From: Escherichia phage ECP2303 | Sequence record: PP261279.1 | Reading direction: 5' to 3' (one strand) | DNA: 64,000 nt | Position numbers and translations under genes: made by a program | Shown here: positions 1 through 64,000 of the stretch, one piece after another | How the letters are laid out: each line of letters starts with the position of its first letter | Position numbering within the stretch: the stretch's first letter is position 1 | The notes under the pieces: model-generated | What the model was told of the DNA's origin: nothing | Database searches by the model: none | The model's input: only the letters and a program-made list of their open reading frames with translations

Positions 1-562
1 TGATACGAGGATCATAGCATTTTTTACCAACCTTGACGAGTGTAACGTTTGGCAACCCAAAAGGGAACTTGTTAGGGTCAAACCTGAAGCTGGCACGTAG
101 CCAACTGATCCCTCTACCTATCATGTCTGGTGACCACGACGGGCAGTGTGTACCCATGAAAGGATCAGATGTTTTTCTGTCGTTATGTAGCTCCCACGAT
201 ATCAAATCTCCATACGAGGAAATAGGATTACCGTCGATGAGTATATCTTCTATACCTTCCAGGGGATGATTGGCAAGAACAATAGCACAATGGAGGGTCC
301 TGTCCCTGTCCTGCTCCAAAAACGCAAGTAATCCAGATGTGCGTGTCTTCCCATACACTACAGAGCAAGGTGCAGCAGAAGATCTGAGAAGCTTTTGTCT
401 ATCTTGCTGACTTCTGTAAGATTTGTTGCCCTCAAAAATCTTATCCAGAGTTCTGGTGGTAACAGTGTTCAGGCTGTCAGCCAGAGCTGCCTTGGATGCG
501 TTCCAGTCATAACTTGAAGATCTTGCAGAAGCAACGATGTTATCAATCATTGCAATTGGCAT
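1..562 (-). CDS. tail/baseplate-associated protein, N-terminal part (gene runs off the window start)
   Basis: Open frame on the minus strand from ATG at 562 (RBS GGAGGT upstream, ATG overlaps the stop of the upstream gene as TAATG) to position 1 with no stop; not in the ORF track because it lacks a stop. Position in the tail module; family not recognised. Confidence 0.4.
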   Translation of the reverse strand, partial: MPIAMIDNIVASARSSSYDWNASKAALADSLNTVTTRTLDKIFEGNKSYRSQQDRQKLLRSSAAPCSVVYGKTRTSGLLAFLEQDRDRTLHCAIVLANHPLEGIEDILIDGNPISSYGDLISWELHNDRKTSDPFMGTHCPSWSPDMIGRGISWLRASFRFDPNKFPFGLPNVTLVKVGKKCYDPRI

Positions 563-999
563 TAATACCTCCAGACATCAACAACAATAGAATCTTTCAT
601 GTCGAACATAAAGACCCCTTTATCACCTTTCGCCCAAATCTGGTTGTTCCAGAACACACCCGCGGTGAGTCCGTTCAGTCCTTCGAAAATAACAATATCC
701 CCACGCTGAACCTGTTTAGGAGTGTCCAGTCGAGTCATAAAGAAATCAAAAATAGTAGGCAGGTGTGTGGTTTTGAAATGAAGCATGCACCATCTCTTGC
801 TTTCCAACTCTGTTTTATACGTTCCTTCGAAGTTAGAAAGAAAATCTGTTCCGTATTGGGCATCAACACACTTAGCCGCAAAGGTGCAACAATCGTGGAA
901 TCCCCATTCAAAAGGTATGGTGGCCTCTTCGTCAAACACTTTCCACAACCTTTCTTGCCAGTCCACTAGACGAGGATGTGTGCTCATTAAACCTCCCAA
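562..999 (-). CDS. hypothetical tail-module protein (Cys-containing, weak NlpC/P60-like pattern)
   Basis: 145-aa ORF; WGFHDCCTF then GDIVIF resembles the NlpC/P60 Cys and GDxxF segments, but no downstream His is present; translationally coupled to flanking genes. Confidence 0.35.
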   Translation of the reverse strand: MGGLMSTHPRLVDWQERLWKVFDEEATIPFEWGFHDCCTFAAKCVDAQYGTDFLSNFEGTYKTELESKRWCMLHFKTTHLPTIFDFFMTRLDTPKQVQRGDIVIFEGLNGLTAGVFWNNQIWAKGDKGVFMFDMKDSIVVDVWRY

Positions 1000-1553
1000 A
1001 TGATCGGGCGGCTCGCCACCTGATCCACATATTTAAAAAATCTGTCGTTATCGTTTCTTGAGCTGTGGCTTTCCTCCGTGTACCGATAAGGAAAACCTCT
1101 TAACCAGCTGTTGAAGATGGAAGAGATGGATATGGACAAAGCACTATTCTCTCCTGTCTGGATAGCCATATCTGTTATAAGGCCGTCAAACAAGCCATTA
1201 GTTGTGACAGGCAGACCATTCTCCATAGCGGTAATGTACAACGTGGCACGACAACCAGAATACTCCGTCTTCAGCAGATCACCCACATACTTAGGATCAA
1301 ACCCGTTCAATGTTGCTACCACAGATCCGAAGTTGGTGGCATCTTTCTCAGACACAGCGGTCAATGTTGCTGATCCGCCTATCCCTATAAAATGTTGACC
1401 CTCAATTACTACAACACCAGTGCCTGAGCACACCCTGACAGTGCCTGTCGGTAGCTCCAGCTTTGCAGCAATTAAGATCTCAACACCATCAAGCTCTAGC
1501 TTTTCAAGAAATAAATTATCTAATGGCGCTCTGATCATCTTAGAAATCCTCAA
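987..1553 (-). CDS. hypothetical tail/baseplate protein
   Basis: 188-aa ORF in the co-oriented tail gene string with overlapping start/stop. Confidence 0.35.
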   Translation of the reverse strand: MRISKMIRAPLDNLFLEKLELDGVEILIAAKLELPTGTVRVCSGTGVVVIEGQHFIGIGGSATLTAVSEKDATNFGSVVATLNGFDPKYVGDLLKTEYSGCRATLYITAMENGLPVTTNGLFDGLITDMAIQTGENSALSISISSIFNSWLRGFPYRYTEESHSSRNDNDRFFKYVDQVASRPIIWEV

Positions 1554-2130
1554 AGAAGTTGATAACTATATTATCACCTTTTTGCATAGCATCGACTTTT
1601 TGCTTAATTTTATAAATATCTCTGATATGGAACCTACCCTTCGGGGATTGAGTTATTATCTTCATAGTGTCCCCTGCGGCAATAGGTTTTCTAAGTCTTG
1701 GAGATATGCTTATAACAGCAGACCCAACACCATCACTACGCACTGGAGCTGTTACCACTTTCAATTCATCATTGACAGATATTTTATCCCCAGCTCTGGC
1801 TATGTCTCTGTTTGGCTCCCATCCGACCGTATTCAAAAAATCGTCGTTGCCAGTAGGCCCAAGGGCGATTGGCTCATTAGCTGTTACTGAGTGACCGTAA
1901 GTTTTAATGAGAAAGATGTTCCCATCTTTATACACCTGATCAACAAAGCTTTTAAGCTCTAGCAACTGTGACTCGCTGATATTGGAGACCGTCAAAGTGC
2001 CTTTCCAGTTAGGTGTGGCATAGGTTACTTTTTGCGTCTTACCTGTAAACGGACTTTTAAACGTAACAATATCTGCCAGCAGCTCCAATCTAATATCTGG
2101 AAGGTATCTAGGCCTTTCCCATAAAAACAT
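1540..2130 (-). CDS. hypothetical tail/baseplate protein
   Basis: 196-aa ORF directly downstream of the tail fiber gene terminator; no motif recognised. Confidence 0.35.
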   Translation of the reverse strand: MFLWERPRYLPDIRLELLADIVTFKSPFTGKTQKVTYATPNWKGTLTVSNISESQLLELKSFVDQVYKDGNIFLIKTYGHSVTANEPIALGPTGNDDFLNTVGWEPNRDIARAGDKISVNDELKVVTAPVRSDGVGSAVISISPRLRKPIAAGDTMKIITQSPKGRFHIRDIYKIKQKVDAMQKGDNIVINFFEDF

Positions 2131-2191
2131 TGTGCCTCCAGGTTAAACAATCATGATAGTTATTTTACCAGATTTTGAGTTAATACGCAAT

Positions 2192-2222
2192 ACAAACAAA
2201 AAGCCCCCGCCGAAGCGAGGGC
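2192..2222 (-). terminator. Rho-independent terminator after the tail fiber gene
   Basis: Minus-strand RNA GCCCTCGC-UUCG-GCGGGGGC hairpin followed by UUUUUGUUUGU, just 3' of the stop at 2230. Confidence 0.6.
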
Positions 2223-2229
2223 AAAACAG

Positions 2230-5200
2230 TTACTTCAATTTCTCTTGCAATCCAGTAACAACCTCTGTCAATTTTTTAACCTGCTCCTCAAGGGCGGTTA
2301 TTTTATCGTCCTGTTCCCTGCAAACCTGGACAAGCAAGCCTGTTACAGCTGCGTAGTCAACGTTATAGAACCTTTCCTCAGTCATTAAAGGAATGCCGTC
2401 TTGAGTAGGACCTTCTATTTCCTTCCTTTTCACGAAAGATCCTACTGCCTCTGGCAATGCTTCCATAACCTCTTGAGCAATCACGCCTGCATAAGGCATA
2501 CCATTCTCTTTCAAGGTGTAGGTATAGCCTTTCATCTTTCTAATTGCTTCCAGAGCGTTAGGTATGACCTCTATGTTATCCTTCAGGTCCCTATCGGAAC
2601 TTTGACTAACAGTAGTACATTCTACCGTGCCGTTGACAGCAAAATATCTTGATTTAGCCTCATCTGCCTTAGCACCACAGTGGAATACCCAGCTGGCGAC
2701 TGTTGAGTTATCACTTATCTGAAACTCCAGCACATTCTTCCTATCTGCGCCATTACCCCAATAGTACAACCTACCTGTATTAGAAGGCATGTTGGAAGTG
2801 TTGGTAACATCCGCACCACCACCTGTGTGTATTGTGAACTCCGGTTCAAGATTGGATCCTTGAGTTTTTAAAGTGATACCTTTACCACCAAGCTGCTGCC
2901 AATGGCCCCATGTGAAAACACCACCTATCGTTGTTCCATAACGCAGGAATTTTTCTCCAAGATATGTCGTATATTCCTGTACGCAACTCTCTGGAACGTT
3001 GGCATAGTTTCTGTAGACAACGAGAGTACCTGCCTGGGAGCATGGGTAGTTTTTATCAAGTGCGGCCTGAGCATTAGCCTCCTGATGATAAAAACCCTCT
3101 CTATCCCCTTTGTAGTCGTTAAGGTCATTAGTCCCCAGCCCTTGACCACGGTGCTGAATAACTTTGTTCCATGCCCTATGGTTACCACCCTCGATAGATC
3201 TGGTGTATAGCTGATCAAGGCGACCAGCCATTTGGAAGGCATAGTTTCCAGAAAACGCCACAGACAGCCCACCAACAACCATCGAACCTTCAGGTCCGTT
3301 GACATTGCCTGCCATTATTTTAGAAGGGTTGTTAGGACCAAACTGGTTGTTCCAGTCTGCACCAGTATGGCATACAAAACCACCTGGAGCTGAGAAAGTA
3401 CCATCCTTGTTGAAGTTGTAGAATCTATGAGCTGTGCCTACAACATCGCGAACAATAACTTGACCAGCTTCCGGAGTAGATCTGAACTCTGCCTGGCCTT
3501 TGAGACCAGCACCATTACCGCATTTAGAGGTAAACGTACCGTTAGTCAGATCCTCTGTCCCATCAGATGCACACTGGAATCCTGCATTAGAGAATAACGC
3601 CTTTCTAGGACTGCCGTAGCACAAATAGTCAAGACCGTCTGCCCATAGCTCGACTTTTGGCATATTCATTTTGCTCATCACAGCATAGCGTTCAGCAGTG
3701 CCTATATAGTGCCACTGTGTGCCGCCGCCAGTGTAGAACCCTGAAGTACCTTTAAAATCAACAATAGGTCTGGTATTGGTGTTGTTATCTCCAAGAATGG
3801 CAAGATTCAAATCTGCTGACTGAAGAGGTGCAACGAACTTAACCCCATCCTGATTGTCTGTTACAGAGCCAACCTGGTAATCTTGCTCTCTGGTAAACAC
3901 TTCGACAACATTTCTACTTGCGTATATGCTGACAGGGAAAGCACGAGCCTCTACATAGAAAGCAACATACTCTTGTTTACCCCTTGTTGGAGCAACCATC
4001 CCAAGAAGTGCTTTTTCATTCTGGTAGAAATTTACTACCCCGTAGAAAGCGTCCCCTCTGTCTGTCCAACCACCAGTTCTATAGTGACACTGTAAGGTAG
4101 CACAGTTCATAGGGTCACCGCCGGATGACGATCTGGTAACTATGGTAATATCAGTGCCAGTTGCTGGAGCATAGTACGGATCTGTTCTAACGATAATTGG
4201 GTAGTATTTCCCATCTTCCATCCCTGCGGTTCTTGGCAGTGTTAAGAAGTCTTTTACACCTGCTGCTATAGGAACTTTGAACAGATTCTGAGCATCTGCT
4301 AAAGTTGTGGCTCCAGTACCACCTGCGGCGTGAGGTAAAGGTTCCCACTTGGCCTTCCGGTTGTTATAAACACCCCATTCCAAACTGCCGTTACCGGATT
4401 CGTCCATCCCGCCATCCCAGATAACCATCTTGGCGGCTTTCTTGGACCCCCAAAAGCCTCTTTCTGCTCCTGAACTACGGATCCACTCCCCAAGTCCCCA
4501 GTTTGTCAGCTGACCAGTAAGATCCCCAACCTGCATATATTTAGGACAGTCTAATACACCGTCCTCGCGGAAACCTAAATATCTATGAGTTTCAGATCCT
4601 TTTGCACCTTTGTGGAGGTGGATTGTCAACCAAGCCTTATTGTCGTTTCTTACCTCAGAATAGATCCTATAACCATGCTCAAGAATACCATCAGTATTAT
4701 ATTTATCTCCATGGAGAATACCTGAGGCCGATTTAACATCTCCAGAGTATTGAGCTAAGTAAAGGTGCCCGAAGGCTGGCGAGTTGTTTTTACCAAGGCC
4801 GATATGAGATCTGAAAGTATCATCGTTACGAGGTCTGACCATCGGCTGCCATGCAGTCCACTGGTTTGTGTTGGCCTGATAGGTTCTCAAATACCAAACA
4901 TCTACGTTAGAAAATGGATAGTATTCCTGACGACAACCTGTACCGCCGTTAGCATTGTTCTGCCAAACAATCAAGTGACCAGCACCAGAACCTGCAGGGT
5001 AACCATTTGCCTCAGTTGCATAAGCAGTCATCGGCTGGTAGTATACGCCATCCTGATTACCAGTCAAGTTATTGATATTGAAATTTGGCTCAAGGGCTGC
5101 ACGTTGCTTATAGAAAGCACCGATATTGATACGGACTCCAGCGGCATCTCTAGCCCCTGTGCCGCCTTGCTCTATAGCAAGAGGTTGCCACGAAGCTGTT

Positions 5201-6030
5201 TGTTGGTTCCACATACCCCAACGGCCTGTTGCATCAAGCTGCAAGTACCCTGCCGTATTTAAATCATCTCCAGCACGGATAACTGTTCTTGTTGGGTTGT
5301 TTGCCTCTAGGCGTTTAAATTCATCACGAAGTGCTATTCTTTTCGTTGTTGCTACACCGTTGGTTACTGCAATGGTGTACATGGCTCCGGTGGTAGCGCC
5401 ACGGAAAATACCATCAACAGTTGTAGTATCACGACGAGATACCACACCGTTCAGAAATTTTTCACCAGCTGCTACAGAAGGGTAGTTGGTAGTTCTTCCC
5501 TCTTCAATAACTGCAGGGCCAACAAAGTTATCGAGGTGAATAACATCGCCTACAGTGTGCACTGTACCAAAATCTACACGCTGTGCAAGTGCTTTGGCAT
5601 CGTTAGCTGTCTGAACAGTAACATCCATTACATCCTGGACAGACTGCCCTTCGGCTGTCATGATCATAGATGCGCCAATGGTAGATTCCAGCTCCTCCCT
5701 TAATGACGGATCTGTATATACCATCCATGCAGCGTCAGTAATCCCACCATCGGAGTACGGTGAAGACAGTGCAGGAACAGTGTGTGGAAATTCGCCTTTC
5801 CAACGTAGGTAGAGGTCTTCCTCTTCGAAGTAGGCAAAATCCATTGGGCCGTTTAACTTACCACCTTCCTTAAAGGAGATTACATGAGAAACAGTCCCAT
5901 CAACATGGACAACATCGCCAATTTTTACACGACGGGTCAGGTCTGGTTGTTGAACAACCAGGTAATCATCCTCTGTCACTGCGGTAGTGGCAGGAAGAGA
6001 TTCAATTCTGACAACTTTAATATCAGCCAT
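2230..6030 (-). CDS. long tail fiber / tailspike with C-terminal intramolecular chaperone (peptidase S74-type) domain
   Basis: 1266 aa; C-terminus SDRDLKDNIEVI...GYTYT...coiled coil matches the autoproteolytic chaperone domain of endosialidase/L-shaped fibers; N-terminal ~110 aa homologous to the N-terminus of the 222-aa protein at 8665-9333. Confidence 0.8.
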   Translation of the reverse strand: MADIKVVRIESLPATTAVTEDDYLVVQQPDLTRRVKIGDVVHVDGTVSHVISFKEGGKLNGPMDFAYFEEEDLYLRWKGEFPHTVPALSSPYSDGGITDAAWMVYTDPSLREELESTIGASMIMTAEGQSVQDVMDVTVQTANDAKALAQRVDFGTVHTVGDVIHLDNFVGPAVIEEGRTTNYPSVAAGEKFLNGVVSRRDTTTVDGIFRGATTGAMYTIAVTNGVATTKRIALRDEFKRLEANNPTRTVIRAGDDLNTAGYLQLDATGRWGMWNQQTASWQPLAIEQGGTGARDAAGVRINIGAFYKQRAALEPNFNINNLTGNQDGVYYQPMTAYATEANGYPAGSGAGHLIVWQNNANGGTGCRQEYYPFSNVDVWYLRTYQANTNQWTAWQPMVRPRNDDTFRSHIGLGKNNSPAFGHLYLAQYSGDVKSASGILHGDKYNTDGILEHGYRIYSEVRNDNKAWLTIHLHKGAKGSETHRYLGFREDGVLDCPKYMQVGDLTGQLTNWGLGEWIRSSGAERGFWGSKKAAKMVIWDGGMDESGNGSLEWGVYNNRKAKWEPLPHAAGGTGATTLADAQNLFKVPIAAGVKDFLTLPRTAGMEDGKYYPIIVRTDPYYAPATGTDITIVTRSSSGGDPMNCATLQCHYRTGGWTDRGDAFYGVVNFYQNEKALLGMVAPTRGKQEYVAFYVEARAFPVSIYASRNVVEVFTREQDYQVGSVTDNQDGVKFVAPLQSADLNLAILGDNNTNTRPIVDFKGTSGFYTGGGTQWHYIGTAERYAVMSKMNMPKVELWADGLDYLCYGSPRKALFSNAGFQCASDGTEDLTNGTFTSKCGNGAGLKGQAEFRSTPEAGQVIVRDVVGTAHRFYNFNKDGTFSAPGGFVCHTGADWNNQFGPNNPSKIMAGNVNGPEGSMVVGGLSVAFSGNYAFQMAGRLDQLYTRSIEGGNHRAWNKVIQHRGQGLGTNDLNDYKGDREGFYHQEANAQAALDKNYPCSQAGTLVVYRNYANVPESCVQEYTTYLGEKFLRYGTTIGGVFTWGHWQQLGGKGITLKTQGSNLEPEFTIHTGGGADVTNTSNMPSNTGRLYYWGNGADRKNVLEFQISDNSTVASWVFHCGAKADEAKSRYFAVNGTVECTTVSQSSDRDLKDNIEVIPNALEAIRKMKGYTYTLKENGMPYAGVIAQEVMEALPEAVGSFVKRKEIEGPTQDGIPLMTEERFYNVDYAAVTGLLVQVCREQDDKITALEEQVKKLTEVVTGLQEKLK

Positions 6031-6065
6031 TCTTTCTCCTGAAAGGGGGCAAACAGCCCCCTATG

Positions 6066-8663
6066 TTAAAGGTACAATCCACGGTATTGAGCATAGAGGC
6101 CCAGACCGCGAAGGATTTCGCCAGAGTGATAGCCTACCGGATCAGAAACTGCCCAGCAGCCGTTTAAAACATTATCCCCATTAATGAAGTGGTGCTTTTG
6201 CAGTAGCTTCACACAGGCTTCTACAACAATGTCTATTTGAGGTATTGTCTCTGAATACCCACACAGACCTAGCCAGCAGCAACCTGCAAGCCATTCACCT
6301 ACCACCCACATCCTGTCTCCTCTGTCTTGATAAGAATATCCCCCAGAGGTGTTAAAGTCTGTAGGCAGATTTCCTGAATGAGATGACTGGAATCTGTTGA
6401 GGAACCATGCCCATTTCTGGCAGAACAGGAATAGTCTTTCATCAACAGGTTCTTTATGTTTCTTGAGCTCATATATTGTGCGGCACGCAGCAACAAAAGA
6501 TCTTGACTGGAGCTTAGAGTTATCTACCATCTCCCACCAACCAGTCAACCCTTCATTACCTCTTTGCCATACATAACGTGAGGCAACTGGACCCTCTGTC
6601 TTAAATGTATTATTATACCAGACTTGAGCGTCATACAGAAAGCCTATTGTATTTGACAATCTATGGCGATCTATGTTTTCTGCACCCATACAGTAGACTG
6701 CTGGGTATTGCATGCCAGGGTAGGGCCAATTTGGCCTTTCCTCTAAGAGATAGTTTTCCTTATCTATCACCTTTCCGGCAGGGAACACCCCTGGCGTGTG
6801 CCTGTATGCACCTTGCTTGTAGTTTCTGACATAGCAATCGCCAACCTTAGCGGTTGATTCTGTCTTGCTTGCCATCCATACGCTAAACCAGATTAGATAA
6901 GCATCCCTGTCTGCAATATAGAATTGCGGCAGCGTGTTGACGCAGTACAGATCAAACAAGCCATTACCTATCTGCCTGTCGCTTAGGCTGAAATCTACAG
7001 AGGTGAGCCCCTTAGGATTAGCAAAGAAAGGTTTAATCTCTTCTTCGGTGTGATGAGGTTGTGTCGGATCTAGTTTGAAATCTCCTAGAGTAAGAGTTTC
7101 TGTTATCCATTGTCCATTAGTGGCATATAGATCAGCATACCATAACCACCTGTCTTTGTCAAGAAATTTGACCCTTACCATCTCATCATCTGATCGATAA
7201 GTTACTGAGTTTAAAGAAATCTCTCTTCCAAAATTGAAAGTTACTTTACCTCTTGCTATATTACAACGGGTGAAGTTGTCAGAGTGGTTGTAAATGTCGG
7301 TATCATACTGCATACCAACACCAGCACCACCGCTTACGGCAATGTTTTCCTCTTTAGGTAAGAGATACGGATTACCGTCTTTACCAACCACCTCTACGAA
7401 ATCAGTAACCTTGGCAACTATTTCTGTTACCTCTGCACCTCCAAAAGGGACACCTATCCTGTACTGTTTTTTGTTATTGTTACCATCATTAAGGATGAAA
7501 TGCGGCTGGAACAGAACACCTTCTCCTCCGAAATTCATAACAATTTCAGCATCTCTACCTATTTTGTATGTAGTCCCTTTTTGAATTATTTCGCAAGGCT
7601 GGCGTGCGTTCATTCTAAAATTGATATACCCGTCACTGTCCCTGCTCATGACAGGAACTGTTCCTGCAACAAGACAAGCACCATCTGTGAACGGTGCCTT
7701 AATCAACGTGGTCTTTCTAAACAGCTTGTCGTAGGCGTTTATATCACTGAAATTAAGCAACTTGTTGTAAGACTGTTTAAACGCGGTGTAATACTTTTCC
7801 TCACCTGTCAAGGTGTAGAGTTGATAACAAGCGTCACACCACATTTCTTCCCCGTCCAACTCCGGGGCCTGATTATCTGCAACCACGTTTATAGGATTTA
7901 CAATTACAGGGGATCCTGCAGGTATCACCGATCCACCCTGCTCTTGAGGTAATCTTACACAATAGGTCACCTTGTGGCTGCCTGTAACACCCTTATCTTG
8001 TAATTGGATTGTGCCGAACTCTACAGATGTATGACCACTGTCGGCTATGCTACCGTTAGCCCAATAGCGGTTACCATCCCATGCTATATACCACTCAACC
8101 CACCAACTTAATCCGGATGTTGTCCAATCCGGGTTAGCATCTGTGCCGCCGTAAACATCAGAGTCTACAGTGTTTCTTCCTAACACACCGTTATACGCTT
8201 GGAATGCCTTGTCCAGGTATTCCCCCCATGTCGGAGATCCAGCTGGGATTTTTCCTCTACCATTGGTAAAAGACACCACCACATCTTTAAACCCACCATG
8301 TGATGGAACCCCGTCTGTGGATAGAGGGTAGTGGGACAATCTTTGCATTTTACTTTCTACAGCATATGCACCCAGAAGATGACTATTGTAAGCTTCCCAA
8401 GCATCTTTTGCCCTATCCAGATAGAAATCGCTTTTCGATGCCCTATATGCTTCAATGTATCCCAGAATCAACACAGCTTGGGACTCATGCATTGCCCAAT
8501 CATTATTTATCTTATTACCTGCCCACCCTGCAGCTATAAGACCATCAGGGTTTACTAGCTTATTTTGTGTAGGGGTGTTGGTAATACCTGTGTTGTTATC
8601 GAGGCACTTCCTGTGCCCCTCAATCATCTGAAATACGTTATCAATGTTGTGTTGAATACGCAT
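6066..8663 (-). CDS. putative tailspike enzymatic subunit (polysaccharide depolymerase/glycosidase-like)
   Basis: 865 aa; translationally coupled to the upstream 222-aa anchor-domain protein (GGAG then ATG 1 nt after its stop); Trp/Tyr/Gly-rich composition typical of carbohydrate-active beta-helix or alpha-toroid proteins; no motif confirmed. Confidence 0.45.
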   Translation of the reverse strand: MRIQHNIDNVFQMIEGHRKCLDNNTGITNTPTQNKLVNPDGLIAAGWAGNKINNDWAMHESQAVLILGYIEAYRASKSDFYLDRAKDAWEAYNSHLLGAYAVESKMQRLSHYPLSTDGVPSHGGFKDVVVSFTNGRGKIPAGSPTWGEYLDKAFQAYNGVLGRNTVDSDVYGGTDANPDWTTSGLSWWVEWYIAWDGNRYWANGSIADSGHTSVEFGTIQLQDKGVTGSHKVTYCVRLPQEQGGSVIPAGSPVIVNPINVVADNQAPELDGEEMWCDACYQLYTLTGEEKYYTAFKQSYNKLLNFSDINAYDKLFRKTTLIKAPFTDGACLVAGTVPVMSRDSDGYINFRMNARQPCEIIQKGTTYKIGRDAEIVMNFGGEGVLFQPHFILNDGNNNKKQYRIGVPFGGAEVTEIVAKVTDFVEVVGKDGNPYLLPKEENIAVSGGAGVGMQYDTDIYNHSDNFTRCNIARGKVTFNFGREISLNSVTYRSDDEMVRVKFLDKDRWLWYADLYATNGQWITETLTLGDFKLDPTQPHHTEEEIKPFFANPKGLTSVDFSLSDRQIGNGLFDLYCVNTLPQFYIADRDAYLIWFSVWMASKTESTAKVGDCYVRNYKQGAYRHTPGVFPAGKVIDKENYLLEERPNWPYPGMQYPAVYCMGAENIDRHRLSNTIGFLYDAQVWYNNTFKTEGPVASRYVWQRGNEGLTGWWEMVDNSKLQSRSFVAACRTIYELKKHKEPVDERLFLFCQKWAWFLNRFQSSHSGNLPTDFNTSGGYSYQDRGDRMWVVGEWLAGCCWLGLCGYSETIPQIDIVVEACVKLLQKHHFINGDNVLNGCWAVSDPVGYHSGEILRGLGLYAQYRGLYL

Positions 8664-8664
8664 C

Positions 8665-9333
8665 TTAGATAGCTCCTGCGATAATCAGTGCCCCGTACCA
8701 AGTTAACCCGTTGTCGTAGGTTTCCAACTTGAAAATATCTGTTGCACCAGCTGTAAATGTTAGGATAGGATCTCTTCCGTAGGACCATTTAACATTGTCA
8801 GGCCAATAGACTTTGTTGCCGCCAGAGGTCTGAGTAATGCATACGGTTATAGTTCTCGCCACCCCTTCAAGACCTTCTGTTTGATTTTCAAAAGAGATTG
8901 TGGTATTTGAAGTTAGTCGAACTTTAAAGGTATCCGCAACTTCAAGATCCATATCAAGCTGACCACCGATAGATCCGTAATCAACTATTCTGCCATAAGA
9001 AGTTGCAGCAAGCTCACCAAAAACAGACCATGCATTTGCAGACACACCCCCAGCACCCTCTACAGTGGAGTCTGGGAGGATTATTTTAGGATAATCCCCG
9101 TTCCACGTGTAGTAGCGCTTAGTCTCTGGGTCATAAGCAAAGTCCTTCTTGCTCTTAAGATAGCCACCCTCTGTGAAATAGACTATCTTAGTAATGCTAA
9201 GATCGTTGACAACATCGTCAATCTTAGCCTTTCTTGTCCCATCAGTCTGGTTGACAACCAAGAAGTCATCACTCAGGACTGTTTCTGCATCTTCAAGATC
9301 TGGAATTGGTATTGTAGGATAAGCTACAGCCAT
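8665..9333 (-). CDS. tail fiber/spike adaptor with conserved N-terminal particle-anchor domain
   Basis: 222 aa; N-terminus (DDFLVV..TDGTRKAKIDDVV...EGGYL...DFAY) aligns with the N-terminus of the 1266-aa fiber (DDYLVV..DLTRRVKIGDVV...EGGKL...DFAY). Confidence 0.5.
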   Translation of the reverse strand: MAVAYPTIPIPDLEDAETVLSDDFLVVNQTDGTRKAKIDDVVNDLSITKIVYFTEGGYLKSKKDFAYDPETKRYYTWNGDYPKIILPDSTVEGAGGVSANAWSVFGELAATSYGRIVDYGSIGGQLDMDLEVADTFKVRLTSNTTISFENQTEGLEGVARTITVCITQTSGGNKVYWPDNVKWSYGRDPILTFTAGATDIFKLETYDNGLTWYGALIIAGAI

Positions 9334-9342
9334 GATTTCTCC

Positions 9343-10059
9343 TTAGTTAACATCAATAGCACGACCAGACTGGTTGGCAATGGCCTCATCATTGGAGGTA
9401 GCAATAACACCAGAGTATTCGCGCTCATCTGGAGCAAGCGTCCAGGTATTGCGGTTAATGGTTTGTTCTGCCTCAGTCATCAGCAGATCTTTATCCTGAG
9501 TCAACAGAGAGCCTACAGGGATCGGGTTTTCCATCTCAGGACCAGCATACTGGTTCCACCATGTGGCATCTCCGGTTCTAGGCAATCTGAAGTTGATCAG
9601 ATAGTACAGTTTATTAGCCCACTTAATCCAACCCTCATCATCACAGAGAGAGGTTGTCCCAGAATCAGGCTGTGGGTAGGTGAACTGATCAAGACCTACG
9701 AAAGCCAGCCTTACAATCTCGTTCTCTTTGGTAACAACCTCAAAGAACGCTTGGTATGTTCTCGATCTTCGATCCATGGTAGACTGGAAGTTTATGATGT
9801 TTAGCACATCCGGCTCTTGTCTTGCCACTTCCATAATCTTGTTATCAAGAACAGTCTTCATGACCTTCTTACTGAGAAAGTCCATATAAGGGAAGCCAAA
9901 CAACTCGTCAAAGTACCAGCTCCCCTTCCACGTATTAAACCTCATCCACAAGCGCTGGCGCAGACTTACTTGGTTTGAATCTATCAACTCAAGACCTTTG
10001 TCTATCGCCAAATCGCCTGTCTGTGGGTCCATCAATATATCACTATAAAGCGTAGCCAT
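9343..10059 (-). CDS. baseplate wedge protein (putative)
   Basis: 238 aa between the spike and the fiber genes; N-terminal D..GDLAIDKG...W..F...W pattern reminiscent of small baseplate wedge proteins. Confidence 0.4.
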   Translation of the reverse strand: MATLYSDILMDPQTGDLAIDKGLELIDSNQVSLRQRLWMRFNTWKGSWYFDELFGFPYMDFLSKKVMKTVLDNKIMEVARQEPDVLNIINFQSTMDRRSRTYQAFFEVVTKENEIVRLAFVGLDQFTYPQPDSGTTSLCDDEGWIKWANKLYYLINFRLPRTGDATWWNQYAGPEMENPIPVGSLLTQDKDLLMTEAEQTINRNTWTLAPDEREYSGVIATSNDEAIANQSGRAIDVN

Positions 10060-10071
10060 GAAAGCCCTCTA

Positions 10072-10749
10072 TTAGTGCGGTCCACTTGTCTCGCCATCAG
10101 GGCAAGAGTGGGTATGACCTTTATATTCTGCATAGAATGAATCCAAATCCACACCAGCAGCAGTTATAATTCTACCAGATGGGTCTATTGTGGCACCATT
10201 CATTCTGATATTTCCATCCACAGCAGCTCGCAAATTGGCAGCCCCGTTAGTGAAAGAAAACTCCCCGCTACTGTCGCACCGTAATGTCCCACCAGGTGTT
10301 TGAAGCTCAAAATCGCCAGAAGGTGTCAGTTTAAAATAAACCATATCATTCCATAACTCTACGTTATCAGGATCGATCTGTAAAGCGTTTGAGTCTGAAT
10401 GAACAGAGGTGATTGCCCACCCTGGAAACAGGCCGTGAGTTTGTTGATCGTCGTTATTGTTTTCATTTCTCTCTGAAAACTGCAATCCTACAACATCCCC
10501 AGCCTTAATAGGAAGTGTTAACCTTGCCTTTCCGCTGTTTGCAGACATCACCTGAATTGGAACGTCATAGATAAGAGGGTATCTCTCCACATCCCCGTCA
10601 TCAAACGTGGTTTCAGCTATTGGCTGCACGGCTGCAGAAGGTATACTGTAGTCAACACTGACAACTCTGGCCCTGATACTGGTGTGATAGTCCCTCATTA
10701 TTTTTTCTATAAAGGATCTTACAGCAGCATCTTTCCTATTTATTGCCAT
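10072..10749 (-). CDS. baseplate central spike protein (gpV/gp45-like)
   Basis: 225 aa; C-terminal GHTHSCPDGETSGPH contains the HxH motif characteristic of metal-binding spike apex domains; sits between hub-like and wedge-like genes. Confidence 0.55.
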   Translation of the reverse strand: MAINRKDAAVRSFIEKIMRDYHTSIRARVVSVDYSIPSAAVQPIAETTFDDGDVERYPLIYDVPIQVMSANSGKARLTLPIKAGDVVGLQFSERNENNNDDQQTHGLFPGWAITSVHSDSNALQIDPDNVELWNDMVYFKLTPSGDFELQTPGGTLRCDSSGEFSFTNGAANLRAAVDGNIRMNGATIDPSGRIITAAGVDLDSFYAEYKGHTHSCPDGETSGPH

Positions 10750-11747
10750 TATACCTCCTCAGTTTTGTCAACAACTCCACCCACTGTTTCCCCAAGGCCA
10801 AGCTCTGTAGTGTAATCACCGCCTTCTATGGTGCCCTTATGATGCACCGTGATCACCTTATAGAAGCCTGTATATTGCCTGCTTTTAAGATAAATAGTGG
10901 ACTCTGGGAGGATAGCTCCGTTAAGGCATGTGGTTACAGTAAGGCCAACATCCTCTCTCGGGTTTTTCTTTTTCTTACGTGTGCCACCTTTCGCAGCAGC
11001 TTTAGCTTTTCGCTTTTTAGCAGGTTCTGGGTTTTTAGGGGTAGGTGATCCGTGCATCCCAGACTCTGCACTTATTTCAAACACAGAGTCTTTAAACCTT
11101 TTTCCAACCTTAGTCCAATACAAAGCCCCATCCTGAACGCTAAATGTGGAGTTGGTCAGCCTTGCAAACCTGCGGAGGTTCTCTGCAGTGTTTCCAGAGA
11201 AAGCCATAGAGTATTGCAAAGTCTGGTTTCCAAAACCAACAACCCTACCTTTTGGCAAGTTCATATCCTTCAGCAGGTCATTAAGCACAGAGTTCAGAGG
11301 TGTACCTTTCTGATAAGATCTTGTGCTTTGGCACTTAATGATGTTCTCAGTGCCATCCCCAAAGATGAACTTAGTTTTTCTGGTCGGGCCTTCCCATCTG
11401 TCCTCAACAAACTCTACAGTTCCAGAGAATATCAACTGGTTCTCATTGTCATAGCCAGCCTCAAACATAACTGCAAGAGCATCAGCTTGATGCATATCCA
11501 GATAGTTAACTGTATCGTCAGACAGGTTGTAAACTGTCACATAGCCTTTGTTTGGCTCTTTGGTATTGTCCTTTTGTATGTCAAACTCTATATTGGCAGC
11601 ACCAGTGTCCGAGCTAATCTCATAAACTCCGGAATCACTCTCTCCTTTCTTTTCAACAGATTTTGGGATATTGGTTTTTGATTTACCGCCATGCTCTACA
11701 GGACGACCAAATAATAATCGCCATGTTCTACGTCTGTACTCTGCCAT
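10749..11747 (-). CDS. baseplate hub-like protein (putative)
   Basis: 332 aa immediately upstream of the spike gene with ATG/stop overlap; the call is positional. Confidence 0.4.
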   Translation of the reverse strand: MAEYRRRTWRLLFGRPVEHGGKSKTNIPKSVEKKGESDSGVYEISSDTGAANIEFDIQKDNTKEPNKGYVTVYNLSDDTVNYLDMHQADALAVMFEAGYDNENQLIFSGTVEFVEDRWEGPTRKTKFIFGDGTENIIKCQSTRSYQKGTPLNSVLNDLLKDMNLPKGRVVGFGNQTLQYSMAFSGNTAENLRRFARLTNSTFSVQDGALYWTKVGKRFKDSVFEISAESGMHGSPTPKNPEPAKKRKAKAAAKGGTRKKKKNPREDVGLTVTTCLNGAILPESTIYLKSRQYTGFYKVITVHHKGTIEGGDYTTELGLGETVGGVVDKTEEV

Positions 11748-12127
11748 TATTCTAACCCTTGCTGTTCCTTGTAAAGATCAACTGGGGTGCCGTATACAAG
11801 CTGTAGCTCGGATCTTGCTCCAAGGTTGTATCTTCCAACCCTGCCCCAATATTGATCATCTTTAAACGACAGCGCCATCAATCTACCTTTCGGTAAATCG
11901 TCTCTGTAATGCAGTCCGTCTAAGATATCTTGACAAGCTGTTACTTTTCTGGTTACTAAAGGGCTGTCACCTACCGGACCAAGGGATAACCACCAAGACT
12001 CATCCCTCTCATTCCATTGCATACGCATTTCATATGTTTCATTGTCTAAAACAACACGCATGGTTTGATCAGGAAAGCCGTCAATGTCCCACACAAAGGT
12101 GATTATGCACCAATCTTTAAGCTCCAT
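11747..12127 (-). CDS. hypothetical tail/baseplate protein
   Basis: 126-aa ORF coupled between the 303-aa and 332-aa genes. Confidence 0.3.
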   Translation of the reverse strand: MELKDWCIITFVWDIDGFPDQTMRVVLDNETYEMRMQWNERDESWWLSLGPVGDSPLVTRKVTACQDILDGLHYRDDLPKGRLMALSFKDDQYWGRVGRYNLGARSELQLVYGTPVDLYKEQQGLE

Positions 12128-12139
12128 TACACGCTCCCC

Positions 12140-13051
12140 TTATTTTCCGTTAACTTTGTTGTAGTTTCCCTGCTCAGATGGGACTATGGTAGAAGGTCTT
12201 CCATATTCCTGGTAATACCAATCCGCAGCAGATTGGGTAACACCGTTTTCATCTGTCCACATCATAGATTTGTATGGCTGCCACTCTTCTGCAGCATTTG
12301 TGGATGCAGTGTCTGCAAATGCCCCTGTGTCCCTCTTGTTACCTACGTTACTGCCATTCTTACAATCGTTGACAGCACCTTTTTGCTGGGTCTTGCCTAC
12401 TTTCTTAGGGTTGCTGTATACAGTTGCATTAACAACCTTGTTCAAGTAGAATGTGCGGAACTCTGTAAGTTCTACATCAAACACCATCGCAGCACCTTCA
12501 CCAACAGACTTGTTGGCAGAAAGACTGGTTATGATGTAGTTCTCAAGGAGCCTCTCCTCGGTAACCAAAGAAACCAACTGGCGCTTATTAATGATCTCAG
12601 TCAAAGCCTCCAGTGCAGCGCCTGGTCGCATAGATGCTGCAGGGTTTTTAGAGTCAGTATTCCTGTCAATGTAGTTTTGCTCATAGATTATGTGTGGTGA
12701 TGTATTTACCCTACCAGTAAAAGAAAATACACCATCTTTAATTACAGCGTGGTCTGACAGGGTAGATTTATCTTCCACCGCAAAATCAGTCTTATCAACA
12801 GAATGTTTGAAAGAGTAATTCTCAATCTGATCGAAGATGATGGCAAGATCGTTAGTAAAGTTTTTGCCCTTCATCTCCGTATTGCGACCACCATAGTTAA
12901 GACCGCTGACAAACATAGTGTACTTTACATCGCTTTCAGTTTGTTGCTCTGCCTTTTCAGCCTTTGGAGATTTAACCTCTTGAGGCTTGTACAGGTCTTT
13001 TTCATCAACTATATTGCTTGGCATAACCTCTCCAGGACACTCCGATACCAT
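12140..13051 (-). CDS. hypothetical tail protein (distal tail/baseplate region)
   Basis: 303-aa ORF directly downstream of the tape measure gene. Confidence 0.3.
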   Translation of the reverse strand: MVSECPGEVMPSNIVDEKDLYKPQEVKSPKAEKAEQQTESDVKYTMFVSGLNYGGRNTEMKGKNFTNDLAIIFDQIENYSFKHSVDKTDFAVEDKSTLSDHAVIKDGVFSFTGRVNTSPHIIYEQNYIDRNTDSKNPAASMRPGAALEALTEIINKRQLVSLVTEERLLENYIITSLSANKSVGEGAAMVFDVELTEFRTFYLNKVVNATVYSNPKKVGKTQQKGAVNDCKNGSNVGNKRDTGAFADTASTNAAEEWQPYKSMMWTDENGVTQSAADWYYQEYGRPSTIVPSEQGNYNKVNGK

Positions 13052-13130
13052 CTAAATATTGTATCATAAAATAGCCGTTTTTACAACACCGATAAAATAA
13101 AGGGGGCCGGAGCCCCCTGTGTGCTGTTTA

Positions 13131-15470
13131 TTACCAAAGATCTGTTGACATAAAGTTAATATCCTTGTTGTTCTCCCACTCAAGTTTTGCATCAAGTATT
13201 TTGCTAAACTCCCCCTCATCTATTGAAATCGTGATTTTACCATCACTAATCTCTAAAGGGAGCATTTCCATAGTTCTTAATTGAGAAGCAAAACCAGGGC
13301 CACCGGGCAACGGAAGAGTCCCTCCCGGTAAGGTGTCCAAAGGATCAACAAACCCGTTACCTCCAGATATGATATCTTTGCGAATCATATCGCTGATAGT
13401 ATCCAGTTGCTGATTTCTCTCACTCAGTGGGTTGAAACGGTCATTAAATAACTCCCCGGCGCTTAATATTGTACCGATAATACCAAGCTTACCAAGCAGG
13501 CCAACTTTACCACCAGGTGTCTTGAGGCCACCTCCCCCTTTTCCTGCCGCACCACCACCAGATCCTTCTGTGGTAGCTGCACCTGCACCTGCTGCTCCAG
13601 CTGCACCTCTTATAGAACTAAGGAATTTGAAGGTTTTTACAAGCATAGATGCCATGACAAAACCTTTTGTCAGGGCGTTCACTACCAGCATAATGGCAGC
13701 AGCAAACCCTGCCCATTTAGCATAGCTAAAGGTGTCATTAAGCTCTTCAGAATATTCCTTCGTCTTAGCTGTTATGAGTCCCCATTTAATCCCCCATTCA
13801 AGGAAAAACATGCGGATCTTGACTATGGTATTGTTTAGTTCACCAACTACCCAGTTGAGACCTCTCACAAAACCACTAACAAAATCACCAGAGGCATCCC
13901 ACACAAATTGCAAAGTCTCACCAGTGCGAATCAGTGTATAATAGAACTCTGTTAGTTCATCAGCCCAACGGGTGAATAGTTTCTGACGAGACAGTTCAAT
14001 GAAGGTTTTCAGTCTGTTTTCTGCCAGTACGTTAGACTTCTGCATTCTTTCATAACCAGCTGCAGATGCCTCGTTCATGTACTTAGCCACATACTTCATG
14101 ATCTTGGCTGTCTTAACCTCACCTTTCTTCATCATGTCCATGAACTGATCCATGGATAGTTCAGAAAGACCAAAAGCCTCTTTGGTGGCTTTGATAAAAG
14201 GTTCGTATGCACCAGGCAATGCTTCAGCAAGTTGTTGCTTCAGTTCTTCGGACATTACCTGTCCTTTACCGAGCATTTGCTGGATTGCCATGATGCCACG
14301 CTGGTATTTTACCTCATCTGCACCGTAAGCAGCAGCATACTGTGAGTATGCAGAGAATAGCTCATGCACCTCTTGATTTGTCATCTGGTTTTTGGCGTTT
14401 ACCGCCATCTGGGCGTAACCTTGAAGACCAGATTTGAGATCAAAACCAAGACGCATAGCCTCTTGCTGGACAAACGCAACCTCACTGTTGGCTTTGTTTG
14501 GATCTCCAGTAACAGCAGTAAGAGCAGCACTTGCCCCCTCCATCATGTGACCAGATCTGTTCACAGCAGTAAATCCAGAGAAAGCCGTATACGCAGCTGT
14601 TGCATTAATAACAGACCTACGTAAGTCTCTCATGGCATCACCAAGTGTAAGCGTTTGGCTGGTGGCGCTTTTAAATCCAGACTGCAGAGCTGACAGGTGG
14701 GCGTTAAAGGTTGACTTTTTCATCTCTCCGCGAGCAAACCTGGACTCTAACTCTGAGTATCCTGGCAAGCTTCCACGGAATCCGGCCCCATACTTGGCAG
14801 AAAGTCTTATCGCAGAGTTGTAGAGGTGGGTTCTCCTTGCCTCACGATCCGACATAAGCTTATTATCCATACCAGCTTTACTGTCTCTTCTTAGCTGCCT
14901 ATGATAACGATTCATAGCGGCTGTCTGAGCTTTCACAAGGTTAGGGTCGGAAGCCACACCACCCATATTAGGGTTACCTGGGATATACTTGAAAGATTTG
15001 GCATTAGCCAAAACTCTTGCCTTAGGTGCCTTATAACCGCCGTAAGACACTGGTGCAGATTTGGTAGCCTTTTTGGCCTCTTTAGCTTGCTGCTGGTAGA
15101 ACTTACGCATCCTAGCCATTTCTGGATTTTTAGCGGTAAGATTACCCACAGCTTGTTTACGTCTCGCGTTCTCCCTACGTTCTATTGCAGCCCTTACTGC
15201 AGCCTCTTTCTTGGCCTGTGCTACGCTCTCCCTGTGCAGTTTAGCATTTGCCTGATATTGCTGTCTGGCAACCCGCTGCATTGTTTGCTGGGTTTTAACA
15301 GCCACTGCCTGCCATCTACTCATTGGGTTGGCTGAGTTAAAATCCTCGCCCAGTTTCCTGAACTCCCTCCCAATACTGCGAATTTTCTCTACAGCTTTTT
15401 TGTAGGAGGAGTTCTCTATCTCAAAGCCAATCTTGTTGACTGTTGTGGCAACTATTTTGTTTGTAGCCAT
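13131..15470 (-). CDS. tail tape measure protein
   Basis: 779 aa; long helical, coiled-coil-rich sequence with a Gly-rich segment (GAAGAGAATTEGSGGGAAGKGGGG); located after the chaperone pair. Confidence 0.75.
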   Translation of the reverse strand: MATNKIVATTVNKIGFEIENSSYKKAVEKIRSIGREFRKLGEDFNSANPMSRWQAVAVKTQQTMQRVARQQYQANAKLHRESVAQAKKEAAVRAAIERRENARRKQAVGNLTAKNPEMARMRKFYQQQAKEAKKATKSAPVSYGGYKAPKARVLANAKSFKYIPGNPNMGGVASDPNLVKAQTAAMNRYHRQLRRDSKAGMDNKLMSDREARRTHLYNSAIRLSAKYGAGFRGSLPGYSELESRFARGEMKKSTFNAHLSALQSGFKSATSQTLTLGDAMRDLRRSVINATAAYTAFSGFTAVNRSGHMMEGASAALTAVTGDPNKANSEVAFVQQEAMRLGFDLKSGLQGYAQMAVNAKNQMTNQEVHELFSAYSQYAAAYGADEVKYQRGIMAIQQMLGKGQVMSEELKQQLAEALPGAYEPFIKATKEAFGLSELSMDQFMDMMKKGEVKTAKIMKYVAKYMNEASAAGYERMQKSNVLAENRLKTFIELSRQKLFTRWADELTEFYYTLIRTGETLQFVWDASGDFVSGFVRGLNWVVGELNNTIVKIRMFFLEWGIKWGLITAKTKEYSEELNDTFSYAKWAGFAAAIMLVVNALTKGFVMASMLVKTFKFLSSIRGAAGAAGAGAATTEGSGGGAAGKGGGGLKTPGGKVGLLGKLGIIGTILSAGELFNDRFNPLSERNQQLDTISDMIRKDIISGGNGFVDPLDTLPGGTLPLPGGPGFASQLRTMEMLPLEISDGKITISIDEGEFSKILDAKLEWENNKDINFMSTDLW

Positions 15471-15524
15471 GCTTTCCTCATAATAAAAAGGGCCAGATCC
15501 CAGAAAAGGAATCCGGCCCTTAGA

Positions 15525-15773
15525 TTATCCTCTCCTGCGCTTAGCTTTCGCAGCAGCTGCGGCAGCCTTCTGCTCCCGCTCCATTTCCCTGTTTTGGACG
15601 GTATCTAGGAATTCTTCGATATCAAGATACTCACAGAGCTTCAGGAAATACGCCATATCTGCAAGATTTAGCGATTCAAAATTTTCCCCTTTGAAATTCT
15701 TGAGCACCCTGCACCAAAGAAAGTCGAACCAGTTAAGTGAACTGTTCTTAGCTGCCCACTCACTGGCCCTCAC
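15525..15773 (-). CDS. tail assembly chaperone C-terminal extension (reached by -1 frameshift)
   Basis: 82-aa frame lies in the -1 frame relative to the upstream chaperone ORF and stays open back across the slippery site; classic G/GT-type arrangement between tube and tape measure genes. Confidence 0.5.
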   Translation of the reverse strand: MRASEWAAKNSSLNWFDFLWCRVLKNFKGENFESLNLADMAYFLKLCEYLDIEEFLDTVQNREMEREQKAAAAAAKAKRRRG

Positions 15774-15784
15774 AACAACCTTGC

Positions 15785-16258
15785 TTATTCCTGCTCTTCC
15801 GGAGTCTGATCCAGATTGTTCACCTGCTGGATCATACCCATCTGCTGTAACATCTCCAGAAGGCTTCCTAAACCGTCTTGTGTGAAAAAACAGCCGTAGT
15901 TAACCTCCAGAACCTTACCTGCCAGCTTAATCATCTCCAGCAGATGCCCTGCAAACACAACATCAGGGTTAAGCTTATCCACACCATCCACGGTAATATC
16001 TTCGAACAAGATTTTAAATAACTCTTCAATAGAGTTATCATCAAGTTCTTGGAACAGGTAAGCTAGGGCTGTAGGAAGGACCTCTGCCATATTCTGACCG
16101 CCTGAGAGAATAGATCCACCGATAGCACCTAGCGGGACAGCCACAATCTTACCGATTTTAGGCATGTTTTTCATTGCTTTCATCGGTCCCCAGTGGGTGA
16201 TCACAAAGTTGTGCCCTGCTAAATCAATCTCTGTTGTAGGTCTAAAGTTTATAGCCAT
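15785..16258 (-). CDS. tail assembly chaperone
   Basis: 157-aa acidic protein between the tube and tape measure genes; carries in-frame heptamer T-TTT-TTC near its 3' end. Confidence 0.55.
   Translation of the reverse strand: MAINFRPTTEIDLAGHNFVITHWGPMKAMKNMPKIGKIVAVPLGAIGGSILSGGQNMAEVLPTALAYLFQELDDNSIEELFKILFEDITVDGVDKLNPDVVFAGHLLEMIKLAGKVLEVNYGCFFTQDGLGSLLEMLQQMGMIQQVNNLDQTPEEQE
15884..15890 (-). other. programmed -1 ribosomal frameshift slippery heptamer (U UUU UUC)
   Basis: Plus-strand gaaaaaa equals minus-strand TTTTTTC, in phase X-XXY-YYZ with the chaperone frame (TGT TTT TTC); the -1 frame is open from here into the 15525-15773 ORF. Confidence 0.5.
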
Positions 16259-16371
16259 TTTATAGCATCCTTATTAGTCATGTTGTGCACCATATTTGTG
16301 TATTTTACCATGATTACGGTGCATTGTCAATTTAACCTTTCAAGCAACTCAAGAACGTGTGTCAAAACCAT

Positions 16372-16402
16372 AAAAGCAAAAAGCCCCACCCGAAGGTGAG
16401 GC
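16372..16402 (-). terminator. Rho-independent terminator after the tube gene
   Basis: Minus-strand RNA GCCUCACC-UUCG-GGUGGGGC followed by UUUUUGCUUUU; the G-U pair exists only on the minus transcript. Confidence 0.6.
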
Positions 16403-16420
16403 CTATGCTAAAGTGTGCCC

Positions 16421-16894
16421 TTAGATAATACCTGCAAGACCTGCGAGGCCAGTGAGAGCACCAGTGATGTTGTCACGGTTGAGCCATGCATCCAGAATAC
16501 CGATATCCCAGTCCAGCTGACCTACTTCGGTTCCGTAAGTTAGGTCAGGCTGTTTCTGGATCCAACCGATTGTAGCAATGCCAGGGCCCTGGCTACCTTC
16601 CAGCAGAACCGGGAAGAATACCAGACCAGTAATAGATGCCTGTTTCTGCCAGTCAGAAAGGTAAGCGTTCCATACAGAAGTGTTCTGCAAGGATACAGTC
16701 ATAACACCAGATTGGTTACGAGACAGAGCTGCAGACATTTCACCATCCACACCAACGTGAGGGTAGATGTTGTCTTCGTTTCTTGAAACAACGATCTTGG
16801 TGTCAGCAGCGAAGCCAGTGACACGCTGCTGCATCAGATACAGTTTGACCTTTTTAGGGTCATACGCATAAGGAGTTAAAATTTGAGTTTCCAT
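16421..16894 (-). CDS. tail tube protein (putative)
   Basis: 157 aa immediately downstream of the sheath-like gene and upstream of a terminator and the chaperones. Confidence 0.5.
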   Translation of the reverse strand: METQILTPYAYDPKKVKLYLMQQRVTGFAADTKIVVSRNEDNIYPHVGVDGEMSAALSRNQSGVMTVSLQNTSVWNAYLSDWQKQASITGLVFFPVLLEGSQGPGIATIGWIQKQPDLTYGTEVGQLDWDIGILDAWLNRDNITGALTGLAGLAGII

Positions 16895-16904
16895 CTAGTC
16901 TTCC

Positions 16905-18281
16905 TTATTCAGTCATTGCAACAGCATTGGTGGATTTAGAACCAACTTTGTCCAGAAGGACGTTGATCCGGATACGAACGAAGTGCAGGGCGTTGTTATA
17001 CACCAGTTCTACTTTCACACCTTCCAGAACACGAGCAGCCAACTGATTGGTTGGGATTTCTGCACGTTTAGGAACTGTGATGATCGGGTCGTAGAATACA
17101 TTATTGTCTTCGTCAAAACCTGTCAGGATCGCACCATTTTTAATGCCAGTATTGATCGGGTTGTTCATCAGAACAGACTTGATAACCGGAAGATCATCAT
17201 CAGACATCTTCATGCTTAAGCCCATATTGGAGCGGCGATGCATGTACCCAAACATGGACTCTTCAGATCTGAACTTGATCCAGTGTGCAAAACGGATAGC
17301 GTCTGCATACTGACCTGAAGCACACTTACCTTCCCAGAAAGCGCCAACACCGTTAATCATTCTATAGAAGTTAACGTGGTTTTCCCAAATCGCCATACGC
17401 TGAGTTAAAGTCAGGGATGGTGCAATAACGCCCGGCATCTGTTTTAAATGCAAGCTGTCGCCGTAAGACGGATCGTTGGATGCCATAGCGCCTACGATAC
17501 CACCCTCTGGAAAATCTTTATCCGCACGAGGATCGTACATGCCGACACTATCATATTGTGCAGCCATCAGTTTGGTGGCGATGTTATTTTCTTTGCCAGT
17601 CACATCTTCTGCAGTAGAATAGACATGGAGCTTGTAGTTAGCCTGAGCCCACTTAGCACATGCTTCAATGTCGGTGTGGTCTTCATGGCACAGGAAGTAC
17701 CAATTATCACGCTCAGCATTGATCTTATCAACTACTGTAGAAGGTTTTTCAGAATTGGCGATATTTTTGATTGTATAGTTACCAGTATGATAACCAACAG
17801 TGCAGTCACCAGTGATGGTAATAACACCTTCAGAAGCCTCTACAGTGATATCGTTCAAGTTATCATCTGCTTCGATTTTAGTCTTCATTGATTCTGCAAT
17901 CTGAGTTGCACCTGTTCCACCAGAGATAGGTACTATCAGAGAAGTATTGTAGCCACCTTTTGCAATGGTCATTACGACATCGGTATCAGCTGCGGCAGCA
18001 ATACCTTTAAAATCTACAGTGGTTTTTTCTTTAGCCTGTCTGCCGATCATAACGTATTGTGGAGGGAATACACCGCCGAAAGCTTTTGCTGCAAACTCAT
18101 ACGCTGCAGAGCCTTGTGCGAAACCGTCTTCCACCATCTGGTCCAGCTCCGCATACACGCGAGCTCGCTCAGTAAAGTTGTTGTGGATAGCGATGAACAG
18201 CGGGGTTTCGAAACCTACAGTGTCAATAGGCTGGGTTCCGAGGTTAACTGTAACATCTACCACTTTATCTAAATATGGCAT
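16905..18281 (-). CDS. tail sheath protein (putative) or major tail protein
   Basis: 458 aa, first gene of the tail block; size and order relative to tube, chaperone and tape measure fit a contractile-tail sheath. Confidence 0.5.
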   Translation of the reverse strand: MPYLDKVVDVTVNLGTQPIDTVGFETPLFIAIHNNFTERARVYAELDQMVEDGFAQGSAAYEFAAKAFGGVFPPQYVMIGRQAKEKTTVDFKGIAAAADTDVVMTIAKGGYNTSLIVPISGGTGATQIAESMKTKIEADDNLNDITVEASEGVITITGDCTVGYHTGNYTIKNIANSEKPSTVVDKINAERDNWYFLCHEDHTDIEACAKWAQANYKLHVYSTAEDVTGKENNIATKLMAAQYDSVGMYDPRADKDFPEGGIVGAMASNDPSYGDSLHLKQMPGVIAPSLTLTQRMAIWENHVNFYRMINGVGAFWEGKCASGQYADAIRFAHWIKFRSEESMFGYMHRRSNMGLSMKMSDDDLPVIKSVLMNNPINTGIKNGAILTGFDEDNNVFYDPIITVPKRAEIPTNQLAARVLEGVKVELVYNNALHFVRIRINVLLDKVGSKSTNAVAMTE

Positions 18282-18353
18282 TTGTTTCCTCTTAATATCT
18301 GTGCACGGATATCAAACACGCAGTGTAATCATTACACTACACAATTATAACGA

Positions 18354-18905
18354 TTACTGACCACTGTCTGTAACCGATTTATCAGAATTGGGTGAAGGGA
18401 AGTGCGTGGTTATTTCAGCCTTAATTCCCTGAAGATCCTCAAAAGCCCCAATGTCTGTCTCAACAAACCTTACGTTAAATGTCAGCATTACCGTGGCTCT
18501 ATTTTCATACGTCTGCTTATTCAACGGCACCCTTTGAGGGGAGATTGTTGAATTGTTAGAGTAAGCAAAGCACGACCCCAGAGGGAAATACTTGTCATAA
18601 AACATTGGAAGATTTATTGCTTGCAATACTCTGCTAAGTGCAGCATGTGCCCTGCCACGATAAGCTGTTAACAGATAGGTAACAGTGTAACTGTGTGTTA
18701 CGTAAGCATTACCCTCCGCATCTTGAAACTCATTATCTTCCCAAGTGGTTGGATTGATCGCCAAGGTTTGTAAAAGTACAAACTCACCTTCCGGCTTCGG
18801 TATGGTAGAGCTTTCTGCCAGAACTACAGTTCTTCCTGTGGCAACCTTGACAAGCTTAGCAATGGTTGTTTCAAGATCAGAAAAAACTTTTTCGAAAGCT
18901 TCCAT
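18354..18905 (-). CDS. hypothetical head-tail joining protein
   Basis: 183-aa ORF between head and tail blocks. Confidence 0.3.
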   Translation of the reverse strand: MEAFEKVFSDLETTIAKLVKVATGRTVVLAESSTIPKPEGEFVLLQTLAINPTTWEDNEFQDAEGNAYVTHSYTVTYLLTAYRGRAHAALSRVLQAINLPMFYDKYFPLGSCFAYSNNSTISPQRVPLNKQTYENRATVMLTFNVRFVETDIGAFEDLQGIKAEITTHFPSPNSDKSVTDSGQ

Positions 18906-19330
18906 CAGTCTTCTCCTTCAGGCTCTTCTACCACAAAAAATCTATATCTTCCACCACCAGACGTGACATATGCATCGCATTTTAAAACGGTAAACCATTT
19001 CAAGTCACCACGGATGTCAGGCAGCTGAATTTGATCAGCCATTGCATATGTTCCTTCATCTGGACTATACAACTTGGTTGAGGAGTAAACTGTAAAAGCC
19101 TCGTACTGTCTGTCACCTTCGGGATTTATTTGAGAGGAGTAATCTTTAGCTGCCCTTCCTGTCAACGGCTGCACAACACACTCTAAGACATCAAACTCTT
19201 CATACTCAAGTTCTAACCCCTCGTTAGCAAAAGGACCACCAACTGTTTTGTTATACACTCTGTGGCGACCTTTGAATGTTTTGCGGGGTATTAGCCTGTT
19301 CTTTCCTATCAGCTTATAACCTGCTGCCAC
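18905..19330 (-). CDS. hypothetical head-tail joining protein
   Basis: 141-aa ORF, start/stop overlap with neighbours. Confidence 0.3.
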   Translation of the reverse strand: MAAGYKLIGKNRLIPRKTFKGRHRVYNKTVGGPFANEGLELEYEEFDVLECVVQPLTGRAAKDYSSQINPEGDRQYEAFTVYSSTKLYSPDEGTYAMADQIQLPDIRGDLKWFTVLKCDAYVTSGGGRYRFFVVEEPEGED

Positions 19331-19339
19331 TCAACCCCC

Positions 19340-19816
19340 TTATTTTTGCTGTCCAATTTTAAAGGTTGCAGATTCCAGCAGCACATCGTAATGCCGCATA
19401 GCCTCGTTGAAGCCCTTCTCTTGTGCCCACTGCTCACTAACAGTAGGGTTACTAAACTGCCCAGCCTCAATAACAAACTGGATAGCTTTGGCTCCTGTGT
19501 CCCCCATCTGCTTAAGAACAGCCTCTGCACTTGATCCTCTAGCCATAGCTCTCAACAATTTTTCTGTCAAGGTCTGCAGTTGCGTGCTGTGAAATGCAAA
19601 GGCCGTCTCCATGAAATTGCGAACAGGCAGCCCGTTCCAACCGAAGTTGTGAATAGCTGCCAATGTTGCCATATTTAAGCCTGACGGGTGAGGTTCATCA
19701 TAAAAGCCGTAGGTTATTGTTTTGCTTTCAAGTTTCACAAGGTCTTTATAAAAGCGATCTAAACGCTTTAAGTTGAACCTTGTTTGACATTTAACCTTTA
19801 GCATTATATTCCTCAC
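19340..19816 (-). CDS. hypothetical head completion/neck protein
   Basis: 158-aa ORF in the connector region. Confidence 0.3.
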   Translation of the reverse strand: MRNIMLKVKCQTRFNLKRLDRFYKDLVKLESKTITYGFYDEPHPSGLNMATLAAIHNFGWNGLPVRNFMETAFAFHSTQLQTLTEKLLRAMARGSSAEAVLKQMGDTGAKAIQFVIEAGQFSNPTVSEQWAQEKGFNEAMRHYDVLLESATFKIGQQK

Positions 19817-19857
19817 TAATGTATTTTACCACAAAGATACATCAAAAGCAACAATTT

Positions 19858-20535
19858 TTAAAAACTGCGTTTGCGTCTTGGGTGGCGAGGAGGTTGATTA
19901 TTTAGACCACTGATAGGTGTAATCCCTTGGACATCGAAAGGGCCGTTACTGTTTTCATTAAATTTAACCCGAATTCCTTCGTCTACACGAACACCCCCAA
20001 TGATAATCATTCTGCTATAAGCATCTAACTCAGAGTCTACATAGTCAGGGTGTGCCAGCAGCCAATCAAGGAAATCTTTCCACTGGGCGTAGGAAGATCC
20101 ACCACGGATCTCTATGGTCTCATCACCTATCTTTTCCAGACGAGAAGTTATACTTGCATTACCGCTGGACACTTCCTGCATCATCAGCCACCGCACAAGC
20201 TGCACAAGCACATTGTACTTAAGCAGTGGTAGCTTATCAGGGTCTGCCGGATAATTTAGTTTCAGCTTCTCCATGTCAAGGAATGTTTTAATTACTCCGT
20301 CAGGGAGTGTTTCCTCATCAATATTGCCAAGCAATAACCTCATAATATCAATAAGAGGTTGGTCTGGATCAGGTTCCGGAGGTACAGGATCTTCTTTTGG
20401 TGGTTCTTCTGGGGTATCGACTACACCATCATGGTTAGGCGGGGACGGGATAATCTCTTCATCTTCATACCATGCCATTTGAAAATACCTCGTAAAAATA
20501 AAGCCCCATTCCTGATTTGGAAGGGGCCTTAACAA
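19858..20535 (-). CDS. hypothetical head-tail connector protein
   Basis: 225-aa acidic ORF downstream of the capsid gene block. Confidence 0.3.
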   Translation of the reverse strand: MLRPLPNQEWGFIFTRYFQMAWYEDEEIIPSPPNHDGVVDTPEEPPKEDPVPPEPDPDQPLIDIMRLLLGNIDEETLPDGVIKTFLDMEKLKLNYPADPDKLPLLKYNVLVQLVRWLMMQEVSSGNASITSRLEKIGDETIEIRGGSSYAQWKDFLDWLLAHPDYVDSELDAYSRMIIIGGVRVDEGIRVKFNENSNGPFDVQGITPISGLNNQPPRHPRRKRSF

Positions 20536-20537
20536 AA

Positions 20538-21392
20538 TTATGCCAGTGCAGCCTCAAAATCTTTCATCATATTTTGGAAAGTTTTTGCCTTACTTAAGGT
20601 AACACCGTACTCTTTAGCAAAGGTTTGGAGTGCATCTTTTGAACCACTTTTGTCATCTTCGTTGTTAAGAGCTGCGGCTTGCTGCAGTATGGCATCAGTA
20701 TCACTGTGAGAAGATCTTGATTCTTGTGCCTGTTCAGGATCCTGCTCAGTACCTTCCGTACCTTCCGGTGCAGTCGGGCCTGGTGATTCCTCGCCGCCAC
20801 CACCAGGTTCAGTAGGGCCTACAGGTGGCTCCGGCTCAGGTTCAGGCTCTGGAGCCACTGTAGAAGTTAGCCCAAGATTTACAACCTGAGAACGTTTCTT
20901 AGGCCACTCAATAGTGAAAGTTTGGGTATCTTCTTCATAAACAATGCTGCATTGCTCATCGTTTATGGTCACTTTTTTAGGCATCCCTACAGGGTCCCAC
21001 AGATGTCCCTCTGCCACGGAAACTTTGAAAGCGGCATCTACCTCTTTAAACACTGACGGAGTGAGTGTGATATTGACATCTCCGCTTTGCAGTGTTAAAG
21101 TGCTTTCATCAAGGTTCTCTGTGAAGAACAGAAGAATAACACCCATACGGATAGTTGAAATACCGGTATCAATTGGCAGGCCTGTATGTTTTGCAATCTT
21201 CTCGAAGAAGTCTACAATAGTTCTGCATGGATAGTGAACACTGCCAATAACGAATTCTGTTGGTGGCAGCAAGGCTGATAAACCAACATTGATTTCTGGG
21301 TTATATTGTGCTAAAAATTGATAGAAACTTAACTGATTGTTGAAAACTCTTAATAGAGGATCATACTCAACTGGATATACGGCTCTCTTCAC
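20538..21392 (-). CDS. hypothetical structural protein with (PE)n linker
   Basis: 284 aa; two domains joined by PEPEPEPEPPVGPTEPGGGGEE linker; first gene after the capsid terminator. Confidence 0.3.
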   Translation of the reverse strand: MKRAVYPVEYDPLLRVFNNQLSFYQFLAQYNPEINVGLSALLPPTEFVIGSVHYPCRTIVDFFEKIAKHTGLPIDTGISTIRMGVILLFFTENLDESTLTLQSGDVNITLTPSVFKEVDAAFKVSVAEGHLWDPVGMPKKVTINDEQCSIVYEEDTQTFTIEWPKKRSQVVNLGLTSTVAPEPEPEPEPPVGPTEPGGGGEESPGPTAPEGTEGTEQDPEQAQESRSSHSDTDAILQQAAALNNEDDKSGSKDALQTFAKEYGVTLSKAKTFQNMMKDFEAALA

Positions 21393-21413
21393 GGGACACT
21401 CCTGTTAAACCCT

Positions 21414-21448
21414 AATAAATAAAAAGGGGAGGGGAGAACCCCCTCCCC
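21414..21448 (-). terminator. Rho-independent terminator after the major capsid gene
   Basis: Minus-strand RNA GGGGAGGGG-guucu-CCCCUCCCC (9-bp GC stem) followed by UUUUUAUUUAUU. Confidence 0.7.
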
Positions 21449-21472
21449 ATATGGGATGAATCACCTTAGTGA

Positions 21473-22483
21473 TTAGCCACCGTTTTTCAGAGTTACTTTA
21501 ACAACCAACTCTGGACGGGTGTTAACTGCCAGCATGGAAGTTTCAGATTCAATCTTCTCTTCACGCAGGTATGCAGAGTGTTTGTACCACATATACAGTT
21601 CCTGTGCTGGAGTGTTTGCTTCGTTAACATCATCTGCCGGAGCAAAGTGCAGCTGGAACATCTGATCAATACCCATCGGCAGAATGCGAGCTTCTTTCTT
21701 AGGAATATTGCCAGAGATATCTTCGATAAAGGTGATACCTTTATGTTCAAACACACGGTATACGCTGTCTTGACCGCCAGCACCAAGACGGCGACGCAGA
21801 GGTTCCTGAGCAGAGCCGTAATAGGTGTATGCCAGTTCTACCAGCGGGTGATGGGTAATAGCACTGAAGAACTCTGGTGAGCACAGAGCTACAATACGAT
21901 AGCCAGCTGCGTTATCACCAGCTTGCAGTGCGATGTGCAGACGAGCTTCTTCCAGAACCTCCATAGGATCCTGATCTGCTTTTGCAGGGTCAATCTCAAC
22001 AGATTTCTGTTCAACACCCCACAGAGTGTAGTAGTCATACTGACAGGTGGTGTCACCAGGTGCATAGGATTTACCCAGAATAGCCTGGAACAGCGCTTTC
22101 TCACGCAGTGCTTCATGAGAAACACGGATACGGCGAACAACGCGGGTTACTACGTCCTGAACAGTTTTCGGAGCATCAGGGGTGAAGTAACGACGGAAGT
22201 TCTGAACATCTGCGGCAGTGATGCCTTTGTCCAGAGGGAAGAACGGGATGTTCAGGTTTTTAACCTGGGCACGTTCACTACCAACGTAGTTACGCTCACC
22301 ACCACGACGGCGTGCCGGAATGTCGGTTACAACTTCATCAACACGCTCGATCTGAGCAATCGTTGAGGTGCCGAGACGGGTTTCGAACAGATCCATACCA
22401 GTAATCAGTCGGAATTGGCGCGGAACAAGTTCCAGAGTAGCACCTAAATCAACAATGCCAAATTCATCTTTACGAGTAATCAT
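21473..22483 (-). CDS. major capsid protein (lambda gpE-like family)
   Basis: 336 aa, size and sequence pattern similar to lambda gpE; preceded by decoration and scaffold genes and followed by a strong terminator. Confidence 0.75.
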   Translation of the reverse strand: MITRKDEFGIVDLGATLELVPRQFRLITGMDLFETRLGTSTIAQIERVDEVVTDIPARRRGGERNYVGSERAQVKNLNIPFFPLDKGITAADVQNFRRYFTPDAPKTVQDVVTRVVRRIRVSHEALREKALFQAILGKSYAPGDTTCQYDYYTLWGVEQKSVEIDPAKADQDPMEVLEEARLHIALQAGDNAAGYRIVALCSPEFFSAITHHPLVELAYTYYGSAQEPLRRRLGAGGQDSVYRVFEHKGITFIEDISGNIPKKEARILPMGIDQMFQLHFAPADDVNEANTPAQELYMWYKHSAYLREEKIESETSMLAVNTRPELVVKVTLKNGG

Positions 22484-22530
22484 TTATTTCTCCAAAGTAA
22501 AACTTAAATATTTCCCGAACAATTTAGGGC

Positions 22531-22920
22531 TTACTCATCACCAAGGGTCTGGACTTGAACCTTGTTACCAAGGGCCTCAAGCTTGTCTAACACAGCCTGT
22601 GCTGCTTTAGCGCCACCAGTTGCCAGCAATTTATCCTTGGCAAAAGTAACACCACGTACAGCAACAACCAGTTTATATTTCTTTGTGCCAAGAGGTTCAG
22701 CGATATGCACTTTACCAGCAGAGTCTGGAATTAAAGCACGATCCACCAGAACGCCGTAAGCGTCTGAACCGTCCTGATTGGCAATGCTACCATCTTTGGT
22801 CACAACCGTGCCAGCGTGGTGATGCTCTGTCAGTGTAATTTCCATCTCTTTAAAATTGTAGCCAGCATCGCTAGAATCAACTTTGCCGAGCACGATATCA
22901 GAATATTGAGCGGTAATCAT
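22531..22920 (-). CDS. head decoration protein (lambda gpD-like)
   Basis: 129 aa directly upstream of the capsid gene; size and Gly/Ala-rich pattern fit gpD-type decoration proteins. Confidence 0.65.
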   Translation of the reverse strand: MITAQYSDIVLGKVDSSDAGYNFKEMEITLTEHHHAGTVVTKDGSIANQDGSDAYGVLVDRALIPDSAGKVHIAEPLGTKKYKLVVAVRGVTFAKDKLLATGGAKAAQAVLDKLEALGNKVQVQTLGDE

Positions 22921-22940
22921 TTATTTCCCCCGTTAATGTC

Positions 22941-23918
22941 TTATTTGGTAGATTCTGCACGTGCACGAGCAAGTGCTTTTGCAACGTTTTCAGCAAGAAT
23001 TTCTTCTGCGGATTTTGCAATATCATCCACAACAGGTTCGCCATCATTACCATGTTCAGTGGTGGCAAACTCTTCTTTGGTTTTATGCACCTCTGCTTCC
23101 AGCTCTTTAATTTTGGCTTGAGCTTTCTCCAGCATAGCTACGATAGGTTCGTTAGCTTTTTCCAGCATGAAGTCAACCAGGGTTGCATGATCTTCTTCAC
23201 CAACAAAGCTTAAAGCTTGAGCTTTAGCCAGCATTTTAGCTTTTTCAACTTCAACCTGGGCCTTGATGATTTCTTCAGCTTTACTCTGGGTTGCTTTCAG
23301 CTCTTCTACTTGCTTCAGCAGATCCAGATACTCTTTAGTTTTGGTTACGTCCACCGGATTCTCCTCGGTATTTGCGGATTTTGCAACATCATCCACCTCG
23401 GTAGTTTTATCCACCTCAGTAGGTTCCTGTACCGCCTTGATCAGGTTCCCTTCTTTATCGAAGAGATCAGCGGTTACTTGTTCAAAAATCTGTTGTGTTT
23501 TTAACAGGCTGTACTGATCTACCACACTAAGCTGCTTGCCTTCTTTTGCAGCTTTATGAATGGTCACGTTATCACAACGCTCTTCCAGCCATGCAATGCA
23601 AGACTCTGCGTCAGCTTGCGCCCATTCCCAATCAGGATGCTCTTTAGCCCAAGCTTCCTCTTCAATCTCAAAACCAAGCATGTGTGCGAGTGCTTTGGCA
23701 TCGTCATACCACATATCGAAGAAACGACGCAGGTATTCTTCAAAACTCAGCTCCACAGTAACTTGGCGAAGTGCCTTAACAATATCGTCTGTTAACTGCT
23801 CAGGCTGAAGATCACTCTTCATCAAAAGAGATACAGGTCTGTTGTTAGCGCTATAGCCTTGAGCCTTATGGCACAGGGCAATCCCCTTCTCTTTAATAGT
23901 GATTGTTTTTTCAGACAT
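22941..23918 (-). CDS. scaffolding protein
   Basis: 325 aa, highly acidic and helical (long KAEE/EVEKAK coiled coil) between protease and decoration genes. Confidence 0.6.
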   Translation of the reverse strand: MSEKTITIKEKGIALCHKAQGYSANNRPVSLLMKSDLQPEQLTDDIVKALRQVTVELSFEEYLRRFFDMWYDDAKALAHMLGFEIEEEAWAKEHPDWEWAQADAESCIAWLEERCDNVTIHKAAKEGKQLSVVDQYSLLKTQQIFEQVTADLFDKEGNLIKAVQEPTEVDKTTEVDDVAKSANTEENPVDVTKTKEYLDLLKQVEELKATQSKAEEIIKAQVEVEKAKMLAKAQALSFVGEEDHATLVDFMLEKANEPIVAMLEKAQAKIKELEAEVHKTKEEFATTEHGNDGEPVVDDIAKSAEEILAENVAKALARARAESTK

Positions 23919-24337
23919 TATTCATTGCCCTCTTCTACAACACTGATCCCGAAATTTACGTTGGTAATTTCGCCCGTCTCTTCATCAACATTGCCTGTTG
24001 CCTGAATGCTTAGGCCACCAACAATGCCAGCCTTCTTAGCTTCCCATAATTCAGGATTATTGTATTTAACTTTAGCAACCCAAGAGCCAGCCTTGATGAC
24101 CTGCTCAGTACCAATTACTACAACATCAAACTCTTCTTGAATCCACGTCTTTTCAATAGTGAAAGCATCTGTAGAGGTCAAGTGGAAAAGGTTTTCAGAA
24201 ACTAGGCCTGCGGCGTATGCTGCGTCCCAATTATCTTTAGCCTTTTTGATGGTGTCTTTACTCATCCACTCACCGTGAGCGTCTTTAGTGTCCGGTTCGT
24301 AGATGATTTCGTAGGAAATCATTTCTTCCTGTGGCAT
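23918..24337 (-). CDS. prohead protease (XkdF-like, putative)
   Basis: YEIIYEPDTKDAHGEWMSKDTIKKAKDNW matches the XkdF-type phage protease core; longest ORF extends to 24493 but overlaps the portal gene by 89 nt, so start assigned to the in-frame ATG at 24337. Confidence 0.45.
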   Translation of the reverse strand: MPQEEMISYEIIYEPDTKDAHGEWMSKDTIKKAKDNWDAAYAAGLVSENLFHLTSTDAFTIEKTWIQEEFDVVVIGTEQVIKAGSWVAKVKYNNPELWEAKKAGIVGGLSIQATGNVDEETGEITNVNFGISVVEEGNE

Positions 24338-24404
24338 CTTATTCCCCATGTGGATTATTTTATCACGCCAAAGGAGGTTTTGCAACCCCCTGTGTTGATA
24401 ATTT

Positions 24405-25961
24405 TTAATTTTCCATGTTGGATATGGAATTATCTCTGGTTGATGACATCTTAGAAGTGCCGTTGCCAGTGGATCCTGCAGCCATACCATCACCAGCCCT
24501 GCTGATATCCTGGCCCAAAAGCTTCATCAGCTCTTCTTGATCCATGTCTTCGTCAAATCTTTCATCAAACCCGCCTACTTCAAGAATCTTATTAATTACT
24601 GTAGGAGTTTTTGGCAAGTAACCTACAGCACCGATCCTCTGGACAAACTTGGAGAAGCTCTCCATGTCCACTTCTTCAATCAGACCAGGTTTCAGTTTAG
24701 GCATATCATCATCTTCAAGGATGATACCATTCAATGCCAGAAGCTGTGGAATAAGATCTTTATTGAAGGCCTCAGTGATAATATCTATATCACGCTGAAC
24801 AAAATGCCCATGGATGGATTGTTTTGACTCAGACAGAGAGAAGGACCCAACGTTATCGTTACCAAGGTTAATAAAGCCAGCACCGAAACGGTCAAGAATC
24901 GCCTTCTTACGGGCATCAATCAAATCTTTAGTGGAATACTGCTTACCCATACCATCAACCCCCTTCAGGGTCATGGAGTAAAGCTCTTTACCAGACTTAT
25001 CTCTATCAGACGGAAGTATAAAGAAACTTTGCTCCCCACTATGGGCGTTTGCTGCGTCCAACATAAGATCTGCAACCATTCTCCCTTCCATCGAATTCGG
25101 GTCAATGCTGGCCTTGTTCAAAATATTGGAAGGAATTTTCAGCTCAAGCACACCACCAAGGTCTTTGGAGCAGCCAACAACCTCAAGGTTTTCAATCAAA
25201 ACTTTCTCACGGAAAGATCTGTAGCAACCTATCATCGGTGACACACCTGCAGGATTAGATTCTGTTCCTGACAGAGTCATGAGCATAAGCTTTTTAGCAG
25301 GGATGAAAATTTCAGGCTCATTAAAGCCTTTTGAAGGCATTGCAGCAAGAGGACCAGCCCAGCGTGCATTCTGCGTGTTTAGAAATGCATTAGGTGATTG
25401 ATAAATACCTGTCAGTGTTCTACTATTCTTGTCAAAGACAAACGGCTCTGATCTGGACAAACTGGCCTGTGGTCGGAACGCAATCTTATCAATAAGAAGC
25501 ATCCCGGCGTATTTACCTTCTTTCTCTCTGCGGTATACTTTCTCAAACAGTGAAAAACCATACTCGTTAAAGGTAGCTGCGCTTCTTGCAATATCTCGAA
25601 GAGTTTGTTGGTTTGCCAAATTACGCAAAGAATACTCTACAAGCTCGGCAGCTTTCTTAGAGTCTTCACTTTTAACATTATAAAGTATCTTAAAATCATT
25701 AAATGCTTTCGTGATGAAAACATATTTTGTATCTAAGGCAGTAGCAACTGTGGAATCACATTTCATAGTTTCCACTGTAGCAATCAGCTGAGGCCAACGC
25801 AATTCCTCAACCATCATAGATTGTGATTCTGCCATAATTTGGGAAAGTGCGCCAGAACCGATCTCACTCATACGAACATTATGAGTTGGTGCGCCTGCGT
25901 TCCCAGATTTATTCACAGTTTTGGCTGTGGCGTTGTGTTTCCTGCGGTTCTTTTTGGACAC
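24405..25961 (-). CDS. portal protein
   Basis: 518 aa directly downstream of the terminase large subunit, basic N-terminus and acidic C-terminus; the call is positional. Confidence 0.7.
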   Translation of the reverse strand: MSKKNRRKHNATAKTVNKSGNAGAPTHNVRMSEIGSGALSQIMAESQSMMVEELRWPQLIATVETMKCDSTVATALDTKYVFITKAFNDFKILYNVKSEDSKKAAELVEYSLRNLANQQTLRDIARSAATFNEYGFSLFEKVYRREKEGKYAGMLLIDKIAFRPQASLSRSEPFVFDKNSRTLTGIYQSPNAFLNTQNARWAGPLAAMPSKGFNEPEIFIPAKKLMLMTLSGTESNPAGVSPMIGCYRSFREKVLIENLEVVGCSKDLGGVLELKIPSNILNKASIDPNSMEGRMVADLMLDAANAHSGEQSFFILPSDRDKSGKELYSMTLKGVDGMGKQYSTKDLIDARKKAILDRFGAGFINLGNDNVGSFSLSESKQSIHGHFVQRDIDIITEAFNKDLIPQLLALNGIILEDDDMPKLKPGLIEEVDMESFSKFVQRIGAVGYLPKTPTVINKILEVGGFDERFDEDMDQEELMKLLGQDISRAGDGMAAGSTGNGTSKMSSTRDNSISNMEN

Positions 25962-26063
25962 AAGCTTTACCCCTCAAAACAGTATAACAAAATAGCCCTC
26001 GTGTCAGAGGGCTAGTATCTCCGATTACTCTATTCTACCACATCTAATTAAGATTGGCAACAC

Positions 26064-27611
26064 TTAGATAAAACGCTTGAACATAGAAGGTGATGAGATT
26101 GATGGAATCACACAAGGCAGCGCTACCTCCTCTTTCTCTAGGAAATTAATCGCAGAAGCTACACAGTCGGCCCAGTCGTCTTTTCTGTTAAATGTTGATC
26201 TTTCCCCGTTGAACTTTTCAAGTTCAGTCAGAAATGCTTCCAGAGTGTCAGGATGGAAACTGGATTTTACAATCCTCACCATTCCTTGTTGGGCAAGATT
26301 GGCAAAAGGTGAGAACCTTGTCAGTTTAGATTTGTTGGAAGGCATTGGATCTTCTTCAACCCTGAACCCTTCGGCGAGCAAGGATCTGGATGAGGTTAAG
26401 AACTCACTCTTACCTGCCTGGCCGGGGTCCACAGAAAATACGATTATGCAATCATCTCCATCAAACTGTGCCTGTTTCCTGATGATCACATCTCGTTCCC
26501 CAGCCTTTTTACAGAACTTGCCTTCCAGACCTGTGGAATACCTACCGTCATCCACGTTCTCAGGACAATAATCTCCGGACAGGTAATAAAAGCCGTCGCT
26601 ATCTTTACTTACCTTAACACTGGCGGTAAAGTCAGGAAATTTATTACCGGAAGTTCTCTCGGTCCCTGCCTTATCCCATGCCCTGCAAGATACTGATCCA
26701 AGAGGTACTCTATCGGCATCCCGAAGGAAAGATCTTTGGAAATAGTTTGCACCCTCAGGTTTGGCAAACCAGTTGCCATGAAGAAGCTGGGCTTTTTCAA
26801 GCTCTGGCAGACCTTCAAGGAAAGCAAGGTATTCTGGGTTGTCTCTCAAGCAGACAGGATTATCGAAAATTGTTGCGCCTATAAACGAGAATGACAACGG
26901 TCTTGGCTTGATCTCCACACCCAGTCCGTTAACCGTGGTGTATTTCTCTATTAACTCTTCTTTAGAGTCTCCCCAAATAAATTCACCGTCGCGTCGGATA
27001 AAATATCTTTTCTTACCACATTTCTCCGGATCTGGATACCCTTCATCGTCCAACCACCACCTAACCAGTTTGGCAAGCATGTGTTCTGAGTCGGGGTTAC
27101 AGCTGATAACCATTCTTGATGGATACTTTGACTGAGATCGCAGACGAGACATCAAATAGTCTATCTGCTCCCATTCGAATTGCGTGCCTTCATCGAAGCA
27201 AACCATGGTGTACTCAAGGCCTTGATGGTTAAGCTTATCTTGGACATACTCCATGTGGCAGTATTTTACAACGGCCCCCTTTTTGCTCCTATCCCACTTG
27301 CCAGTGCTCGGATCAAACCGTGGAAAAATAAACTTATGATCCTTCTCTCTGAACTTTGGTTTAATGTTTTCAGGCAGATCACTGTAAATAGCTACTGCTT
27401 TAGGCCATAGCCCACCCTCACCTTCCAACTGGGGAGTTGTTCTTCGGAACATAACCACAGAGCTGTGCGGGTCATCAATAATTTTAAGCGGCATTAGCTG
27501 CAAGAGGAACGACTTGCCAGACCCAGCTGCACCTCCGATCACCAAAATATCTGCATCGTTCTCTAGGATCATCTTCTGCTTTTCAGAACACGGTCCGTAA
27601 ATCTTAGACAT
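26064..27611 (-). CDS. terminase large subunit
   Basis: Walker A GGAAGSGKS, Walker B-like VCFDEG, C-terminal nuclease-domain acidic motifs (SVDPGQ); 515 aa. Confidence 0.85.
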   Translation of the reverse strand: MSKIYGPCSEKQKMILENDADILVIGGAAGSGKSFLLQLMPLKIIDDPHSSVVMFRRTTPQLEGEGGLWPKAVAIYSDLPENIKPKFREKDHKFIFPRFDPSTGKWDRSKKGAVVKYCHMEYVQDKLNHQGLEYTMVCFDEGTQFEWEQIDYLMSRLRSQSKYPSRMVISCNPDSEHMLAKLVRWWLDDEGYPDPEKCGKKRYFIRRDGEFIWGDSKEELIEKYTTVNGLGVEIKPRPLSFSFIGATIFDNPVCLRDNPEYLAFLEGLPELEKAQLLHGNWFAKPEGANYFQRSFLRDADRVPLGSVSCRAWDKAGTERTSGNKFPDFTASVKVSKDSDGFYYLSGDYCPENVDDGRYSTGLEGKFCKKAGERDVIIRKQAQFDGDDCIIVFSVDPGQAGKSEFLTSSRSLLAEGFRVEEDPMPSNKSKLTRFSPFANLAQQGMVRIVKSSFHPDTLEAFLTELEKFNGERSTFNRKDDWADCVASAINFLEKEEVALPCVIPSISSPSMFKRFI

Positions 27612-27898
27612 TAACCTCTCTCCTTTGGAAACAGTGTTCTTATATAGTCTTGCAAAATGATCAATTTAGCTCTATCATTACTACAAGACAGGTTATTATC
27701 CCTCATAATGCCAGAATTCACCGCATCTGGCGCACCTTTCTTCAAAGGGATAGCTTTAGCAGGTGGTTTCATAGCACCCTCGGGAGGTTTAACAATCAAC
27801 CTTCCTACATTCGGAGGGTCAATCTTGTATTCTCTCTCAACGCTGGTTGCACACCCACACAATAACAAGCACAAAACAACCAGTGCAGTAACTCTCAT
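27611..27898 (-). CDS. o-spanin (Rz1-like outer-membrane lipoprotein)
   Basis: 95 aa; signal peptide with Cys cluster (LLCGC), proline-rich mature part; start overlaps the i-spanin stop. Confidence 0.55.
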   Translation of the reverse strand: MRVTALVVLCLLLCGCATSVEREYKIDPPNVGRLIVKPPEGAMKPPAKAIPLKKGAPDAVNSGIMRDNNLSCSNDRAKLIILQDYIRTLFPKERG

Positions 27899-28293
27899 CG
27901 AACCTCCTGATTGATACTCTCATTATAAATATCTATTAGCTGATCAGGAAGTGTTGACTTCTTACCTTCAGGAGATTGGAGGTAGATAATCTGCTTTTCT
28001 TTACCTGCCTTCTCAGCCATATTTAATTTATCCTGTAGATCAGAAAGAGATTTTTCAAGGTTTTTAACCTCCTCTGCGTGGCCCATTTTAATTTTGTCGG
28101 CCTGCTTTTGTTGTTGGTCAAGGATCCGTTCCCACTTTAACTCTGTTGCTGACACACCTTCTTGATAAGCATCATTGAGCTTAGAGTTAAACCAATACAC
28201 GGCCCCAAGATAAGCCATGCCTATAGCCGCTGCAAAAACTAAACCTTTTATGATCCCTCTGTGTTTACTCATCAATGTTAAAACTGAAATCAT
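27895..28293 (-). CDS. i-spanin (Rz-like)
   Basis: 132 aa; N-terminal transmembrane helix then charged coiled coil; immediately followed by the lipoprotein gene. Confidence 0.55.
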   Translation of the reverse strand: MISVLTLMSKHRGIIKGLVFAAAIGMAYLGAVYWFNSKLNDAYQEGVSATELKWERILDQQQKQADKIKMGHAEEVKNLEKSLSDLQDKLNMAEKAGKEKQIIYLQSPEGKKSTLPDQLIDIYNESINQEVR

Positions 28294-28310
28294 TTTTAAG
28301 GCTCCAGAAA

Positions 28311-28345
28311 CGAAAAAACCCCGCAGCTATACAGCTAACGGGGCG
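28311..28345 (-). terminator. Rho-independent terminator at the early/late boundary
   Basis: Minus-strand GC-rich hairpin (CCCCG...AGCU-guau-AGCU...CGGGG) followed by UUUUUU. Confidence 0.55.
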
Positions 28346-28399
28346 GGTTAAAATTGAGTAACCTAAATAGATCGAAACTAACTAAAAGGAGACTAATAC

Positions 28400-28669
28400 T
28401 TATCGAGGCACTCGGTGGATGATTCTGACAGTAACCGCATTCTCATTCATCAAGTAAGCATCCACATCTCTGTAAATATAAAACTTCTGCTCGCTATCAA
28501 CAACACAAGCTACTGCCCCTTCAGAGTTGTCTTCAAAGAAGACCACAACTGCATCGCAGCTTAGTTCATGATACGACTCTCGAAGATTTACAGCAAGAGG
28601 GTTGAAATCGTCACGAAGATCTAAAGTATGGGTTGGATTTACACGTTCTACAATTTTAAGTGTATACAT
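28400..28669 (-). CDS. hypothetical protein
   Basis: 89-aa ORF downstream of the tRNA cluster with AAGGAA RBS. Confidence 0.4.
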   Translation of the reverse strand: MYTLKIVERVNPTHTLDLRDDFNPLAVNLRESYHELSCDAVVVFFEDNSEGAVACVVDSEQKFYIYRDVDAYLMNENAVTVRIIHRVPR

Positions 28670-28715
28670 TTTAAAGGTTCCTTTTGTGTGTATATATTTA
28701 AAGTATAACTAAAGG

Positions 28716-28792
28716 TGGTCTCCACGGAGTGATTCGAACACTCGACCTCCTGATCCCAAATCAGGCGCTCTACCAAGCTGAGCTACGCGGAG
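28716..28792 (-). tRNA. tRNA-Pro (anticodon UGG)
   Basis: Hand-folded cloverleaf: acceptor with C1-G72, D-arm GCTCAGCTTGGTAGAGC, anticodon loop UUUGGGA, T-arm GAGTG-TTCGAAT-CACTC, CCA encoded. Confidence 0.7.
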
Positions 28793-28803
28793 TATTTATT
28801 ATT

Positions 28804-28878
28804 TGGTGGCCCTGGGTGGAATTGAACCACCGTCTGGCGATTATGAGTCGCTTGCTTGAACCTTCCAGCTACAGGGCC
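28804..28878 (-). tRNA. tRNA-Met (anticodon CAU; initiator-like loop CUCAUAA)
   Basis: Acceptor GGCCCTG/CAGGGCC, anticodon loop CUCAUAA, T-arm GGTGG-TTCAATT-CCACC, CCA encoded; could alternatively be a lysidine-modified Ile tRNA. Confidence 0.6.
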
Positions 28879-28879
28879 A

Positions 28880-28955
28880 TGGTGCTGATGGCAGGACTTG
28901 AACCTGCAACCTATTGATTACAAATCAATTGCACTGACAATTGTGCTACATCAGC
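28880..28955 (-). tRNA. tRNA-Thr (anticodon UGU)
   Basis: Acceptor GCTGATG/CATCAGC, D-stem GCAC/GTGC, anticodon stem ATTGA/TCAAT with loop UUUGUAA, T-arm GCAGG-TTCAAGT-CCTGC, CCA encoded; 1-nt spacer from tRNA-Met. Confidence 0.7.
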
Positions 28956-28959
28956 AAAA

Positions 28960-29058
28960 GGTGCTAGGTGATGGAATCGAACCACCTATGTATTCAACGA
29001 CTACCTCGTCTATTTTCAGGATTAAAAATCCTCGCCCTTGCCAAAGGGCTTACCTAGC
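28960..29058 (-). tRNA. atypical tRNA-like gene (99 nt; Lys-type UUUUUAA anticodon loop; ~30-nt insertion before the T-arm)
   Basis: Perfect 7-bp acceptor (GCTAGGT/ACCTAGC), D-arm GCCC-TTTGGCAA-GGGC, 4-bp anticodon stem AGGA/TCCT with loop UUUUUAA, extra hairpin ACGA-GGTAG-TCGT, T-arm GGTGG-TTCGATT-CCATC; too long for a canonical type I tRNA and not folding as a standard type II. Confidence 0.35.
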
Positions 29059-29156
29059 GCAATATGTTGACCATGTGGCTAGTCGGCGATGACGACTGTA
29101 ACATTTGATAATCCGGTTCTGCTTCCGGCTTTCGCTTAATTACAAGGTCAACAATG

Positions 29157-29247
29157 TGGCGGAGAGTAATGGAATCGAACCATCATCGAGTTATCCTCAA
29201 CGGGACGGTTTTCAAGACCGCTTGAGCACCATTGCTCCCTACCCTCC
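29157..29247 (-). tRNA. tRNA-Ser (anticodon UGA), type II
   Basis: Anticodon arm GCGGT-CUUGAAA-ACCGT nearly identical to E. coli tRNA-Ser(UGA); long variable arm; T-arm GATGG-TTCGATT-CCATT; CCA encoded; 91 nt. Confidence 0.7.
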
Positions 29248-29361
29248 TTTATAAATTACACTGATAATGACACTGATTTTCGAGCAGTTAGTGACTAGTA
29301 TAAACGACGATAAATATCAATGTCATTATCTGTATGATTTATGCATTTAAAAATATAAATT

Positions 29362-29448
29362 TGGTGGGGAGTGGTGGAGTCGAACCACCCGAGTCGCAAT
29401 GACAATAGATTTACAGTCTACACCGCTACCTCTACGGGATAACTCCCC
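29362..29448 (-). tRNA. tRNA-Tyr (anticodon GUA), type II
   Basis: Anticodon arm GTAGA-CUGUAAA-TCTAT and variable region TGTCATTGCGACTCG resemble E. coli tRNA-Tyr; T-arm GGTGG-TTCGACT-CCACC; CCA encoded; 87 nt. Confidence 0.65.
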
Positions 29449-29452
29449 AATT

Positions 29453-29527
29453 TGGCACCCCGTACTGGACTCGAACCAGTGTCAACGGCTTAGAAGGCCG
29501 CTGCTTTATCCACTAAGCTAACAGGGC
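29453..29527 (-). tRNA. tRNA-Arg (anticodon UCU)
   Basis: Acceptor GCCCTGT/ACGGGGT (two G-U pairs), D-stem GCTT/AAGC, anticodon stem GCGGC/GCCGT with loop CUUCUAA, T-arm ACTGG-TTCGAGT-CCAGT, CCA encoded. Confidence 0.65.
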
Positions 29528-29585
29528 ACTGGGTGGCTTTCTTTTACACCTGAGCCGCCAGAAAAGGTGGGAGACCATGTTTATA

Positions 29586-29614
29586 ATATTACACTGTTAG
29601 GCAAAGTTTGTCAA
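29586..29614 (-). promoter_or_regulatory. sigma70-type promoter for the tRNA cluster
   Basis: Minus-strand TTGACA (29609-29614), 17-nt spacer, TAATAT (29586-29591) preceded by TG; about 55 nt upstream of tRNA-Arg. Confidence 0.5.
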
Positions 29615-29623
29615 GAAAATATT

Positions 29624-29962
29624 TTAACTATTGCCAACAGGCTGTATTTCTGTGGTAAATGGCATAAAAGGTGCTGGTTTTTCAGCCTCTTCTACTACCA
29701 CCTCTTCCTCTTCACCAAACATCTCATCATATTCTTCCTGCATTCGGTCTGCCTTATCAAGAACATACTCTGCAATGCTTTGACGAATATTTTGTTTGGT
29801 TTTCGGGTCCAACATCAGCTCTCTTAAAACTTTGTGAGCTTCTGGAACCATCGCTATAAAAGATTCCTTCATATCAAGGATGTTCTTCTCTAGCTGAATG
29901 GCGTTGGACTCCTCTTTCAGAGGTCTGCCTCTACGGCGACGCTTTTTAGTTGTATCCGCCAT
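29624..29962 (-). CDS. small basic/acidic protein with AT-hook-like KKRRRRGRP motif
   Basis: Start assigned to ATG at 29962 (GGAGGAAAC RBS), 112 aa; N-terminal Arg/Lys cluster with GRP core, C-terminal acidic tail; the longer track ORF (to 30082) would overlap the promoter. Confidence 0.45.
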   Translation of the reverse strand: MADTTKKRRRRGRPLKEESNAIQLEKNILDMKESFIAMVPEAHKVLRELMLDPKTKQNIRQSIAEYVLDKADRMQEEYDEMFGEEEEVVVEEAEKPAPFMPFTTEIQPVGNS

Positions 29963-29990
29963 GTTTCCTCCATTATCACGTGATAGGTGG

Positions 29991-30019
29991 ATTTTATCAC
30001 GGCAAATACTGATTGTCAA
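29991..30019 (-). promoter_or_regulatory. sigma70-type promoter
   Basis: Minus-strand TTGACA (30014-30019), 17-nt spacer, TAAAAT (29991-29996); a 7-bp-stem hairpin (30026-30046) abuts the -35. Confidence 0.45.
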
Positions 30020-30307
30020 GTTCGCCGCAGGGTGGTATTCCCTGCGACTTGCCCAGCGTCCTGGACCAGCAAGACCCAACAAGTGGGTTACCAGATACCC
30101 ATTACCGCGCTCTGGCTCGACCTTATTACAGGTTGGCTGGGGTCACATCGTCATGTGCTGGCTGCCCCTACCATTTTAAGTGTGGTGCACTATCAAGCCC
30201 TCTAAGGGGAACTCAGACTTCTCCGAACCCTGTTTCAAAGCATCCGGAGATAAAGCCATCAAACTCATCTTTAAATTGGATATTCATCATGATACACGAA
30301 AACAACC

Positions 30308-30550
30308 TCATTGTAAAGCACAAATAAATAAAACATACTTAATTTGTTTGTTATCGGGCTCAGGGTAGAAGTAGAAGATCTTGCTATCACCAATCTGCAC
30401 ACCACCATCCCAACAACATAAACCATAACCCGTATTCATACAAGCTAAGTCGTTTGCAAAATCTATTGCATCATCTAGTGCACGAAATTCACCTTCATCT
30501 TCTAAATAATCCTCATTCATGGAACGGAAAACGAGCTTAACCTTAAACAT
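30308..30550 (-). CDS. hypothetical early protein
   Basis: 80-aa acidic ORF. Confidence 0.4.
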   Translation of the reverse strand: MFKVKLVFRSMNEDYLEDEGEFRALDDAIDFANDLACMNTGYGLCCWDGGVQIGDSKIFYFYPEPDNKQIKYVLFICALQ

Positions 30551-30626
30551 AGCATTACCTGTAGACCTCGTAAGTTAAAATTGTATCACATCATATTGCA
30601 GATCTTATCAGGTAACATTATTTTTG

Positions 30627-30815
30627 TCAACAGATTCCGGCCTTATCCCTCCTGTCTGCGTATTCTTTAATCGCAACCTCACCTGCATTGGTAACCAGAT
30701 CTTCAAAGTAATTCTCAAGCTCCTCGTCAATGTCCGGTGACCAGCTCTTTTTCCTGTCAGTGTGAATTGCAGACTTGTTGAACTTATTACAATTCTTTGC
30801 TACCGGATTGTTCAT
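30627..30815 (-). CDS. hypothetical early protein
   Basis: 62-aa ORF. Confidence 0.35.
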   Translation of the reverse strand: MNNPVAKNCNKFNKSAIHTDRKKSWSPDIDEELENYFEDLVTNAGEVAIKEYADRRDKAGIC

Positions 30816-30825
30816 TAAGCTCTCC

Positions 30826-31404
30826 TCAACGTTCGTAGTAAATCTTATTCAACATTACCTCATCGTTTGCAGAAAGGATATCAAGATATGCATCACCAAA
30901 TCTGCCTGCAACAACCTCTGCATGATACATCACTTCGTTAACATCGTCAAGAGTGATAACCGGATGACCATATCTTTCTGAATATTGTCTCAGTGTGCGA
31001 TGTAACGAGTCGTCATCATATGCAGACTTTTTAATATCACAAACACGACGAATGGCCTTGATGTCGAAAAAACCTGTGCGATACCACCCAAGAAAAAAGT
31101 TCCGTGTAGTGTCAACATCTACATCAATACCATTAAGAACCTTATCTACAAGATAGCTGTCATCCTTTGGACTAGCGTCCTTAGTGCGAATGTAGTTGCC
31201 ATCTTTTCCAGGTGATAGCTCCTTCTCATCACCAACTTGCATGCCATCATTTGGCGGTGTTAGCCACTTATCAGGATGCTTACGATCACGAGCGTTAGAA
31301 TGATTACGCTGGAAACCTGGCTTCCACTTGAAAGTTTTCTCCATCTGTTCTTCATTCTGATAACGTTTTGCAATCTTTTCACTGGCATCTTTGCGTGAAC
31401 TCAT
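30826..31404 (-). CDS. hypothetical early protein
   Basis: 192-aa ORF with GAGGAG RBS; first gene downstream of the 660-bp non-coding hub. Confidence 0.45.
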   Translation of the reverse strand: MSSRKDASEKIAKRYQNEEQMEKTFKWKPGFQRNHSNARDRKHPDKWLTPPNDGMQVGDEKELSPGKDGNYIRTKDASPKDDSYLVDKVLNGIDVDVDTTRNFFLGWYRTGFFDIKAIRRVCDIKKSAYDDDSLHRTLRQYSERYGHPVITLDDVNEVMYHAEVVAGRFGDAYLDILSANDEVMLNKIYYER

Positions 31405-31908
31405 AGCAGACTCCTCTTCAAGTTATAGAAAAACTCACTGTATCGCTTTGTAACGAGCTTTTCTATCAAACTGGTGCGATTGCCTTACTTGGTATAGTTT
31501 ATATAGCTGTGGAGCGATTTAGGGGCCTTCTTGTCAGTTTCCACACATAAACTTTATCCGAACTCGCGCGGGAGGCTCTCAACCGACTCCTTCCGGCGCT
31601 GGCAAGCTTTCGTCGGTGGTACACATTAGTGCTCGGCCTTTGGCCTGCGCTATCGCTTCGCTCCCACACATGTTAACAGTCCTGCATGTATGCACTTCTG
31701 TTATTGTGTGCACTATGGAGGCCCGGCATCTCGCCCCTCGTAGGCGAGTGCCAATGAAGGGCCGACACTACCCATAATAAGTAATAAATTTAAAACATGG
31801 TACTTAGGATCTAGTATATTCTACATAAGTTAAGTATATGTACTTTAGTACCATAAGTACTAGATCTTTTATTTTTATTATTTAGTTATTTTAGTTATAT
31901 TCTTTATG

Positions 31909-31989
31909 TGTCCGTATCACGGACAGTTAGTGTCCGTATTACGGGCAGATGTGTCCGCGTGACGGACAGTAGTGTCCGTATCACGGACA
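31909..31989. repeat. array of four 17-bp palindromic iterons (TGTCCGT-ATC-ACGGACA) phased at 21-22 bp
   Basis: Copies at 31909-31925, 31931-31947 (variant), 31952-31968 (variant centre), 31973-31989; each has 7-bp inverted arms; read directly from sequence. Confidence 0.85.
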
Positions 31990-32064
31990 GTTACTAACCT
32001 CTGTTCCAGAGTGAACATAAAACATACAAATCCTTATAGTACAGATGTTTAAGTTTTTACTGGT

Positions 32065-32415
32065 CTAACCAGTTGTTGACATTCGAATAACTTCTTCTGG
32101 TGGCAAAACTTTGTAAAATGTGCATCTTTTACCTCTCCCTTGTGTGGATATTTCAACCACTCCTGCACATTCTAAAGTTTTAACGCACGCTGCTGCTTTT
32201 GTTTTCTTTATCCCAACATCTGCTGCAATTTTCCTTGTGCTGGGTGTGAAGCGTGAATTTTCTCCAAGCTTATACCAGTTGTGCAGATAGCAGTATACGA
32301 TCTTGTCATATAAGTCAAGAACAACAACCTCCCCAGTTGTGTCATTCAAAACTTTTGACATAGACAGTATTTCAAGGGGGACTTTAAGATATAGCAGCTT
32401 ATCCCCATCTTTCAT
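32065..32415 (-). CDS. winged-helix DNA-binding protein (putative transcriptional regulator or initiator)
   Basis: 116 aa; TRKIAADVGIKKTKAAACVKTLECAGVVEI has the helix-turn-helix pattern of wHTH regulators; gene ends ~75 bp from the iteron array. Confidence 0.5.
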   Translation of the reverse strand: MKDGDKLLYLKVPLEILSMSKVLNDTTGEVVVLDLYDKIVYCYLHNWYKLGENSRFTPSTRKIAADVGIKKTKAAACVKTLECAGVVEISTQGRGKRCTFYKVLPPEEVIRMSTTG

Positions 32416-32462
32416 ATCTCCTGATTCTCCTTGTGTGGCAATTTTCTTTAAAATAGCAGGGA

Positions 32463-33017
32463 TTACTCCCCGCTGTCAATAGCAAGACTCATTGCAATAC
32501 GGTATGCCTCTTCTAATGGTAAGAGTCTCCCCCACACATCCCAACCGACATCAAACTGCCTGCCAAACAACTGCTGTGTGGTTCCGTGAGCATGACCGAA
32601 CAGTTGGACTGATCCGTGAGGCTTTCTGTTCCACTTTGCAAACTGGTAATGGCTCATACAGATCAAATTCTTGTTGTGGCGAAGCTCGTAATAATCTACA
32701 ACCTCATGACCGAACTCTTTCATAATTCTGACAGTCGTTCTTGTGTCATGGTTACCACGAACAAGAATAATATGTCCGTTCAACATATTTAGAACATCTG
32801 GAAGCAGTTTGTTGATATTCTTATCATTAGTGCACGCAATATCCCCCAAGTGAAACACAGTGTCTGCAGGTGACACAACAGAGTTCCACTTGGTGATGAT
32901 TCCCGCATTCATACTGTCAAGATTGTGATCATACTGAGATCTGTGTTTTTGACATGAGTCGAACTCCATTACCCGCTGGTGGAGAAAGTGTGTGTCGCTT
33001 GTTACAAAGTATTTCAT
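32463..33017 (-). CDS. calcineurin-like metallophosphoesterase (putative RNA/DNA 3'-phosphatase)
   Basis: Start at ATG 33017 (GAGGAA RBS); motifs SDTHF, GDIACT, GNHD, GHAHG correspond to metallophosphatase motifs; coupled to the kinase gene. Confidence 0.65.
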   Translation of the reverse strand: MKYFVTSDTHFLHQRVMEFDSCQKHRSQYDHNLDSMNAGIITKWNSVVSPADTVFHLGDIACTNDKNINKLLPDVLNMLNGHIILVRGNHDTRTTVRIMKEFGHEVVDYYELRHNKNLICMSHYQFAKWNRKPHGSVQLFGHAHGTTQQLFGRQFDVGWDVWGRLLPLEEAYRIAMSLAIDSGE

Positions 33018-33024
33018 ACATTCC

Positions 33025-33435
33025 TCATTTAAGTTTAATGCAGTTTTTAAGCTGGCGTTCCATACGATCCACAACCCTGTCTGGAACATCATGAATGCTT
33101 TTATTACCATGGCGGTTTTCAACCACGATCACGGTATAACTATATCCATGACTGATCGCCATGTCAATATATTCTTGCACATATTTTTCTTTTGTAAACG
33201 TATTACTTACCACGATACGGTCGTAGCCCATACGCATCATATCTTCTACGTTATCTTTGCACCATTTTGCTGCAAGTGTTACTTTACTTGCATCCCAATT
33301 GTAATTGCCGTCATCGTCGTACCAGAACATATCGTTCTCAAAATGTGGATACAGACCTTCTAAAGATAGCGCATTTGCCAGTGTTGATTTGCCAGACCCT
33401 GGTAGACCACGCACGATATATAGCATTTTAGACAT
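33025..33435 (-). CDS. P-loop polynucleotide kinase-like protein
   Basis: Start at ATG 33435 (GGAGAG RBS); Walker A GLPGSGKST near N-terminus as in T4 Pnk kinase domain; 136 aa. Confidence 0.6.
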   Translation of the reverse strand: MSKMLYIVRGLPGSGKSTLANALSLEGLYPHFENDMFWYDDDGNYNWDASKVTLAAKWCKDNVEDMMRMGYDRIVVSNTFTKEKYVQEYIDMAISHGYSYTVIVVENRHGNKSIHDVPDRVVDRMERQLKNCIKLK

Positions 33436-33463
33436 AGTAACTCTCCGTTTTAATTTTAATGAT

Positions 33464-33492
33464 AGTATACCTAACTGTTTTGTTAATTTCAA
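33464..33492 (-). promoter_or_regulatory. sigma70-type promoter for the kinase/phosphatase operon
   Basis: Minus-strand TTGAAA, 17-nt spacer, TATACT; about 30 nt upstream of the kinase start. Confidence 0.4.
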
Positions 33493-33495
33493 GTG

Positions 33496-33524
33496 TTGAC
33501 ACCAGGTTATTTGTGTGGCAGAAT
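33496..33524 (+). promoter_or_regulatory. sigma70-type promoter opening the plus-strand block
   Basis: TTGACA, 17-nt spacer ending TGTGG, then CAGAAT; divergent from the minus-strand promoter. Confidence 0.4.
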
Positions 33525-33556
33525 AAAGGGACAAAATGACAAATGAGGAATGTATG

Positions 33557-34471
33557 ATGAAGTATTTTAATGCAGACGACCTGGTTGACAAAGGTCTTGT
33601 AACCAGCAGATATTACCCAGATCTTGGATTAAAGATCTACAAATATGCCAGAAAAGTATTCTACAACAATTTATGGCATTTGTCTCCGCGTTTACTAGAG
33701 TGCCGAGGCATTGTTGTCGGTAATGAAGGAAATGTTGTGGCATGGCCCTTCACAAAAGTGTTTAATTTGGGAGAAAACTCCACCAACCTGCCTGACAATA
33801 AACTTGTGACGGCGGTAGAGAAAAAGAACGGATTCCTTGGTGTGGTATCATCTCATAAAGGTGAACTATTGTTTTCAACAACCGGGTCTCTTGATTCTCC
33901 ATATTGTAACCTTGCAAAGGAAACCATCCAGGAGCAATGTGGTAATTTAGATCTCATCAAAAAGGTTATGGGCCATGAAAACATGACATTCATGTTTGAA
34001 ATTTGTCACCCTTCAGATCCGCATATTGTTCAGGAAGACCATGGCGCATATTTGATAGGTTGCAGATATAACGATTCTGGAATAATGCTACCAGAAGCAG
34101 CTTTAGATGGGATTGCCAAATACCTTGGTGCAAAACGTCCTCACACTGTGCGTGAAATTCCGTTCAGCTATGCAAAAGAATTAGCTGCAGAAACAAGAGG
34201 TGAAGGGTATATGATTCGTAAGCCTTACTACCCTTATGATCTGCAGCTGAAGATCAAGTCTCCATACTATTTGGCACGGAAGGCCGTAATGAGGGGTAAA
34301 GCTTGGAAGATTTGGGATGATGATATCTTTAAACGTATTGACGAAGAGTTTTACGGCATGGTAAACTTCATTCGTAACAATTACACAGAAGATGTGTGGA
34401 ACTGCCTCCTAGAGCAGGAACGCCGTGAGATACTTGACTGCTATTTCCACAACGAGGACTATATGCAATGA
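33557..34471 (+). CDS. RNA ligase 1 (T4 RnlA-like)
   Basis: LECRGIVVGNEG and FNLGEN match T4 Rnl1 (LECRGIMFEMDG, FNLNEN); nucleotidyltransferase motif I KKNGFL matches KEDGSL; start assigned to ATG with GAGGAA RBS (track start 33536). Confidence 0.75.
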   Translation: MKYFNADDLVDKGLVTSRYYPDLGLKIYKYARKVFYNNLWHLSPRLLECRGIVVGNEGNVVAWPFTKVFNLGENSTNLPDNKLVTAVEKKNGFLGVVSSHKGELLFSTTGSLDSPYCNLAKETIQEQCGNLDLIKKVMGHENMTFMFEICHPSDPHIVQEDHGAYLIGCRYNDSGIMLPEAALDGIAKYLGAKRPHTVREIPFSYAKELAAETRGEGYMIRKPYYPYDLQLKIKSPYYLARKAVMRGKAWKIWDDDIFKRIDEEFYGMVNFIRNNYTEDVWNCLLEQERREILDCYFHNEDYMQ

Positions 34472-34818
34472 AGAAGTTGATTGTGTGGCTGGATGACTTG
34501 AGAGATCCGTCAAATTATGGGCTCCCAGATGCTCTTTGGCTAAAGAATTCCTCTGAGTTTATGGATTTTATTAACGATAAGGGAAAGCTCTACAGGCGCG
34601 TTTCTGAGTGGCACATGGACAACGACCTTGGAGAGGTATTTGAAGGGTACGATTGCCTATCTATGCTGGAGGAAAAATTTGTATTTGGTAAGCCTCCTGT
34701 AGTTGACAACGTGAAGATTTTCGTGCATACTTCTAACCCATCAGCTGCTCGTAAATTCATGCTTGCTGCTGACTCGTTTAAAAAGTTTGGAATAGAGATT
34801 AAACAAAACATCTACTGA
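34468..34818 (+). CDS. hypothetical protein
   Basis: 116-aa ORF coupled between RNA ligase and Sir2-like genes; no motif recognised. Confidence 0.4.
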   Translation: MKKLIVWLDDLRDPSNYGLPDALWLKNSSEFMDFINDKGKLYRRVSEWHMDNDLGEVFEGYDCLSMLEEKFVFGKPPVVDNVKIFVHTSNPSAARKFMLAADSFKKFGIEIKQNIY

Positions 34819-34826
34819 GGACACTT

Positions 34827-35588
34827 ATGCGACGACTGATCATTATCTCCGGTGCTGGTTTGAGCGCTGAATCTGGTATCCCAACTTTCCGATCTGGTGG
34901 CACTGCAATGTGGGAGAATTTCAGCATCGATGAGGTGTGTAACATCCACACCTTTGCCAAGAACTACTATAAGGTTCATGACTTTTACAATGCACGGCGT
35001 GTAGCTCTTGGCAGTGTTGATCCTAACCTTGCACATCTCCGGATCGCTGAGTGGTATTCCCGCTGGTCTGGTCGTGTGATCAACCTGACCACCAATGTAG
35101 ATGATTTGCTGGAGCGTGCTGGTGTAAAACATGAAGATATTTTACATGTCCACGGATATTTGCCAGAAATAGTCTACAAGGATGATGAAGGGAGTAACGT
35201 CATTAAAGACATTGGATACTCTGAGGTAGATGCAAGCAAGTATACTTGGGTTAAGCCTAATGTAGTGTTCTTCGGAGAAGTAGCTCCAAAGTATACAGAC
35301 ATGTATGACCTGTTGACTTCTCTGACGAGCAATGATATGGTTATCCTTGTAGGGTGCTCCAACACAGTTATCAATTTTAACTGGGAGCTATTCCCTGCCT
35401 GTAATAAGGGGACCAAACTGCTGATCGTTAACAAATACGACTCACAGCATTTAGGGGAGAATGGCATTTCACGTAGTGACATTTACCAGTATGAGGATCG
35501 CGGCATCCCAGTTTGGTTTAACGGGGCTGTTGACGCTTTCTCTGATAAAACATTCATTGACATCGTAGAAAACTTTATGGAACTGTAA
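34827..35588 (+). CDS. Sir2-family (sirtuin-like) NAD-dependent protein, lacking the zinc ribbon
   Basis: GAGLSAESGIPTFR, TTNVDDLLERAG, catalytic-type HG (LHVHGYL), VVFFGE, LVGCS; no CxxC...CxxC zinc motif. Confidence 0.8.
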   Translation: MRRLIIISGAGLSAESGIPTFRSGGTAMWENFSIDEVCNIHTFAKNYYKVHDFYNARRVALGSVDPNLAHLRIAEWYSRWSGRVINLTTNVDDLLERAGVKHEDILHVHGYLPEIVYKDDEGSNVIKDIGYSEVDASKYTWVKPNVVFFGEVAPKYTDMYDLLTSLTSNDMVILVGCSNTVINFNWELFPACNKGTKLLIVNKYDSQHLGENGISRSDIYQYEDRGIPVWFNGAVDAFSDKTFIDIVENFMEL

Positions 35589-35602
35589 GCGGAGGCCTTT
35601 TA

Positions 35603-36316
35603 ATGCTGAATACTAAACTGATTGACAACTTGGAAAAACTGTCTCAGCCTGAAAACTACCTTTGGTCTGCCAACTGGGTGGAAAATTGGAACCGTGTAGC
35701 AGCTAAAGTGAAAAAATCATACACACCATTCGAACTTCAGCTGAGTTTCATTGAGGAAGAGTTCAATGAAGTTTTGGAAGAGTTGGAGAAAGGTGATGGT
35801 GGGGATCATCTCCTAAAAGAGGCCTGCGATCTTCACGTTGTCACAAGTTATGCCGCTTATCTTGTTAACGATAACCATGAAAAGTGGTCAAACCTGTTTG
35901 ATAATCCGCGAGGTCTTAAGTTTAAGATCGGTGAATTTTATGATACATTGATCGCTGCGAAAAATACCTCTAAGCAAAGAGCGTCTGCTTACCGCTTAGC
36001 AGAGTTGTCAACAGCTTTGCTGTTCCAGCTTCGCGGTGATGTGTGCGGGATGATGCGGAAGGTTCTAAAATCTAATGACAGCAAGTTTGCACGCGTCAAC
36101 CATCTGCGGTATTCACACGGTGCCAGTGCAGATATGCCTGCTGAACAACTTATCGAGTTGGAGATTAAAGATCTTGAGCGACGCTTTGATGGTCGCTATG
36201 AAGGTTTTGTTGCTAAAGAAGAATTCTACAACGGAAATAAAGTTATCATATTCCTCGACAGTAAAGGTAAGATTATGAAGCCTTCAAGCTTCAAGGATGT
36301 AACAGAATATATTTAA
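35603..36316 (+). CDS. MazG-like nucleotide pyrophosphohydrolase domain protein (putative)
   Basis: N-terminal FIEEEFNEVLEELEKGD resembles the EExxE/ExxE MazG motif; C-terminal 120 aa unassigned. Confidence 0.45.
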   Translation: MLNTKLIDNLEKLSQPENYLWSANWVENWNRVAAKVKKSYTPFELQLSFIEEEFNEVLEELEKGDGGDHLLKEACDLHVVTSYAAYLVNDNHEKWSNLFDNPRGLKFKIGEFYDTLIAAKNTSKQRASAYRLAELSTALLFQLRGDVCGMMRKVLKSNDSKFARVNHLRYSHGASADMPAEQLIELEIKDLERRFDGRYEGFVAKEEFYNGNKVIIFLDSKGKIMKPSSFKDVTEYI

Positions 36317-36322
36317 TAACAT

Positions 36323-36345
36323 AGCCGGGGCGATCCCGGCTTTAC
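36323..36345 (+). terminator. Rho-independent terminator
   Basis: GCCGGG-gcgau-CCCGGC followed by TTTACTTGTTT. Confidence 0.6.
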
Positions 36346-36380
36346 TTGTTTAGGAAAGTATGCAAGTGAGGTAGAAAGTT

Positions 36381-36689
36381 ATGTACAAGCACTCCAGAGA
36401 TCTTGAAAACGATGCTGTGTTTGGGGATCAGATGAAAGAATTGGTTAAACTTATAGGTAGGATAGAGGATAAGTTTGACACTAAGATCTACATCGACAGC
36501 AAAGTATTCAACCACAAAATATGGACAAATCTGTGTGTTGGACTGCATGGAGATAAAGATGTGGTAAATTTAGTTGTAATTAAGTTCATAGTGTGGCAGA
36601 ATAAAACTATAAATTATTACGATCCGCACCTGCTTGTTTACCCGATAAAAGACCTATTAGAGAAGGAGGACTGCAATGCCGTTATTTAA
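36381..36689 (+). CDS. hypothetical protein
   Basis: 102-aa ORF. Confidence 0.4.
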   Translation: MYKHSRDLENDAVFGDQMKELVKLIGRIEDKFDTKIYIDSKVFNHKIWTNLCVGLHGDKDVVNLVVIKFIVWQNKTINYYDPHLLVYPIKDLLEKEDCNAVI

Positions 36690-36945
36690 TCTTGCTAAAC
36701 CTGTAGAAGCACACCAGTTTGACGGAAGCTCTTCATCAGTATCTGATCTGCAACGGTGGATTGATACAGGTGTGTTTACACCGTCACCTGTTCGGACCAG
36801 AGATATTCTTCGCATGTGTGAGCTTGTGGAGCCGTTTGGTAACCTGGTCTTGTACCAAGGGGATTGGTTAGTTGACTTTATGGGAGACTGGTTGGTAATG
36901 AGCAAAGAAGAGATGTTTAAAATTTTTAAGGAAGAGGCTGAGTAA
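36676..36945 (+). CDS. hypothetical protein
   Basis: 89-aa ORF coupled to the ligase gene. Confidence 0.4.
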   Translation: MPLFNLAKPVEAHQFDGSSSSVSDLQRWIDTGVFTPSPVRTRDILRMCELVEPFGNLVLYQGDWLVDFMGDWLVMSKEEMFKIFKEEAE

Positions 36946-38228
36946 TGCATCAGATCAAAACAACACTGTACGCACTGAACAAAGATGGCAGCTACCAACA
37001 GTGGAAAGTATTCACGGATGGTGATAAGGTTATTGTAGAGTTTGGCAAGCTTGATGGTAAACTGCAATACAAAGAGACGATCTGCACACCTAAGAACGTG
37101 GGTCGTGCCAATGAAACTACAGCTGAGCAACAGGCTGAGCTGGAAGCGATCAGTAAGTGGGAAAAACAAGTCCGTCTGGGGTATGTTGAAAATATGGAAG
37201 ATTGCGAGCAGGGTGTTGACCTTTTACCCATGCTGGTGCATGACTACCTGAAGCGTGGAAAGGCACTTAAATTACCTTGCTGGATCTTGCGTAAGTTAGA
37301 TGGCCTTCGTCTACTGGTTGTTTTCCAAAACGGTGAGCCTAAATTTATTTCCCGTGGTAATAAGTCCTACCCTATTCAAGGAAAGCTTCTGGAGCAACTT
37401 CGTTCTTTCCACTTCACCACCGGGATTAAACAGCTCGACGGAGAGATCTATATTCATGGTCTGCCTCTGCAGAAAATAGTGTCTCTTGCTAAACGTTGGC
37501 GCACACAGGAAGAGATTCAGGCCGAGATCGATAAAGACTACGAGGCAGATAAAAAACGCCGTCATGCCGCAATTAAGGCAGGCTTATCAACATACAAAAA
37601 CTTCAATAAGGTAGATATTCCTGTTGATGTTGAGCCTGTTCGTGATGATTTGCGTTACGGAGGGTACTGTAGCTATGACTTAGAGTATCATATTTTCGAC
37701 ATTCCTAGTGACAAGGTATGGTGGGATCCTGAAACAGAATCTGGACGATGCAAGGATCTTATGGATGCAGAAGATACCATTACCACCCTGATGCTTGACC
37801 ATATCAAGGTTGTTGACGCAGAGCTTGCGTACACAGTTGATCATTGCGAAGAATCTGTTGGTGTATTCATGTCCGAAGGATATGAAGGTACTATCATGCG
37901 TAACTTCTGTGGTAAATATGAATATGGTCAGCGAACATCTGAAGCATTGAAATGGAAAAAGTTCAACGATGCTGAGGTGAAAGTTATTGACGTTGAGAAA
38001 GATAAGAATGATGAAGGTGTTCTTATCTGCGTTGACAAGGAAGGTATAGTTGTTAAAATGAAGATGAAAGGCACGCACGAGGAGCGTAGCTATGACAGGA
38101 TGCAGGAAATGATCGGCAAGTTTGTCACCTTCAAATATCAAGCAAGGACAGAAGACAACAACTACCAATTCCCTGTCGGCATCTGCGTCCGAAATGTTAA
38201 CCCGGACACTTGGGAGGTTCTGGAATGA
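36945..38228 (+). CDS. ATP-dependent DNA ligase
   Basis: Adenylation motif I KLDGLR (KxDGxR) and downstream nucleotidyltransferase/OB-fold pattern; 427 aa. Confidence 0.8.
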   Translation: MHQIKTTLYALNKDGSYQQWKVFTDGDKVIVEFGKLDGKLQYKETICTPKNVGRANETTAEQQAELEAISKWEKQVRLGYVENMEDCEQGVDLLPMLVHDYLKRGKALKLPCWILRKLDGLRLLVVFQNGEPKFISRGNKSYPIQGKLLEQLRSFHFTTGIKQLDGEIYIHGLPLQKIVSLAKRWRTQEEIQAEIDKDYEADKKRRHAAIKAGLSTYKNFNKVDIPVDVEPVRDDLRYGGYCSYDLEYHIFDIPSDKVWWDPETESGRCKDLMDAEDTITTLMLDHIKVVDAELAYTVDHCEESVGVFMSEGYEGTIMRNFCGKYEYGQRTSEALKWKKFNDAEVKVIDVEKDKNDEGVLICVDKEGIVVKMKMKGTHEERSYDRMQEMIGKFVTFKYQARTEDNNYQFPVGICVRNVNPDTWEVLE

Positions 38229-38352
38229 TGTAGGAAGGTTTAGTAGGTAACGGTAGCCAATTGAATGATGGTTTTTCAATTGGCACCTGCATAACCACAT
38301 TATGCAGTGTTGTTGATCGGGTTAGTTATGAGTAAATTGGAGAGTATGAAAA

Positions 38353-38823
38353 ATGAAACTTGATAAAAATGTTCAACGAAAAGCTTTCTTGGATATGATC
38401 GCATATTCAGAAGGTACAGATAACGGTAGACAACCTACCAAGGATCGGGGCTATGATGTCATAGTCGGTGGCAAGCTGTTTAGCGATTACAGCAAGCATC
38501 CGGGTGTGTACGTTAAGCTAAATGCTAAACTTACCTCCTCTGCTGCGGGGCGCTACCAAGTTTTGGAGAAGTTTGCTAAACACTATATGAAACAGTTAGG
38601 ATTACCAGATTTTGGCCCTGCCAGTCAGGATAAGATCGCACTACAATTGATCCGTGAGTGCAAGGCGCTCGATGATATTGATGAAGGTCGTATTCATCAG
38701 GCCATCCATCTTTGCAGATCCCGATGGGCAAGCCTTCCTGGTGCAGGGTATGGTCAGCACGAACAGAAGATCGAAAAGTTGATCGAGGTGTTTAAAAAGT
38801 CAGGCGGTGTTGTCCTAGATTAA
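38353..38823 (+). CDS. R: endolysin, lambda R-type lytic transglycosylase
   Basis: NVQRKAFLDMIAYSEGTDNGRQPTKDRGYDVIVGG...AGRYQ...WASLPGAGYGQHEQK is near-identical in pattern to lambda R. Confidence 0.9.
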   Translation: MKLDKNVQRKAFLDMIAYSEGTDNGRQPTKDRGYDVIVGGKLFSDYSKHPGVYVKLNAKLTSSAAGRYQVLEKFAKHYMKQLGLPDFGPASQDKIALQLIRECKALDDIDEGRIHQAIHLCRSRWASLPGAGYGQHEQKIEKLIEVFKKSGGVVLD

Positions 38824-38826
38824 TCA

Positions 38827-38855
38827 TTGACATGACCACATGGATGTGGTATTGT
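38827..38855 (+). promoter_or_regulatory. sigma70-type promoter with palindrome in the spacer
   Basis: TTGACA, 17-nt spacer containing CCACATGGATGTGG, then TATTGT. Confidence 0.4.
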
Positions 38856-38886
38856 TACCCAGTAAAATGTTAAGGAGAGTTTAACC

Positions 38887-39093
38887 ATGAAAGATTTTCT
38901 GTTGGCAATTTTATTCATGGCAGCATGCTTTGCCTGTGGTGTCGTGTTTGCAGGTGAAACAGCGTATCTTGTAGATGTATATCGGGACAATGGTAAACGT
39001 ATTTGCCTTTATGAAACAAGCCAAGGTGAGCTCTACGAGCTTGTGAAACAAGGCGAGGCTGGATCTTGTCCTCGGACTCACTTCTTCGAATAA
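38887..39093 (+). CDS. small secreted/lipoprotein-like protein
   Basis: 68 aa; hydrophobic N-terminus with Cys cluster (MAACFACG); AAGGAG RBS; adjacent to endolysin. Confidence 0.4.
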   Translation: MKDFLLAILFMAACFACGVVFAGETAYLVDVYRDNGKRICLYETSQGELYELVKQGEAGSCPRTHFFE

Positions 39094-39103
39094 GGGTGGT
39101 AAT

Positions 39104-39322
39104 ATGGCTTTAGAAGGCACTGATTATATTCACGATTATCGTGGGAGTGCAGTGTATGTGGGAGATACTGTTGCAGTATACTACGGTTATGGTTCCCTAG
39201 AAACAGCGAAGGTCATACAGATCAAGAATGACCGTGCTAAGCTTGAAGTTTATTACTCTAATGGCGAAAGATCGATTTCTAAGTGGAAAGATGGTCATTG
39301 TATGGTCAAATTGGAGGGCTGA
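39104..39322 (+). CDS. hypothetical protein
   Basis: 72-aa ORF. Confidence 0.35.
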   Translation: MALEGTDYIHDYRGSAVYVGDTVAVYYGYGSLETAKVIQIKNDRAKLEVYYSNGERSISKWKDGHCMVKLEG

Positions 39323-39786
39323 TGGAAGACGGACGTTTAATGAAGTCTGAACGCAGGCTTATTGTGCAACTGATCCCGGAAACAGCTTGGTATAATAACC
39401 TCAGAAACGCTGTGAAGAAGAGTGAGTGGGATAAGATCCGTAAGAAGTGCTACAGAGAAGCCAACTACACTTGTGAGGTGTGCGGTGGTAAAGGCAGCAA
39501 ACATCCGGTGGAGTGTCATGAACTTTACACTTTCGAAGATGGAGTGATCCGGCTTGTCGGACTGATAGCGTTGTGCCCAGATTGTCACACATCGGTGCAT
39601 CCTGGGTTAGCAAATATCCGTGGAAAGTATGCTCAGGCAGTTAATCAGTTGGCTAAGGTGAATAAGATCACCAAGGGTATGGCAGAGGCGTATTACCGAG
39701 ACTGCTTTGCAGAGTGGCGTGAGCTTAGTAAAGTTCCAGAATGGAAGACTGACTTTTCGTGGATAGAGGGTTACCTTGATGGCTAA
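39322..39786 (+). CDS. zinc-binding protein, HNH-like (putative nuclease)
   Basis: Start at ATG overlapping upstream stop (TGATG) with GGAGGG RBS; CEVCGG...HPVECHE...CPDCH...H pattern. Confidence 0.4.
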   Translation: MEDGRLMKSERRLIVQLIPETAWYNNLRNAVKKSEWDKIRKKCYREANYTCEVCGGKGSKHPVECHELYTFEDGVIRLVGLIALCPDCHTSVHPGLANIRGKYAQAVNQLAKVNKITKGMAEAYYRDCFAEWRELSKVPEWKTDFSWIEGYLDG

Positions 39787-40069
39787 GAAACCTGTAAAAG
39801 AGAAATTCGATAAGACAGCTTTTGTATTTGATACGCCTCTGGACGACATTATCAGAGGTATGCAAGCACTGTATCGAAAGGCTGAATCTGAGCAGTTGTC
39901 TGAATCAGAACTTTACTGGCTTGGTTGGTGGGAGTTAAACCTGCCTAAAGCTGAAAGTTCTTGTCTGAGAACTGTTAAAACGTGCGCCCAAGAAAACGCT
40001 GCACTTGGAATCTACCACAAAAGGAAAAGATCAACAAAAGGCTCTCCAAGAAAGACTAAAAAGTCTTGA
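39776..40069 (+). CDS. hypothetical basic protein
   Basis: 97 aa, Lys/Arg-rich C-terminus. Confidence 0.35.
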   Translation: MMAKKPVKEKFDKTAFVFDTPLDDIIRGMQALYRKAESEQLSESELYWLGWWELNLPKAESSCLRTVKTCAQENAALGIYHKRKRSTKGSPRKTKKS

Positions 40070-40095
40070 CAAAAGTGCTATTAATCTGATATTAT
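40066..40095 (+). promoter_or_regulatory. sigma70-type promoter
   Basis: TTGACA, 18-nt spacer, TATTAT; about 35 nt upstream of the 40129 start. Confidence 0.45.
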
Positions 40096-40128
40096 CAGTC
40101 AGATATTTATAAACTAGGAGAACTAGAC

Positions 40129-40437
40129 ATGCTTAAAATTTTTATTGTTGAAGATAAAGATATTGTCCAGTTGTATGCAAACGAGAATCATAAAGGTATG
40201 ATCCTGAAGAAGGCAAGCAACCTTCATGAAAACACCATTCAACCTGGCGATGTAATTAAGATCTGTGGCTATCTGATACCAGACTCCTTGATGAAAATAA
40301 CCCACCACTGGGGGTCTAATCCGTTCCTTTTTGAAAAATATTGGGATGTTGAGTCGCTTATTGCAGAGAGTGATGATGCATTCCATTACAGCATCCAACC
40401 ATCTTGCAGAATAACTAACAGGAGGGTCTTTGAGTAG
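40129..40437 (+). CDS. hypothetical protein
   Basis: 102-aa ORF with AGGAG RBS. Confidence 0.4.
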   Translation: MLKIFIVEDKDIVQLYANENHKGMILKKASNLHENTIQPGDVIKICGYLIPDSLMKITHHWGSNPFLFEKYWDVESLIAESDDAFHYSIQPSCRITNRRVFE

Positions 40438-41569
40438 AGAATATCCGCTTATTGAGTCCATAGATTGTCTAGCTGATCTTCTTGAACCTGACGCTATAGT
40501 TTATTATGACTTCGATCAGGTTGCATATCAAGCTGCAGCAAGTTGTGAAAAAAGGACAATTGAGGTAACACATAAAGCCTCAGGACGTAAGAAGGTGTTT
40601 AAAACACGAACAGAGTTTTGGGGGAGGCAGAAGAACGCAGTTGGCGGCTGGTTAAAGGCTGAGAACACCAACCGTGAAGCTGCATGTAAAAAAGCTGGCA
40701 AGGAGTTTATTCCGTGGACACGCGAAGATTTCGATGTCTTGGATATCCAAACCCCCGATCCTGTAGAGAACTGCTTGCACACAATTAAGTGTAAAGCTAA
40801 TGCAGTCCTTAACTATCTAGGTATTCCTGAAGATCGGTGCGTAGGAGTGCTTGGGGGTACTGGTAATTTCAGACTAGATCTTCCCATGCCGGAACGATAT
40901 AAAGCCAACCGTAACAATACTCTTCGACCACTGTTGCTTGAAGATGCAAGACAGTATCTCCAAAAGCAATATAACGCTCAAGTGATCAACGGTATTGAAG
41001 CTGACGACTGGTTAGCTATCCAGCAATTTGAAGGTTGGAACCACTACCAGAAAACAGGAAAGTTCAACAAGTTTATTATCTCTATAGATAAGGACCAGCG
41101 AACACTTCCTGGGCTTGTATTCGATCCGATGAGGAACGATAAAGGTGATTTTGTAAGAGAAACCCCTATGCTCATTGATAACGGTATGGGTAACATATTC
41201 ATGAAGCCAAACGGTGATGTTGGTGGGTATGGAATGTTGTTCTTCGGTTATCAAATGCTGTGTGGTGATTCGGCTGACAATATTAAGCCTTACCAAGGGC
41301 TTATTGGTAAAGGAAAGTTCGGGGATGCATCTGCATTCTCCTTACTGTCTCAGTGCAGCACACCGAAAGAGATGTGGTTAGCAATCATTGATCAGTATAA
41401 AAAATGGTTTCCGAAAGGTGCCGTTAAGTATACTGATTTCAATGGCATAGACCGTAGGATTTCCGTAGGTCAGTGGATGAGTATAATTTTCGACTGTTTG
41501 TATATGAAGCGATCATTCAATGACCAAACAAAACTTGTTAACGTTCTTAGAAATGTTGGAGCAATTTGA
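40430..41569 (+). CDS. 5'-3' exonuclease / flap endonuclease (T5 D15 / T4 RNase H family)
   Basis: NGIEADDWLAI, SIDKDQ and GDSADNI correspond to the conserved acidic clusters of FEN-type nucleases. Confidence 0.8.
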   Translation: MSREYPLIESIDCLADLLEPDAIVYYDFDQVAYQAAASCEKRTIEVTHKASGRKKVFKTRTEFWGRQKNAVGGWLKAENTNREAACKKAGKEFIPWTREDFDVLDIQTPDPVENCLHTIKCKANAVLNYLGIPEDRCVGVLGGTGNFRLDLPMPERYKANRNNTLRPLLLEDARQYLQKQYNAQVINGIEADDWLAIQQFEGWNHYQKTGKFNKFIISIDKDQRTLPGLVFDPMRNDKGDFVRETPMLIDNGMGNIFMKPNGDVGGYGMLFFGYQMLCGDSADNIKPYQGLIGKGKFGDASAFSLLSQCSTPKEMWLAIIDQYKKWFPKGAVKYTDFNGIDRRISVGQWMSIIFDCLYMKRSFNDQTKLVNVLRNVGAI

Positions 41570-41892
41570 TGACTAAAAATTCTGTAGATAATGCAATTAT
41601 GGAAGCTGTTTTTGAGGATGACCATACAACAGGTACCATTAAAACAAAAAATACATTTATTGTTGCCACAGGTATGTGGCGGTTGTATGAAGATGACACT
41701 ATTGCATACATCCTGTATACTGATGATTACGCAGATGATCGTGTATGGTCTGCTGTTTTAAAAGAGGATTGCGAGCTGATTGAGGGCGAGCGGTTATGCA
41801 TGTTTACCAGCGTGGAAACAGACGTTAAGCTTTGCTCTCTTGTGCTATTCAAAGACAAAGCTTATTCTCCAGATGAAGAGGAAACAGCATGA
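41566..41892 (+). CDS. hypothetical protein
   Basis: 108-aa acidic ORF. Confidence 0.35.
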   Translation: MMTKNSVDNAIMEAVFEDDHTTGTIKTKNTFIVATGMWRLYEDDTIAYILYTDDYADDRVWSAVLKEDCELIEGERLCMFTSVETDVKLCSLVLFKDKAYSPDEEETA

Positions 41893-42518
41893 GAGAAAGA
41901 CTGCTGTCTATAGACCAGTCTCTTACCCACACAGCCTGTGTTGTATGGGACGATGGTAGGCCTGTTCATAAGGTTGTGTTACGCACACAAAGCTCATCTG
42001 CAAAAGAGAAGAAACCAGGGACGGTTTCTTTTGCAACAGCTGCTGAGCGTATTGACTGGATCTGCAAACAGGTTAGATATTATATCCACACGCACGGCGT
42101 TGACACCGTGGTTATGGAAGGGCTCTCCTTCGGATCGCGAGGAGATGCCACACGTGAACTGGCTGGGTTGTTTTACGGTCTTGAAGTTATGCTTTGGGAT
42201 GCTTTAGCAGATTGTGAAAATGACGGCCTGTTTAAGGTTCACACAGTGACACCAACAACTGCCAAAAAGTTTGCTCGTAGTCATCTTCCTGAAGAACTTG
42301 CTTTTGAGGAGAAGAAAAAGCTTGACAAAAGGACAGGTAAAGAGCATACTGTGAAGAAACCTGTTACGATGGATAAAAAGTTGATGGTTAAGGCCTGTGA
42401 AGTATCTGAACCTGGGTTCCTGGATGGGATCAACTTGGTACAAGGTAAGGCCGATCTCGCAGATGCTTATTGGATAGGTAGGGCGCATCTGGAGGGATTA
42501 TCGCAAAGCGTAAAATAA
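41889..42518 (+). CDS. RuvC-like Holliday junction resolvase
   Basis: N-terminal LSIDQSLTHTACVVWD and central MEGLSFGSRGDATRELAGL fit the RNase H-fold RuvC/resolvase pattern. Confidence 0.65.
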   Translation: MRERLLSIDQSLTHTACVVWDDGRPVHKVVLRTQSSSAKEKKPGTVSFATAAERIDWICKQVRYYIHTHGVDTVVMEGLSFGSRGDATRELAGLFYGLEVMLWDALADCENDGLFKVHTVTPTTAKKFARSHLPEELAFEEKKKLDKRTGKEHTVKKPVTMDKKLMVKACEVSEPGFLDGINLVQGKADLADAYWIGRAHLEGLSQSVK

Positions 42519-42595
42519 GAAAGAAAGCTGTCAAAGCCCCCGTCCATAGCGGGTGGCTAAAAGATTCTAAGGACATAGCCGACTTTCGGAAAGAA

Positions 42596-43075
42596 TTGTC
42601 AGAAGAGCAGGATGGTCTTGATCCAATCTTGTGCGAACCACTTCGTAAGCCTTGTTTAGACCATGATCATCTGACTGGTCGTTGCAGGGGTGTTTTGTCC
42701 CAATGCACTAATACCTTTGAGGGGTATGTGCTTAAATACTGGATGAAATACTGTAACGAGTATACAGATTGCAGTTTATCAGAGGCGTTACGCCGGATGG
42801 CTGACTATCTGGAGAAAGACTACAGCGACTTCCCGCTCCACAAAAACTACAGAGATGATATGACAAAGTTCTTGAGGAGATGCTCTAAAGCTACGATTAT
42901 TGCACGTGCAGAATCAGATCTCGGTCTTGTCATTAATTCAGAGTATACCAAGCATGAGGCTATTGAGGCCTACATGCAGGAGTTTATAAAGAAAACTGAG
43001 GAGAGAGATTTCTATGGGGACGAAAAAGGTATTCAATCCTTGCGATTCAGTTCTGATCAGGATGAAATACCGTAA
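42596..43075 (+). CDS. recombination endonuclease VII (T4 gp49-like)
   Basis: CEPLRKPCLDHDHLTGRCRGVLSQCTN matches the CxxC-DHDH-TG-RG-LC-CN signature. Confidence 0.8.
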   Translation: MSEEQDGLDPILCEPLRKPCLDHDHLTGRCRGVLSQCTNTFEGYVLKYWMKYCNEYTDCSLSEALRRMADYLEKDYSDFPLHKNYRDDMTKFLRRCSKATIIARAESDLGLVINSEYTKHEAIEAYMQEFIKKTEERDFYGDEKGIQSLRFSSDQDEIP

Positions 43076-43235
43076 CTGGAAAGGTGTTGTTGCAGATCGC
43101 TGCGTTACTGAGCCTAATTTATGGTTTGGCTCTACAGAGTATCATAAAGAAGAGCAGTGGTTGATGCATGCATTTGACGTAGATAAGGGCGAATACCGTG
43201 ACTTCGCTTTAAAAGACATTCTTCAGTTTTACTAA
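43014..43235 (+). CDS. hypothetical protein (start uncertain)
   Basis: 73-aa ORF overlapping the endonuclease VII 3' end by ~60 nt; the true start may be internal. Confidence 0.25.
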   Translation: MGTKKVFNPCDSVLIRMKYRNWKGVVADRCVTEPNLWFGSTEYHKEEQWLMHAFDVDKGEYRDFALKDILQFY

Positions 43236-43247
43236 GGAATCTTAACG

Positions 43248-44231
43248 ATGATGACAAAGTTAACTCTTGAGCAAATTTTAACACTAAAGCAACAGGGATA
43301 CACTAATAGACAAATTGCTCGTGAATTTTTAGGGCGTGAGTCGCGTGAGAGCTGGATCCGACTACAGCTTAAACGTGCACAAGAGAATATGTCAGAGATT
43401 GTAGGAGAGGCAACGGAGCGCTTCCTTGAAGAACATAAAGGTGCTAAAGTTTGGGTGTATGACACAGAGACATCTCCAACAAACGGCTGGTTCTTTGGGC
43501 ATTATAAGACCAACATTCAAACCTGCGGTATTGAAATTATGCCCTATATGCTGACTTTCGCAGGTAAGTGGTTAGATAGCCCTAGCGTGGTTGACTGTGG
43601 TCTTCCTGATTACAAAATGTGGGACGAGGATATTCACAACGATCTTGAACTGATTCAAGATTTGTGGTATTATCTGGATAAATGTGATGTCGCAGTAGCG
43701 CACAACTCCGGTTTTGACTGTGGATGGGCCAACCAACGATTTGCATTTCACGGTTTGCCTCCAACAAGTCCATACAAAGAGGTTGACACCCTCAAGATGA
43801 TTAAAAAGGCATTCCGTTTGAATGCAAACACGTTAGAGTATGCATGTAAATACTTCCAACTGGCCCGACAGAAGCTGATTGACCACACATTTGAAATGTG
43901 GATCAAGTGTGTTCATGGTGATCTTGAGGCGTTTAAACAGATGCGGGAGTATAATGTTGGGGACATCTTGTCTCTGGAAGGCCTGTATTTGCTGGCGCGT
44001 CCGTTTGCTAAGCAGCACCCTAACATGTCATTGTACTACCAAGATGAGGAGTCAAAAGTTCGTTGCCCACGTTGTGGTGGAGAACACCTTCACGAGGAAG
44101 AAGCTTTGGCGTATACTCAGCTGAGTGCATTTAAAACATACCGCTGCGAAAGTTGTGGATCTGTTGTTCGTGATCGTAACAACATCCGTACTAGGGAAGA
44201 GATGAAAAACACCCTTATTCAGATAATCTAA
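43248..44231 (+). CDS. DnaQ-like 3'-5' exonuclease with N-terminal HTH and C-terminal zinc ribbon
   Basis: Exo motifs VYDTETS, AHNSGFD, YNVGD (DEDDy); N-terminal QQGYTNRQIAREF HTH; C-terminal CPRCGG...CESCG. Confidence 0.7.
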   Translation: MMTKLTLEQILTLKQQGYTNRQIAREFLGRESRESWIRLQLKRAQENMSEIVGEATERFLEEHKGAKVWVYDTETSPTNGWFFGHYKTNIQTCGIEIMPYMLTFAGKWLDSPSVVDCGLPDYKMWDEDIHNDLELIQDLWYYLDKCDVAVAHNSGFDCGWANQRFAFHGLPPTSPYKEVDTLKMIKKAFRLNANTLEYACKYFQLARQKLIDHTFEMWIKCVHGDLEAFKQMREYNVGDILSLEGLYLLARPFAKQHPNMSLYYQDEESKVRCPRCGGEHLHEEEALAYTQLSAFKTYRCESCGSVVRDRNNIRTREEMKNTLIQII

Positions 44232-44239
44232 CAAGTAGA

Positions 44240-44266
44240 GGGAGGCTTGCGCCTCCCTTTTCCTTT
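44240..44266 (+). terminator. Rho-independent terminator
   Basis: GGGAGGC-uugc-GCCUCCC followed by TTTTCCTTTT. Confidence 0.7.
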
Positions 44267-44276
44267 TGGAGGCACT

Positions 44277-45083
44277 TTGAGCAAGAAAGAGTCCAACGAC
44301 AAATATTACACAGACCCCGAGTATGCAGAATATCTTGTTGGTAAAGTAAAAGGTAAGTATGGGAATTGTGCATACGTTGAGCCTTCTGCTGGAAAGGGTT
44401 CTTTTTCAAAACTATTTTCAGAGATACTGTCGTATGATTTGGTACCAGATCCTGAATTTGAAGGCCCAACCCCGTGTATTAAGGCAAACTTCTTAGAGGT
44501 GTATCCCAAGGCTGATGTATTCATAGGTAATCCTCCATTCGGCAAAAATTCGTCTTTAGCTTGCAAGTTCTTTAACCACTGTGCATCATTGCTAGAGCCT
44601 GGTGGAGCTATAGCCTTCATCTTGCCACGGACTTTTGAAAAAATATTTTTTGCAAACAAACTGGACATGTCGATGCACCTTATTTATAGCGAAAGGTGCC
44701 CCAAGAACTCGTTTTTACTTAACGGCAAACCTTATGACGTGCCATGTGTTTTCCAAATTTGGGAGAAAAAGGTGTGCAGTAGGGATCCTGTAGAGATCGG
44801 GGAGAATAAGTTATTTTCTTTTAGCACTCCGGATGATTACGACTTCTGTATAAGACGTGTTGGGTATAATGCTGGGAAAGTATTGGGAGAGGATGACCCA
44901 AAATCTGAAGAATCAACATATTTCATAAAATCTTTAGTTGATGGTGTTGACAGAGTGTTTGCTGAGTGCTATTCTTCTTTTCAAGAAGAAGCAGGTAAGA
45001 CTGCTGGAATGAAGAGTATAGGCAAGAAAGAACTACAATACATTTTGGAGACCAGGTATGATCAAAAGCATAGACTTGACTAA
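44277..45083 (+). CDS. DNA N6-adenine methyltransferase
   Basis: Motif I VEPSAGKGSF and motif IV NPPFG; start moved to TTG 44277 (GGAGG RBS) because the track start 44247 lies inside the terminator hairpin. Confidence 0.75.
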   Translation: MSKKESNDKYYTDPEYAEYLVGKVKGKYGNCAYVEPSAGKGSFSKLFSEILSYDLVPDPEFEGPTPCIKANFLEVYPKADVFIGNPPFGKNSSLACKFFNHCASLLEPGGAIAFILPRTFEKIFFANKLDMSMHLIYSERCPKNSFLLNGKPYDVPCVFQIWEKKVCSRDPVEIGENKLFSFSTPDDYDFCIRRVGYNAGKVLGEDDPKSEESTYFIKSLVDGVDRVFAECYSSFQEEAGKTAGMKSIGKKELQYILETRYDQKHRLD

Positions 45084-45516
45084 AGAGCTTTCCGATGCAA
45101 AAGCTTTTGGTGAGACAGCCGTGCAAAGGGGACAGGCTATGGGGCTGGCACTACCTTTTGTCTTAAAAGAGCATTTTACAGATTTTCAGCTTATCCGGGG
45201 TGAAAAGGGTATGCTTATTCTGGAACATAAGCTGAGTAAGAAACGTTATAAAGTTGTTTTTAATTCTAAAGCTCCAACAAAACTTGGATTCAGAACTTAC
45301 AATCTCAACCCTTCTTATACTAAGGGTGTTGGAAGAGTGGAGCAGCAGCATTTCAGTGCTAGAGCTTCTTTAGCCCCTTTGATGATAAATTTCTCAGGTG
45401 TGGCTTTAGGATACCTAGATAAGAAAAGAGTTCTTCATGTTCGTTTTACAGACTTTGTAACGCTTTTAGCTAACAACGAAGTAGATGAAAAGGGACGTGT
45501 AAAAACAAACTTCTAA
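45058..45516 (+). CDS. hypothetical protein
   Basis: 152-aa ORF. Confidence 0.35.
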   Translation: MIKSIDLTKELSDAKAFGETAVQRGQAMGLALPFVLKEHFTDFQLIRGEKGMLILEHKLSKKRYKVVFNSKAPTKLGFRTYNLNPSYTKGVGRVEQQHFSARASLAPLMINFSGVALGYLDKKRVLHVRFTDFVTLLANNEVDEKGRVKTNF

Positions 45517-45531
45517 TAACGCACAATATGA

Positions 45532-45735
45532 TTGGAGACCGCAATGACACCAGAGTTAACAATTCCAGACAGCTTTTCAGAAGACTTTGTTCCAGAGATG
45601 ATGGGGAAGATGCGAACACTACTTGATCAGATTGAGGAGGCTGTTTGGGAAGATGATGCTGTAGTGGCTAACGAGCTGGTAGATAAGTGTAAAAGTATTA
45701 TTGATGCAGTCGAAGAATATCACGGAGGTTTTTAA
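45532..45735 (+). CDS. hypothetical acidic protein
   Basis: 67-aa ORF with GGAGAC RBS. Confidence 0.35.
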   Translation: METAMTPELTIPDSFSEDFVPEMMGKMRTLLDQIEEAVWEDDAVVANELVDKCKSIIDAVEEYHGGF

Positions 45736-46349
45736 TGGATATTATTGTTCTTAATGCCCCACCAAGTTCTGGAAAAGACCATATCGCAGATCTTTTGTTG
45801 GAAGCTATTCCAAACTCGCATCACCGCGAGGTAAAGGAAATGCTATTCAGCGTGGCAATTAAGGCAGCAGGTATTTCACCACAGTTGTGGAATGCATTCT
45901 ATGATCGCCGCTATAAAGAAGAGCCGTGCCCGTTCTTGATGATCGATGGCAAGCACGTTTCTCCTCGTGAGTGGATGATCCATTGTAGCGAGGCCCTGAT
46001 TAAACCTGTATTCGGCAGTGATGCCTTCGGAAAGGCCAGTGTTGCTTCTCTGGAGAAAGATTTCCCAGAAGGTAAAGGGGTTGTTGTTTACTCCGATGGT
46101 GGCTTCAAAGAGGAGCTGGCATGCCTTAGCGAGTACGCATACAGCACAGGTGGAGATCTGTTGTTGTTCCGTATTCACCGGGCCGGATATGACTGGGGAA
46201 ATGATTCCAGAACCTATCTAAGTCTGGAAAAGAACGGAATAAAAGGAATTGAGTTCGATGTTGTAAACCCTGAAGGTGCACCTTGGGAATGTGCATCGGA
46301 GATTGTGTGCAAGTATATTGATGCTAAAGAGGCCCAAGAAGAATGTTAA
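45735..46349 (+). CDS. P-loop kinase, dNMP kinase-like (T4 gp1-like)
   Basis: N-terminal Walker A LNAPPSSGKD comparable to T4 gp1 LSGVKRSGKD; 204 aa. Confidence 0.5.
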   Translation: MDIIVLNAPPSSGKDHIADLLLEAIPNSHHREVKEMLFSVAIKAAGISPQLWNAFYDRRYKEEPCPFLMIDGKHVSPREWMIHCSEALIKPVFGSDAFGKASVASLEKDFPEGKGVVVYSDGGFKEELACLSEYAYSTGGDLLLFRIHRAGYDWGNDSRTYLSLEKNGIKGIEFDVVNPEGAPWECASEIVCKYIDAKEAQEEC

Positions 46350-46936
46350 TCGGAATTGATGTAGATTTGACACTGGTAGATTCAGGAACAGCATGGTGGG
46401 AGTGGTTGGAGCGTTTGTATGGTCCAGCCAGTAAGACAGTTGCTAAACCTTCTAACGGACTGATGTATTACGATCTGTCAAAGTATTGGCCTGATCGCCC
46501 CAAAGAAAACATCATAGGGCCTTTTGATTTCTGGAGTGATCCGTTCCTCTACGACTTTCTTAAGCCTGAAGAGGGGGCTATTGAGGTTATGAAAGATTTG
46601 GTGGCTCGTGGTCACAAGCTTGCATTTATCTCGGTATGCAAGAAAGGTCACCTTGCATCTAAATCAAGGTTCTTAAAGCGTTGGACCAGTGATTTTATGG
46701 ATCTGGACGATCACACCCAGGGCCACGGCTTCTACGCCACACATTTCAAAGGTAATGTGGCTGTAGATGTTATAATTGACGACAGGCATGAATACCTGAA
46801 CCAATTCGCTTCACGCCCTGAAGTTATTAAAATCTTAAAAGACACTCCTTATGAGCAATTCGAGGAGTTGAAGGTCAGTGTTGACTATACCACCAATAGT
46901 TGGTATAAAATAGGAAAGTTTTTAGAAGGTATTTGA
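46343..46936 (+). CDS. HAD-superfamily phosphatase (putative 5'-deoxynucleotidase)
   Basis: Motif I GIDVDLTLVDS (DxDxT) and C-terminal IIDDR. Confidence 0.6.
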   Translation: MLIGIDVDLTLVDSGTAWWEWLERLYGPASKTVAKPSNGLMYYDLSKYWPDRPKENIIGPFDFWSDPFLYDFLKPEEGAIEVMKDLVARGHKLAFISVCKKGHLASKSRFLKRWTSDFMDLDDHTQGHGFYATHFKGNVAVDVIIDDRHEYLNQFASRPEVIKILKDTPYEQFEELKVSVDYTTNSWYKIGKFLEGI

Positions 46937-46937
46937 A

Positions 46938-47138
46938 ATGGGCAGATGTTCTAAAGGTGGCGATCCTGTAGTCAGATACGGTGACTGGCTAGAGGTATAT
47001 GATCTTGGAGGTAAGCTAGTGTATGCCTCCAGGATCACCCAAGACATGTGCTCTGATATGTTTAACAGATACCTTGCATTTAAGGCCAACATAAACCCAG
47101 ACGAAATTTCCAAAATTAAAACAAGGAGAGCTAAATAA
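46938..47138 (+). CDS. hypothetical protein
   Basis: 66-aa ORF. Confidence 0.3.
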   Translation: MGRCSKGGDPVVRYGDWLEVYDLGGKLVYASRITQDMCSDMFNRYLAFKANINPDEISKIKTRRAK

Positions 47139-48121
47139 TGCTAAAACTGTGCACTGCAAAGATTATTGCCGACAGTATTTCCGAGAAAGGTAAGCGTATC
47201 ACCACTTTTGAGCTAGAGTATCCTCGAATTATTCACTCAGAGCTTATGACACATCGAGTGTTCAGCCGAAACGCCATGTCTTCTCGTGCAGTTCCTGTCG
47301 GTAAGATGCTGCAGCAGATCGTGGAGAATCCGGCAATGCCAGTTCGCTTCGGTGTAAATAAGCGAGGGATGGAAGATGGTGGGGAACACGATCAAAAGAT
47401 CCGTGTAGAGTATACCGACATGGAGTTAACTCCTGAAGAGTTTTGGAAAGAAGCTGCAAAAAACGCCGCGTGGCATGCAGAGAAGTTCGCCCTTGCTGGT
47501 TACCATAAGCAGGTATGTAATCGCTTAGTGGAGCCGTTTCAGCGCATGAAAACAGTTGTAACAAGCACCGAGTGGAATAATTTTTTCCACCTGCGTTGCT
47601 GGCACGATGCTGATCCTACGATTCAGATGCTGGCTAATTGTATGTGGGATGCTCTTATGAATAGCACTCCTGAAACCCTTAAACCGGGTCAATGGCACAC
47701 CCCATATGTAGAGCACGTTTATTTGGACGGTGAGTTTAACTACGCTGTACGTGACACAGAAGGGAAGCTATGCATTCTCGATACTAAAGAAGCCCTATCT
47801 ATTAGTGCTAGTTGCTGTGCACAAGTATCTTATCGAAATATTGACAGCACGTTTGAAAAGGCAGACAGTGTGGCTAAAAAATTGATTGGCGGGGATCGTA
47901 TTCATGCAAGCCCTTACGAGCACCAGGCAACACCTATGGATCACGATAACGCAATGGAACGTTTAAACTACTACCTGTCTTCATGTGAAATCACACAGGA
48001 CAGCTGTGTTTGGCAGGAAGGTGTAACCCATCAAGACCGTGATGGTAAATTCTGGTCTGCCAACTTTTGTGGGTGGGTTCAGCACAGACAGCTGCTTAAT
48101 AACCACTTCATGAAAGGTTAA
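47138..48121 (+). CDS. thyX: flavin-dependent thymidylate synthase (ThyX-like)
   Basis: ELMTHRVFSRNAMSSRA resembles the ThyX RHR-x7-S signature; 327 aa. Confidence 0.65.
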   Translation: MLKLCTAKIIADSISEKGKRITTFELEYPRIIHSELMTHRVFSRNAMSSRAVPVGKMLQQIVENPAMPVRFGVNKRGMEDGGEHDQKIRVEYTDMELTPEEFWKEAAKNAAWHAEKFALAGYHKQVCNRLVEPFQRMKTVVTSTEWNNFFHLRCWHDADPTIQMLANCMWDALMNSTPETLKPGQWHTPYVEHVYLDGEFNYAVRDTEGKLCILDTKEALSISASCCAQVSYRNIDSTFEKADSVAKKLIGGDRIHASPYEHQATPMDHDNAMERLNYYLSSCEITQDSCVWQEGVTHQDRDGKFWSANFCGWVQHRQLLNNHFMKG

Positions 48122-48150
48122 TCCTATCACAGCGATAGGTAACTTTTGTG

Positions 48151-48179
48151 TTGACTAATAGTATTAGATAATCTATAAT
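48151..48179 (+). promoter_or_regulatory. sigma70-type promoter
   Basis: TTGACT, 17-nt spacer, TATAAT; preceded by hairpin CCTATC-acagc-GATAGG at the thyX stop. Confidence 0.5.
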
Positions 48180-48219
48180 AATGGCTCACTTTGTTGGTGA
48201 GCCAGAAATGGAGACAGAT

Positions 48220-48681
48220 ATGAGTAATGTTATGATTCCTAAAAAGACATTTATTTCAGTTACTTTAGATTTCCTATCTACTGTTCCCGGATTTAACGTT
48301 CGCACACGAAACGGTCTCCGAGCTGCACTCTTTGCTGTAGGGTTTGATTTAAAAAATATTGATGTTCTTCGTGGAAAAAACGTTCGATGCAAAAATAAGC
48401 CAACACATTATAGAAAGGCAGATGTATTTGCTGGTGTCATGCGTGCAGACTTTAGATACCCGCAAATGTATAACGGTGTAGATATTTTAGATGTAGATAA
48501 AGCACCCGATGAGGCAATGCTTGTTCAAGATCTTCCCTATGATATCCCTGTAGAAGATCGTGTTAATGTAAGAAAGTATACAAAACAATCTGAAAAGGCT
48601 GAAGATATTCATATTGTTGATGAACCTTTCAATTTTGAAGATCTGCATCGCCTGGAAAAATTATTCGGTATTGAAAGCTAA
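48220..48681 (+). CDS. hypothetical protein
   Basis: Start assigned to ATG 48220 (GGAG RBS 6 nt upstream); the track start 48181 lies within 2 nt of the -10 hexamer. Confidence 0.4.
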   Translation: MSNVMIPKKTFISVTLDFLSTVPGFNVRTRNGLRAALFAVGFDLKNIDVLRGKNVRCKNKPTHYRKADVFAGVMRADFRYPQMYNGVDILDVDKAPDEAMLVQDLPYDIPVEDRVNVRKYTKQSEKAEDIHIVDEPFNFEDLHRLEKLFGIES

Positions 48682-48691
48682 GGTGGTGAAG

Positions 48692-48922
48692 ATGAGTCAT
48701 AACTCCAAGTGGAAGGATCTTGGTTTTGCAAGTCGGGCAGAATATGTTGGTTGGCTTTGGTTCAACGGTCTGACAAACGATATTAAAATGTATGATGATG
48801 TTTACTATGACGAGTATACAGGTAAAATTATAAATATCTCTGTAGAAGAGGATACCTTTGTCCAGCAAGATACTGATACCTGCCTTGATAAATACGTTGA
48901 TGAAGTGGAGGAAGCAAATTGA
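48692..48922 (+). CDS. hypothetical protein
   Basis: Start at ATG 48692 with AAGGTGGTG RBS; 76 aa. Confidence 0.4.
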   Translation: MSHNSKWKDLGFASRAEYVGWLWFNGLTNDIKMYDDVYYDEYTGKIINISVEEDTFVQQDTDTCLDKYVDEVEEAN

Positions 48923-51234
48923 TCACCAAGGTAATTAAAAGCAACGGATGTGAAGTGGCATTCGATCCAGAACGTTTAAATAAGGCGGCTATTTTCGGTG
49001 ACGACGGTAACGGCAATTGGTCACATATTGCACTGGATGCATACAAGCGGCTGTATGATGGATGTACAACCAAAGAAGTTAACCAAGCTATTATAGACTC
49101 TTGTGTTAGCCGTAAAGACGAAGCACATTCCCGTATGGCTGGTCGTGTTCTTATTGGTCAGATTTATAAAGAGGCTTTTGGAGGGTTTACAAAGATCCCT
49201 TCCTTACCATCATTTTACAATACCATGGTTGAGAAAGGGTATTGGGAGGATATGGGTTATAGCTTTACCGAGCTAAACACTTTAGACGCTGTTATTGACC
49301 ACAGTAAAGATCTCGGTTATGGCTATGCAGTCCTTAAACAGTTTCGAGACAAATACGGGATCAAGGATACTCTTAAAGACACCCTGTTCGAATCTCCACA
49401 GATGATGTTTATGGGGATAGCGATGGCTGTCATGAAAAATATGCCGAAAGAACGCCGTATTGACGATGTTGTAAAATTATACACTTATCTGTCAGACTTA
49501 AAGATCAATGCCCCGACACCGTACTTAAACGGTCTACGCACAGGTAAGACAGGGTATGCATCTTGTTGTGTAATAAAAGCTGACGATACAGCAAAATCTA
49601 TTGGTGTGGCACGTGAAGTTGCGTACACAATGACGGTTAACCAAGCAGGTATCGGCTACTATTTATCATCAAGATCTGCAGGCGATGGTGTTCGTGGTAA
49701 CACTATTAAACATATGGGTAAGATTCCATATTATCGAGGTATTGATGCTGGGGTTAAGGAGAACAGACAACAATCACGTGGCGGTTCTGCAACAGTATCA
49801 TTCCTTGCACTGGACCCGCAGATTGATGAGCTAATCCGTTTGAGAAACCCTATGACTGTTGCTTCAAAAAGAATCAACACCATGGACTACTCCATCGGTA
49901 TTAATAGGTCGTTTATCAACCGTGTGGCTAAGAATTTAGATTGGATGCTTGTTTCTTATAAGCACGCTCCTCAACTGCATGAGGGTATCTTCACCATGTC
50001 TATGGAGGAGTTTGATGCAGAGGTTGAGCGTATTGCTAAAGATGACAGTATTCCTAAAACATGGATCCGAGCCAGAGATCTTGCTGTTGAACTGATCACG
50101 CAGCGTACTGAGGTGGGAAGGCTGTATGTATACTGGACAGATGAGATGAATAGACATACACCTTTTAAAGATGTGATCTATTCAAGTAACCTGTGTGCAG
50201 AAATAGCCCTCCCGACAAAAGGCTATTCAGATATGCGTAATATCTTCAAGTACGATGCTGATGATGGAGAGGTTGCATTGTGCTTCCTGTCATCTCTTGT
50301 AGCTGGAAGGGTTACTCCAGAGGAGTATGAGGATGTTGCATACTACACGGTGCTTATGATTGACAATGTTATGGAAATCATGACATATCCGTATGAAAAT
50401 ATGGAAAGCACAGTTAAAAAACGCAGATCCATCGGGGTTGGCCTTACCAATGTTGCACATTTTATTGCCAGCCACAAGGTTACTTACGGATCTCCTGAAA
50501 GTAAACAGCTCGTTCACGATCTTGCAGAACTTCACAGCTACAGCTTGCATAAGGCAAGTTTACGGTTGGCAAAAGAGCGTGGTGTCTGCGAGTGGATGCA
50601 TAAAACAAAATATCCAGAAGGTTGGTTACCAATCGACACCTATAACAAAGAGGTCGATAGCGTGGTGAAAGATCCTTCTCTTAAACAGGATTGGGAAGGG
50701 TTACGTAAAGAAATCATTGAAAATGGTGGGCTACGTAATAGCGTTCTTGAAGCATATATGCCTAATGAAAGCTCTTCGCTGGCAACAAACACCACTAACG
50801 GGGTTTATCCTGTCCGTGAGCACATTATCTTTAAAAAGTCGCCACAAGGGCAGGTGCTGTTTATCGTTCCTGACTATGATGAGTTGAAAGAGTATTACAC
50901 TTCGGCTTGGGACGTTGATACTAACGACATGATCGATATGTATGCTGTGATTCAAAAATTCACAGGTCAGGCAATCAGCGCGGATTTATACATAGACTAC
51001 ACCAAGTTGAAAGATGGTAAAATTTCAATGAAGGAGCAGCTAGGGTACCTTATCCGTGCCACTAAATTCGGGATGAAGACATGGTATTATTTAAACTCTA
51101 GGGTTGGTGCTGGTGACTCCTTGGCAGAGGAACTTCATGCCAAGAAACAGGCTGAAGATGAAACCAGAAAGAATTATCCTTTGATTGCAGATAGTTCAGT
51201 TGAAGATCCGTATTGCGAAAGTTGTGCACTATAA
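48919..51234 (+). CDS. nrdA: ribonucleotide reductase class I alpha subunit
   Basis: N-terminal ATP-cone, SNLCAEIALPT active-site region; TTG start with GGAGGA RBS; 771 aa. Confidence 0.9.
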   Translation: MITKVIKSNGCEVAFDPERLNKAAIFGDDGNGNWSHIALDAYKRLYDGCTTKEVNQAIIDSCVSRKDEAHSRMAGRVLIGQIYKEAFGGFTKIPSLPSFYNTMVEKGYWEDMGYSFTELNTLDAVIDHSKDLGYGYAVLKQFRDKYGIKDTLKDTLFESPQMMFMGIAMAVMKNMPKERRIDDVVKLYTYLSDLKINAPTPYLNGLRTGKTGYASCCVIKADDTAKSIGVAREVAYTMTVNQAGIGYYLSSRSAGDGVRGNTIKHMGKIPYYRGIDAGVKENRQQSRGGSATVSFLALDPQIDELIRLRNPMTVASKRINTMDYSIGINRSFINRVAKNLDWMLVSYKHAPQLHEGIFTMSMEEFDAEVERIAKDDSIPKTWIRARDLAVELITQRTEVGRLYVYWTDEMNRHTPFKDVIYSSNLCAEIALPTKGYSDMRNIFKYDADDGEVALCFLSSLVAGRVTPEEYEDVAYYTVLMIDNVMEIMTYPYENMESTVKKRRSIGVGLTNVAHFIASHKVTYGSPESKQLVHDLAELHSYSLHKASLRLAKERGVCEWMHKTKYPEGWLPIDTYNKEVDSVVKDPSLKQDWEGLRKEIIENGGLRNSVLEAYMPNESSSLATNTTNGVYPVREHIIFKKSPQGQVLFIVPDYDELKEYYTSAWDVDTNDMIDMYAVIQKFTGQAISADLYIDYTKLKDGKISMKEQLGYLIRATKFGMKTWYYLNSRVGAGDSLAEELHAKKQAEDETRKNYPLIADSSVEDPYCESCAL

Positions 51235-51241
51235 TTTTAAA

Positions 51242-51260
51242 GGGGCTTCGGCCCCATTTT
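51242..51260 (+). terminator. Rho-independent terminator
   Basis: GGGGC-uucg-GCCCC followed by ATTTT. Confidence 0.65.
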
Positions 51261-51273
51261 AGAGGTTAGAATA

Positions 51274-52362
51274 ATGGCTGTATTTAATGCTGAGAACACC
51301 GCTCATAAAACTGGTGATTATCCGCTGTTTCTAGGACAGCAGATGGGGATGTACGACTCTATTAACAAAAAGTACCCACAACTGTTTGAACTATATAAAA
51401 AACAAAAAGAACAGGATTGGGCAGAGGACGAAGTAGATTTGTCACAGTCTATTTCGGATTTCGTAACATGCTCAAAGTCAACTTACGATGTGATGGTGCA
51501 GACACTGATGTGGCAATGGGAGGCAGACAGTGTTGCAGCAAGATCTATCATTTGCCTGTTTTCACCATTTATCACCAATAGTGAGCTTTTCACCTTGTTG
51601 ATGAAGCAGTCTGAGATTGAGGTTCTTCATGCACTAACTTACTCAGAGATTGTTAGACAATGCCTTCCTAATGCTCGTGAGATTATAGAAGAGATCCAGG
51701 AAAACCAGAACGTGCTGAGCAGATCTGGAGTTATTGTCAAATATATGCAAGAGCTTGAGGTTATTGGTGCAAAATACCGACTGGATACTTCCAGTGTTGA
51801 AGAAGATGTTGTACGGAAATGTATCCTTAGAGCACTTTTTGCACTTTTAGCTTTAGAAAGTATTGAGTTTATTGCAAGTTTTGCATGTACGTTCGCAGTA
51901 GCTGAGCAAGGTATTTTTGTTCAAGTGGCACAACTTGTTCAAAAAATTATGCTTGATGAAATGCTGCATTCGAAAGGTGATTTTGCTATCATCGATATCC
52001 TGCTTGATGATCCTGCATGGGAGCAAAGCTTCCTTGAGATTAAGGGTGAGTTAAAAGAAATTCTTGACGAAGTGCGGACCAAGGAGTACGGTTGGAGTGA
52101 CTATATTTTCAGCGAAGGAAGAGCGATTATAGGTCTTAATTCACCGTTGCTTAAAGAATGGGTTGACTATAACTGCTCACCGATTTATGATTATTACGAC
52201 ATCGACAAAGACTTTGTGCCGCCAACAAAAGACCCGCTACCGTTTATGCAGGTGTGGATGAAACCTTCACTGCAACAGACGGCTAACCAGGAAATGTCTA
52301 ACACCGACTACCGCGTCAACACAACCGTTAACGACGCTGAAGAAGAAATTTGGGAGTTTTAA
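51274..52362 (+). CDS. nrdB: ribonucleotide reductase class I beta subunit
   Basis: Di-iron ligand pattern (EVLHALTYSE, ESIEFIASFACTF, DEMLHS); 362 aa. Confidence 0.85.
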   Translation: MAVFNAENTAHKTGDYPLFLGQQMGMYDSINKKYPQLFELYKKQKEQDWAEDEVDLSQSISDFVTCSKSTYDVMVQTLMWQWEADSVAARSIICLFSPFITNSELFTLLMKQSEIEVLHALTYSEIVRQCLPNAREIIEEIQENQNVLSRSGVIVKYMQELEVIGAKYRLDTSSVEEDVVRKCILRALFALLALESIEFIASFACTFAVAEQGIFVQVAQLVQKIMLDEMLHSKGDFAIIDILLDDPAWEQSFLEIKGELKEILDEVRTKEYGWSDYIFSEGRAIIGLNSPLLKEWVDYNCSPIYDYYDIDKDFVPPTKDPLPFMQVWMKPSLQQTANQEMSNTDYRVNTTVNDAEEEIWEF

Positions 52363-52365
52363 TAT

Positions 52366-52644
52366 ATGAGCTGCGAAAAATCTTTTTTCATCATCATTTA
52401 CGGCAAGGATAACTGCCCACATTGTGTAAGAGCAAAAGAATTTGCAGTCAGCAAAGGCATACCTTTCGTATACAAGACGCTAGGTGAGGGATACACAAAA
52501 GAAGAGCTTATCGAGAAGTGTAGCCCATTTGTTCCCAGAACGTTGCCTCAGATCTTCTTGGAAAGCAACCTTGACAGTATCCACATAGGTGGTGCTGACG
52601 ATTTCATCTCTTTTGTTAAGAATGGTTTTGGAGAGAAAAAGTGA
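52366..52644 (+). CDS. glutaredoxin-like protein
   Basis: CPHC active site (KDNCPHCVRAKEF); 92 aa between nrdB and nrdD. Confidence 0.7.
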   Translation: MSCEKSFFIIIYGKDNCPHCVRAKEFAVSKGIPFVYKTLGEGYTKEELIEKCSPFVPRTLPQIFLESNLDSIHIGGADDFISFVKNGFGEKK

Positions 52645-54761
52645 AAGTTGTAAAACGGGACGGTAGAGAAGAGTTTTATAACGGAATTAAGGTGATCAAG
52701 GCGGCAGAGTCCGCCTTACTTGAGTCTGGACATACTGAAGAAGAAGCTTACCGGATTGCCTGTGCGGTTAATGAAGTTGTTGCCAACAATCTGCCAACCG
52801 ACCAGTGCACGATCTCTGTAAAAAATATCCATATCCTTGTTGAAGATGCTCTTATGGATATGGGTTTAAAATGTGCAGCCAGAGAATACATCCAGTATAG
52901 ACAGACAAGAGATAATAACAGAGAGGCAGGTGGAAAACTGCTTGCAGATATTAGTGGCTTCTTGGATCGTACTTGTGATGAATTTACAAAAGAAAACGCA
53001 AATAAGCCTACTAATCATGTACACACTCATCGTGACCTGCTTGCAGGTATCCTTAGCAAACACCTTGCATCAACACAGATCCTGCCAGATCGTGTCTCAG
53101 AAGAGCACAACAAGGGCTTCATCCATGTGCATGATCTTGACTACTTGATCAGCCCGTTAACAAACTGTTGTTTGGTGAATTATCCGGATATGCTGGAAAA
53201 CGGATTCAACATTGGCAACGCCCATGTCAGTAAGCCGAAGTCAATAGGGGTTGCAACAACAATCCTTAGCCAAATCTCTAGTGCAGTAGCTAGTGCTCAA
53301 TATGGCGGTCAGACCATGAGCCATATTGATCATTATCTGGCACAGTATGCTGAAGCAACCTATGAGAAGAACCTTAAATTTTGTCAGGAACATTGGTTGC
53401 CAGATGCTGAGACTGTTGCAATGCAAATGACAGATAAAGACGTGTTTGATAGTATGCAAACTTTGCTCTACCAAATCAATACGTTAACTTCTGTCAACGG
53501 GCAAACTCCATTCATCACACTAAGTTTAGGGCTGGATACCTCGGTCTTTGGTAGAATGATTACCAAAAACTACTTGAAAGTTCACAAAATGGGTCTCGGT
53601 GAAGAACGGATCACACCTGTGTTCCCTAAAGTGCTGTTCTTCTTAGAGGAGGGTGTCAACATGAACCCTGGGGATCCTAACTATGATTTGAAACGATTGG
53701 CATTAGAATGCTCTGCAGAGCGGATTTATCCTGACTTTGTTTCTGTTCCGCTAAATCGTAAAGTGACAGGTTCAACAGACGGCAAAGTAACAAGCATGGG
53801 ATGTAGGTCGTTCCTTGGAAAATACGTTACACCGGAGGGTGATGAAAAATACCTTGGCAGATTCAACTTGGGTGTTGTTAGCCTTAACCTACCAATGATT
53901 GCGGCAAAAGCTAAGACGGAAGGTATTGATTTCTTTGCAGTTCTTGACGAATACTTGGATCTTGCATACGAGGCTCACCTTGTAAGGGTTAACCGTCTAA
54001 AAGGAACAAAGGCAGGGCAGAACCCTATCATGTGGTGTGAAGGAGCTCTTGCTCGCCTGGATCCTGAAGAGAGTATCGATAAACTCTTCTATGACGGGTA
54101 CGCTTCCATCAGTATTGGGTATATTGGTGTGTATGAAACCTGTCAGATTTTGGGTAGAGAGGGTGACAAGGCTTTAGCTCTTGAAATCCTTCAGCACATG
54201 AGAGATGCTTGTGAGCGATACAAGAAGGAAAGTAGACTAGCATTTAGCTTGTACGGCACTCCTTCTGAGAGTCTATGCTATAAAGCTGCAACCTGTCTGG
54301 ATCGTGAATATCCGGAAGTGTTGAAGCACGAGCATGAATATCTCACCAACAGTTTCCATCAGCCAGTATGGATAAATAGCTCCCCTTTTGATAAGTGGGA
54401 GTATGAGGAAGGTTTTGCTATGATCTCCTCCGGTGGCAACATCGGATACGTAGAGACACCTAACCTGAAAAACAACCTGGATGCTTTAGAGGCTCTTGTT
54501 GACTTCGGGTATAAACATATTATGTATTTTGGTATTAACCAACCTGTGGATAAATGTCTCAAGTGTGGTTTCTCTGGTGAGTTCAGTGCAACAGCTAAAG
54601 GCTTTGTATGCCCAGAGTGTGGAAACCATGAAGAGGGAACGATCAGTGTAATTCGACGTGTGTCTGGATACCTTTCCAGTCCTAACTCCCGTCCTTACAA
54701 TAAAGGTAAGCAAGCGGAAGTTATCGAGCGAGTTAAGCACTATGGAAGTTGTAGTTGCTGA
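52641..54761 (+). CDS. nrdD: anaerobic ribonucleotide reductase (class III)
   Basis: C-terminal CLKCGFSGE...CPECG zinc site and glycyl-radical motif RVSGYL; 706 aa. Confidence 0.9.
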   Translation: MKVVKRDGREEFYNGIKVIKAAESALLESGHTEEEAYRIACAVNEVVANNLPTDQCTISVKNIHILVEDALMDMGLKCAAREYIQYRQTRDNNREAGGKLLADISGFLDRTCDEFTKENANKPTNHVHTHRDLLAGILSKHLASTQILPDRVSEEHNKGFIHVHDLDYLISPLTNCCLVNYPDMLENGFNIGNAHVSKPKSIGVATTILSQISSAVASAQYGGQTMSHIDHYLAQYAEATYEKNLKFCQEHWLPDAETVAMQMTDKDVFDSMQTLLYQINTLTSVNGQTPFITLSLGLDTSVFGRMITKNYLKVHKMGLGEERITPVFPKVLFFLEEGVNMNPGDPNYDLKRLALECSAERIYPDFVSVPLNRKVTGSTDGKVTSMGCRSFLGKYVTPEGDEKYLGRFNLGVVSLNLPMIAAKAKTEGIDFFAVLDEYLDLAYEAHLVRVNRLKGTKAGQNPIMWCEGALARLDPEESIDKLFYDGYASISIGYIGVYETCQILGREGDKALALEILQHMRDACERYKKESRLAFSLYGTPSESLCYKAATCLDREYPEVLKHEHEYLTNSFHQPVWINSSPFDKWEYEEGFAMISSGGNIGYVETPNLKNNLDALEALVDFGYKHIMYFGINQPVDKCLKCGFSGEFSATAKGFVCPECGNHEEGTISVIRRVSGYLSSPNSRPYNKGKQAEVIERVKHYGSCSC

Positions 54762-54764
54762 TAC

Positions 54765-54794
54765 TTGACAAAAGCCACAAGGATGTGGCATATT
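54765..54794 (+). promoter_or_regulatory. sigma70-type promoter with palindrome in the spacer
   Basis: TTGACA, 18-nt spacer containing CCACAAGGATGTGG, then CATATT. Confidence 0.35.
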
Positions 54795-54824
54795 ATTGGC
54801 ACACAGTGAGCTAGGAGGTACAGT

Positions 54825-54941
54825 ATGTCTAAAGGTATTTATAAAATTTGCAAGTGTGGTTGTCGTTGTAATCTTCGGTGGTGCAAGGCATTAGACGATT
54901 TTATTTGGCATTGCCCTAAATGCGATGCGGAGTACTTATAA
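54825..54941 (+). CDS. small Cys-rich zinc-ribbon protein (38 aa)
   Basis: ATG with strong RBS TAGGAGGT; CKCGCRC...CPKCD pattern; below the ORF-track size cutoff. Confidence 0.4.
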   Translation: MSKGIYKICKCGCRCNLRWCKALDDFIWHCPKCDAEYL

Positions 54942-55092
54942 GCATAAGGGGTCGAAATGCGGAAATCTATCAAGAAAATCAAGATAAAATTGTTAGCACT
55001 GAAGCGTAAGTATAAAAAGTTATACGGCTTCATCAAATGGACTTTTATAGGTTTATCTTGAATAGAAGCACACCACAGAAGAGAGGTTCCTT

Positions 55093-55329
55093 ATGATAGG
55101 TGTCTGTGTAAAAGCTAACAGATGGTTTACATTCGGTAAGGATTACGAAATTATCTTTCATTCGGACAGAGCCACAACAGTAGAAAGCGATGATGGGTGC
55201 CACTGGTTCGTTAGTTACCATGGTGATGGGTATTATAGATCTACTGATTCCAGAGGGGAAGAAGCTGTTTTCTTGGATAGAGCTTATTGTGGGCCTGAAT
55301 ATCCTTACCTAAAAGAGGATAAGGAATGA
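55093..55329 (+). CDS. hypothetical protein
   Basis: 78-aa ORF with AGAGAGG RBS, coupled to nrdG. Confidence 0.4.
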   Translation: MIGVCVKANRWFTFGKDYEIIFHSDRATTVESDDGCHWFVSYHGDGYYRSTDSRGEEAVFLDRAYCGPEYPYLKEDKE

Positions 55330-55799
55330 ATGTTGTTAATATTATAGAGTGTAGCATGGTTGACGGCCCAGGCATTAGGACAACGGTGTTCTGTTCTGGT
55401 TGCCCACATCACTGCGTCGGTTGCCAAAACAAAAGTGTTTGGTCGCCAGCTAAAGGGGAACCGTTAACAAATGACACTATTGAGAGTATACTTCACTCTA
55501 TAGAGCCGAAACACATTACTGGCGTTACATTATGCGGTGGCGAACCTTTAGCGCCTTACAATATTGAGGGTATGTACTCGATCATTCGCGCTATCCGTGA
55601 ACACTTCGGCAACACAAAAACTATCTGGGTGTACACAGGGTATTTGTTTGAAGAGGTTCCCGATTACATTAAAGATAGTGTCGATTACATTATGGATGGT
55701 AAGTACGAAAAAGATAACCCAACCAAAAAACCCTTCAGAGGTAGTGATAACCAAAGAATGTTTAAAAAGGTAGCAGGTGGTTGGGTTCAGGTTGACTAA
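55326..55799 (+). CDS. nrdG: anaerobic ribonucleotide reductase activating protein (radical SAM)
   Basis: CSGCPHHCVGC cluster and GGEPL motif; 157 aa. Confidence 0.85.
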   Translation: MNVVNIIECSMVDGPGIRTTVFCSGCPHHCVGCQNKSVWSPAKGEPLTNDTIESILHSIEPKHITGVTLCGGEPLAPYNIEGMYSIIRAIREHFGNTKTIWVYTGYLFEEVPDYIKDSVDYIMDGKYEKDNPTKKPFRGSDNQRMFKKVAGGWVQVD

Positions 55800-55802
55800 T
55801 TG

Positions 55803-55832
55803 TTGACAAAGTTTTGTTAAGTTGGTTATAAT
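55803..55832 (+). promoter_or_regulatory. consensus sigma70 promoter
   Basis: TTGACA, 18-nt spacer, TATAAT. Confidence 0.55.
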
Positions 55833-55861
55833 TAGCGTAATGAAAGCAGAGGAGGTGCCAA

Positions 55862-55975
55862 ATGGCTAAAAAAGCCTTGAAGAAGGCGTACAAGAAAGAG
55901 ATTGCGCTTGAGCTTAAGAAAAAACACAAGCGTGAAAAGAAACATCATGAAGATGAAGAGGGGGTGCAACAGTGA
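55862..55975 (+). CDS. small lysine-rich basic protein (37 aa)
   Basis: ATG with AGGAGGTG RBS 30 nt downstream of the consensus promoter; MAKKALKKAYKKEIALELKKKHKREKK...; stop overlaps the next GTG start. Confidence 0.35.
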   Translation: MAKKALKKAYKKEIALELKKKHKREKKHHEDEEGVQQ

Positions 55976-56322
55976 CACAAGAACGTATCGATTTGGCTAA
56001 TAAGTTTGTAGACCTCATTTTGCCACGGTTAGTTACTCAACATGCAGATGCTATTTCTACTAATCTTGATGGCTTACGCCTAATGCTGAATCGCACAGAT
56101 GACCCTCGTATTCGGGCTGATTTAGAAGCCTCTGCCAACAAACTGGAAAAGTTCTTGCAAGTAGACACGCAAGAAGCCTTGCACAAGATTATGGTGGAAG
56201 GTTTCTCTAAAGAATTTACCATTAAAGAGCTTAAGGAGCTGATCCACCAAGAAGAGATGAATATCCGAGTTCAGGCTGTTGCAAGCAGCATGGAAGCGGC
56301 TATTGAAAAACTGTTGCAGTAA
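55972..56322 (+). CDS. hypothetical protein
   Basis: 116-aa helical acidic ORF. Confidence 0.4.
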   Translation: MTQERIDLANKFVDLILPRLVTQHADAISTNLDGLRLMLNRTDDPRIRADLEASANKLEKFLQVDTQEALHKIMVEGFSKEFTIKELKELIHQEEMNIRVQAVASSMEAAIEKLLQ

Positions 56323-56360
56323 AAGTACTTGGCACATCTCAATCTGAAAGGAGTCCCAAC

Positions 56361-57149
56361 ATGGGTCGAGCTAAAGAAACAAAACGCATGCGTGATGAAG
56401 CTAGAGAGGCTCGCAAATCTGATCGCCTGCGTAAGGCTGCTGAGAAATTTGCTGACGAAAGAGAGCACACCGCTCCAGCTCTCCGACCAATGAATAAGAA
56501 GCAGCAAAAGTATCTTGATTATCTAGGGTCACGTAAGATTATTATTGTAAACGGTGTGTTTGGATCCGGTAAGACATTTATGGCATCTGCATATGCAGGT
56601 GATCTTCTGCGTAAGAACGAGATTGATAAGATCATTGTTGCACGTCCTTACGTCCAGACAGGAAAGACTTCAGGATTTAAACCTGGAAATGCAATGCAGA
56701 AACTGTGGCCCTATCTTAGAAGCATGATGGACACGATTTGTCGTCGTGTTGGCAAAGGTGCTTTTGCAGCAATGCTTGGGGACGGTCAGAACAGCCGTAT
56801 CGAGATTTGTGAGGTTGAAAGCATTCGTGGTCGTAGTTTTGATGAACGATGCTTTGTCCTTATTGATGAAGCACAGCAAACTAACCCTGAAGAAATGTTG
56901 TCAATTATCACAAGGATCTCTGATCAGGCCACCCTTGTAATTATGGGTGATAATAGCCAACGTGACATCCCTGGTAAATCTGGCCTTGCATGGGTGACAG
57001 ATTTCTTTACTCGCCATCCAGATCCTGATGTTGGAATGATTAGCTTTGATAGTCCAGACGATGTCGTTCGTTCCGGGTTAGGCCGTCAGATTGCACTCAA
57101 TCTTATTGAGGATCGTGCAAATCATATTTGGACTCCTGTTTCCGAGTAA
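56361..57149 (+). CDS. phoH: PhoH-like ATPase
   Basis: Walker A GVFGSGKTF and PhoH-type core; 262 aa. Confidence 0.85.
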   Translation: MGRAKETKRMRDEAREARKSDRLRKAAEKFADEREHTAPALRPMNKKQQKYLDYLGSRKIIIVNGVFGSGKTFMASAYAGDLLRKNEIDKIIVARPYVQTGKTSGFKPGNAMQKLWPYLRSMMDTICRRVGKGAFAAMLGDGQNSRIEICEVESIRGRSFDERCFVLIDEAQQTNPEEMLSIITRISDQATLVIMGDNSQRDIPGKSGLAWVTDFFTRHPDPDVGMISFDSPDDVVRSGLGRQIALNLIEDRANHIWTPVSE

Positions 57150-57155
57150 TACAGA

Positions 57156-57178
57156 AGGGTGGTTATTCCACCCTTAAA
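57156..57178 (+). terminator. Rho-independent terminator (weak U-tract)
   Basis: AGGGTGG-uuauu-CCACCCT followed by TAAATATCT. Confidence 0.45.
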
Positions 57179-57193
57179 TATCTAAAACAGTTG

Positions 57194-57222
57194 TTGACAA
57201 ACAGGTGAGCTTTAGATATTAT
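57194..57222 (+). promoter_or_regulatory. sigma70-type promoter
   Basis: TTGACA, 17-nt spacer, TATTAT. Confidence 0.5.
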
Positions 57223-57252
57223 TATTGGACAAAACAAGGAGAAGGGCACAGT

Positions 57253-57564
57253 ATGGCTACAATACAAGAGAGACTGAATAAAATATACTGCCTGTTTGTG
57301 CATAACGGCGAGACAATTTTGGCAAATAAGGGATTCAAGAATGTGTGGACCAAGGACAGTGGTGGTAATATAATCAACCTAGCGTTGCTACGTGAGCGCC
57401 GACACAGATTCTTTATCGAGTCTCGGATTATTGAAAGCAGCACCTGCTACAGAACAGGCGATAAAGTAATTGTTGACAATGATACGTGGTATGTGGTAGA
57501 CTGGCAATCATTGAGCTGTGATGCTTCTGACAATCGTAAGTATTCTATAGTGATTGCTAAATAA
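57253..57564 (+). CDS. hypothetical protein
   Basis: Start at ATG 57253 (AAGGAG RBS); the track start 57205 lies inside the promoter spacer. Confidence 0.4.
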   Translation: MATIQERLNKIYCLFVHNGETILANKGFKNVWTKDSGGNIINLALLRERRHRFFIESRIIESSTCYRTGDKVIVDNDTWYVVDWQSLSCDASDNRKYSIVIAK

Positions 57565-57624
57565 AGGTAAATGTGAATCAGGTTTAAATAAATAGCTTTC
57601 AACTTCCAATATTAAGGATTTCTC

Positions 57625-58674
57625 ATGAATTTAACACCTCGCAGCACCATGGTACACGGCATGAAAGAAAAACAGAACGGTTTCGAACCTATGAGTAATA
57701 AAATGTTCGGTATGCCGGGTGGTATTATGGAGACATACAGCTACCCAACACCTGTTGTTGACCACGTTCTTTATATCGACGATTTGGAAGACCTGCAGGA
57801 TCATATGTCTCGCCTGCAGACGATCCGTATGGCTCAGCCTGAAGAAAGCATTCGAGTGATCATTAACAGCCCTGGTGGTTGCGTGCACATTGCGATGGCT
57901 TATCTGCAGGCATTCCGCGAGTCTCAGGCAAGCGTTGTTGCACATGCGGAAGGGATGTGCTGCTCTGCGGGAACAATCTTATGGCTGGGTTGCAAAGAAC
58001 GTACTGTGGCTCCGGACACAGAATTTATGTTCCACTACTATCAAGGTGGCACTTATGGTAACGGTGTGAACATGAATACTCAGGTCAGCTACTGGAAAAA
58101 GCGTTTCGAACGCCTGATCGAAAAATACTACGGTTGGGTGCTGACAGAAGATGAGATCGCATCCATCACAGCTGGTGGTGAAGTGTGGTTGGACGGAGAG
58201 GAGCTGGCAGCTCGAACTGGAGCTATCATTCTGGATGAAGGTAACATACAACGCATCCAGAACGGACAAAAACCGAAAAAGCTTCTGGCAAAAGGTGATG
58301 AAGAAGGTGTGTTAGGTGAAGCAGGTCTCCCGGAGATTCACCAGTGTACCTCTTTAGATGAGTTAGTTCATGCTGTTGAATCTGCAAAAGCTGGTGGTTC
58401 GAAAGGTGATGTTCACACTGTGTTCCTGAACCTGCAGATGGAAAGTGGTGAGACCGTTAAGATTGCCTTAGGTGAGATTACCTCAGAAGATCTGCAGCGA
58501 TTCTCTGTCGTTGAACTTCAAGACATTTTGTCCCAATTGAAGACAACCCTAAACGGCGGTGAAGAGGTTAAGGTAAAAGATAAGACTCGCAAGCGTCTGG
58601 TGGACAATATTATTAAAACAGCAAAAGAGCTCAATGAAAAAATCCTGGGTGCAGGAATTGTCGAAGAAGCTTAA
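57625..58674 (+). CDS. ClpP-like serine protease with C-terminal extension
   Basis: INSPGG and MCCSAG active-site regions as in ClpP; ~150-aa charged helical C-terminal tail; 349 aa. Confidence 0.7.
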   Translation: MNLTPRSTMVHGMKEKQNGFEPMSNKMFGMPGGIMETYSYPTPVVDHVLYIDDLEDLQDHMSRLQTIRMAQPEESIRVIINSPGGCVHIAMAYLQAFRESQASVVAHAEGMCCSAGTILWLGCKERTVAPDTEFMFHYYQGGTYGNGVNMNTQVSYWKKRFERLIEKYYGWVLTEDEIASITAGGEVWLDGEELAARTGAIILDEGNIQRIQNGQKPKKLLAKGDEEGVLGEAGLPEIHQCTSLDELVHAVESAKAGGSKGDVHTVFLNLQMESGETVKIALGEITSEDLQRFSVVELQDILSQLKTTLNGGEEVKVKDKTRKRLVDNIIKTAKELNEKILGAGIVEEA

Positions 58675-58686
58675 ACATTAATTCTA

Positions 58687-58708
58687 AAGCCCTCTTCGGA
58701 GGGCTTTT
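58687..58708 (+). terminator. Rho-independent terminator
   Basis: AAGCCCUC-uucg-GAGGGCUU followed by TTAT. Confidence 0.65.
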
Positions 58709-58725
58709 ATGATCTGGAGATTTGC

Positions 58726-59259
58726 ATGACTTGTGCTCGAAAACCTGATGAACAACGTAACGCCTACGATGAGTATGTGACACCGGAGTGGTGTGCAGAA
58801 GGGCTGTATGACCTTATTCCGTTCCCAGAAGACTGGACCTACTTAGAGCCTTGCAGGAATAGTGCCTCAGGTGTGTTCTACTCCCGTATGCCGTTAGGAT
58901 CTGCATGGGGAGAAATCCAAGAAGGTGTTGACTATCTGAATACAGAATACAACCATGTTGACTGTATTATCACCAACCCACCATACAGTTTGGCTCGTGA
59001 GTTTGTAGACAAGGCGTTGAAAGATGCTGACGTAGTTATTATGCTTTTGCGTCTTAATTTTCTGGAAAGCAAAGCCAGATTTGAATGGTGGCTTGATAAT
59101 GCACCTACCACTGTGATCACAATATCTAAGCGTCCATCTTTTCAATCAAATGGCAGAACTGACGGGCAAGCATATGCATATTTTGTGTGGGATAAGAAAA
59201 ACCGTTTAGGCTTGCCGCCGTTTATGTGGTTGGCACCCCCAGAGGTAGACCTGAAATGA
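58726..59259 (+). CDS. phage Dam-type DNA N6-adenine methyltransferase (small)
   Basis: CIITNPPYSLA (NPPY catalytic motif) in a 177-aa protein. Confidence 0.7.
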   Translation: MTCARKPDEQRNAYDEYVTPEWCAEGLYDLIPFPEDWTYLEPCRNSASGVFYSRMPLGSAWGEIQEGVDYLNTEYNHVDCIITNPPYSLAREFVDKALKDADVVIMLLRLNFLESKARFEWWLDNAPTTVITISKRPSFQSNGRTDGQAYAYFVWDKKNRLGLPPFMWLAPPEVDLK

Positions 59260-59540
59260 AAATGAGTGCTAAGGACAAATTACACCAGCTAGCGCTAAAA
59301 CGCCCTGTAACGCTCCCTGACGAGCTTAACTCCATTTATGATGCGATTGTAGGGGAGATACAAAATAAAGCGTTAGCAGGCTTTCTGGGGTGCGGATTTT
59401 CGATAAATCTACCCTCGCATCTCTCAGATTACTTCCCGCACATTGTTGGAGATTTAAGGGCAGGAGGTCTGCAGGTAGATGTTGTTGGCATCTCCCCAGA
59501 GAAAAATAATACGGTTGCCTACTTGACAGTAACCTGGTAG
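59256..59540 (+). CDS. hypothetical protein
   Basis: Start at ATG overlapping the upstream stop (ATGA); 94 aa. Confidence 0.35.
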   Translation: MKMSAKDKLHQLALKRPVTLPDELNSIYDAIVGEIQNKALAGFLGCGFSINLPSHLSDYFPHIVGDLRAGGLQVDVVGISPEKNNTVAYLTVTW

Positions 59541-59542
59541 TT

Positions 59543-59815
59543 GTGTATTGTTGTTTTCAACAAGAGGGGTCATTTATGTACAAGTCATTTTCAATCTACT
59601 CAAGACAGGCGAAACACTACACAGAGATCCTGATCACTCAGAAAAAATCTGTGGAAGGTGAGTGGGAATATCACCATAAAATGTTGCGTCCAGACTGGGT
59701 TTTTGATAGACTTATTGCTATGATCCCTCTCGGAGAAGTATACCCTCTGACAGCCCATCGCGATGCTTGGGATTTAATTGATTACATAGATTCATTTAAG
59801 GAGCCTAGATTATGA
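59543..59815 (+). CDS. hypothetical protein
   Basis: 90-aa ORF. Confidence 0.35.
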   Translation: MYCCFQQEGSFMYKSFSIYSRQAKHYTEILITQKKSVEGEWEYHHKMLRPDWVFDRLIAMIPLGEVYPLTAHRDAWDLIDYIDSFKEPRL

Positions 59816-60210
59816 AGATTGAGATTACTAAAGAAGGTAAGAAAGTGTCCGGCAACTATGCAACAGTAATTCGGGATTTAATGTTTGAAGCCACCAAGAT
59901 CGGTACATCTAAAGTTGGTCAAACTGTTAGTGTGAAAAGTAATATCTCCACAGGAGAGAAGGTATTCATTGTGGTCAAAGGGCAGGATCCCGTGGAAGGA
60001 ACAGTGGGCCGAGGTGGCTACCTGTGCATTTCTGAAGAGCCGCGTATGTTAGTGGCTGACGCTACTATGGGTGGGAAACGTGTGTGCGAGGCGGATGAGG
60101 TAATGATTATCCAACCTGTTGATCCAGATGACCCAGCAACTTGGGTGGTAGGAAATGAAATCTTCTCTTTAGAAGAGTTATCCTTCCCAGCACCGCGCTC
60201 TGTTCAGTAA
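59812..60210 (+). CDS. hypothetical protein
   Basis: 132-aa ORF with GGAG RBS. Confidence 0.4.
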   Translation: MKIEITKEGKKVSGNYATVIRDLMFEATKIGTSKVGQTVSVKSNISTGEKVFIVVKGQDPVEGTVGRGGYLCISEEPRMLVADATMGGKRVCEADEVMIIQPVDPDDPATWVVGNEIFSLEELSFPAPRSVQ

Positions 60211-60247
60211 TAATTTATCTTACCAGGGACGGTAGGTAGGAGGTAGC

Positions 60248-60481
60248 ATGAAAGTTAAATTTCTTACAGATTTAGGGTACCCTTCCTTGGTTGACTGTGT
60301 TGGTAAAATTGTGGAAGCAAAACGGCTATCTGCAAACGAGAATGTTGTCCTGGTTAAAGGGAAGGATTTACTAGCTGCAGGTGCAGAGTCTGGCAGGATC
60401 TCTCCTGATTATATGTATTACCTATCTTTAAGTAATCTGCCAGAGCGAGGCGGTAAAGGCCTTGAAGTTGTGGAGGAGTGA
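60248..60481 (+). CDS. hypothetical protein
   Basis: 77-aa ORF with AGGAGG RBS. Confidence 0.4.
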   Translation: MKVKFLTDLGYPSLVDCVGKIVEAKRLSANENVVLVKGKDLLAAGAESGRISPDYMYYLSLSNLPERGGKGLEVVEE

Positions 60482-61011
60482 CAGGTATGCTTCTGATTAA
60501 CTGGGAAGACCTCTATGGGGACAAAGACCCTGTTGCGTTTGTTGATCGTAGGTGGAGATACACTGAAGAACAACTGGCGGCAAAAAATTTAACTGCAAAA
60601 CGCAGAAAGATCATCCAGTGCAAGTACAAATACGCACAGTTTGCTGCAAAAGTGTCTCCACAAATCGAGAGCTTTGTGCTTAAATTGTATGACGAGTACC
60701 TCAAATTCAAATTGGATTTTGTGCAGGTGTACCGTGCACAGGTACGACCAGATACCAACATATGTAGATGGAAGGTTGTTTGTGAAGGTAAAGATTTGCC
60801 GCTCAGCTTGACAATTGAGTGGCGTTATGGGTATCATGAGTGTGGTCTGTATGATATTTGGGATGTCATTGTAGATCCTGCTAAGCATCTGAACACAGAG
60901 GAGCTGGAATATATCAATAAGGTTATTCTCGATATGTTTTTCAGCTACACACATGAAAACTCTGAGAAAGAACGGGATAATTTTCTTGACACCCTCAGCG
61001 ACCATTTGTAG
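60478..61011 (+). CDS. hypothetical protein
   Basis: 177-aa ORF. Confidence 0.4.
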   Translation: MTGMLLINWEDLYGDKDPVAFVDRRWRYTEEQLAAKNLTAKRRKIIQCKYKYAQFAAKVSPQIESFVLKLYDEYLKFKLDFVQVYRAQVRPDTNICRWKVVCEGKDLPLSLTIEWRYGYHECGLYDIWDVIVDPAKHLNTEELEYINKVILDMFFSYTHENSEKERDNFLDTLSDHL

Positions 61012-61041
61012 TATACAATTTAACCTACAAAGGGAGGACCA

Positions 61042-61269
61042 ATGAGTATAAATGTTGTGCTAATAGGTTACCTGGTAATGTCCGTTATAACAGCGGTATT
61101 CTTGACAGGTGTATGCATCGTGTCCAGACGAAGGGTGAAGTTTGATGATTTTATCACCATCATCACTGCTGCACCTTTTTGGCCTGTTGTTATCTTCATC
61201 GTAATAATGTGCCTAGTTGATTACTACAAGAATATCAGGAAGGAGAGTAGGGATGGAGACCGCACCTAA
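61042..61269 (+). CDS. small membrane protein (two predicted transmembrane helices)
   Basis: 75 aa, two hydrophobic stretches and a charged C-terminus; GGGAGG RBS. Confidence 0.45.
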   Translation: MSINVVLIGYLVMSVITAVFLTGVCIVSRRRVKFDDFITIITAAPFWPVVIFIVIMCLVDYYKNIRKESRDGDRT

Positions 61270-61382
61270 AACTATCTATACTGTTCTTAAAGAGATTGCG
61301 TTCTACGCAGATCTTAGCCAGGCACCTTTATGGGAAAAGAGCATGTATTTAAAATGGTGCGTTAATTTAGGGAGACCTTCCA

Positions 61383-61502
61383 GTGTTTCAAGCCATGTTT
61401 ATTGAGATGCTATCTGGGATATTGTTACTGGTAGCCATCTTAGGTGGTGCAGTTCTGATGTATAACTATCTTGAAAAAGGAGACAGCAATGGTAAAAAAT
61501 AA
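61383..61502 (+). CDS. small membrane peptide (39 aa)
   Basis: GTG start 6 nt after GGGAGA; single hydrophobic helix (LSGILLLVAILGGAVLM). Confidence 0.3.
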   Translation: MFQAMFIEMLSGILLLVAILGGAVLMYNYLEKGDSNGKK

Positions 61503-61674
61503 ATCTTTAGAGCAGGCTGAAAACCTTCTCCACGAGCTGGTAAAGGAGTGGAAAGTTGAATACTCAGATTTTAATGCACGAGAGGGTGAAGATTATTGGC
61601 CTACGGAGCGCTCAGAGGGCGAATGGTATCAAGATTTTATAGAGTGGTTATATCAGACGTGCGATGAGGGGTGA
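61489..61674 (+). CDS. hypothetical acidic protein
   Basis: Start at ATG 61489 with AAGGAG RBS (track start 61471). Confidence 0.4.
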   Translation: MVKNKSLEQAENLLHELVKEWKVEYSDFNAREGEDYWPTERSEGEWYQDFIEWLYQTCDEG

Positions 61675-62141
61675 CGATGTTTGTTAAATATGTAAAAACG
61701 TGCCTCAACAGTCTTGGCAGAGAGCATTGGTACACCTTGCTTGAAAAAGGGGAAATTTTAACAAAATCTGGAAAGATAACTTTGATACCTCTTGATAGTA
61801 AAGGTAAAGACCCGTCACGACTTGTTATAGATGATTACGTTACAGGTGTGACGTTCGAGGTCTCTGTGGAGAGGTTAATACGCAGAGCTGGCGGCCCTTA
61901 TGACCGAAGAGAGTATGTTTTCGATTCCGTTACAGAGATGGGGGAGCATCCGTCTTTAATGTTCAGGATGGTAATCAGAGATATGAGGTCATCTATAGAT
62001 AGGATCGTAAAGGACATTAAGGAACCTTTTAGAGTAAAAGTTAAGAAGTTTTTCGATTCTAAGATTAACATACTCGCCGTTGCACTAGGTGTAGTTCAAC
62101 TTCTGTTAATTTTGCACTATTTTGAACTACTATTTAAGTAG
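61671..62141 (+). CDS. hypothetical protein with C-terminal transmembrane anchor
   Basis: 156 aa, hydrophobic C-terminus (ILAVALGVVQLLLILHYF). Confidence 0.4.
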   Translation: MTMFVKYVKTCLNSLGREHWYTLLEKGEILTKSGKITLIPLDSKGKDPSRLVIDDYVTGVTFEVSVERLIRRAGGPYDRREYVFDSVTEMGEHPSLMFRMVIRDMRSSIDRIVKDIKEPFRVKVKKFFDSKINILAVALGVVQLLLILHYFELLFK

Positions 62142-62203
62142 TAGTTGAGATATGGCACAAAGGATGTGCCATAGTGAAATAAACTAAGAAAGAGGTAGAG
62201 AGA

Positions 62204-62551
62204 ATGCCAAAGATTAAAACGTTATTACTGTGGGTAGCTGTTTTAGCTTTTATAGGGTACTGGACTTGGGAAACTGAATTAAAAGATATCGGATATACCA
62301 GTCTTGAGAGCAAGGCGTGCATTGGCATAACCGATGCGTTCAGGCAAAATGCTATGGATCACGAATGTGTTGATGCAGATATAGATGAGAAACTGTCTAA
62401 GGACAAAGATTTTTACCATGGGTATGCTTTACTTGATAGTGGTGACACTGTAGAGTTCTGGTCGTGGTTTCGTGAAGATGGAACAATAAAAACAGCAGTA
62501 AAGATCTCTAACAAAGAGTTAATGCTGTTGCAGCAAAAGGAGGCTCAATGA
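62204..62551 (+). CDS. hypothetical secreted/membrane-anchored protein
   Basis: 115 aa, N-terminal signal-anchor-like helix; AGAGG RBS. Confidence 0.4.
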   Translation: MPKIKTLLLWVAVLAFIGYWTWETELKDIGYTSLESKACIGITDAFRQNAMDHECVDADIDEKLSKDKDFYHGYALLDSGDTVEFWSWFREDGTIKTAVKISNKELMLLQQKEAQ

Positions 62552-62835
62552 TCTGGATATCCTATGCTGATGGCACCATGCTGTATACTGCAGGTACCAG
62601 ATATGAAGTTCAGGAGAACGATAAAAAATTTATCGTAAAAACATTTGACAAGGACGACAACCTTTTGCTAGAATTGACTTACAAAGTTGGAGAGGTATCC
62701 AATATCCAGTTGGATTGTGGTCATAAAGATAATCCACTCAAAAAACCTGGAGTAGGTAAGGCTTCAGAAGAACGTCTGTCTCGTATTGCAGAAAGCGTTT
62801 CTCCCCAAAAATCTAAGAAGAGGACTAGAAAATGA
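62548..62835 (+). CDS. hypothetical protein
   Basis: 95-aa ORF. Confidence 0.35.
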   Translation: MIWISYADGTMLYTAGTRYEVQENDKKFIVKTFDKDDNLLLELTYKVGEVSNIQLDCGHKDNPLKKPGVGKASEERLSRIAESVSPQKSKKRTRK

Positions 62836-63026
62836 AAAACTTACGTTTTAACACTTATTACTACAACACATTGAATGATTTGTATTATATTGTTCGAAGT
62901 AAAAGTCCTGAAACAGTCCTATTCTGCCGCGAACCTTTCAAAGGGGAGGAAGTAGAGTCTGAGATGAATGTTAGCCAGATCACCTCTTTGTTGCTCTCAG
63001 GCGCAATGGAAGAAGCAATATTCTAA
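62832..63026 (+). CDS. hypothetical protein
   Basis: 64-aa ORF. Confidence 0.3.
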   Translation: MKNLRFNTYYYNTLNDLYYIVRSKSPETVLFCREPFKGEEVESEMNVSQITSLLLSGAMEEAIF

Positions 63027-63044
63027 ACCAGGCAGGAGGGTTTT

Positions 63045-63230
63045 ATGAAGCACTATTGCCTGTCTGGTAGAATGGGTGCAGATTGTGATTGGGTTTTCTT
63101 AAAACTTGTCAGCATTCGAGAGTTCATCCCAGAGGAAGAGCAAGAAAGCGAGCTGATGTCATGGATCAACCATTACGGTAACACTTTTCGGCATGTTAAG
63201 GTAGAAGAGTTGCCAAGCGAGGCTGATTGA
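63045..63230 (+). CDS. hypothetical protein
   Basis: 61-aa ORF with AGGAGGG RBS. Confidence 0.35.
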   Translation: MKHYCLSGRMGADCDWVFLKLVSIREFIPEEEQESELMSWINHYGNTFRHVKVEELPSEAD

Positions 63231-63232
63231 CT

Positions 63233-63322
63233 ATGATTGCATCAATATTAACGTTTATAGGTGGCGTGGCATTCGGATTCATTGTTTGCCTGTTTATAGT
63301 GATTATGTCTATGCGAGGCTGA
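63233..63322 (+). CDS. small hydrophobic peptide (29 aa)
   Basis: ATG 2 nt after the upstream stop; single predicted transmembrane helix. Confidence 0.25.
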   Translation: MIASILTFIGGVAFGFIVCLFIVIMSMRG

Positions 63323-63325
63323 ATT

Positions 63326-63622
63326 ATGAAACTTTTTGAGTGGTTTAAAAAGTTTAAATATAAAGCTGTAGCCATCGTGCCGTGGTCCATTCAGTGGGTT
63401 GATGAAGGTGGTCTACCGATACCTGGTGACAAAGATACTGGGTACTGGATTATGATGGAGAACGGGTTTGGAAAGCGAAAGTATACGTGCACAAACTCTA
63501 CTCGATCTGCACTTAATAGAGTTCCTGGTTACAAACTTATGGTTGTGTGGAAAATGTCAGGCGTGCCTCCAGCCAATGCTCAATTTCTTACTGACAATCC
63601 GACCACGGTAGAGGGAGATTGA
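63326..63622 (+). CDS. hypothetical protein
   Basis: 98-aa ORF. Confidence 0.35.
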   Translation: MKLFEWFKKFKYKAVAIVPWSIQWVDEGGLPIPGDKDTGYWIMMENGFGKRKYTCTNSTRSALNRVPGYKLMVVWKMSGVPPANAQFLTDNPTTVEGD

Positions 63623-63906
63623 TAATGAAAAAGATTAACAGTAGTGAAGTAGAGTTTAAACTTGTCGGAAAAGGCACTTACTGGGAAGTTCGTCAAAAGG
63701 TATATTTGTTCGGTATTATTCCCTACTGGTCTAAATTCTACTGGGGAGCTAACGAGTGGGGAAGATACGCCACCAAATCAATGGCACTTATTGGTATAGC
63801 AGAGTACATTGCAGCCCGAGATAGGGTTGGAACCACTTATTACTACACTGCTGACGATATTCGTAACAGTGTTTACGTCCCACAACCGCCTGAGGGAGAC
63901 CGTTGA
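63619..63906 (+). CDS. hypothetical protein
   Basis: 95-aa ORF. Confidence 0.35.
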   Translation: MIMKKINSSEVEFKLVGKGTYWEVRQKVYLFGIIPYWSKFYWGANEWGRYATKSMALIGIAEYIAARDRVGTTYYYTADDIRNSVYVPQPPEGDR

Positions 63907-64000
63907 TGAAAGTTAAAGTTTTAGATTCAAGCTTCTATATTGGTCAGGAGCCTTTAGTGGGGAAAGTGTTTACCGCTATCCCTAACGAAGATTATCCTGA
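63906..64000 (+). CDS. hypothetical protein, N-terminal fragment (runs off the window end)
   Basis: ATG overlapping the upstream stop (TGATG); open to the window end. Confidence 0.3.
   Translation, partial: MKVKVLDSSFYIGQEPLVGKVFTAIPNEDYP

Follow-up and report, generated by a model that had tools for sequence, protein, structure and literature searches.

Apart from those of rV5 and its relatives, the lysis systems that come closest to the one described here are those of phages T4, lambda and Mu. In T4 the lysis genes (e, t, the spanin genes pseT.3/pseT.2, and rI/rIII) are spread over the large genome of this myovirus, and the spanins are of the 'separated' type, the stop of one gene overlapping the start of the next (PMC7344957, PMC6139136). 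The lambda S-R-Rz/Rz1 genes form a clustered cassette in which the o-spanin gene is embedded; a soluble, holin-dependent endolysin is combined there with a two-component spanin. Lysis without a holin exists in phage Mu, which encodes a SAR (signal-anchor-release) endolysin (gp22), the releasin gp25 (DUF2730) and the spanins gp23/23.1. For rV5 and its relatives, the rV5 spanin family has been catalogued as a 'separated' two-component spanin (Kongari et al. 2018, PMC6139136), and the position of the spanins beside the large terminase gene has been remarked for rV5, PVP-SE1 and CB7 (PMC7344957). The rV5 protein ORF129 was named a 'putative holin' in 2013 (Kropinski et al.); the holin was reported as not identified in LL12, Gotham and KPP-1, and only distant two-segment candidates were given for BME3. 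The scattered lysis-gene layout of rV5-like phages and the absence of a holin call are already published and are nothing new.

The window analysed in this work is the whole stretch of 64,000 nucleotides from Escherichia phage ECP2303 (PP261279.1). Positions 64461-128460 of phage ECP2309 (PP464953.1), which is classed in the genus Vequintavirus and is rV5-like, differ from the window by 2 mismatches in 64,000 bases (99.997 % identity); the window belongs to the genome of an rV5-like phage of E. coli. Gene content and gene order are the same as in the Vequintavirus phages rV5 (NC_011041), ECP2309, LL12 and FV3 and the BASEL isolates. The i-spanin, o-spanin, terL and lysozyme genes of rV5-like genomes are annotated identically to those of the window, with no substantive difference, and the GenBank annotation of PP464953.1 already names I-spanin, O-spanin and lysozyme. 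The terL gene is uninterrupted in the window, whereas it carries introns or homing-endonuclease inserts in rV5, LL12 and ECP26; the ORF129 allele encodes 75 aa in the window and 78 aa in rV5.

The preferred reading, to which a probability of about 85 % is given, is an ordinary three-step lysis of a phage of Gram-negative hosts, with unlinked genes as in T4, a layout that is on record for rV5-like phages. The soluble lambda R-type endolysin would accumulate in the cytoplasm and would reach the cell wall only through large holes made in the inner membrane by a holin. The i-spanin would be anchored in the inner membrane and the o-spanin lipoprotein in the outer membrane; their genes overlap and share a late-strand run with the terminase gene. 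Judged by homology to spanins of the Rz/Rz1 type, the two proteins would form a complex that spans the periplasm and breaks the outer membrane after degradation of the wall. The holin would be encoded away from the spanin and endolysin loci, and sequence alone cannot assign it. The original prediction had described the lysis genes of this DNA as dispersed, and every feature that it listed was found at its coordinates.

The spanin genes and terL lie in one run on the minus strand. The i-spanin gene (27895-28293, 132 aa) matched phrog_4297 'Rz-like spanin' over its full length (E=1.4e-48; I-spanin in PP464953.1), and the o-spanin gene (27611-27898, 95 aa) matched phrog_1267, also 'Rz-like spanin' (E=4.3e-22; O-spanin in PP464953.1); both family matches are far better than chance. 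The gene for the large terminase subunit, terL (26064-27611, 515 aa), was assigned from phrog_979 (E=1.7e-208), the annotation and the junction sequence. On the reverse-strand sequence, the i-spanin stop and the o-spanin start overlap in ATGA, and the o-spanin stop and the terL start overlap by one base in TAATG. The spanins thus abut terL, which is a difference from T4, and the o-spanin gene is separate, as opposed to the embedded gene of lambda.

By hydropathy analysis the i-spanin has a single transmembrane segment close to its N-terminus (about residues 13-35) with K10 and R12 ahead of it, as in an N-in, C-out protein. An AlphaFold2 single-sequence model of moderate confidence (mean pLDDT 72.8) contained one helix at 2-99, a low-confidence, Pro-containing linker at 104-112 and a second helix at 115-131; the model suggests a periplasmic part made of two helical (coiled-coil) stretches and a linker, as in spanins. 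The i-spanin lacks any cysteine, unlike lambda Rz, so that lambda-style covalent dimerisation cannot apply. The o-spanin carries the lipobox LLCGC with Cys16, which fits a PROSITE-type lipobox pattern in a regular-expression search; its +2 residue is Ala, so there is no inner-membrane retention Asp at this position. The mature part comprises 80 aa, with 9 Pro (11 %) and one more Cys (C72), as compared with about 40 aa in lambda Rz1. Homologs of the o-spanin were found in 191 phage records from several Vequintavirinae genera. The assignment of 27895-28293 and 27611-27898 as an i-spanin/o-spanin pair of the published rV5 spanin family is supported by these sequence features, and the claim of a spanin pair directly upstream of the terminase stands on ORF positions, family matches, lipobox, transmembrane segment and gene overlaps. 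In the papers found, no spanin or holin of any Vequintavirus had been tested by genetics or complementation.

The endolysin gene (38353-38823, plus strand) encodes a lambda R-type lytic transglycosylase of 156 aa, whereas T4 uses the E muramidase. The protein matched lambda lysozyme (PDB 1AM7/3D3D, E=3e-56; residues 4-154 in the case of 1AM7) and the endolysin family phrog_90 (E=5e-55), and its motif AYSEGT was aligned to AWSEGT of lambda. LysECP26, which is near-identical to this endolysin, has been purified and is lytic; it shares 62 % identity with lambda R and conserves the catalytic Glu (PMC9728275). Hydropathy over 17 residues reaches no more than 0.48, and the protein starts with a charged stretch (MKLDKNVQRK), without a signal or SAR segment; as judged from these features, a soluble endolysin without an export signal should need a holin. 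The endolysin family (about 62 % identity), the holin-dependent soluble endolysin class and the two-component spanin are shared with lambda, whereas the lysis genes of ECP2303 are not clustered. The distance from the i-spanin start to the endolysin is 10,060 bases, on opposite strands; with the 1AM7 match, this measurement agrees with the earlier placement of a lambda R-type endolysin about 10 kb off on the opposite strand.

Several observations on expression bear on the preferred reading. The neighbourhood of the endolysin gene consists of DNA-metabolism genes on the strand opposite to the structural genes, which counts against the three-step model. Two hairpins (38256-38284 and 38287-38307) are present upstream of the endolysin; an RNA hairpin over its ribosome-binding site, as in T4 gene e, was considered and rejected, the fold being not significant (z=-1.5) and the site not clearly sequestered. 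On the minus strand, a terminator-like hairpin of 11 pairs followed by U6 (28312-28344; fold -21.1 kcal/mol, z=-1.84) ends about 20 nt before the i-spanin ATG, and a promoter scan of 28294-28400 gave no promoter-like site between the hairpin and the i-spanin. A hairpin in this position with no later promoter-like site is a point against the preferred reading, as it touches the mode and time of transcription of the spanin-terL run. The published rV5 'late' motif TGGTAAAATA was found in four perfect copies, each 15-52 nt upstream of late-strand genes, and amounts to the extended -10 of sigma-70-type promoters (TTGnnn, ~14 nt, TGnTAAAAT). No copy with one mismatch or fewer was found just upstream of the endolysin, i-spanin or 61042 gene, so that the motif cannot sort the candidates by timing. 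Transcriptome, transcription-timing or genetic-screen studies for Vequintavirus were not found in the literature.

A holin gene was found next to neither the spanins nor the endolysin. When the flanks of both loci were scanned for small membrane proteins, a 68-aa ORF beside the endolysin was the only one seen, in keeping with the original prediction. Searches of Pfam, PHROGs and NCBIfam gave no match to a holin, antiholin or releasin family for any sizeable membrane-protein candidate inside or outside the window; no holin candidate scanned matched Phage_holin_T of T4 or any other Pfam family, and none matched an S-like holin of lambda. The earlier statement that the holin of this phage lacks an assignment accords with these searches and with the literature. 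The candidates proposed at that time were also recovered by hydropathy, with two strong segments in 61042-61269 and one each in 61383-61502 and 63227/63233-63322, all on the plus strand.

One account of the missing step, which can be held only tentatively, is that of Kropinski et al. (2013): the holin would be the 75-aa protein encoded at 61042-61269, a class II holin whose gene is 22 kb away from that of the endolysin. This protein, the ortholog of rV5 ORF129 (rv5_gp124), has transmembrane segments at residues 5-21 and 43-59 (hydropathy 2.63 and 2.56) and the tail DYYKNIRKESRDGDRT, in which 8 of the last 15 residues are charged; size, two strongly hydrophobic segments and charged C-terminus are those of a class II holin, and 61042-61269 is the only classical-looking holin candidate within the window. 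In the 2013 study, ORF129 was the sole rV5 protein given two segments by both TMHMM and Phobius. Its gene is the first of a five-gene run (61042-62141) in which starts and stops overlap or nearly abut. Within these coordinates lies the gene for a peptide of 35-39 aa with one transmembrane segment (61383-61502; phrog_15251, a family without a function name), which corresponds to rV5 ORF131, a 'membrane protein' in rV5 Table S3. The run ends with the ortholog of rV5 ORF133 (61677-62141, plus strand), a 154-aa protein with a C-terminal transmembrane segment that is annotated as, and matched phrog_7821, 'virion structural protein' (E=1.3e-70); such an end suggests that expression of the run continues late. 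The ORF133-type protein has homologs in Mydovirus-like Klebsiella phages, in one of which a non-homologous 70-aa protein with two segments is encoded three genes upstream of the ORF133 homolog and is followed by a gene that is ORF132-like by eye. ORF129 showed no homology to this syntenic 70-aa protein (hhalign probability 0.15 %).

Against this assignment, the 75-aa protein matched no holin family in Pfam, NCBIfam or PHROGs (phrog_10061 bears no function name), is called 'hypothetical protein' throughout the databases and is confined to the genus. A sigma-70-type promoter-like site with a consensus -35 (TTGACA-17-TAGTAT, 60986-61014, plus strand) lies 28 nt upstream of the gene, amid DNA-metabolism genes and small genes of unnamed function, and late expression is said to mark all confirmed holins. 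The loop (RRR.K) leaves the topology ambiguous. The window protein has an identity of 92 % to rV5 ORF129 and of 53 % to its FV3 counterpart, the loop and the second segment being invariant; alleles that are 53-100 % identical in a genus otherwise at about 95 % would also fit a superinfection-exclusion protein such as T4 Imm. The annotation of LL12 by a group specialised in lysis accepted no holin. Two further plus-strand ORFs with hydrophobic segments lie downstream: a protein of 115 aa that by hydropathy begins with a signal or anchor segment and that has an acidic, Cys-containing domain (62204-62551; phrog_11867, without a function name), and a hydrophobic peptide of 29-31 aa with one hydrophobic segment (63227/63233-63322), which is absent from the annotation of PP464953.1.

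A second account, likewise possible but doubtful, seeks the lysis timer in the late tail-fibre module, beyond the window, as an ORF29-type protein of 88 aa, an ORF31-type protein of 104 aa, or both. These families are at least as plausible as holin candidates as 61042-61269. In PP464953.1 the rV5 ORF29 type (phrog_1322) is encoded at 53428-53694 and the rV5 ORF31 type (phrog_5345), with a single membrane segment at the N-terminus plus a coiled coil, at 54839-55153, both on the late strand among structural genes. The location recalls that of the T4 holin gene t, which follows the tail-fibre gene 38. Homologs of ORF31 occur across Vequintavirinae genera, and those of ORF29 also in Stephanstirmvirinae and Aeromonas phages; the two genes lie on either side of that of a five-segment membrane protein in Seunavirus and Certrevirus and so form a three-gene membrane cluster. 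Among ORF29 homologs the two-helix core is invariant and the C-terminal tail is variable and highly charged. The ORF31 protein, N-out/C-in and about 100 aa long, shares its architecture with the Mu releasin gp25, namely an N-out membrane segment followed by a cytoplasmic coiled coil.

The likeness of ORF31 to gp25 is architectural only, however: hhalign gave a probability of 2.8 % for homology to DUF2730, and three homologs had no PF10805 match at E<=10, whereas Mu gp25 itself matched PF10805 at 2.5e-13. The helices of ORF29 are of low hydrophobicity (maximum 1.27), this protein is given no transmembrane domain in rV5 Table S3, and its structure model is of low confidence (pLDDT 59.8). The only name that an ORF29 homolog bears in a large protein database, 'DUF2644' on one metagenomic protein, was not reproduced by a Pfam scan. 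Searches of Pfam, PHROGs and NCBIfam placed neither protein in a holin family. Both genes are always found beside baseplate or tail-fibre genes, in distant phages as well, and homologs are called 'structural protein' in some records; a role in assembly or in the virion fits equally. The wider form of this account, that the ORF29/ORF31 pair may be the true lysis timer of rV5-like phages and of Vequintavirinae and Stephanstirmvirinae at large, the ORF129 cluster serving another purpose, is to be regarded with somewhat more reserve still.

A Mu-like, holin-independent lysis is unlikely. It would have wall degradation begun by a second, SleB-like cell-wall hydrolase, secreted or tethered to the membrane, with the help of a releasin-like ORF31, with the lambda R-type enzyme escaping secondarily. 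The SleB-like gene, which lies outside the window (PP464953.1 34495-34995; Pfam Hydrolase_2, E=2e-19), encodes a signal-bearing protein, so that an rV5-like genome contains a signal-bearing hydrolase as Mu does; its N-terminal hydrophobic segment is kept in other Vequintavirinae and in Phapecoctavirus, and two 'endolysins' have been remarked by other authors in PVP-SE1 and BME3. The segment is, however, strongly hydrophobic with a VVA/AP cleavage-type site, and thus resembles an ordinary signal peptide and not a weakly hydrophobic SAR segment. The gene stands beside rIIA/rIIB, homologs of the T4 genes of these names, among genes of early or middle type. SleB-like homologs without a signal are found in T5-like phages, and the enzyme characterised as the T5 endolysin is of another kind, namely an L-alanyl-D-glutamate peptidase (PMC7344957). 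In comparison with Mu, moreover, DUF2730 homology is not detectable, ORF31 not being a member of that family, and the main endolysin is soluble.

The 68-aa gene beside the endolysin (38887-39093, plus strand) is predicted from an N-terminal hydrophobic segment to encode an exported or membrane protein, and matched phrog_4641, a family without a function name. The original prediction had called it a small lipoprotein-like gene; the small gene and its hydrophobic N-terminus are as described, whereas the lipoprotein call is uncertain. Only a relaxed lipobox is present (FMAAC, with Cys14 and Met at -3), the canonical [LVI][ASTVI][GAS]C not being matched; VFA/GE is a plausible alternative signal-peptidase I site, and there are two more Cys. 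The protein is nearly confined to Vequintavirus and is 'putative membrane protein' in several records. That it is the holin or a lysis regulator is the least probable of the readings, and a very improbable one: in its favour are the adjoining endolysin, the Ala-, Gly- and Cys-rich hydrophobic segment and the very high conservation within the genus (94-100 % identity), but this one segment is signal- or lipoprotein-signal-like and is followed by an acidic, Cys-containing domain with no charged cytoplasmic tail, the gene is preceded by a sigma-70-type promoter-like site of its own (TTGACA-17-TATTGT with TG, 38827-38855, plus strand, between the endolysin stop and the gene), no lysis family was matched in PHROGs, Pfam or NCBIfam, and a lipoprotein that blocks the receptor, such as T5 Llp, would fit the protein just as well.

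The three-step reading with unlinked genes restates a known gap as to the protein that times lysis in these phages, and does not close it. Added here are a short ranked list of candidates (ORF129 in the window, ORF29 and ORF31 outside it) and the flagging of a second exported hydrolase. If the late-module account were true, ORF29/ORF31 would constitute a holin family not described before, a releasin-like partner, or both, placed like T4 gene t, and the hypervariable ORF129 cluster (61042-62141) would then have another purpose, for example superinfection exclusion. Identification of the holin would leave the general view of phage lysis unchanged unless the late-module or holin-less alternatives are true. 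Phages of the rV5 type find wide use against pathogens, E. coli O157 among them, and an antimicrobial is being developed from their endolysin; to identify the holin would improve the annotation of several hundred related genomes.

The scattered lysis genes and missing holin of rV5-type phages are already known and form their standard published description. The original prediction of this layout was borne out, but it had been published before, including its lead holin candidate at 61042-61269. Kongari et al. 2018 (PMC6139136) catalogued rV5 among the families of two-component spanins of the 'separated' type. In rV5, PVP-SE1 and CB7 the spanin pair adjoins the large terminase gene, outside any lysis cassette, and this placement hampers the finding of holins (Buttimer et al. 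2020, PMC7344957). A holin gap was likewise reported for Gotham and KPP-1, and distant two-segment proteins are the only holin candidates of BME3. Kropinski et al. 2013 described rV5 gp129 (78 aa, two transmembrane domains, basic C-terminus; gene at 94058-94294 in their Table S3) as a putative holin lying apart from the lysin 'as in phage T4'. The gp129 gene is rv5_gp124/'ORF 129' in NC_011041 and shares 92% identity with window 61042-61269. A literature search found no genetic test of lysis genes in the rV5-like group.

A megablast search with positions 26000-30000 gave a 100% identity match to Escherichia phage ECP2309 (PP464953.1; Vequintavirus, rV5-like), whose record already labels the matched features 'terminase large subunit', 'I-spanin' and 'O-spanin'. 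The ECP2309 genome was reassembled from four stretches, and PP464953.1 64461-128460 equals the window with only two mismatches. Some 16-21 GenBank 'Campylobacter phage' records (MG0656xx, host Campylobacter jejuni) encode proteins 87-100% identical to those of E. coli rV5-like phages; this likeness suggests mis-assigned hosts or contamination of the data set with E. coli phage.

The spanin pair claimed directly upstream of the terminase was confirmed by the ORF list, which places the i-spanin (132 aa) at 27895-28293, the o-spanin (95 aa) at 27611-27898 and the large terminase (terL; 515 aa) at 26064-27611, all on the minus strand. Both spanins matched 'Rz-like spanin' families (i-spanin: phrog_4297, E=1.4e-48; o-spanin: phrog_1267, E=4.3e-22). 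The i-spanin has a single N-terminal hydrophobic segment (residues ~13-35) and was modelled as two helices, a long one (2-99) and a second (115-131), joined by a low-confidence linker that contains Pro (AlphaFold2, single sequence, pLDDT 72.8). The o-spanin carries the lipobox LLCGC (Cys16, Ala at +2), and its mature form has 80 aa with nine prolines and one extra cysteine. Stop and start codons overlap at both junctions: ATGA joins the i-spanin to the o-spanin gene, and TAATG joins the o-spanin gene to terL. Homologues of the o-spanin were found in 191 phage records, comprising Vequintavirus, Seunavirus (PVP-SE1), Mydovirus-like Klebsiella phages and Erwinia phages. The terL gene is unbroken in the window (515 aa) and intron-split in rV5 and LL12; a homing endonuclease is reported within the rV5 gene, and terL matches to relatives such as ECP26 fall into several pieces.

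A strong terminator-like hairpin with U6 (28312-28344, -) ends ~20 nt ahead of the i-spanin ATG, and no promoter-like site was detected between the two. Expression of the spanins and terL may therefore rest on transcripts that start upstream of the tRNA cluster and read through the hairpin. This cluster (28716-29527, -) holds seven tRNA-like genes between the i-spanin operon and the upstream genes: Pro, Met, Thr, Ser, Tyr, Arg and a 99-nt element (28960-29058), called 'tRNA-???' with a 4-base anticodon by ARAGORN, which may represent a tRNA that is degenerate or contains an intron.

The endolysin (38353-38823, +) matched the lambda lysozyme structures 1AM7 and 3D3D over residues 4-154 (E=3e-56) with its catalytic-Glu motif aligned, and its distance from the spanins and its opposite strand were as described. 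Its N-terminus is not hydrophobic. The near-identical homologue LysECP26 was purified and found active (PMC9728275). As a soluble, lambda R-like enzyme it should need a hole-forming holin. By homology, the holin would open holes through which the endolysin reaches the wall, and the spanin pair would then disrupt the outer membrane. Dispersed lysis genes are likewise found in T4, and rIIA/rIIB homologues are also present in ECP2309. The small lipoprotein-like gene proposed beside the endolysin exists (38887-39093, +; 68 aa) and has a hydrophobic N-terminus; its product looks, from its sequence, like an exported peptide or a weak lipoprotein. Two adjacent hairpins (38256-38307, +), the second flagged terminator-like by the scan, lie between the DNA ligase and endolysin genes, and a sigma-70-type promoter-like site (TTGACA-17-TATTGT; 38827-38855, +) lies between the endolysin and 68-aa genes and gives the 68-aa gene a promoter-like site of its own. 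The endolysin gene may lie at the tail of the ligase transcript and be poorly expressed.

A second wall hydrolase, SleB-like (Pfam Hydrolase_2, E=2e-19), is encoded outside the window at record 34495-34995 (-; PP464953.1), immediately upstream of rIIA, and is labelled 'endolysin' in GenBank. Its strongly hydrophobic N-terminal signal is conserved with the enzyme in other Vequintavirinae and Phapecoctavirus; SleB-like homologues in T5-like phages have no signal, and the characterised endolysin of those phages is a different enzyme. Two 'endolysins' were noted by other authors in PVP-SE1 and BME3.

Across the genome, TGGTAAAATA, published as the 'late' motif of rV5, has four perfect copies, each 15-52 nt upstream of a late-strand gene (for example at window 2161, 16301 and 19822, -). 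In its context the motif is not a T4-like late promoter but a sigma-70-type extended -10, and a TTGnnn -35 box stands ~14 nt upstream of it. When up to one mismatch was allowed, still no copy closely preceded the spanins, the endolysin or the 61042 gene, so the motif cannot time these candidates; no transcriptome for the genus Vequintavirus was found in the literature.

Small proteins with hydrophobic segments were scanned on the coding strands of the whole genome and compared with Pfam, PHROGs and NCBIfam. None of the candidates matched a holin family, in agreement with the original prediction, which left the lysis timer unassigned. The ORF129 ortholog (61042-61269, +; 75 aa) is one tentative holin. 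Its two strong transmembrane segments are followed by a charged tail. The gene lies behind a consensus -35 sigma-70-type site (60986-61014) and heads five genes with overlapping or almost touching starts and stops (61042-62141); the last of these is the rV5 ORF133 ortholog, whose annotation is that of a virion structural protein. The topology of the protein is ambiguous because the loop carries RRR.K. ORF129 was found in the genus Vequintavirus only and is unusually variable, with loop and second segment invariant: between isolates ORF129 is 53-100% and ORF133 ~80-100% identical, compared with 94-100% for the 68-, 88- and 104-aa genes. Superinfection exclusion or host interaction would likewise be in keeping with such variability. 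A Mydovirus-like Klebsiella phage encodes a non-homologous 70-aa two-segment protein three genes upstream of its ORF133 homologue. Small membrane proteins are densely clustered at 61042-63322 (+): 75 aa, two-segment; 35-39 aa; 154 aa, tail-anchored annotated virion protein; 115 aa, signal-anchored; and a 29-31-aa peptide.

The late-strand tail-fibre module is another, equally tentative, source of the holin or timer. The T4 holin gene t also comes after tail-fibre gene 38. The module (PP464953.1 53428-55153, -; corresponding loci L006 7001-8070 and L007 7001-8078) lies outside the window and encodes ORF29 (88 aa; phrog_1322 'membrane protein'; record 53428-53694, -) and ORF31 (104 aa; phrog_5345; record 54839-55153, -), the latter with an N-out membrane segment and coiled coil. 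ORF29 is conserved in Vequintavirinae and Stephanstirmvirinae as well as in some Aeromonas phages; its two-helix core is invariant, and its C-terminal tail is highly charged and differs between homologues. ORF31 is conserved across Vequintavirinae. In Seunavirus and Certrevirus their homologues flank a five-segment membrane protein (152-157 aa). However, the helices of ORF29 show weak hydrophobicity and the model of its structure is of low confidence, and both genes stay beside baseplate/fibre genes even in distant phages, so an assembly or virion role fits equally. Homology of ORF31 to the Mu releasin family DUF2730 was undetectable. A timer in this module belonging to a new holin or releasin-like family is given a probability of about 0.25. 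Late expression is, according to a Mu lysis study, a trait of every confirmed holin. A holin-less, Mu-like route is very unlikely here. The remainder of the estimate beyond ORF129, the late module and this route was left without a candidate. To the published description of rV5-type lysis is added a ranked list of holin candidates that includes late-strand genes beyond the view of the original prediction.

Follow-up and report, generated by a model that had tools for sequence, protein, structure and literature searches.

Organization of the tRNA cluster

The window, meaning the whole 64,000-nucleotide stretch of DNA that was analyzed, matches the rV5-like Vequintavirus Escherichia phage ECP2309 at 100% identity, and many Vequintavirus records are 97–99.6% identical to it. 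The locus carries the following features, given in minus-strand order:

29586–29614, minus strand: sigma-70-type promoter motif, TTGACA-N17-TAATAT (10 of 12 matches; hexamers conserved in the relative L125)
29453–29527, minus strand: tRNA-Arg(UCU), reads AGA; CCA encoded; ARAGORN; Rfam 67.8 bits
29362–29448, minus strand: tRNA-Tyr(GUA), long variable arm; CCA encoded; ARAGORN; reported for rV5 (PMC3606486)
29251–29342, minus strand: long hairpin in the Tyr-Ser spacer (29248–29361), arms 29251–29280 and 29313–29342, conserved loop
29157–29247, minus strand: tRNA-Ser(UGA), reads UCA; CCA encoded; ARAGORN
29065–29153, minus strand: helix-closed RNA element in the gap between tRNA-Ser and the seventh gene, closing arms 29142–29153 and 29065–29076
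28960–29058, minus strand: seventh, non-canonical tRNA-shaped gene; ARAGORN "tRNA-???"; Rfam tRNA 35.5 bits; family covariation
28880–28955, minus strand: tRNA-Thr(UGU), reads ACA; CCA encoded; ARAGORN; Rfam 76.7 bits
28804–28878, minus strand: CAU tRNA, predicted Ile2 type; CCA encoded; labelled Met-cat by ARAGORN and tRNA-Ile/ATA in BASEL
28716–28792, minus strand: tRNA-Pro(UGG), reads CCA; CCA encoded; ARAGORN; Rfam 66.4 bits

The neighbouring ORFs all lie on the same strand as the cluster, in which tRNA-Pro is the final gene ahead of an 89-aa ORF (28400–28669), followed downstream by the spanins and the large terminase. Very probably, the cluster is the tRNA operon of a virulent myophage of E. 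coli that belongs to the rV5-like group (Vequintavirus). The same six tRNAs, together with a codon-usage rationale, were already described in the 2013 rV5 genome paper (Kropinski et al., PMC3606486); the six-tRNA operon is thus the published rV5 cluster, and nothing in the six tRNAs is new. The cluster nevertheless contains seven tRNA-shaped genes, not six, as found by ARAGORN, Rfam and a family alignment, and its two long gaps, Tyr-Ser and Ser-seventh gene, are structured, conserved RNAs and not plain spacers. In many GenBank entries for these phages the tRNAs are omitted, spurious ORFs are drawn over the seventh gene, or the seventh gene is labelled Lys, TERM, OTHER or Pseudo.

The six canonical tRNAs

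An earlier note on this DNA, in which the tRNAs had been folded by hand, claimed six minus-strand tRNAs with encoded CCA ends. All six are called by ARAGORN with the claimed anticodons and within the claimed span, and CCA is encoded at the 3′ end of each. The single nucleotide reported between the Thr and CAU tRNAs is likewise present, and such tight spacing requires endonucleolytic processing; Arg and Tyr are separated by 4 nt, and CAU and Pro by 11 nt. The anticodon loops (CUUCUAA, CUGUAAA, CUUGAAA, UUUGUAA, CUCAUAA and UUUGGGA) all have 7 nt, among them U33 and, at position 37, a purine. The Thr, Arg, Pro and CAU tRNAs score 60–77 bits with the Rfam tRNA model (gathering score 29). Because the long-arm tRNAs, Ser and Tyr, give only sub-threshold tRNA-Sec matches in Rfam after clan competition, their calls rest on ARAGORN and the published annotation; the 3′ end of tRNA-Ser(UGA) is identical to that of a tRNA-Ser(UGA) of phage P7, where it is unannotated. 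Stray Rfam matches (Plastid-ycf2, YrlA, mascRNA, mir-458, SNORD26 and permuted tmRNA) all fall below the gathering score on the tRNAs or their antisense and are ascribed to generic tRNA-likeness.

The CAU tRNA, which the earlier note had taken for tRNA-Met, is by its sequence features of the Ile2 type, and is predicted to be a lysidine-modified reader of AUA. Its best full-length match in E. coli (81.6%) is labelled tRNA-Ile in RefSeq, and its anticodon stem-loop is identical to that of E. coli tRNA-Ile(CAU). E. coli TilS depends on the pairs C4-G69 and C5-G68 (PMC1635315), both of which are present in the acceptor stem (GGCCCUG/CAGGGCC). Initiator marks are absent, since position 1 forms a G1-C72 pair instead of the C1xA72 mismatch and the D stem has C11-G24 instead of A11-U24. 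The tRNAscan-SE-based annotation of BASEL phages assigns it to tRNA-Ile/ATA, and phage T2 has a CAU tRNA that matches the gene at 98.7% identity.

ARAGORN, the earlier note and the rV5 paper take the gene for an ordinary elongator tRNA-Met, which is very improbable. The anticodon does read CAU in ARAGORN, the gene is labelled tRNA-Met in many GenBank records, and tRNA-Ile(CAU), if unmodified, acts like tRNA-Met (PMC1635315). Against these points stand the Ile annotation of the best E. coli match, the two acceptor pairs with the identical stem-loop, and the Ile/ATA call; moreover, AUA is enriched in the phage, whereas ATG needs no supplement. The annotation of the CAU gene should be corrected to tRNA-Ile2, in line with the A-ending rare-codon logic that is also seen in T4.

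Promoter and extent of the transcription unit

A single consensus promoter had been proposed upstream of the cluster. TTGACA-N17-TAATAT is indeed present, reading from 29614 to 29586 within the 96 nt that separate tRNA-Arg from the stop of a 112-aa ORF (29624), and in the divergent relative L125 both hexamers are identical, with one substitution in the spacer. It may not be the only promoter, as a better sigma-70 match lies farther upstream (30019–29991). Because the AT-rich region has a high background of such matches, with 8 promoter-like sites in 2.5 kb against 4.8 ± 2.2 in shuffled sequences, the motif alone is weak evidence. No terminator-like site was found between the upstream match and the motif, or from tRNA-Pro to the next ORF. 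Given the better upstream match and these two terminator-free intervals, the transcription unit may extend at both ends. A terminator-like match at 29049–29034 corresponds to the D arm of the seventh gene plus a U-rich loop and is probably fortuitous.

A seventh tRNA-shaped gene

The gene at 28960–29058 was overlooked in the earlier note. Its cloverleaf, which is the minimum-energy fold (z = −3.7), comprises a 7-bp acceptor stem, A8, a 6-bp D stem with a 4-nt loop, a UUUUUAA anticodon loop (anticodon UUU), a variable region of about 27 nt and a normal T arm. It passes the general tRNA model (RF00005) with 35.5 bits against a gathering score of 29. At its 3′ end A73 is followed by CC-UUUU, and no CCA is encoded in this lineage.

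Relatives of the gene are spread across the Vequintavirinae; the family shares the long variable arm and the 6-bp D stem, and its anticodon loop is not conserved. In the family alignment, from whose pair count the variable arm was left out because its lengths are too different to align, all 315 pair-cells of the 21 pairs are paired and 9 of the 21 pairs show compensatory double changes. The covariation score was reached in 0 of 500 shuffles, slid controls were only 33–52% paired, and RNAalifold recovered the same structure. The variable arm, read by eye, also covaries (CCUCC/GGAGG, CCCCC/GGGGG, GACGA/UCGU and GACGG/CCGU). We read the gene as a tRNA-shaped RNA that is conserved and maintained by selection, one member of a family that extends throughout the Vequintavirinae.

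The gene departs from an ordinary elongator tRNA in several respects. The anticodon loops of the orthologues include UUUUUAA, UUUAUAA, CAUCAAA, CCAUCCAG and CCCUCAAG; U33 is missing from the loop in most members, Seunavirus and Mydovirus have loops of 6 or 8 nt, and position 8 is invariably A, not U. Because of A8 and the lack of an encoded CCA, it is uncertain whether the RNA matures into a chargeable tRNA. The gene resembles tRNA-Sec and other long-arm non-canonical tRNAs in its 6-bp D stem, 4-nt D loop and long variable arm, and some family members have a UCA anticodon and are annotated as "tRNA-sup(tca)". It is not tRNA-Sec: the acceptor and T helices are 7/5, not 8/5, the loop reads UUU in the window, the discriminator is A73 or U73 instead of G73, and the family scores 27–39 bits with RF01852 against a gathering score of 47. 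A literature lead on a "suppressor tRNA" concerned only an unrelated jumbo-phage tRNA. We regard a tRNA mimic or a special-purpose tRNA as likelier than an ordinary decoder.

The gene could also be a functionless, decaying pseudogene in this lineage, what is left of a UCA-type member of the family that bore a CCA. The encoded CCA that most relatives have has been lost (A-CCU here, A-CAU in L125 and U-ACA in Av-05), the U-rich loop is unlike that of most relatives, and some records label the gene "Pseudo". Nevertheless, only 2 of 97 positions (2.1%) differ between the window and L125, against 17–50% divergence and a 13-nt indel in the immediate flanks; one of the two changes preserves its pair (U-A to U-G), and all helices stay perfect. 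Loss of an encoded CCA is also tolerable in E. coli phages, as in several T4 tRNAs, given the host CCA-adding enzyme. Decay is therefore considered improbable, and a maintained tRNA-shaped RNA is the preferred reading.

The hairpin between tRNA-Tyr and tRNA-Ser

The 10-bp inverted repeat reported in this spacer is real, but its coordinates were off by 1–2 nt: GATAATGACA lies at 29263–29272 and its complement at 29321–29330. It is part of a longer hairpin whose arms, 30 nt each, are 83% complementary, with a folding z of −4.6. Compared with L125, the hairpin has two adjacent compensatory pair changes (AC/GT to GT/AC). It was found in Vequintavirus only, and no Rfam family matched it in the window at E ≤ 1. 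The hairpin, which covaries, probably acts in processing or stability. A candidate internal promoter within it, ATGACA-18-TATACT (29326–29297), was rejected in favour of structure, as the −35 hexamer is lost in L125, where compensatory changes preserve the hairpin.

An RNA element shared with lambda and P7

The gap between tRNA-Ser and the seventh gene holds a 63-nt core (29079–29141) with two small hairpins, CCGG-N8-CCGG and GUCG-UCAUCGC-CGAC, enclosed by the closing helix. The core is 85–88% identical to unannotated DNA in lambda (44866–44934, in the late leader) and P7 (72367–72434). It occurs in at least 120 viral contigs, with five unrelated versions of the closing helix, and in 426 of 5,426 complete E. 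coli genomes (about 8%), in none of which it is annotated. No Rfam family matched the window, lambda or P7 copies at E ≤ 1, and no paper with the core sequence was found among published full texts. An apparent spread to further taxa in a scan of a genome collection was discarded as contamination, because all 22 matches were at least 99.7% identical to lambda and came from low-coverage contigs of unrelated taxa. In P7 only, a sub-threshold STnc100 match (43 against 47 bits) lies directly downstream of the element.

Five closing helices of unrelated sequence abut the same core, for which the probability by chance is 0.013–0.033 per class and less than 0.0003 for P7. The closing helix shows a clean compensatory change (GUGCUG/CAGCAC against GUGGUG/CACCAC), and hairpin 2 shows another (G-C to U-A). 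With RNAalifold, all eight closing-helix pairs vary and hairpin 2 has one compensatory pair, in an alignment in which the window-type rows are misaligned. In five of five cases, a single substitution inside a helix leaves a G-U or U-G pair when read on the transcribed strand but not on the other. Relative to transcription, the element points the same way in lambda, in P7 and in the window. A coding function was rejected, since a 1-nt indel between lambda and the window shifts the sole short ORF. With its closing helix, which covaries, the core forms a structured RNA that is conserved and is common to this phage, lambda and P1/P7.

Instead of a functional RNA, the element might be a hitch-hiking remnant of a horizontally transferred tRNA-Ser trailer, or a DNA-level scar of recombination or of a mobile element, with incidental inverted repeats. 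Homology among the phage groups does end precisely at the core edges, and one contig (L038) is a recombinant joined within the core and lacks the closing helix. In the lambda class the flanks are near-identical too, so that invariance there proves little, and the sample was collected with an exact 18-nt pattern, which barred variation in hairpin 1. These points are opposed by the five closing helices, the compensatory changes, the strand-specific G-U substitutions, the shared orientation and the coding-disrupting indel, and by the finding that in lambda the core is intact although the adjoining tRNA-Ser has decayed. A non-functional element is thus regarded as rather unlikely.

A functional reading of both extra RNAs together is put forward tentatively, as a possibility somewhat short of probable. 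The element would be an undescribed functional RNA that moves together with tRNA-Ser(UGA) between unrelated coliphages and persists alone in the lambda late leader upstream of the lysis genes, and the members of the seventh family would be tRNA mimics, matured but non-decoding, for example decoys for tRNA-targeting host factors.

Expression and possible roles of the cluster

Host RNA polymerase, starting at the sigma-70-type motif, would transcribe a polycistronic precursor in which the 5′ end of every tRNA would be cleaved by host RNase P. Endonucleases and 3′ exonucleases would then trim the six canonical tRNAs to the encoded CCA. In the CAU tRNA, C34 would be converted to lysidine by host TilS, followed by charging with Ile and reading of AUA. 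We infer these steps of transcription, processing, modification and charging from general tRNA biology.

A comparison of the anticodon set with codon usage, which the earlier note had suggested, fits for five of the six tRNAs: those for AGA, AUA, ACA, UCA and CCA read phage-enriched codons, and the one for Tyr (TAC) does not. In a window codon table built from a crude ORF set, AGA makes up 29% of Arg, ACA 37% of Thr, CCA 29% of Pro and AUA 19% of Ile codons; in E. coli O157, AGA, ACA and CCA amount to 5.1%, 14.6% and 19.1%, respectively (PMC3606486). Because TAC usage hardly differs between phage and host (46 and 42.7%; PMC3606486), tRNA-Tyr is not explained by codon supply. Since the five A-ending codons are far commoner in phage genes than in E. 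coli, the cluster most likely supports the translation of phage genes, and possibly it also substitutes for host tRNAs lost to defence nucleases.

In a stronger version of the latter idea, the set would serve mainly against defence, replacing host tRNAs that are cleaved by anticodon nucleases or by other immunity directed at tRNAs, and the seventh gene, whose Lys-like UUU loop sits in an unusual body, would be a nuclease-resistant substitute or decoy. The unexplained tRNA-Tyr would fit this proposal, as would the seventh gene of the window lineage, which joins a UUU loop with A73 where its relatives have U73 and other loops; the UUU anticodon loop and A73 are the identity elements for E. coli LysRS. 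An anti-defence role has been argued for phage tRNAs in PMC10264068. As a main role it is doubtful here, because five of the six anticodons fit strongly phage-enriched codons and are directly explained by codon supply. The two roles are not mutually exclusive.

The two by-products of this analysis, a tRNA-shaped family that covaries strongly although its anticodon is not conserved and a covarying, unannotated element in lambda, are more interesting than the operon itself. They bear on the use of tRNA-like RNAs by phages for purposes other than codon supply, and, if functional, both could be tested cheaply in tractable systems (lambda, P1 and the rV5-like phages of BASEL).

Comparison with known tRNA clusters

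The closest system is the cluster of rV5, of the same genus, which has the same six tRNAs (Arg AGA, Tyr, Thr ACA, "Met", Pro CCA and Ser) without difference in these genes; over the Thr-CAU pair, phage V5 is 96.7% identical to the window. In the rV5 paper the CAU tRNA is taken as Met, and the seventh gene and the structured spacers are absent from the text (PMC3606486).

T4-like phages resemble the window in that small structured RNAs are embedded between the tRNAs. The adjacent Thr-CAU dimer, 83–85% identical to theirs over its full length, is the same module. The T4-like cluster comprises eight tRNAs and the small stable RNAs C and D, and five of its anticodons also occur in the window (Arg UCU, Ile CAU, Thr UGU, Ser UGA and Pro UGG). 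The window differs in having no Gly, Leu or Gln tRNA, in the addition of Tyr and in encoding CCA in all six tRNAs, and no sequence similarity was found between its extra RNAs and anything in T4-like phages.

Among temperate phages, the CAU tRNA of Stx phages, in the lambdoid Q-lysis tRNA region, is about 80% identical to that of the window. The module of tRNA-Ser(UGA) and the 63-nt core is common to the window, P7, in which tRNA-Ser is intact, and lambda, in which it has decayed, and it lies directly upstream of the lysis genes in both lambda and the window phage. The lambdoid/Stx and P1/P7 phages, however, are temperate and belong to other families; their remaining tRNAs and flanks are unrelated to those of the window, and the sequence of the closing helix differs in each group.

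Organization of the tRNA cluster

ARAGORN calls seven genes in the whole window. Each is on the minus strand, and all fall within 28716-29527; six of these calls agree exactly with the tRNAs and anticodons that an earlier note had assigned by eye.

Features of the tRNA cluster and its spacers
28716-28792, minus: tRNA-Pro(tgg), ARAGORN
28804-28878, minus: CAU tRNA, labelled tRNA-Met(cat) by ARAGORN
28880-28955, minus: tRNA-Thr(tgt), ARAGORN
28960-29058, minus: seventh, tRNA-shaped gene ("tRNA-???"), ARAGORN and Rfam tRNA model
29079-29141, minus: 63-nt core, inside the spacer between tRNA-Ser and the seventh gene (29059-29156), sequence comparison
29157-29247, minus: tRNA-Ser(tga), ARAGORN
29248-29361, minus: long hairpin in the Tyr-Ser spacer, 30-nt arms with 83% complementarity (z = -4.6)
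29362-29448, minus: tRNA-Tyr(gta), ARAGORN
29453-29527, minus: tRNA-Arg(tct), ARAGORN

All six canonical tRNAs end in an encoded CCA, and the single nucleotide said to separate the CAU and Thr genes is indeed the measured gap (Arg-Tyr, 4 nt; CAU-Pro, 11 nt). The Rfam tRNA model gives 60-77 bits for the Thr, Arg, Pro and CAU tRNAs, and the long-arm Ser and Tyr tRNAs yield only sub-threshold tRNA-Sec matches after clan competition. The neighbouring ORFs lie on the same strand throughout: those upstream encode small proteins of unknown function, and those downstream a pair of Rz-like spanins and the large terminase, as well as an unknown 89-aa product.

The tRNA region matches that of Escherichia phage ECP2309 at 100% identity, and its identity to the corresponding regions of dozens of Vequintavirus (rV5-like) phages is 97-99.6%. 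Six tRNAs were reported for rV5: tRNAscan detected five (Arg-AGA, Tyr-TAC, Thr-ACA, Met-ATG and Pro-CCA) and ARAGORN the sixth, Ser. Their aid to phage translation was argued on codon usage (PMC3606486). The six-tRNA operon is therefore already known; the earlier observation is confirmed and its interpretation supported in part. What the present comparison would add is the re-assignment of the CAU tRNA to Ile2, a putative covarying family of non-canonical tRNA-like genes, and an unannotated, apparently structured element that the window has in common with lambda and P1/P7.

Several relatives vary within the region. VB-EcoM-WM has an annotated 342-nt CDS (L003:863-1204) where tRNA-Pro stands in the window. 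NHEP1, as in one Vequintavirus subgroup, carries an insert of ~127 nt between tRNA-Arg and tRNA-Tyr (L004:1551-1680; window equivalent 29449-29452), with UUCUUUUUAA/UUAAAAAGAA closing it and a D-arm-like stretch inside; phages with this insert also have a variant tRNA-Tyr, uncalled by ARAGORN. In the tRNA region, about 18 "Campylobacter phage" records (MG0656xx), with C. jejuni given as host, share 96-98.5% identity with rV5-like phages of E. coli, and are likely to be mislabelled or contaminating coliphages.

Transcription and the Tyr-Ser hairpin

The upstream promoter motif TTGACA-N17-TAATAT is present at 29614-29586, and its hexamers are conserved in L125, a divergent relative contig; promoter-like matches are, however, frequent in the region, numbering 8 against 4.8 expected. 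A stronger sigma-70 match (TTGACA-17-TAAAAT with an extended -10 TG, 11/12) at 30019-29991 on the minus strand, upstream of the 112-aa ORF preceding the cluster, could also feed transcription into the tRNAs, and no terminator-like site was found between the cluster and its neighbour on either side. The proposed single promoter is a plausible candidate reading. The 58-nt leader between promoter and tRNA-Arg (29528-29585, minus) differs from L125 at 1 nt, compared with 17-50% in other non-tRNA stretches, and has no notable fold (z = +0.6); constraint could account for its conservation, and so could a recent exchange of the block from promoter to Tyr.

The 10-bp inverted repeat described in the Ser-Tyr spacer exists, at 29263-29272 and 29321-29330, 1-2 nt from the positions first given. 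The long hairpin of this spacer is confined to Vequintavirus. Comparison with L125 shows two neighbouring pairs switched from AC/GT to GT/AC, with a nearly invariant loop. Because a promoter-like site inside the hairpin loses its -35 in L125, structure is the conserved feature, and we infer a role in processing or stability.

A family of tRNA-shaped genes

The seventh gene, which GenBank records label tRNA-Lys, tRNA-OTHER, tRNA-TERM, Pseudo or "???" or leave unannotated, scores 35.5 bits with the Rfam tRNA model (gathering score 29) and, folded alone, forms a cloverleaf whose extra arm is long (z = -3.7). Its copies in the window and in L125 disagree at 2 of 97 positions, beside immediate flanks that differ by 17-50%, which argues for constraint, not decay. 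Short "hypothetical protein" CDSs overlie the family gene in several records (L007:1579-1698, L137:149-232, L142:386-587), in one case together with a ribosome-binding site, and probably represent spurious ORF predictions.

Homologues occur in Avunavirus, Seunavirus (PVP-SE1, SSE121, GAP31), Mydovirus, Henunavirus (annotated "tRNA-sup(tca)") and one Schitoviridae phage. In a 15-sequence family alignment, the acceptor, 6-bp D, anticodon and T stems hold standard pairs in 315/315 pair-cells, with compensatory double changes in 9 of 21 pairs; no shuffle reached the observed covariation score, slid-register controls were only 33-52% paired, and RNAalifold independently predicted the same structure. 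Hallmarks of the family are A8 and the invariant single-stranded junctions GAAAA, 3′ of the anticodon stem, and AAUACAUAGG, 5′ of the T stem.

The anticodon loop is unconserved (UUUUUAA in the window, UUUAUAA in Av-05, CAUCAAA in Henunavirus) and has 6 or 8 nt in Seunavirus and Mydovirus members; U33 is restricted to the rV5 and Av-05 branch. The encoded 3′ end is U73-CCA in most members, A73-CC-U in the window and A73-CA-U in L125. A tRNA mimic or special-purpose tRNA is the favoured reading of these sequences; a Lys-type decoder in the window lineage, with UUU and A73, is possible. A tRNA-Sec identity is rejected on the 7/5 helices and on tRNA-Sec scores of 27-39 bits, below the gathering score of 47.

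In the Salmonella phage UTK0002 (Schitoviridae, an N4-like podovirus; L143:305-503), tRNA-Ser(UGA) is directly followed by a family member with loop CAUCAAA and U73-CCA. Because this N4-like phage carries it, the gene has moved between phage families.

A core element common to lambda and P7

The 63-nt core has 85-88% identity with two other phage stretches: lambda 44866-44934, in the interval from orf-64 to gene S, and P7 72367-72434, within the P7 tRNA region. In P7, ARAGORN finds a tRNA-Ser(UGA) (L006:1091-1177; NC_050152 about 72257-72343) that is missing from the RefSeq annotation; at the 3′ end it is identical to the window tRNA-Ser, and the core follows directly. Lambda, in contrast, retains only a decayed Ser 3′ end.

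Similarity between phage groups ends at the core edges, and in each group a helix abuts the core, with five unrelated sequences in all.

Helices abutting the core
Lambda: GUUGUGCUG/CAGCACAAC
Variant: GUGGUG/CACCAC
P7: 15 bp
Window: UGUUGACC/GGUCAACA
L125: GAGGAUCAU/GUGAUCCUU

The chance of so long a helix is 0.013-0.033 per class (<0.0003 for P7), and single substitutions within the helices give G-U or U-G every time on the transcribed strand. RNAalifold predicts two hairpins in addition to the closing helix, and in one of the hairpins U-A replaces G-C, a compensatory change. No Rfam family matches the element, and none of the papers searched in full text has the core sequence. A coding function is excluded by a 1-nt indel. 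Just downstream of the P7 core (L006:1287-1402) lies a sub-threshold Rfam STnc100 match (43 bits, gathering score 47), which Rfam did not show in lambda or the window.

A search with an exact 18-nt pattern from the core matched at least 120 IMG/VR contigs. Among 5,426 complete E. coli genomes, 426 carry the core, at 332 sites on chromosomes and 121 on plasmids, and none of these sites is annotated. In one prophage-like IMG/VR contig (L038, around 4092), a P7-type 5′ flank is joined to a lambda-type 3′ flank within the core, and for this reason the closing helix is lacking; the junction is evidence that the core may serve as a recombination patch between phage groups. Since a scan of species-representative genomes gave lambda contamination only, the natural range of the core is the coliphage gene pool. 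The 22 assemblies concerned (L145-L166), from unrelated taxa (Pseudomonas, Veillonella, Oceanobacillus, Bradyrhizobium and others), hold low-coverage contigs at least 99.7% identical to lambda, several of ~48.4 kb, which look like laboratory lambda DNA in public assemblies.

Identity of the CAU tRNA and comparison with other phages

The earlier assignment of the CAU tRNA to Met is not upheld. The E. coli gene that it matches best, at 81.6% over the full length, carries a tRNA-Ile annotation in RefSeq. The anticodon stem-loop of the phage tRNA shows no difference from that of the E. coli tRNA-Ile(CAU) gene, and in the BASEL annotation, which is based on tRNAscan-SE, the tRNA appears as tRNA-Ile with codon ATA. 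Its G1-C72 and C11-G24 pairs mean that it is not an initiator, and it also has C4-G69 and C5-G68, the pairs on which E. coli TilS depends (PMC1635315). Judged by these sequence features, it is an Ile2-type tRNA and not a tRNA-Met.

After relabelling, five members of the six-tRNA set read codons that end in A. The rV5 paper gives E. coli O157 usage as 5.1% for AGA, 14.6% for ACA and 19.1% for CCA (PMC3606486). The shares computed on a crude ORF set from the window are 29% of Arg for AGA, 37% of Thr for ACA, 29% of Pro for CCA and 19% of Ile for AUA.

Among other phages, T2 has a CAU gene 98.7% identical to that of the window, the Stx-phage CAU tRNA is ~80% identical to it, and T4-like phages have an adjacent Thr-CAU pair that is 83-85% identical to the window pair, the 1-nt spacer included. 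T4 itself carries the same five anticodons as the five readers of A-ending codons in the window.

Follow-up and report, generated by a model that had tools for sequence, protein, structure and literature searches.

The tRNA cluster of phage ECP2303

We analyzed a 64,000-nucleotide stretch of DNA (hereafter the window) from Escherichia phage ECP2303 (PP261279.1), an rV5-like coliphage belonging to Vequintavirus. The window carries a tRNA cluster that includes a gene for a tRNA-like RNA, termed X in this study, and an RNA-repair module, as listed below.

28716..29527, minus strand: tRNA cluster containing X (ARAGORN, Rfam)
28960..29058, minus strand: gene for the tRNA-like RNA X (ARAGORN, Rfam tRNA, family covariance model R1)
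29586..29614, minus strand: predicted sigma-70-like promoter, TTGACA-17-TAATAT, upstream of the cluster (consensus scan, 10/12 matches)
32463..34471, mixed strands: RNA-repair module (Pfam PF00149/PF12850, PF13671 and PF09511; PHROGs phosphoesterase and polynucleotide kinase)
32463-33122, minus strand: metallophosphoesterase of this module
33025-33591, minus strand: AAA_33/polynucleotide-kinase-like ORF of this module
33536-34471, plus strand: T4 Rnl1-type RNA ligase of this module

In the order of transcription, the cluster comprises the genes for Arg(UCU), Tyr(GUA), Ser(UGA), X, Thr(UGU), a CAU (Ile2-type) tRNA and Pro(UGG). The predicted promoter coincides with the annotated P(tRNA) of rV5 (DQ832317). 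Across the whole genome of rV5, six tRNAs were found by tRNAscan and ARAGORN, with no other tRNA-Lys (PMC3606486), and the tRNA set that ARAGORN detected in the ECP2303 window is the same as these six.

The initial annotation proposed an atypical tRNA-like gene at the position of X and left its strand unstated; the gene is real and lies on the minus strand. G1 of X corresponds to position 29058, the discriminator A97 (A73 in tRNA numbering) to 28962, and the encoded C74 and C75 to 28961-28960. From 5' to 3', X reads GCUAGGU AA GCCC UUUGGCAA GGGC G AGGA UUUUUAA UCCU G and continues with AAAAUA-GACGA-GGUAG-UCGUU-GAAUACAUA GGUGG UUCGAUU CCAUC ACCUAGC A CC. The 3' end of X encodes CC only, while CCA is encoded by 6/6 neighboring tRNAs. 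ARAGORN labeled X as 'tRNA-???' with the four-base anticodon 'atcc', and the Rfam tRNA model (RF00005) matched X with 35.5 bits (E=3.7e-5), above the gathering score of 29, assigning a 26-nt insertion to the variable region. An ordinary tRNA of another identity, the outcome that would undo the initial annotation, was returned by neither ARAGORN nor Rfam. No ribozyme (hammerhead-like or other), riboswitch or intron was detected in X, as no Rfam family besides tRNA matched at E<1. The minimum-free-energy fold of X was -34.2 kcal/mol (z=-3.66), and 0/200 shuffled sequences folded as well. The covariance model R1, which represents the family of X described below, gave 100.3 bits (E=5e-25) on the X of the window.

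The labels given to X by GenBank records and annotation pipelines are inconsistent (tRNA-Lys, tRNA-OTHER, tRNA-???, tRNA-TERM or hypothetical protein), and in some cases the gene was missed. The tRNAscan-based annotation of the BASEL phages already labels X as tRNA-Lys(AAA), and the copy in Hena1 is recorded in GenBank as tRNA-sup(tca). In the literature searched (papers on rV5, Certrevirus, PARIS, retron Eco7/PrrC, Schlafen, ApeA, Septu/SegB and allo-tRNA), we found neither a description of X nor data on its expression, charging or nuclease cleavage.

The RNA-repair module, which was initially regarded as a hint to the role of a UUU-bearing element, is indeed present, of the Pnk/Rnl1 type and 3.4-5.4 kb from X. 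Nevertheless, a specific tie between the module and the UUU version of X did not hold up. The pair of the ligase and phosphoesterase occurs across Vequintavirinae and far beyond, and for this reason we rejected the co-occurrence of the Lys-type loop and the repair module. The module is regarded here as context for X, and any action on X would be putative. PHROGs and Pfam assigned no tRNA-related function to the small ORFs neighboring X.

Fold of the X RNA

The structural parts of X are as follows.

29052..29058 pairing with 28963-28969, minus strand: acceptor stem, GCUAGGU with ACCUAGC, 7 bp
29034..29049, minus strand: D arm, GCCC-UUUGGCAA-GGGC, drawable with a 4-bp stem and an 8-nt loop or with a 6-bp stem and the tetraloop UGGC
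29017..29033, minus strand: anticodon-like arm, G·AGGA-UUUUUAA-UCCU·G (Rfam alignment; 2/4 pairs covary)
28987..29016, minus strand: variable region of 30 nt, with the 5' flank AAAAUA and the 3' flank GAAUACAUA
28996-29010, minus strand: hairpin of the variable region, GACGA-GGUAG-UCGUU
28970..28986, minus strand: T arm, GGUGG-UUCGAUU-CCAUC, T-loop consensus retained

The perfect 7-bp acceptor stem, the T arm with the loop UUCGAUU, the UUUUUAA anticodon loop and the approximately 30 extra nucleotides with an ACGA-GGUAG-UCGU hairpin were all recognized initially, and our analysis agrees on each of them. The D arm, on the other hand, is not canonical as was claimed. The U8-A14 tertiary pair of generic tRNA is absent, as X bears A8 and U14, both invariant across the family, and RNAfold and RNAalifold drew a 6-bp D stem with a 4-nt loop, which is the form known from tRNA-Sec. 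The two extra pairs in this drawing, U14-A21 and U15-A20, are invariant, so that covariation is uninformative about them.

In the alignment with 21 homologues, 7/7 pairs of the acceptor stem were kept with compensatory double changes in three of them, 3/4 pairs of the D stem covaried, and 5/5 pairs of the T stem were kept with one compensatory change and one G·U/G-C change. The elbow contact between G19 in the D loop (29041) and C56 in the T loop (28979) also covaried (G:C in 13 sequences and U:A in 8). The acceptor/T arrangement was 7/5 with two linker nucleotides in 33/33 variants. X shares with generic tRNA the 7-bp acceptor stem, the 5-bp T stem, the T-loop consensus and the G18G19-Psi55C56 elbow.

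The anticodon-like arm deviates from that of ordinary tRNAs. Its loop can be read as U32 U33 U34 U35 U36 A37 A38, and its stem consists of four Watson-Crick pairs flanked by an invariant G·G, rather than five pairs, without a separate position 26. Consistently, the Rfam alignment deletes one position of the stem, and the helix is one layer shorter than in all six canonical tRNAs of the cluster. A candidate fifth pair lies at alignment columns 31:38, where 13 sequences have C-G, four have U-A and the remaining four do not pair, and the switch from C-G to U-A could give the X of ECP2303 a fifth base pair and a loop of only 5 nt. ARAGORN folded the arm in another way, pairing AUUUU with AAAAU around an 8-nt loop with the anticodon AUCC, and the same call appears in some GenBank records (e.g., slur16); if this fold is right, X would be a +1 frameshift suppressor. 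However, the AUUUU/AAAAU stem needs a run of U and a run of A, and the U run is missing from the homologues outside the clade of Vequintavirus and Avunavirus, while the competing AGGA/UCCU stem is kept with compensatory changes in 21/21 sequences. We regard the frameshift suppressor as scarcely conceivable and the least probable of the readings considered here.

The variable region ranges from 30 to 40 nt in the family and varies in sequence, and its hairpin was predicted in most of the 33 variants but weak or different in a few. The strings AAAA and AUACAUA in the flanks are invariant across the family. Class II tRNAs (Ser, Leu and bacterial Tyr) likewise have a hairpin between the anticodon and T arms, but only 1-3 unpaired nucleotides stand beside it, whereas X has 6-7 and 9, which are invariant, in addition to the short anticodon stem and A8. 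X is also unlike a class I tRNA-Lys(UUU), which is about 76 nt with a 5-nt variable loop, since the variable region of X alone takes up 30 of its 99 nt. These comparisons support the initial view that X fits neither the pattern of an ordinary class I tRNA-Lys nor that of a standard class II tRNA. Two motifs considered for this part of the RNA were dropped. The AAUA and GAA flanks could form a loop-E/sarcin-ricin-like motif, but the type-B arms of Henunavirus and Mydovirus do not conserve it. Kissing of the anticodon loop with the loop of the variable arm (UCCA:UGGA; GCCA:UGGC in 4MG) does not hold consistently in Mydovirus, and matches as short as 4 nt can be expected from chance alone.

The single 26-nt insertion in the class I alignment by Rfam and the nearby RNA ligase with its kinase/phosphatase module are compatible with an interrupted class I tRNA-Lys, from which an insert of ~26 nt would be excised after transcription, perhaps involving the phage ligase, to yield a tRNA of ~73 nt. 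We regard this as extremely unlikely. The search of Rfam at E<1 recovered no intron family, and X shows the features of neither a group I intron nor an archaeal bulge-helix-bulge. Moreover, the hairpin in the insert covaries and its flanks are invariant across genera, pointing to a role in the mature RNA, and the excision would leave the short anticodon helix unrepaired. We know of no bacterial or phage mechanism for splicing an insert out of the variable loop.

Distribution, conservation and anticodon loops of the X family

Homologues of X were found as 33 sequence variants of 99-110 nt in five genera of Vequintavirinae and in one N4-like phage, with one copy per genome. The latter belongs to the genus Ithacavirus of Schitoviridae, and the two phage families are unrelated to each other. 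The family covariance model gave 100-117 bits to the members of the X family but no more than 32 bits to ordinary tRNAs, and the best matches among non-members were class II tRNAs and long Asn tRNAs (26-32 bits). When 185,579 species genomes were scanned for ATACATAGGNGGTTNRATTCC, two cellular matches emerged, both in stretches where ARAGORN found no tRNA gene, and we take them as chance matches.

Among the 21 distinct aligned homologues, 441/441 stem cells were paired, as opposed to only 33-46% of the cells in slid controls, and compensatory changes were found at 10/21 pairs. RNAalifold independently yielded the same cloverleaf. Vequintavirus and Avunavirus are separated by two compensatory double substitutions, one at the acceptor pair 4:69 and the other at a pair of the variable arm (A-U to G-C). 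Because of the full stem pairing, the compensatory changes and the gap in the model scores, we conclude that X is a selected L-shaped RNA and not a pseudogene, the option in the initial annotation that these data contradict. Altogether, we regard X with high confidence as a conserved member of a phage-only family of oversized tRNA-like RNAs.

In the clade of Vequintavirus and Avunavirus, CCA is no longer encoded, U73 and C35, which are conserved and invariant, respectively, in the other members, have been lost, and the variable arm is the shortest of the family. These losses would suit a decaying relic, the function of which is fading in this clade. Nevertheless, all stems are still perfectly paired, the two double substitutions mentioned above preserve pairing, the polymorphisms within Vequintavirus and Avunavirus all fall in loops or preserve pairing, and X is kept in 113/113 records with full-length matches. 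We consider decay of X in this clade very unlikely.

Genes for small stable RNAs without an assigned function are also found inside the tRNA cluster of phage T4 (rnaC and rnaD; species 1 and 2), and the 3' end of rnaC is a tRNA-like T arm. The T4 RNAs are not full cloverleaves, unlike X. We detected no homology between them and X, as the family model matched only ordinary tRNAs in the T4 locus (L032) and the sequences were dissimilar by eye.

The triplet in the anticodon loop differs among the lineages. UCA was found in Henunavirus and Ithacavirus, UCC/GCC in Seunavirus and Mydovirus, UAU in Avunavirus, and UUU in Vequintavirus. The length of the loop ranges from 6 to 8 nt, and a 6-nt loop, GUGAUA, is also among the members outside Vequintavirus. 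The X of the window has a 7-nt loop with U33 and a purine at position 37, whereas most homologues bear A33 or C33 or loops of 6 or 8 nt. Outside Vequintavirus and Avunavirus, position 33 is A or C (U in a single variant, L051), the loops are of 6 or 8 nt, and ARAGORN made no call for nearly all members. Judged from these sequences, nearly all loops outside the two genera look non-decoding. As the body of X is conserved although such loops look non-decoding, parsimony favors a function that is shared by the family and independent of decoding.

The discriminator is A73 only in Vequintavirus, U or C in Avunavirus, and U73 in all other members. Outside the clade of Vequintavirus and Avunavirus, U73 and the encoded CCA are strictly kept across six different sequences of the acceptor stem. 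The discriminator becomes A exactly where the loop becomes UUU, and only the Vequintavirus X combines UUU, U33, A37 and A73. The identity set of E. coli LysRS consists of U34-U36 and A73, and the t6A determinant is U36-A37-A38; the X of the window bears U34 U35 U36, A37 A38 and A73. The initial view of X as a Lys-type gene with an insertion is right about the loop, as far as Vequintavirus is concerned, but the 30 nt are a hallmark of the whole phage RNA family and not a peculiarity of a tRNA-Lys.

In several relatives, X coexists with canonical isoacceptors, namely Gly(UCC) in PVP-SE1, Hena1 and Av-05 and an ileX-like, AUA-reading CAU tRNA in Av-05. The Avunavirus X (UAU) is redundant with the latter, and its discriminator is U or C instead of the A73 expected for Ile. 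We rejected AUA decoding by the Avunavirus X through complementary distribution, because Av-05 has both the ileX-like CAU tRNA and X(UAU). With regard to the initial question of canonical tRNA-Lys in related phages, Av-05, PVP-SE1, Hena1 and L038 each possess a separate tRNA-Lys(UUU) in addition to a non-Lys X, and these canonical genes are 76-78 nt, while rV5 has none. Since approximately 15 tRNA genes present in its relatives have been lost from Vequintavirus, it is weak evidence that no other tRNA-Lys is found there.

Possible functions of X

Two roles proposed initially, a nuclease-resistant variant and a decoy, are both possible. The fold, selection, family, distribution and sequence determinants of X are described above, and from them we infer its expression, processing, charging, decoding and nuclease resistance. 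The explanation that we favor tentatively, at a probability somewhat below even, is that the X of Vequintavirus serves as a nuclease-insensitive substitute tRNA-Lys. In Vequintavirus, the anticodon loop would have been remodeled to the canonical lysine type (U33, UUU, A37 and A38) and the discriminator changed to A73. The promoter ahead of tRNA-Arg would drive transcription of X along with the rest of the cluster. RNase P would release the 5' end of X, and its 3' end would be trimmed as far as ...ACC, after which the CCA-adding enzyme of the host would complete it. LysRS would then charge X, which would act as the sole tRNA-Lys(UUU) of the phage. The nucleases that read the anticodon stem-loop of tRNA-Lys should spare X, since its body, and above all its anticodon stem (AGGA/UCCU, as compared with GUUGA/UCAAU in E. 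coli tRNA-Lys), is unlike that of the host. The short anticodon helix, the possible 5-nt loop, the lack of a full CCA and the relatives with non-decoding appearance count against a substitute tRNA-Lys.

There are precedents for phage tRNA-Lys that escape or counteract nucleases. The PARIS effector AriB reads the stem-loop, with its cut falling between positions 40 and 41, and is evaded by a phage tRNA-Lys whose anticodon stem is altered (PMC11464382); likewise, a phage tRNA-Lys rescues infection from PrrC (PMC11555353). Insertions are also tolerated in the phage lineage bearing X, as related phages possess several other 'expanded' tRNAs whose anticodon arms are normal: those for Asn, Trp, Cys and Glu have long variable arms, and in one for Lys(UUU) a hairpin sits in the D loop. 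X shares with the nuclease-evading tRNA-Lys a phage-borne UUU gene, an anticodon stem unlike that of the host, and the location in the tRNA cluster of a virulent coliphage with tRNA-repair enzymes. On the other hand, the latter are ordinary class I tRNAs of ~76 nt, in which a few positions of the anticodon stem-loop are substituted, whereas X, at 99 nt, has a remodeled core and non-Lys relatives.

Ranked a close second, as a real but still tentative possibility, is that the whole X family is a non-decoding, L-shaped and CCA-ended tRNA mimic, which binds a tRNA-recognizing protein of the host or phage, such as a tRNA-directed defense nuclease, a 3'-end-modifying toxin, a synthetase or a modification enzyme. 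Recognition would rely on a surface made up of the conserved body and the flanks of the variable arm, with the short 'anticodon' hairpin serving as a bait specific to each lineage or simply as a spacer. In ECP2303, the Lys-like loop would then imitate the anticodon loop of tRNA-Lys, making X a competitive substrate or a decoy that the Pnk/Rnl1 module may re-seal, or would be a coincidence of U/A-richness. A mimic agrees with the contrast between the anticodon loops, in which position 33 is A, C or U and the length is 6, 7 or 8 nt, and the single-stranded flanks G(U)AAAA and AUACAUA, the D loop and the T loop, none of which varies across genera. The anticodon helix that is one layer short, the coexisting Gly(UCC) and ileX-like CAU isoacceptors, and the move of X as a free-standing unit between Vequintavirinae and the Schitoviridae genus Ithacavirus point in the same direction, and rnaC and rnaD of T4 provide a precedent. 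Against a mimic, no binding partner is known, and a decoy role leaves the UCA versions unexplained, as no abundant host tRNA bears a UCA anticodon. Furthermore, the strictly kept U73 and CCA, and the appearance of A73 exactly with UUU, are what aminoacylation identity predicts, and a cleavable decoy would require very high abundance.

Among the known kinds of tRNA, X most resembles the tRNA-Sec-like tRNAs, namely allo-tRNA and selC* tRNA-Cys (PMC5389517; PMC7609411). They share a long variable arm, a D arm able to form a long stem with a tetraloop, U73 (in most X members), a single scaffold with diverse anticodons (UCA, UCC, GCC, UAU and UUU in X), and genes located in tRNA clusters, some of which are in phages. 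For allo-tRNA and selC*, suppressor, missense-tRNA or regulatory-RNA roles have been proposed, as they are here for X. However, the 12-bp acceptor branch of allo-tRNA and selC* is 8/4 or 9/3 (or modified 8/4) instead of 7/5, and the anticodon stem of X is shorter than the canonical one (4 bp and G·G), not longer. U33 is missing in most X members, the hairpin in the variable region has long invariant single-stranded flanks, and X is found in phages of Enterobacterales, with no cellular homologue in the pattern scan.

Bacterial tRNA-Sec (RF01852) is similar to X in its length of ~100 nt, its long variable arm, a possible D arm of 6 bp and 4 nt, and, in Henunavirus and Ithacavirus, the UCA loop (YAUCAAA in X and CUUCAAA in tRNA-Sec). 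The X sequences of PVP-SE1 and Hena1 failed the RF00005 threshold and were matched best by tRNA-Sec with 27 and 39 bits, respectively; the latter is the best score in the X family (E=6.5e-7) but falls short of the gathering score of 47. The two RNAs differ in that tRNA-Sec has the 8/5 arrangement and G73, whereas X has 7/5 and U or A, and the UCA-loop members bear A33. The X of the window has UUU and is matched better as a generic tRNA.

This resemblance bears on a further alternative, in which X is a recoding or mis-acylating tRNA charged independently of the anticodon through the variable arm or discriminator (by SerRS, or by CysRS/GlyRS through U73). The same amino acid would then be placed at whichever codon the anticodon of the lineage reads, namely UGA in Henunavirus and Ithacavirus, GGN in Seunavirus and Mydovirus, and AAA in ECP2303. 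In the long variable arm, in a D stem that may reach 6 bp with a tetraloop, and in the U73 of most members, the X family matches allo-tRNA and selC* tRNA-Cys, which bear many anticodons including UCA (PMC5389517; PMC7609411), and the tRNA-Sec score and the GenBank label of the Hena1 copy are in line with recoding. We nevertheless regard it as decidedly unlikely. Besides the sub-threshold tRNA-Sec score, the acceptor/T arrangement is 7/5 and not 8/5, 8/4 or 9/3, most members have A33 or C33, the A73 of the window X differs from G73/U73 of the allo-tRNAs possibly charged by SerRS, and proteome-wide Ser or Cys at AAA or GGA would damage the proteins of the phage itself. In addition, in one 50-kb sample of Hena1 (X = UCA) with crude ORF calling, TGA ended 11/40 long ORFs, no fewer than in the window (8/54) or PVP-SE1 (5/27), which speaks against recoding and for a non-decoding mimic. 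TGA is a normal stop in Hena1, and the read-through extensions are short except one of 58 aa, so that efficient opal suppression by the Hena1 X is unlikely. Returning to the substitute tRNA-Lys, tRNA-Sec-like allo-tRNAs are functional in the translation of E. coli (PMC5389517).

The tRNA genes of phages are now seen as a means of counter-defense: PARIS is countered by tRNA-Lys of T5, retron Eco7 and Septu by tRNA-Tyr, and PrrC by tRNA-Lys. X suggests a further class, in which an oversized scaffold has been rebuilt rather than a copy of a host tRNA altered by point mutations. It is possible, but rather unlikely in our estimate, that X founds a phage-specific class with a tRNA-Sec-like 7/5 scaffold and an exchangeable anticodon arm, which is re-targeted by swapping loops and either neutralizes tRNA-directed immune effectors or gives low-level, lineage-specific recoding. 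Such a scaffold would be matured by tRNA-processing enzymes, recognized via the invariant flanks of the variable arm, and mobile between Vequintavirinae and the N4-like Ithacavirus. The phages that conserve X belong to at least five genera, infect E. coli, Salmonella, Klebsiella, Cronobacter and Erwinia, and are well studied and used in therapy. X is readily testable, as the rV5-like BASEL phages and the relevant defense plasmids exist. Should X prove to decode, it would provide the first natural example of a 7/5 tRNA-Sec-like tRNA at work in E. coli and would be relevant to research on phage defense and to genetic-code engineering; if X is non-decoding, it would be a new kind of tRNA mimic.

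The gene within its tRNA cluster

The tRNA-like gene lies within a minus-strand tRNA cluster, in which the order of transcription is Arg(UCU), Tyr(GUA), Ser(UGA), the tRNA-like gene, Thr(UGU), CAU and Pro(UGG). The window comes from an rV5-like coliphage; in a 1-kb comparison, identity was 100% with Escherichia phage ECP2309, and rV5, FV3, Murica and the BASEL isolates of Vequintavirus shared 97-99%. About 19 GenBank 'Campylobacter phage' records (MG0656xx) matched window 28600-29600 with 97-98% identity to these rV5-like coliphages, which suggests mislabelled or contaminating genomes.

Features at the locus
28960-29058 (-), tRNA-like gene
29059-29156 (-), 98-nt spacer between tRNA-Ser and the tRNA-like gene
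29248-29361 (-), 114-nt gap between tRNA-Tyr and tRNA-Ser
29614-29586, promoter-like site, also annotated in rV5
28729-28917 (+) and 28898-29092 (+), spurious ORFs overlapping tRNA genes

The 7-bp acceptor stem, the UUCGAUU T loop, the UUUUUAA anticodon loop and the ACGA-GGUAG-UCGU hairpin of the initial annotation are all present. That description missed A8 and U14, a D arm for which a 6-bp stem with a loop of 4 nt is possible, and a 3' end encoding CC only (CCA is encoded in 6/6 neighbouring tRNA genes). It also missed that the anticodon helix is one layer short, as only four Watson-Crick pairs stand between two invariant G residues. The single-sequence fold was -34.2 kcal/mol (z=-3.66). With the Rfam tRNA model the gene scored 35.5 bits (gathering score 29), with UUUUUAA as the loop and 26 inserted nt assigned to the variable region; excision of this insert is very improbable. 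ARAGORN returned 'tRNA-???' with the four-base anticodon 'atcc', a quadruplet fold to which we give the least credence of all the readings.

Judging from the promoter-like site, the gene is probably co-transcribed with the cluster, and its RNA would mature by RNase P cleavage followed by 3' trimming and CCA repair. A second sigma-70-like promoter match (29297-29326 (-), ATGACA-18-TATACT) was found in the tRNA-Tyr/tRNA-Ser gap, which bears no other annotation. The D-arm hairpin (29034-29049) followed by GAGGAUUUUU (U run 29024-29028, -) scored as an intrinsic-terminator-like site; the score is probably incidental, albeit partial termination inside the gene could occur. Within the tRNA-Ser spacer, 29074-29142 was 85-88% identical to phage P7 and to phage lambda 44866-44934, which carries no annotation and lies between orf-64 and S. 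The fold of the spacer, a closed shape with several hairpins (z=-2.2), looks like a degenerate tRNA-like relic.

The gene is labelled inconsistently across public records.

Labels of the gene in public records
BASEL phages, tRNA-Lys (AAA)
Danish wastewater phages, tRNA-OTHER
slur16, tRNA-???(atcc)
JLBYU08, tRNA-TERM
ECP2309 and others, hypothetical protein
rV5, no annotation

Six tRNAs were given in the rV5 genome paper, from which this gene is absent (PMC3606486), and no description was found in the literature searched for it. In several GenBank records (PP464953, MK883718, OQ626344), 'hypothetical protein' replaces the tRNAs over the cluster.

A phage family close to tRNA-Sec-like RNAs

BLAST together with pattern scans yielded 33 different variants of the gene, each genome carrying a single copy, always within a tRNA cluster and usually adjoining tRNA-Thr(UGU). 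The anticodon loop is lineage-specific.

Carriers and their anticodon loops
Vequintavirus (the window, rV5), UUUUUAA, 7 nt
Avunavirus (Av-05, 19-1-2), UUUAUAA, 7 nt
Seunavirus (PVP-SE1, 4MG, SSE-121, NINP13076, Cronobacter phages) and Mydovirus (KB57, KPP-1, AV124, Ro1), CCNNCMAG (UCC, GCC, once UCA), 8 nt, or 6 nt if C-G closes
Henunavirus (Hena1, pEp_SNUABM_01), Ithacavirus (N4-like, Schitoviridae; Salmonella phage UTK0002) and several metagenomic lineages (unassigned contigs), YAUCAAA or AAUCAAG (UCA), 7 nt
Metagenomic contig L052, GUGAUA, 6 nt

A scan of 185,579 prokaryotic species, one genome each, gave two matches at which ARAGORN detected no tRNA gene; we take them as chance. The family covariance model trained on 21 members scored members at 100-117 bits (100.3 for the window copy). 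Across 251 kb of phage DNA, no ordinary tRNA exceeded 32 bits, and the non-members were led by class II and long Asn tRNAs. ARAGORN left the gene uncalled in PVP-SE1, Hena1, UTK0002 and the compared loci L038 and L041. Directly downstream of the PVP-SE1 gene, ~860 nt lack an annotated feature (L033 25953-26815; GU070616 65952-66814), and at the remaining loci studied from Seunavirus, Mydovirus and Henunavirus the gene is followed by unannotated gaps of ~160-400 nt.

In the MAFFT alignment of 21 distinct members, standard pairs occupied 441/441 stem cells, with both sides changed at 10 of the 21 pairs; when the 3' partner was slid by 1-3 columns, pairing was retained in only 33-46% of cells. 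[quoted passage not shown] RNAalifold independently recovered the same cloverleaf and drew two further U-A pairs, both invariant, which would give a 6-bp D stem capped by a tetraloop. Two compensatory double substitutions (acceptor pair 4:69 and the variable-arm hairpin) separate the Vequintavirus and Avunavirus versions, and the polymorphisms within each genus all lie in loops or preserve pairing. The pseudogene proposed initially is thus disfavoured, and we hold a decaying relic to be quite unlikely. Altogether, the gene very probably encodes a genuine tRNA-derived RNA that is L-shaped and under structural selection, and that belongs to a tRNA-Sec-like family specific to phages.

Invariant across genera are A8, the D loop UUUG(G/U)(C/U)AA, the T loop, the G·G bracketing the anticodon stem, and the 5' start G(U)AAAA and 3' end AUACAUA of the variable region. 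The hairpin of the variable arm is free to vary in both sequence and length; the 12-nt loop motif GAACUAACAGUA is kept in a Mydovirus subset, Henunavirus and Ithacavirus over differing stems (L025-L027, L038-L040, L043).

The nearest known kind is the tRNA-Sec-like group. The Rfam tRNA-Sec model gave the Hena1 RNA 39 bits (E=6.5e-7; gathering score 47), aligning a 6-bp/4-nt D arm, CAUCAAA with CUUCAAA, and a long variable arm. In the allo-tRNAs and selC* tRNA-Cys of Mukai et al., the variable arm is long, the D stem is long and capped by a tetraloop, position 73 is G or U, and the anticodons are diverse and include UCA; some are phage-borne, and they have been proposed to act as suppressor or missense tRNAs or as regulatory RNAs (PMC5389517). 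The present RNAs share the long variable arm, the option of a long D stem with a tetraloop, the diverse anticodons and, in most members, U73. On the other hand, their acceptor/T helix is 7/5 instead of the defining 8/4 or 9/3, and their anticodon stem is below canonical length, not longer. Thus, we regard them as a variant of the group, not as members. T4 rnaC and rnaD are positional analogues only.

Relatives also encode expanded Asn, Trp, Cys and Glu tRNAs (85-91 nt) of class I identity. Their anticodon arms are normal, but their variable arms bear hairpins like those of class II tRNAs, most of which end in GAAA-type loops; insertions are therefore tolerated in this lineage, and expanded tRNAs seem a general habit of the group.

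Expanded tRNAs in relatives
L033 (PVP-SE1) 23933-24017, L070 (Av-05) 4636-4726, L041 8187-8273 (-), Asn/Trp/Cys/Glu
L069 3167-3253, L038 6275-6360, L038 9300-9388 (+), Asn/Trp/Cys/Glu
L033 24079-24164 (GU070616 64078-64163) (-), 86-nt tRNA-Lys(UUU) with D-loop hairpin GAC-GCAA-GUC

The last is tRNA-Lys in GenBank and tRNA-???(ggca) by ARAGORN. The Av-05 CAU tRNA (L070 9584-9659 (-)) seems all but identical to E. coli tRNA-Ile2 (ileX), as though it had been acquired from a host not long ago.

Decoding, mimicry and host nucleases

Against decoding by the family as a whole stand the short helix, the 6- and 8-nt loops and a position 33 that varies among A, C and U, with U33 confined to Vequintavirus, Avunavirus and a single further variant. 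Canonical tRNAs for Gly(UCC), Lys(UUU) and Cys(GCA) also co-occur with the gene, and no avoidance of TGA stops was seen in Hena1, whose RNA reads UCA (TGA ends 11/40 long ORFs, compared with 8/54 in the window and 5/27 in PVP-SE1). For decoding, or at least charging, U73 with encoded CCA is strictly kept, across six acceptor-stem sequences, everywhere but in Vequintavirus (A73, unique among members) and Avunavirus (U or C73). The discriminator tracks the loop as expected from synthetase identity sets: U73 in UCA members recalls selC* tRNA-Cys, U73 with G1:C72 and C2:G71 in NCC members recalls Gly, and A73 beside UUU fits Lys. Avunavirus (UAU, U or C73) falls outside the pattern. Anticodon-independent charging or recoding is improbable.

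The window loop is fully canonical for a tRNA reading ANN codons (U33, U36-A37-A38). No other tRNA-Lys occurs in rV5-like phages, and a separate tRNA-Lys(UUU) accompanies the gene in each of Av-05, PVP-SE1, Hena1 and L038; this absence is only modest evidence, since Vequintavirus lost ~15 tRNA genes in all. PrrC-restricted infection is rescued by phage tRNA-Lys genes (PMC11555353). The PARIS nuclease AriB recognises the stem-loop of tRNA-Lys and cleaves it between positions 40 and 41, and one swapped base pair confers resistance (PMC11464382). No position of the stem AGGA/UCCU matches the host stem GUUGA/UCAAU, which makes escape from a stem-reading nuclease plausible. We tentatively favor, at somewhat less than even chances, a substitute tRNA-Lys(UUU) whose divergent body would evade nucleases reading the anticodon stem. 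A non-decoding tRNA mimic, with the conserved body as its functional surface, is a nearly equal candidate.

The RNA-repair module pointed out initially is real, comprising a metallophosphoesterase, a kinase-like ORF and an Rnl1-type ligase at 32463-34471, and has no specific tie to the UUU version, as it occurs across the subfamily and well beyond. Some 360 bp separate the ligase from a downstream Sir2-family ORF (34827-35588 (+); Pfam PF02146, E=1e-26).

The RNA is conserved, widespread in well-used phages and mis-annotated, and the function we infer for it can easily be tested.
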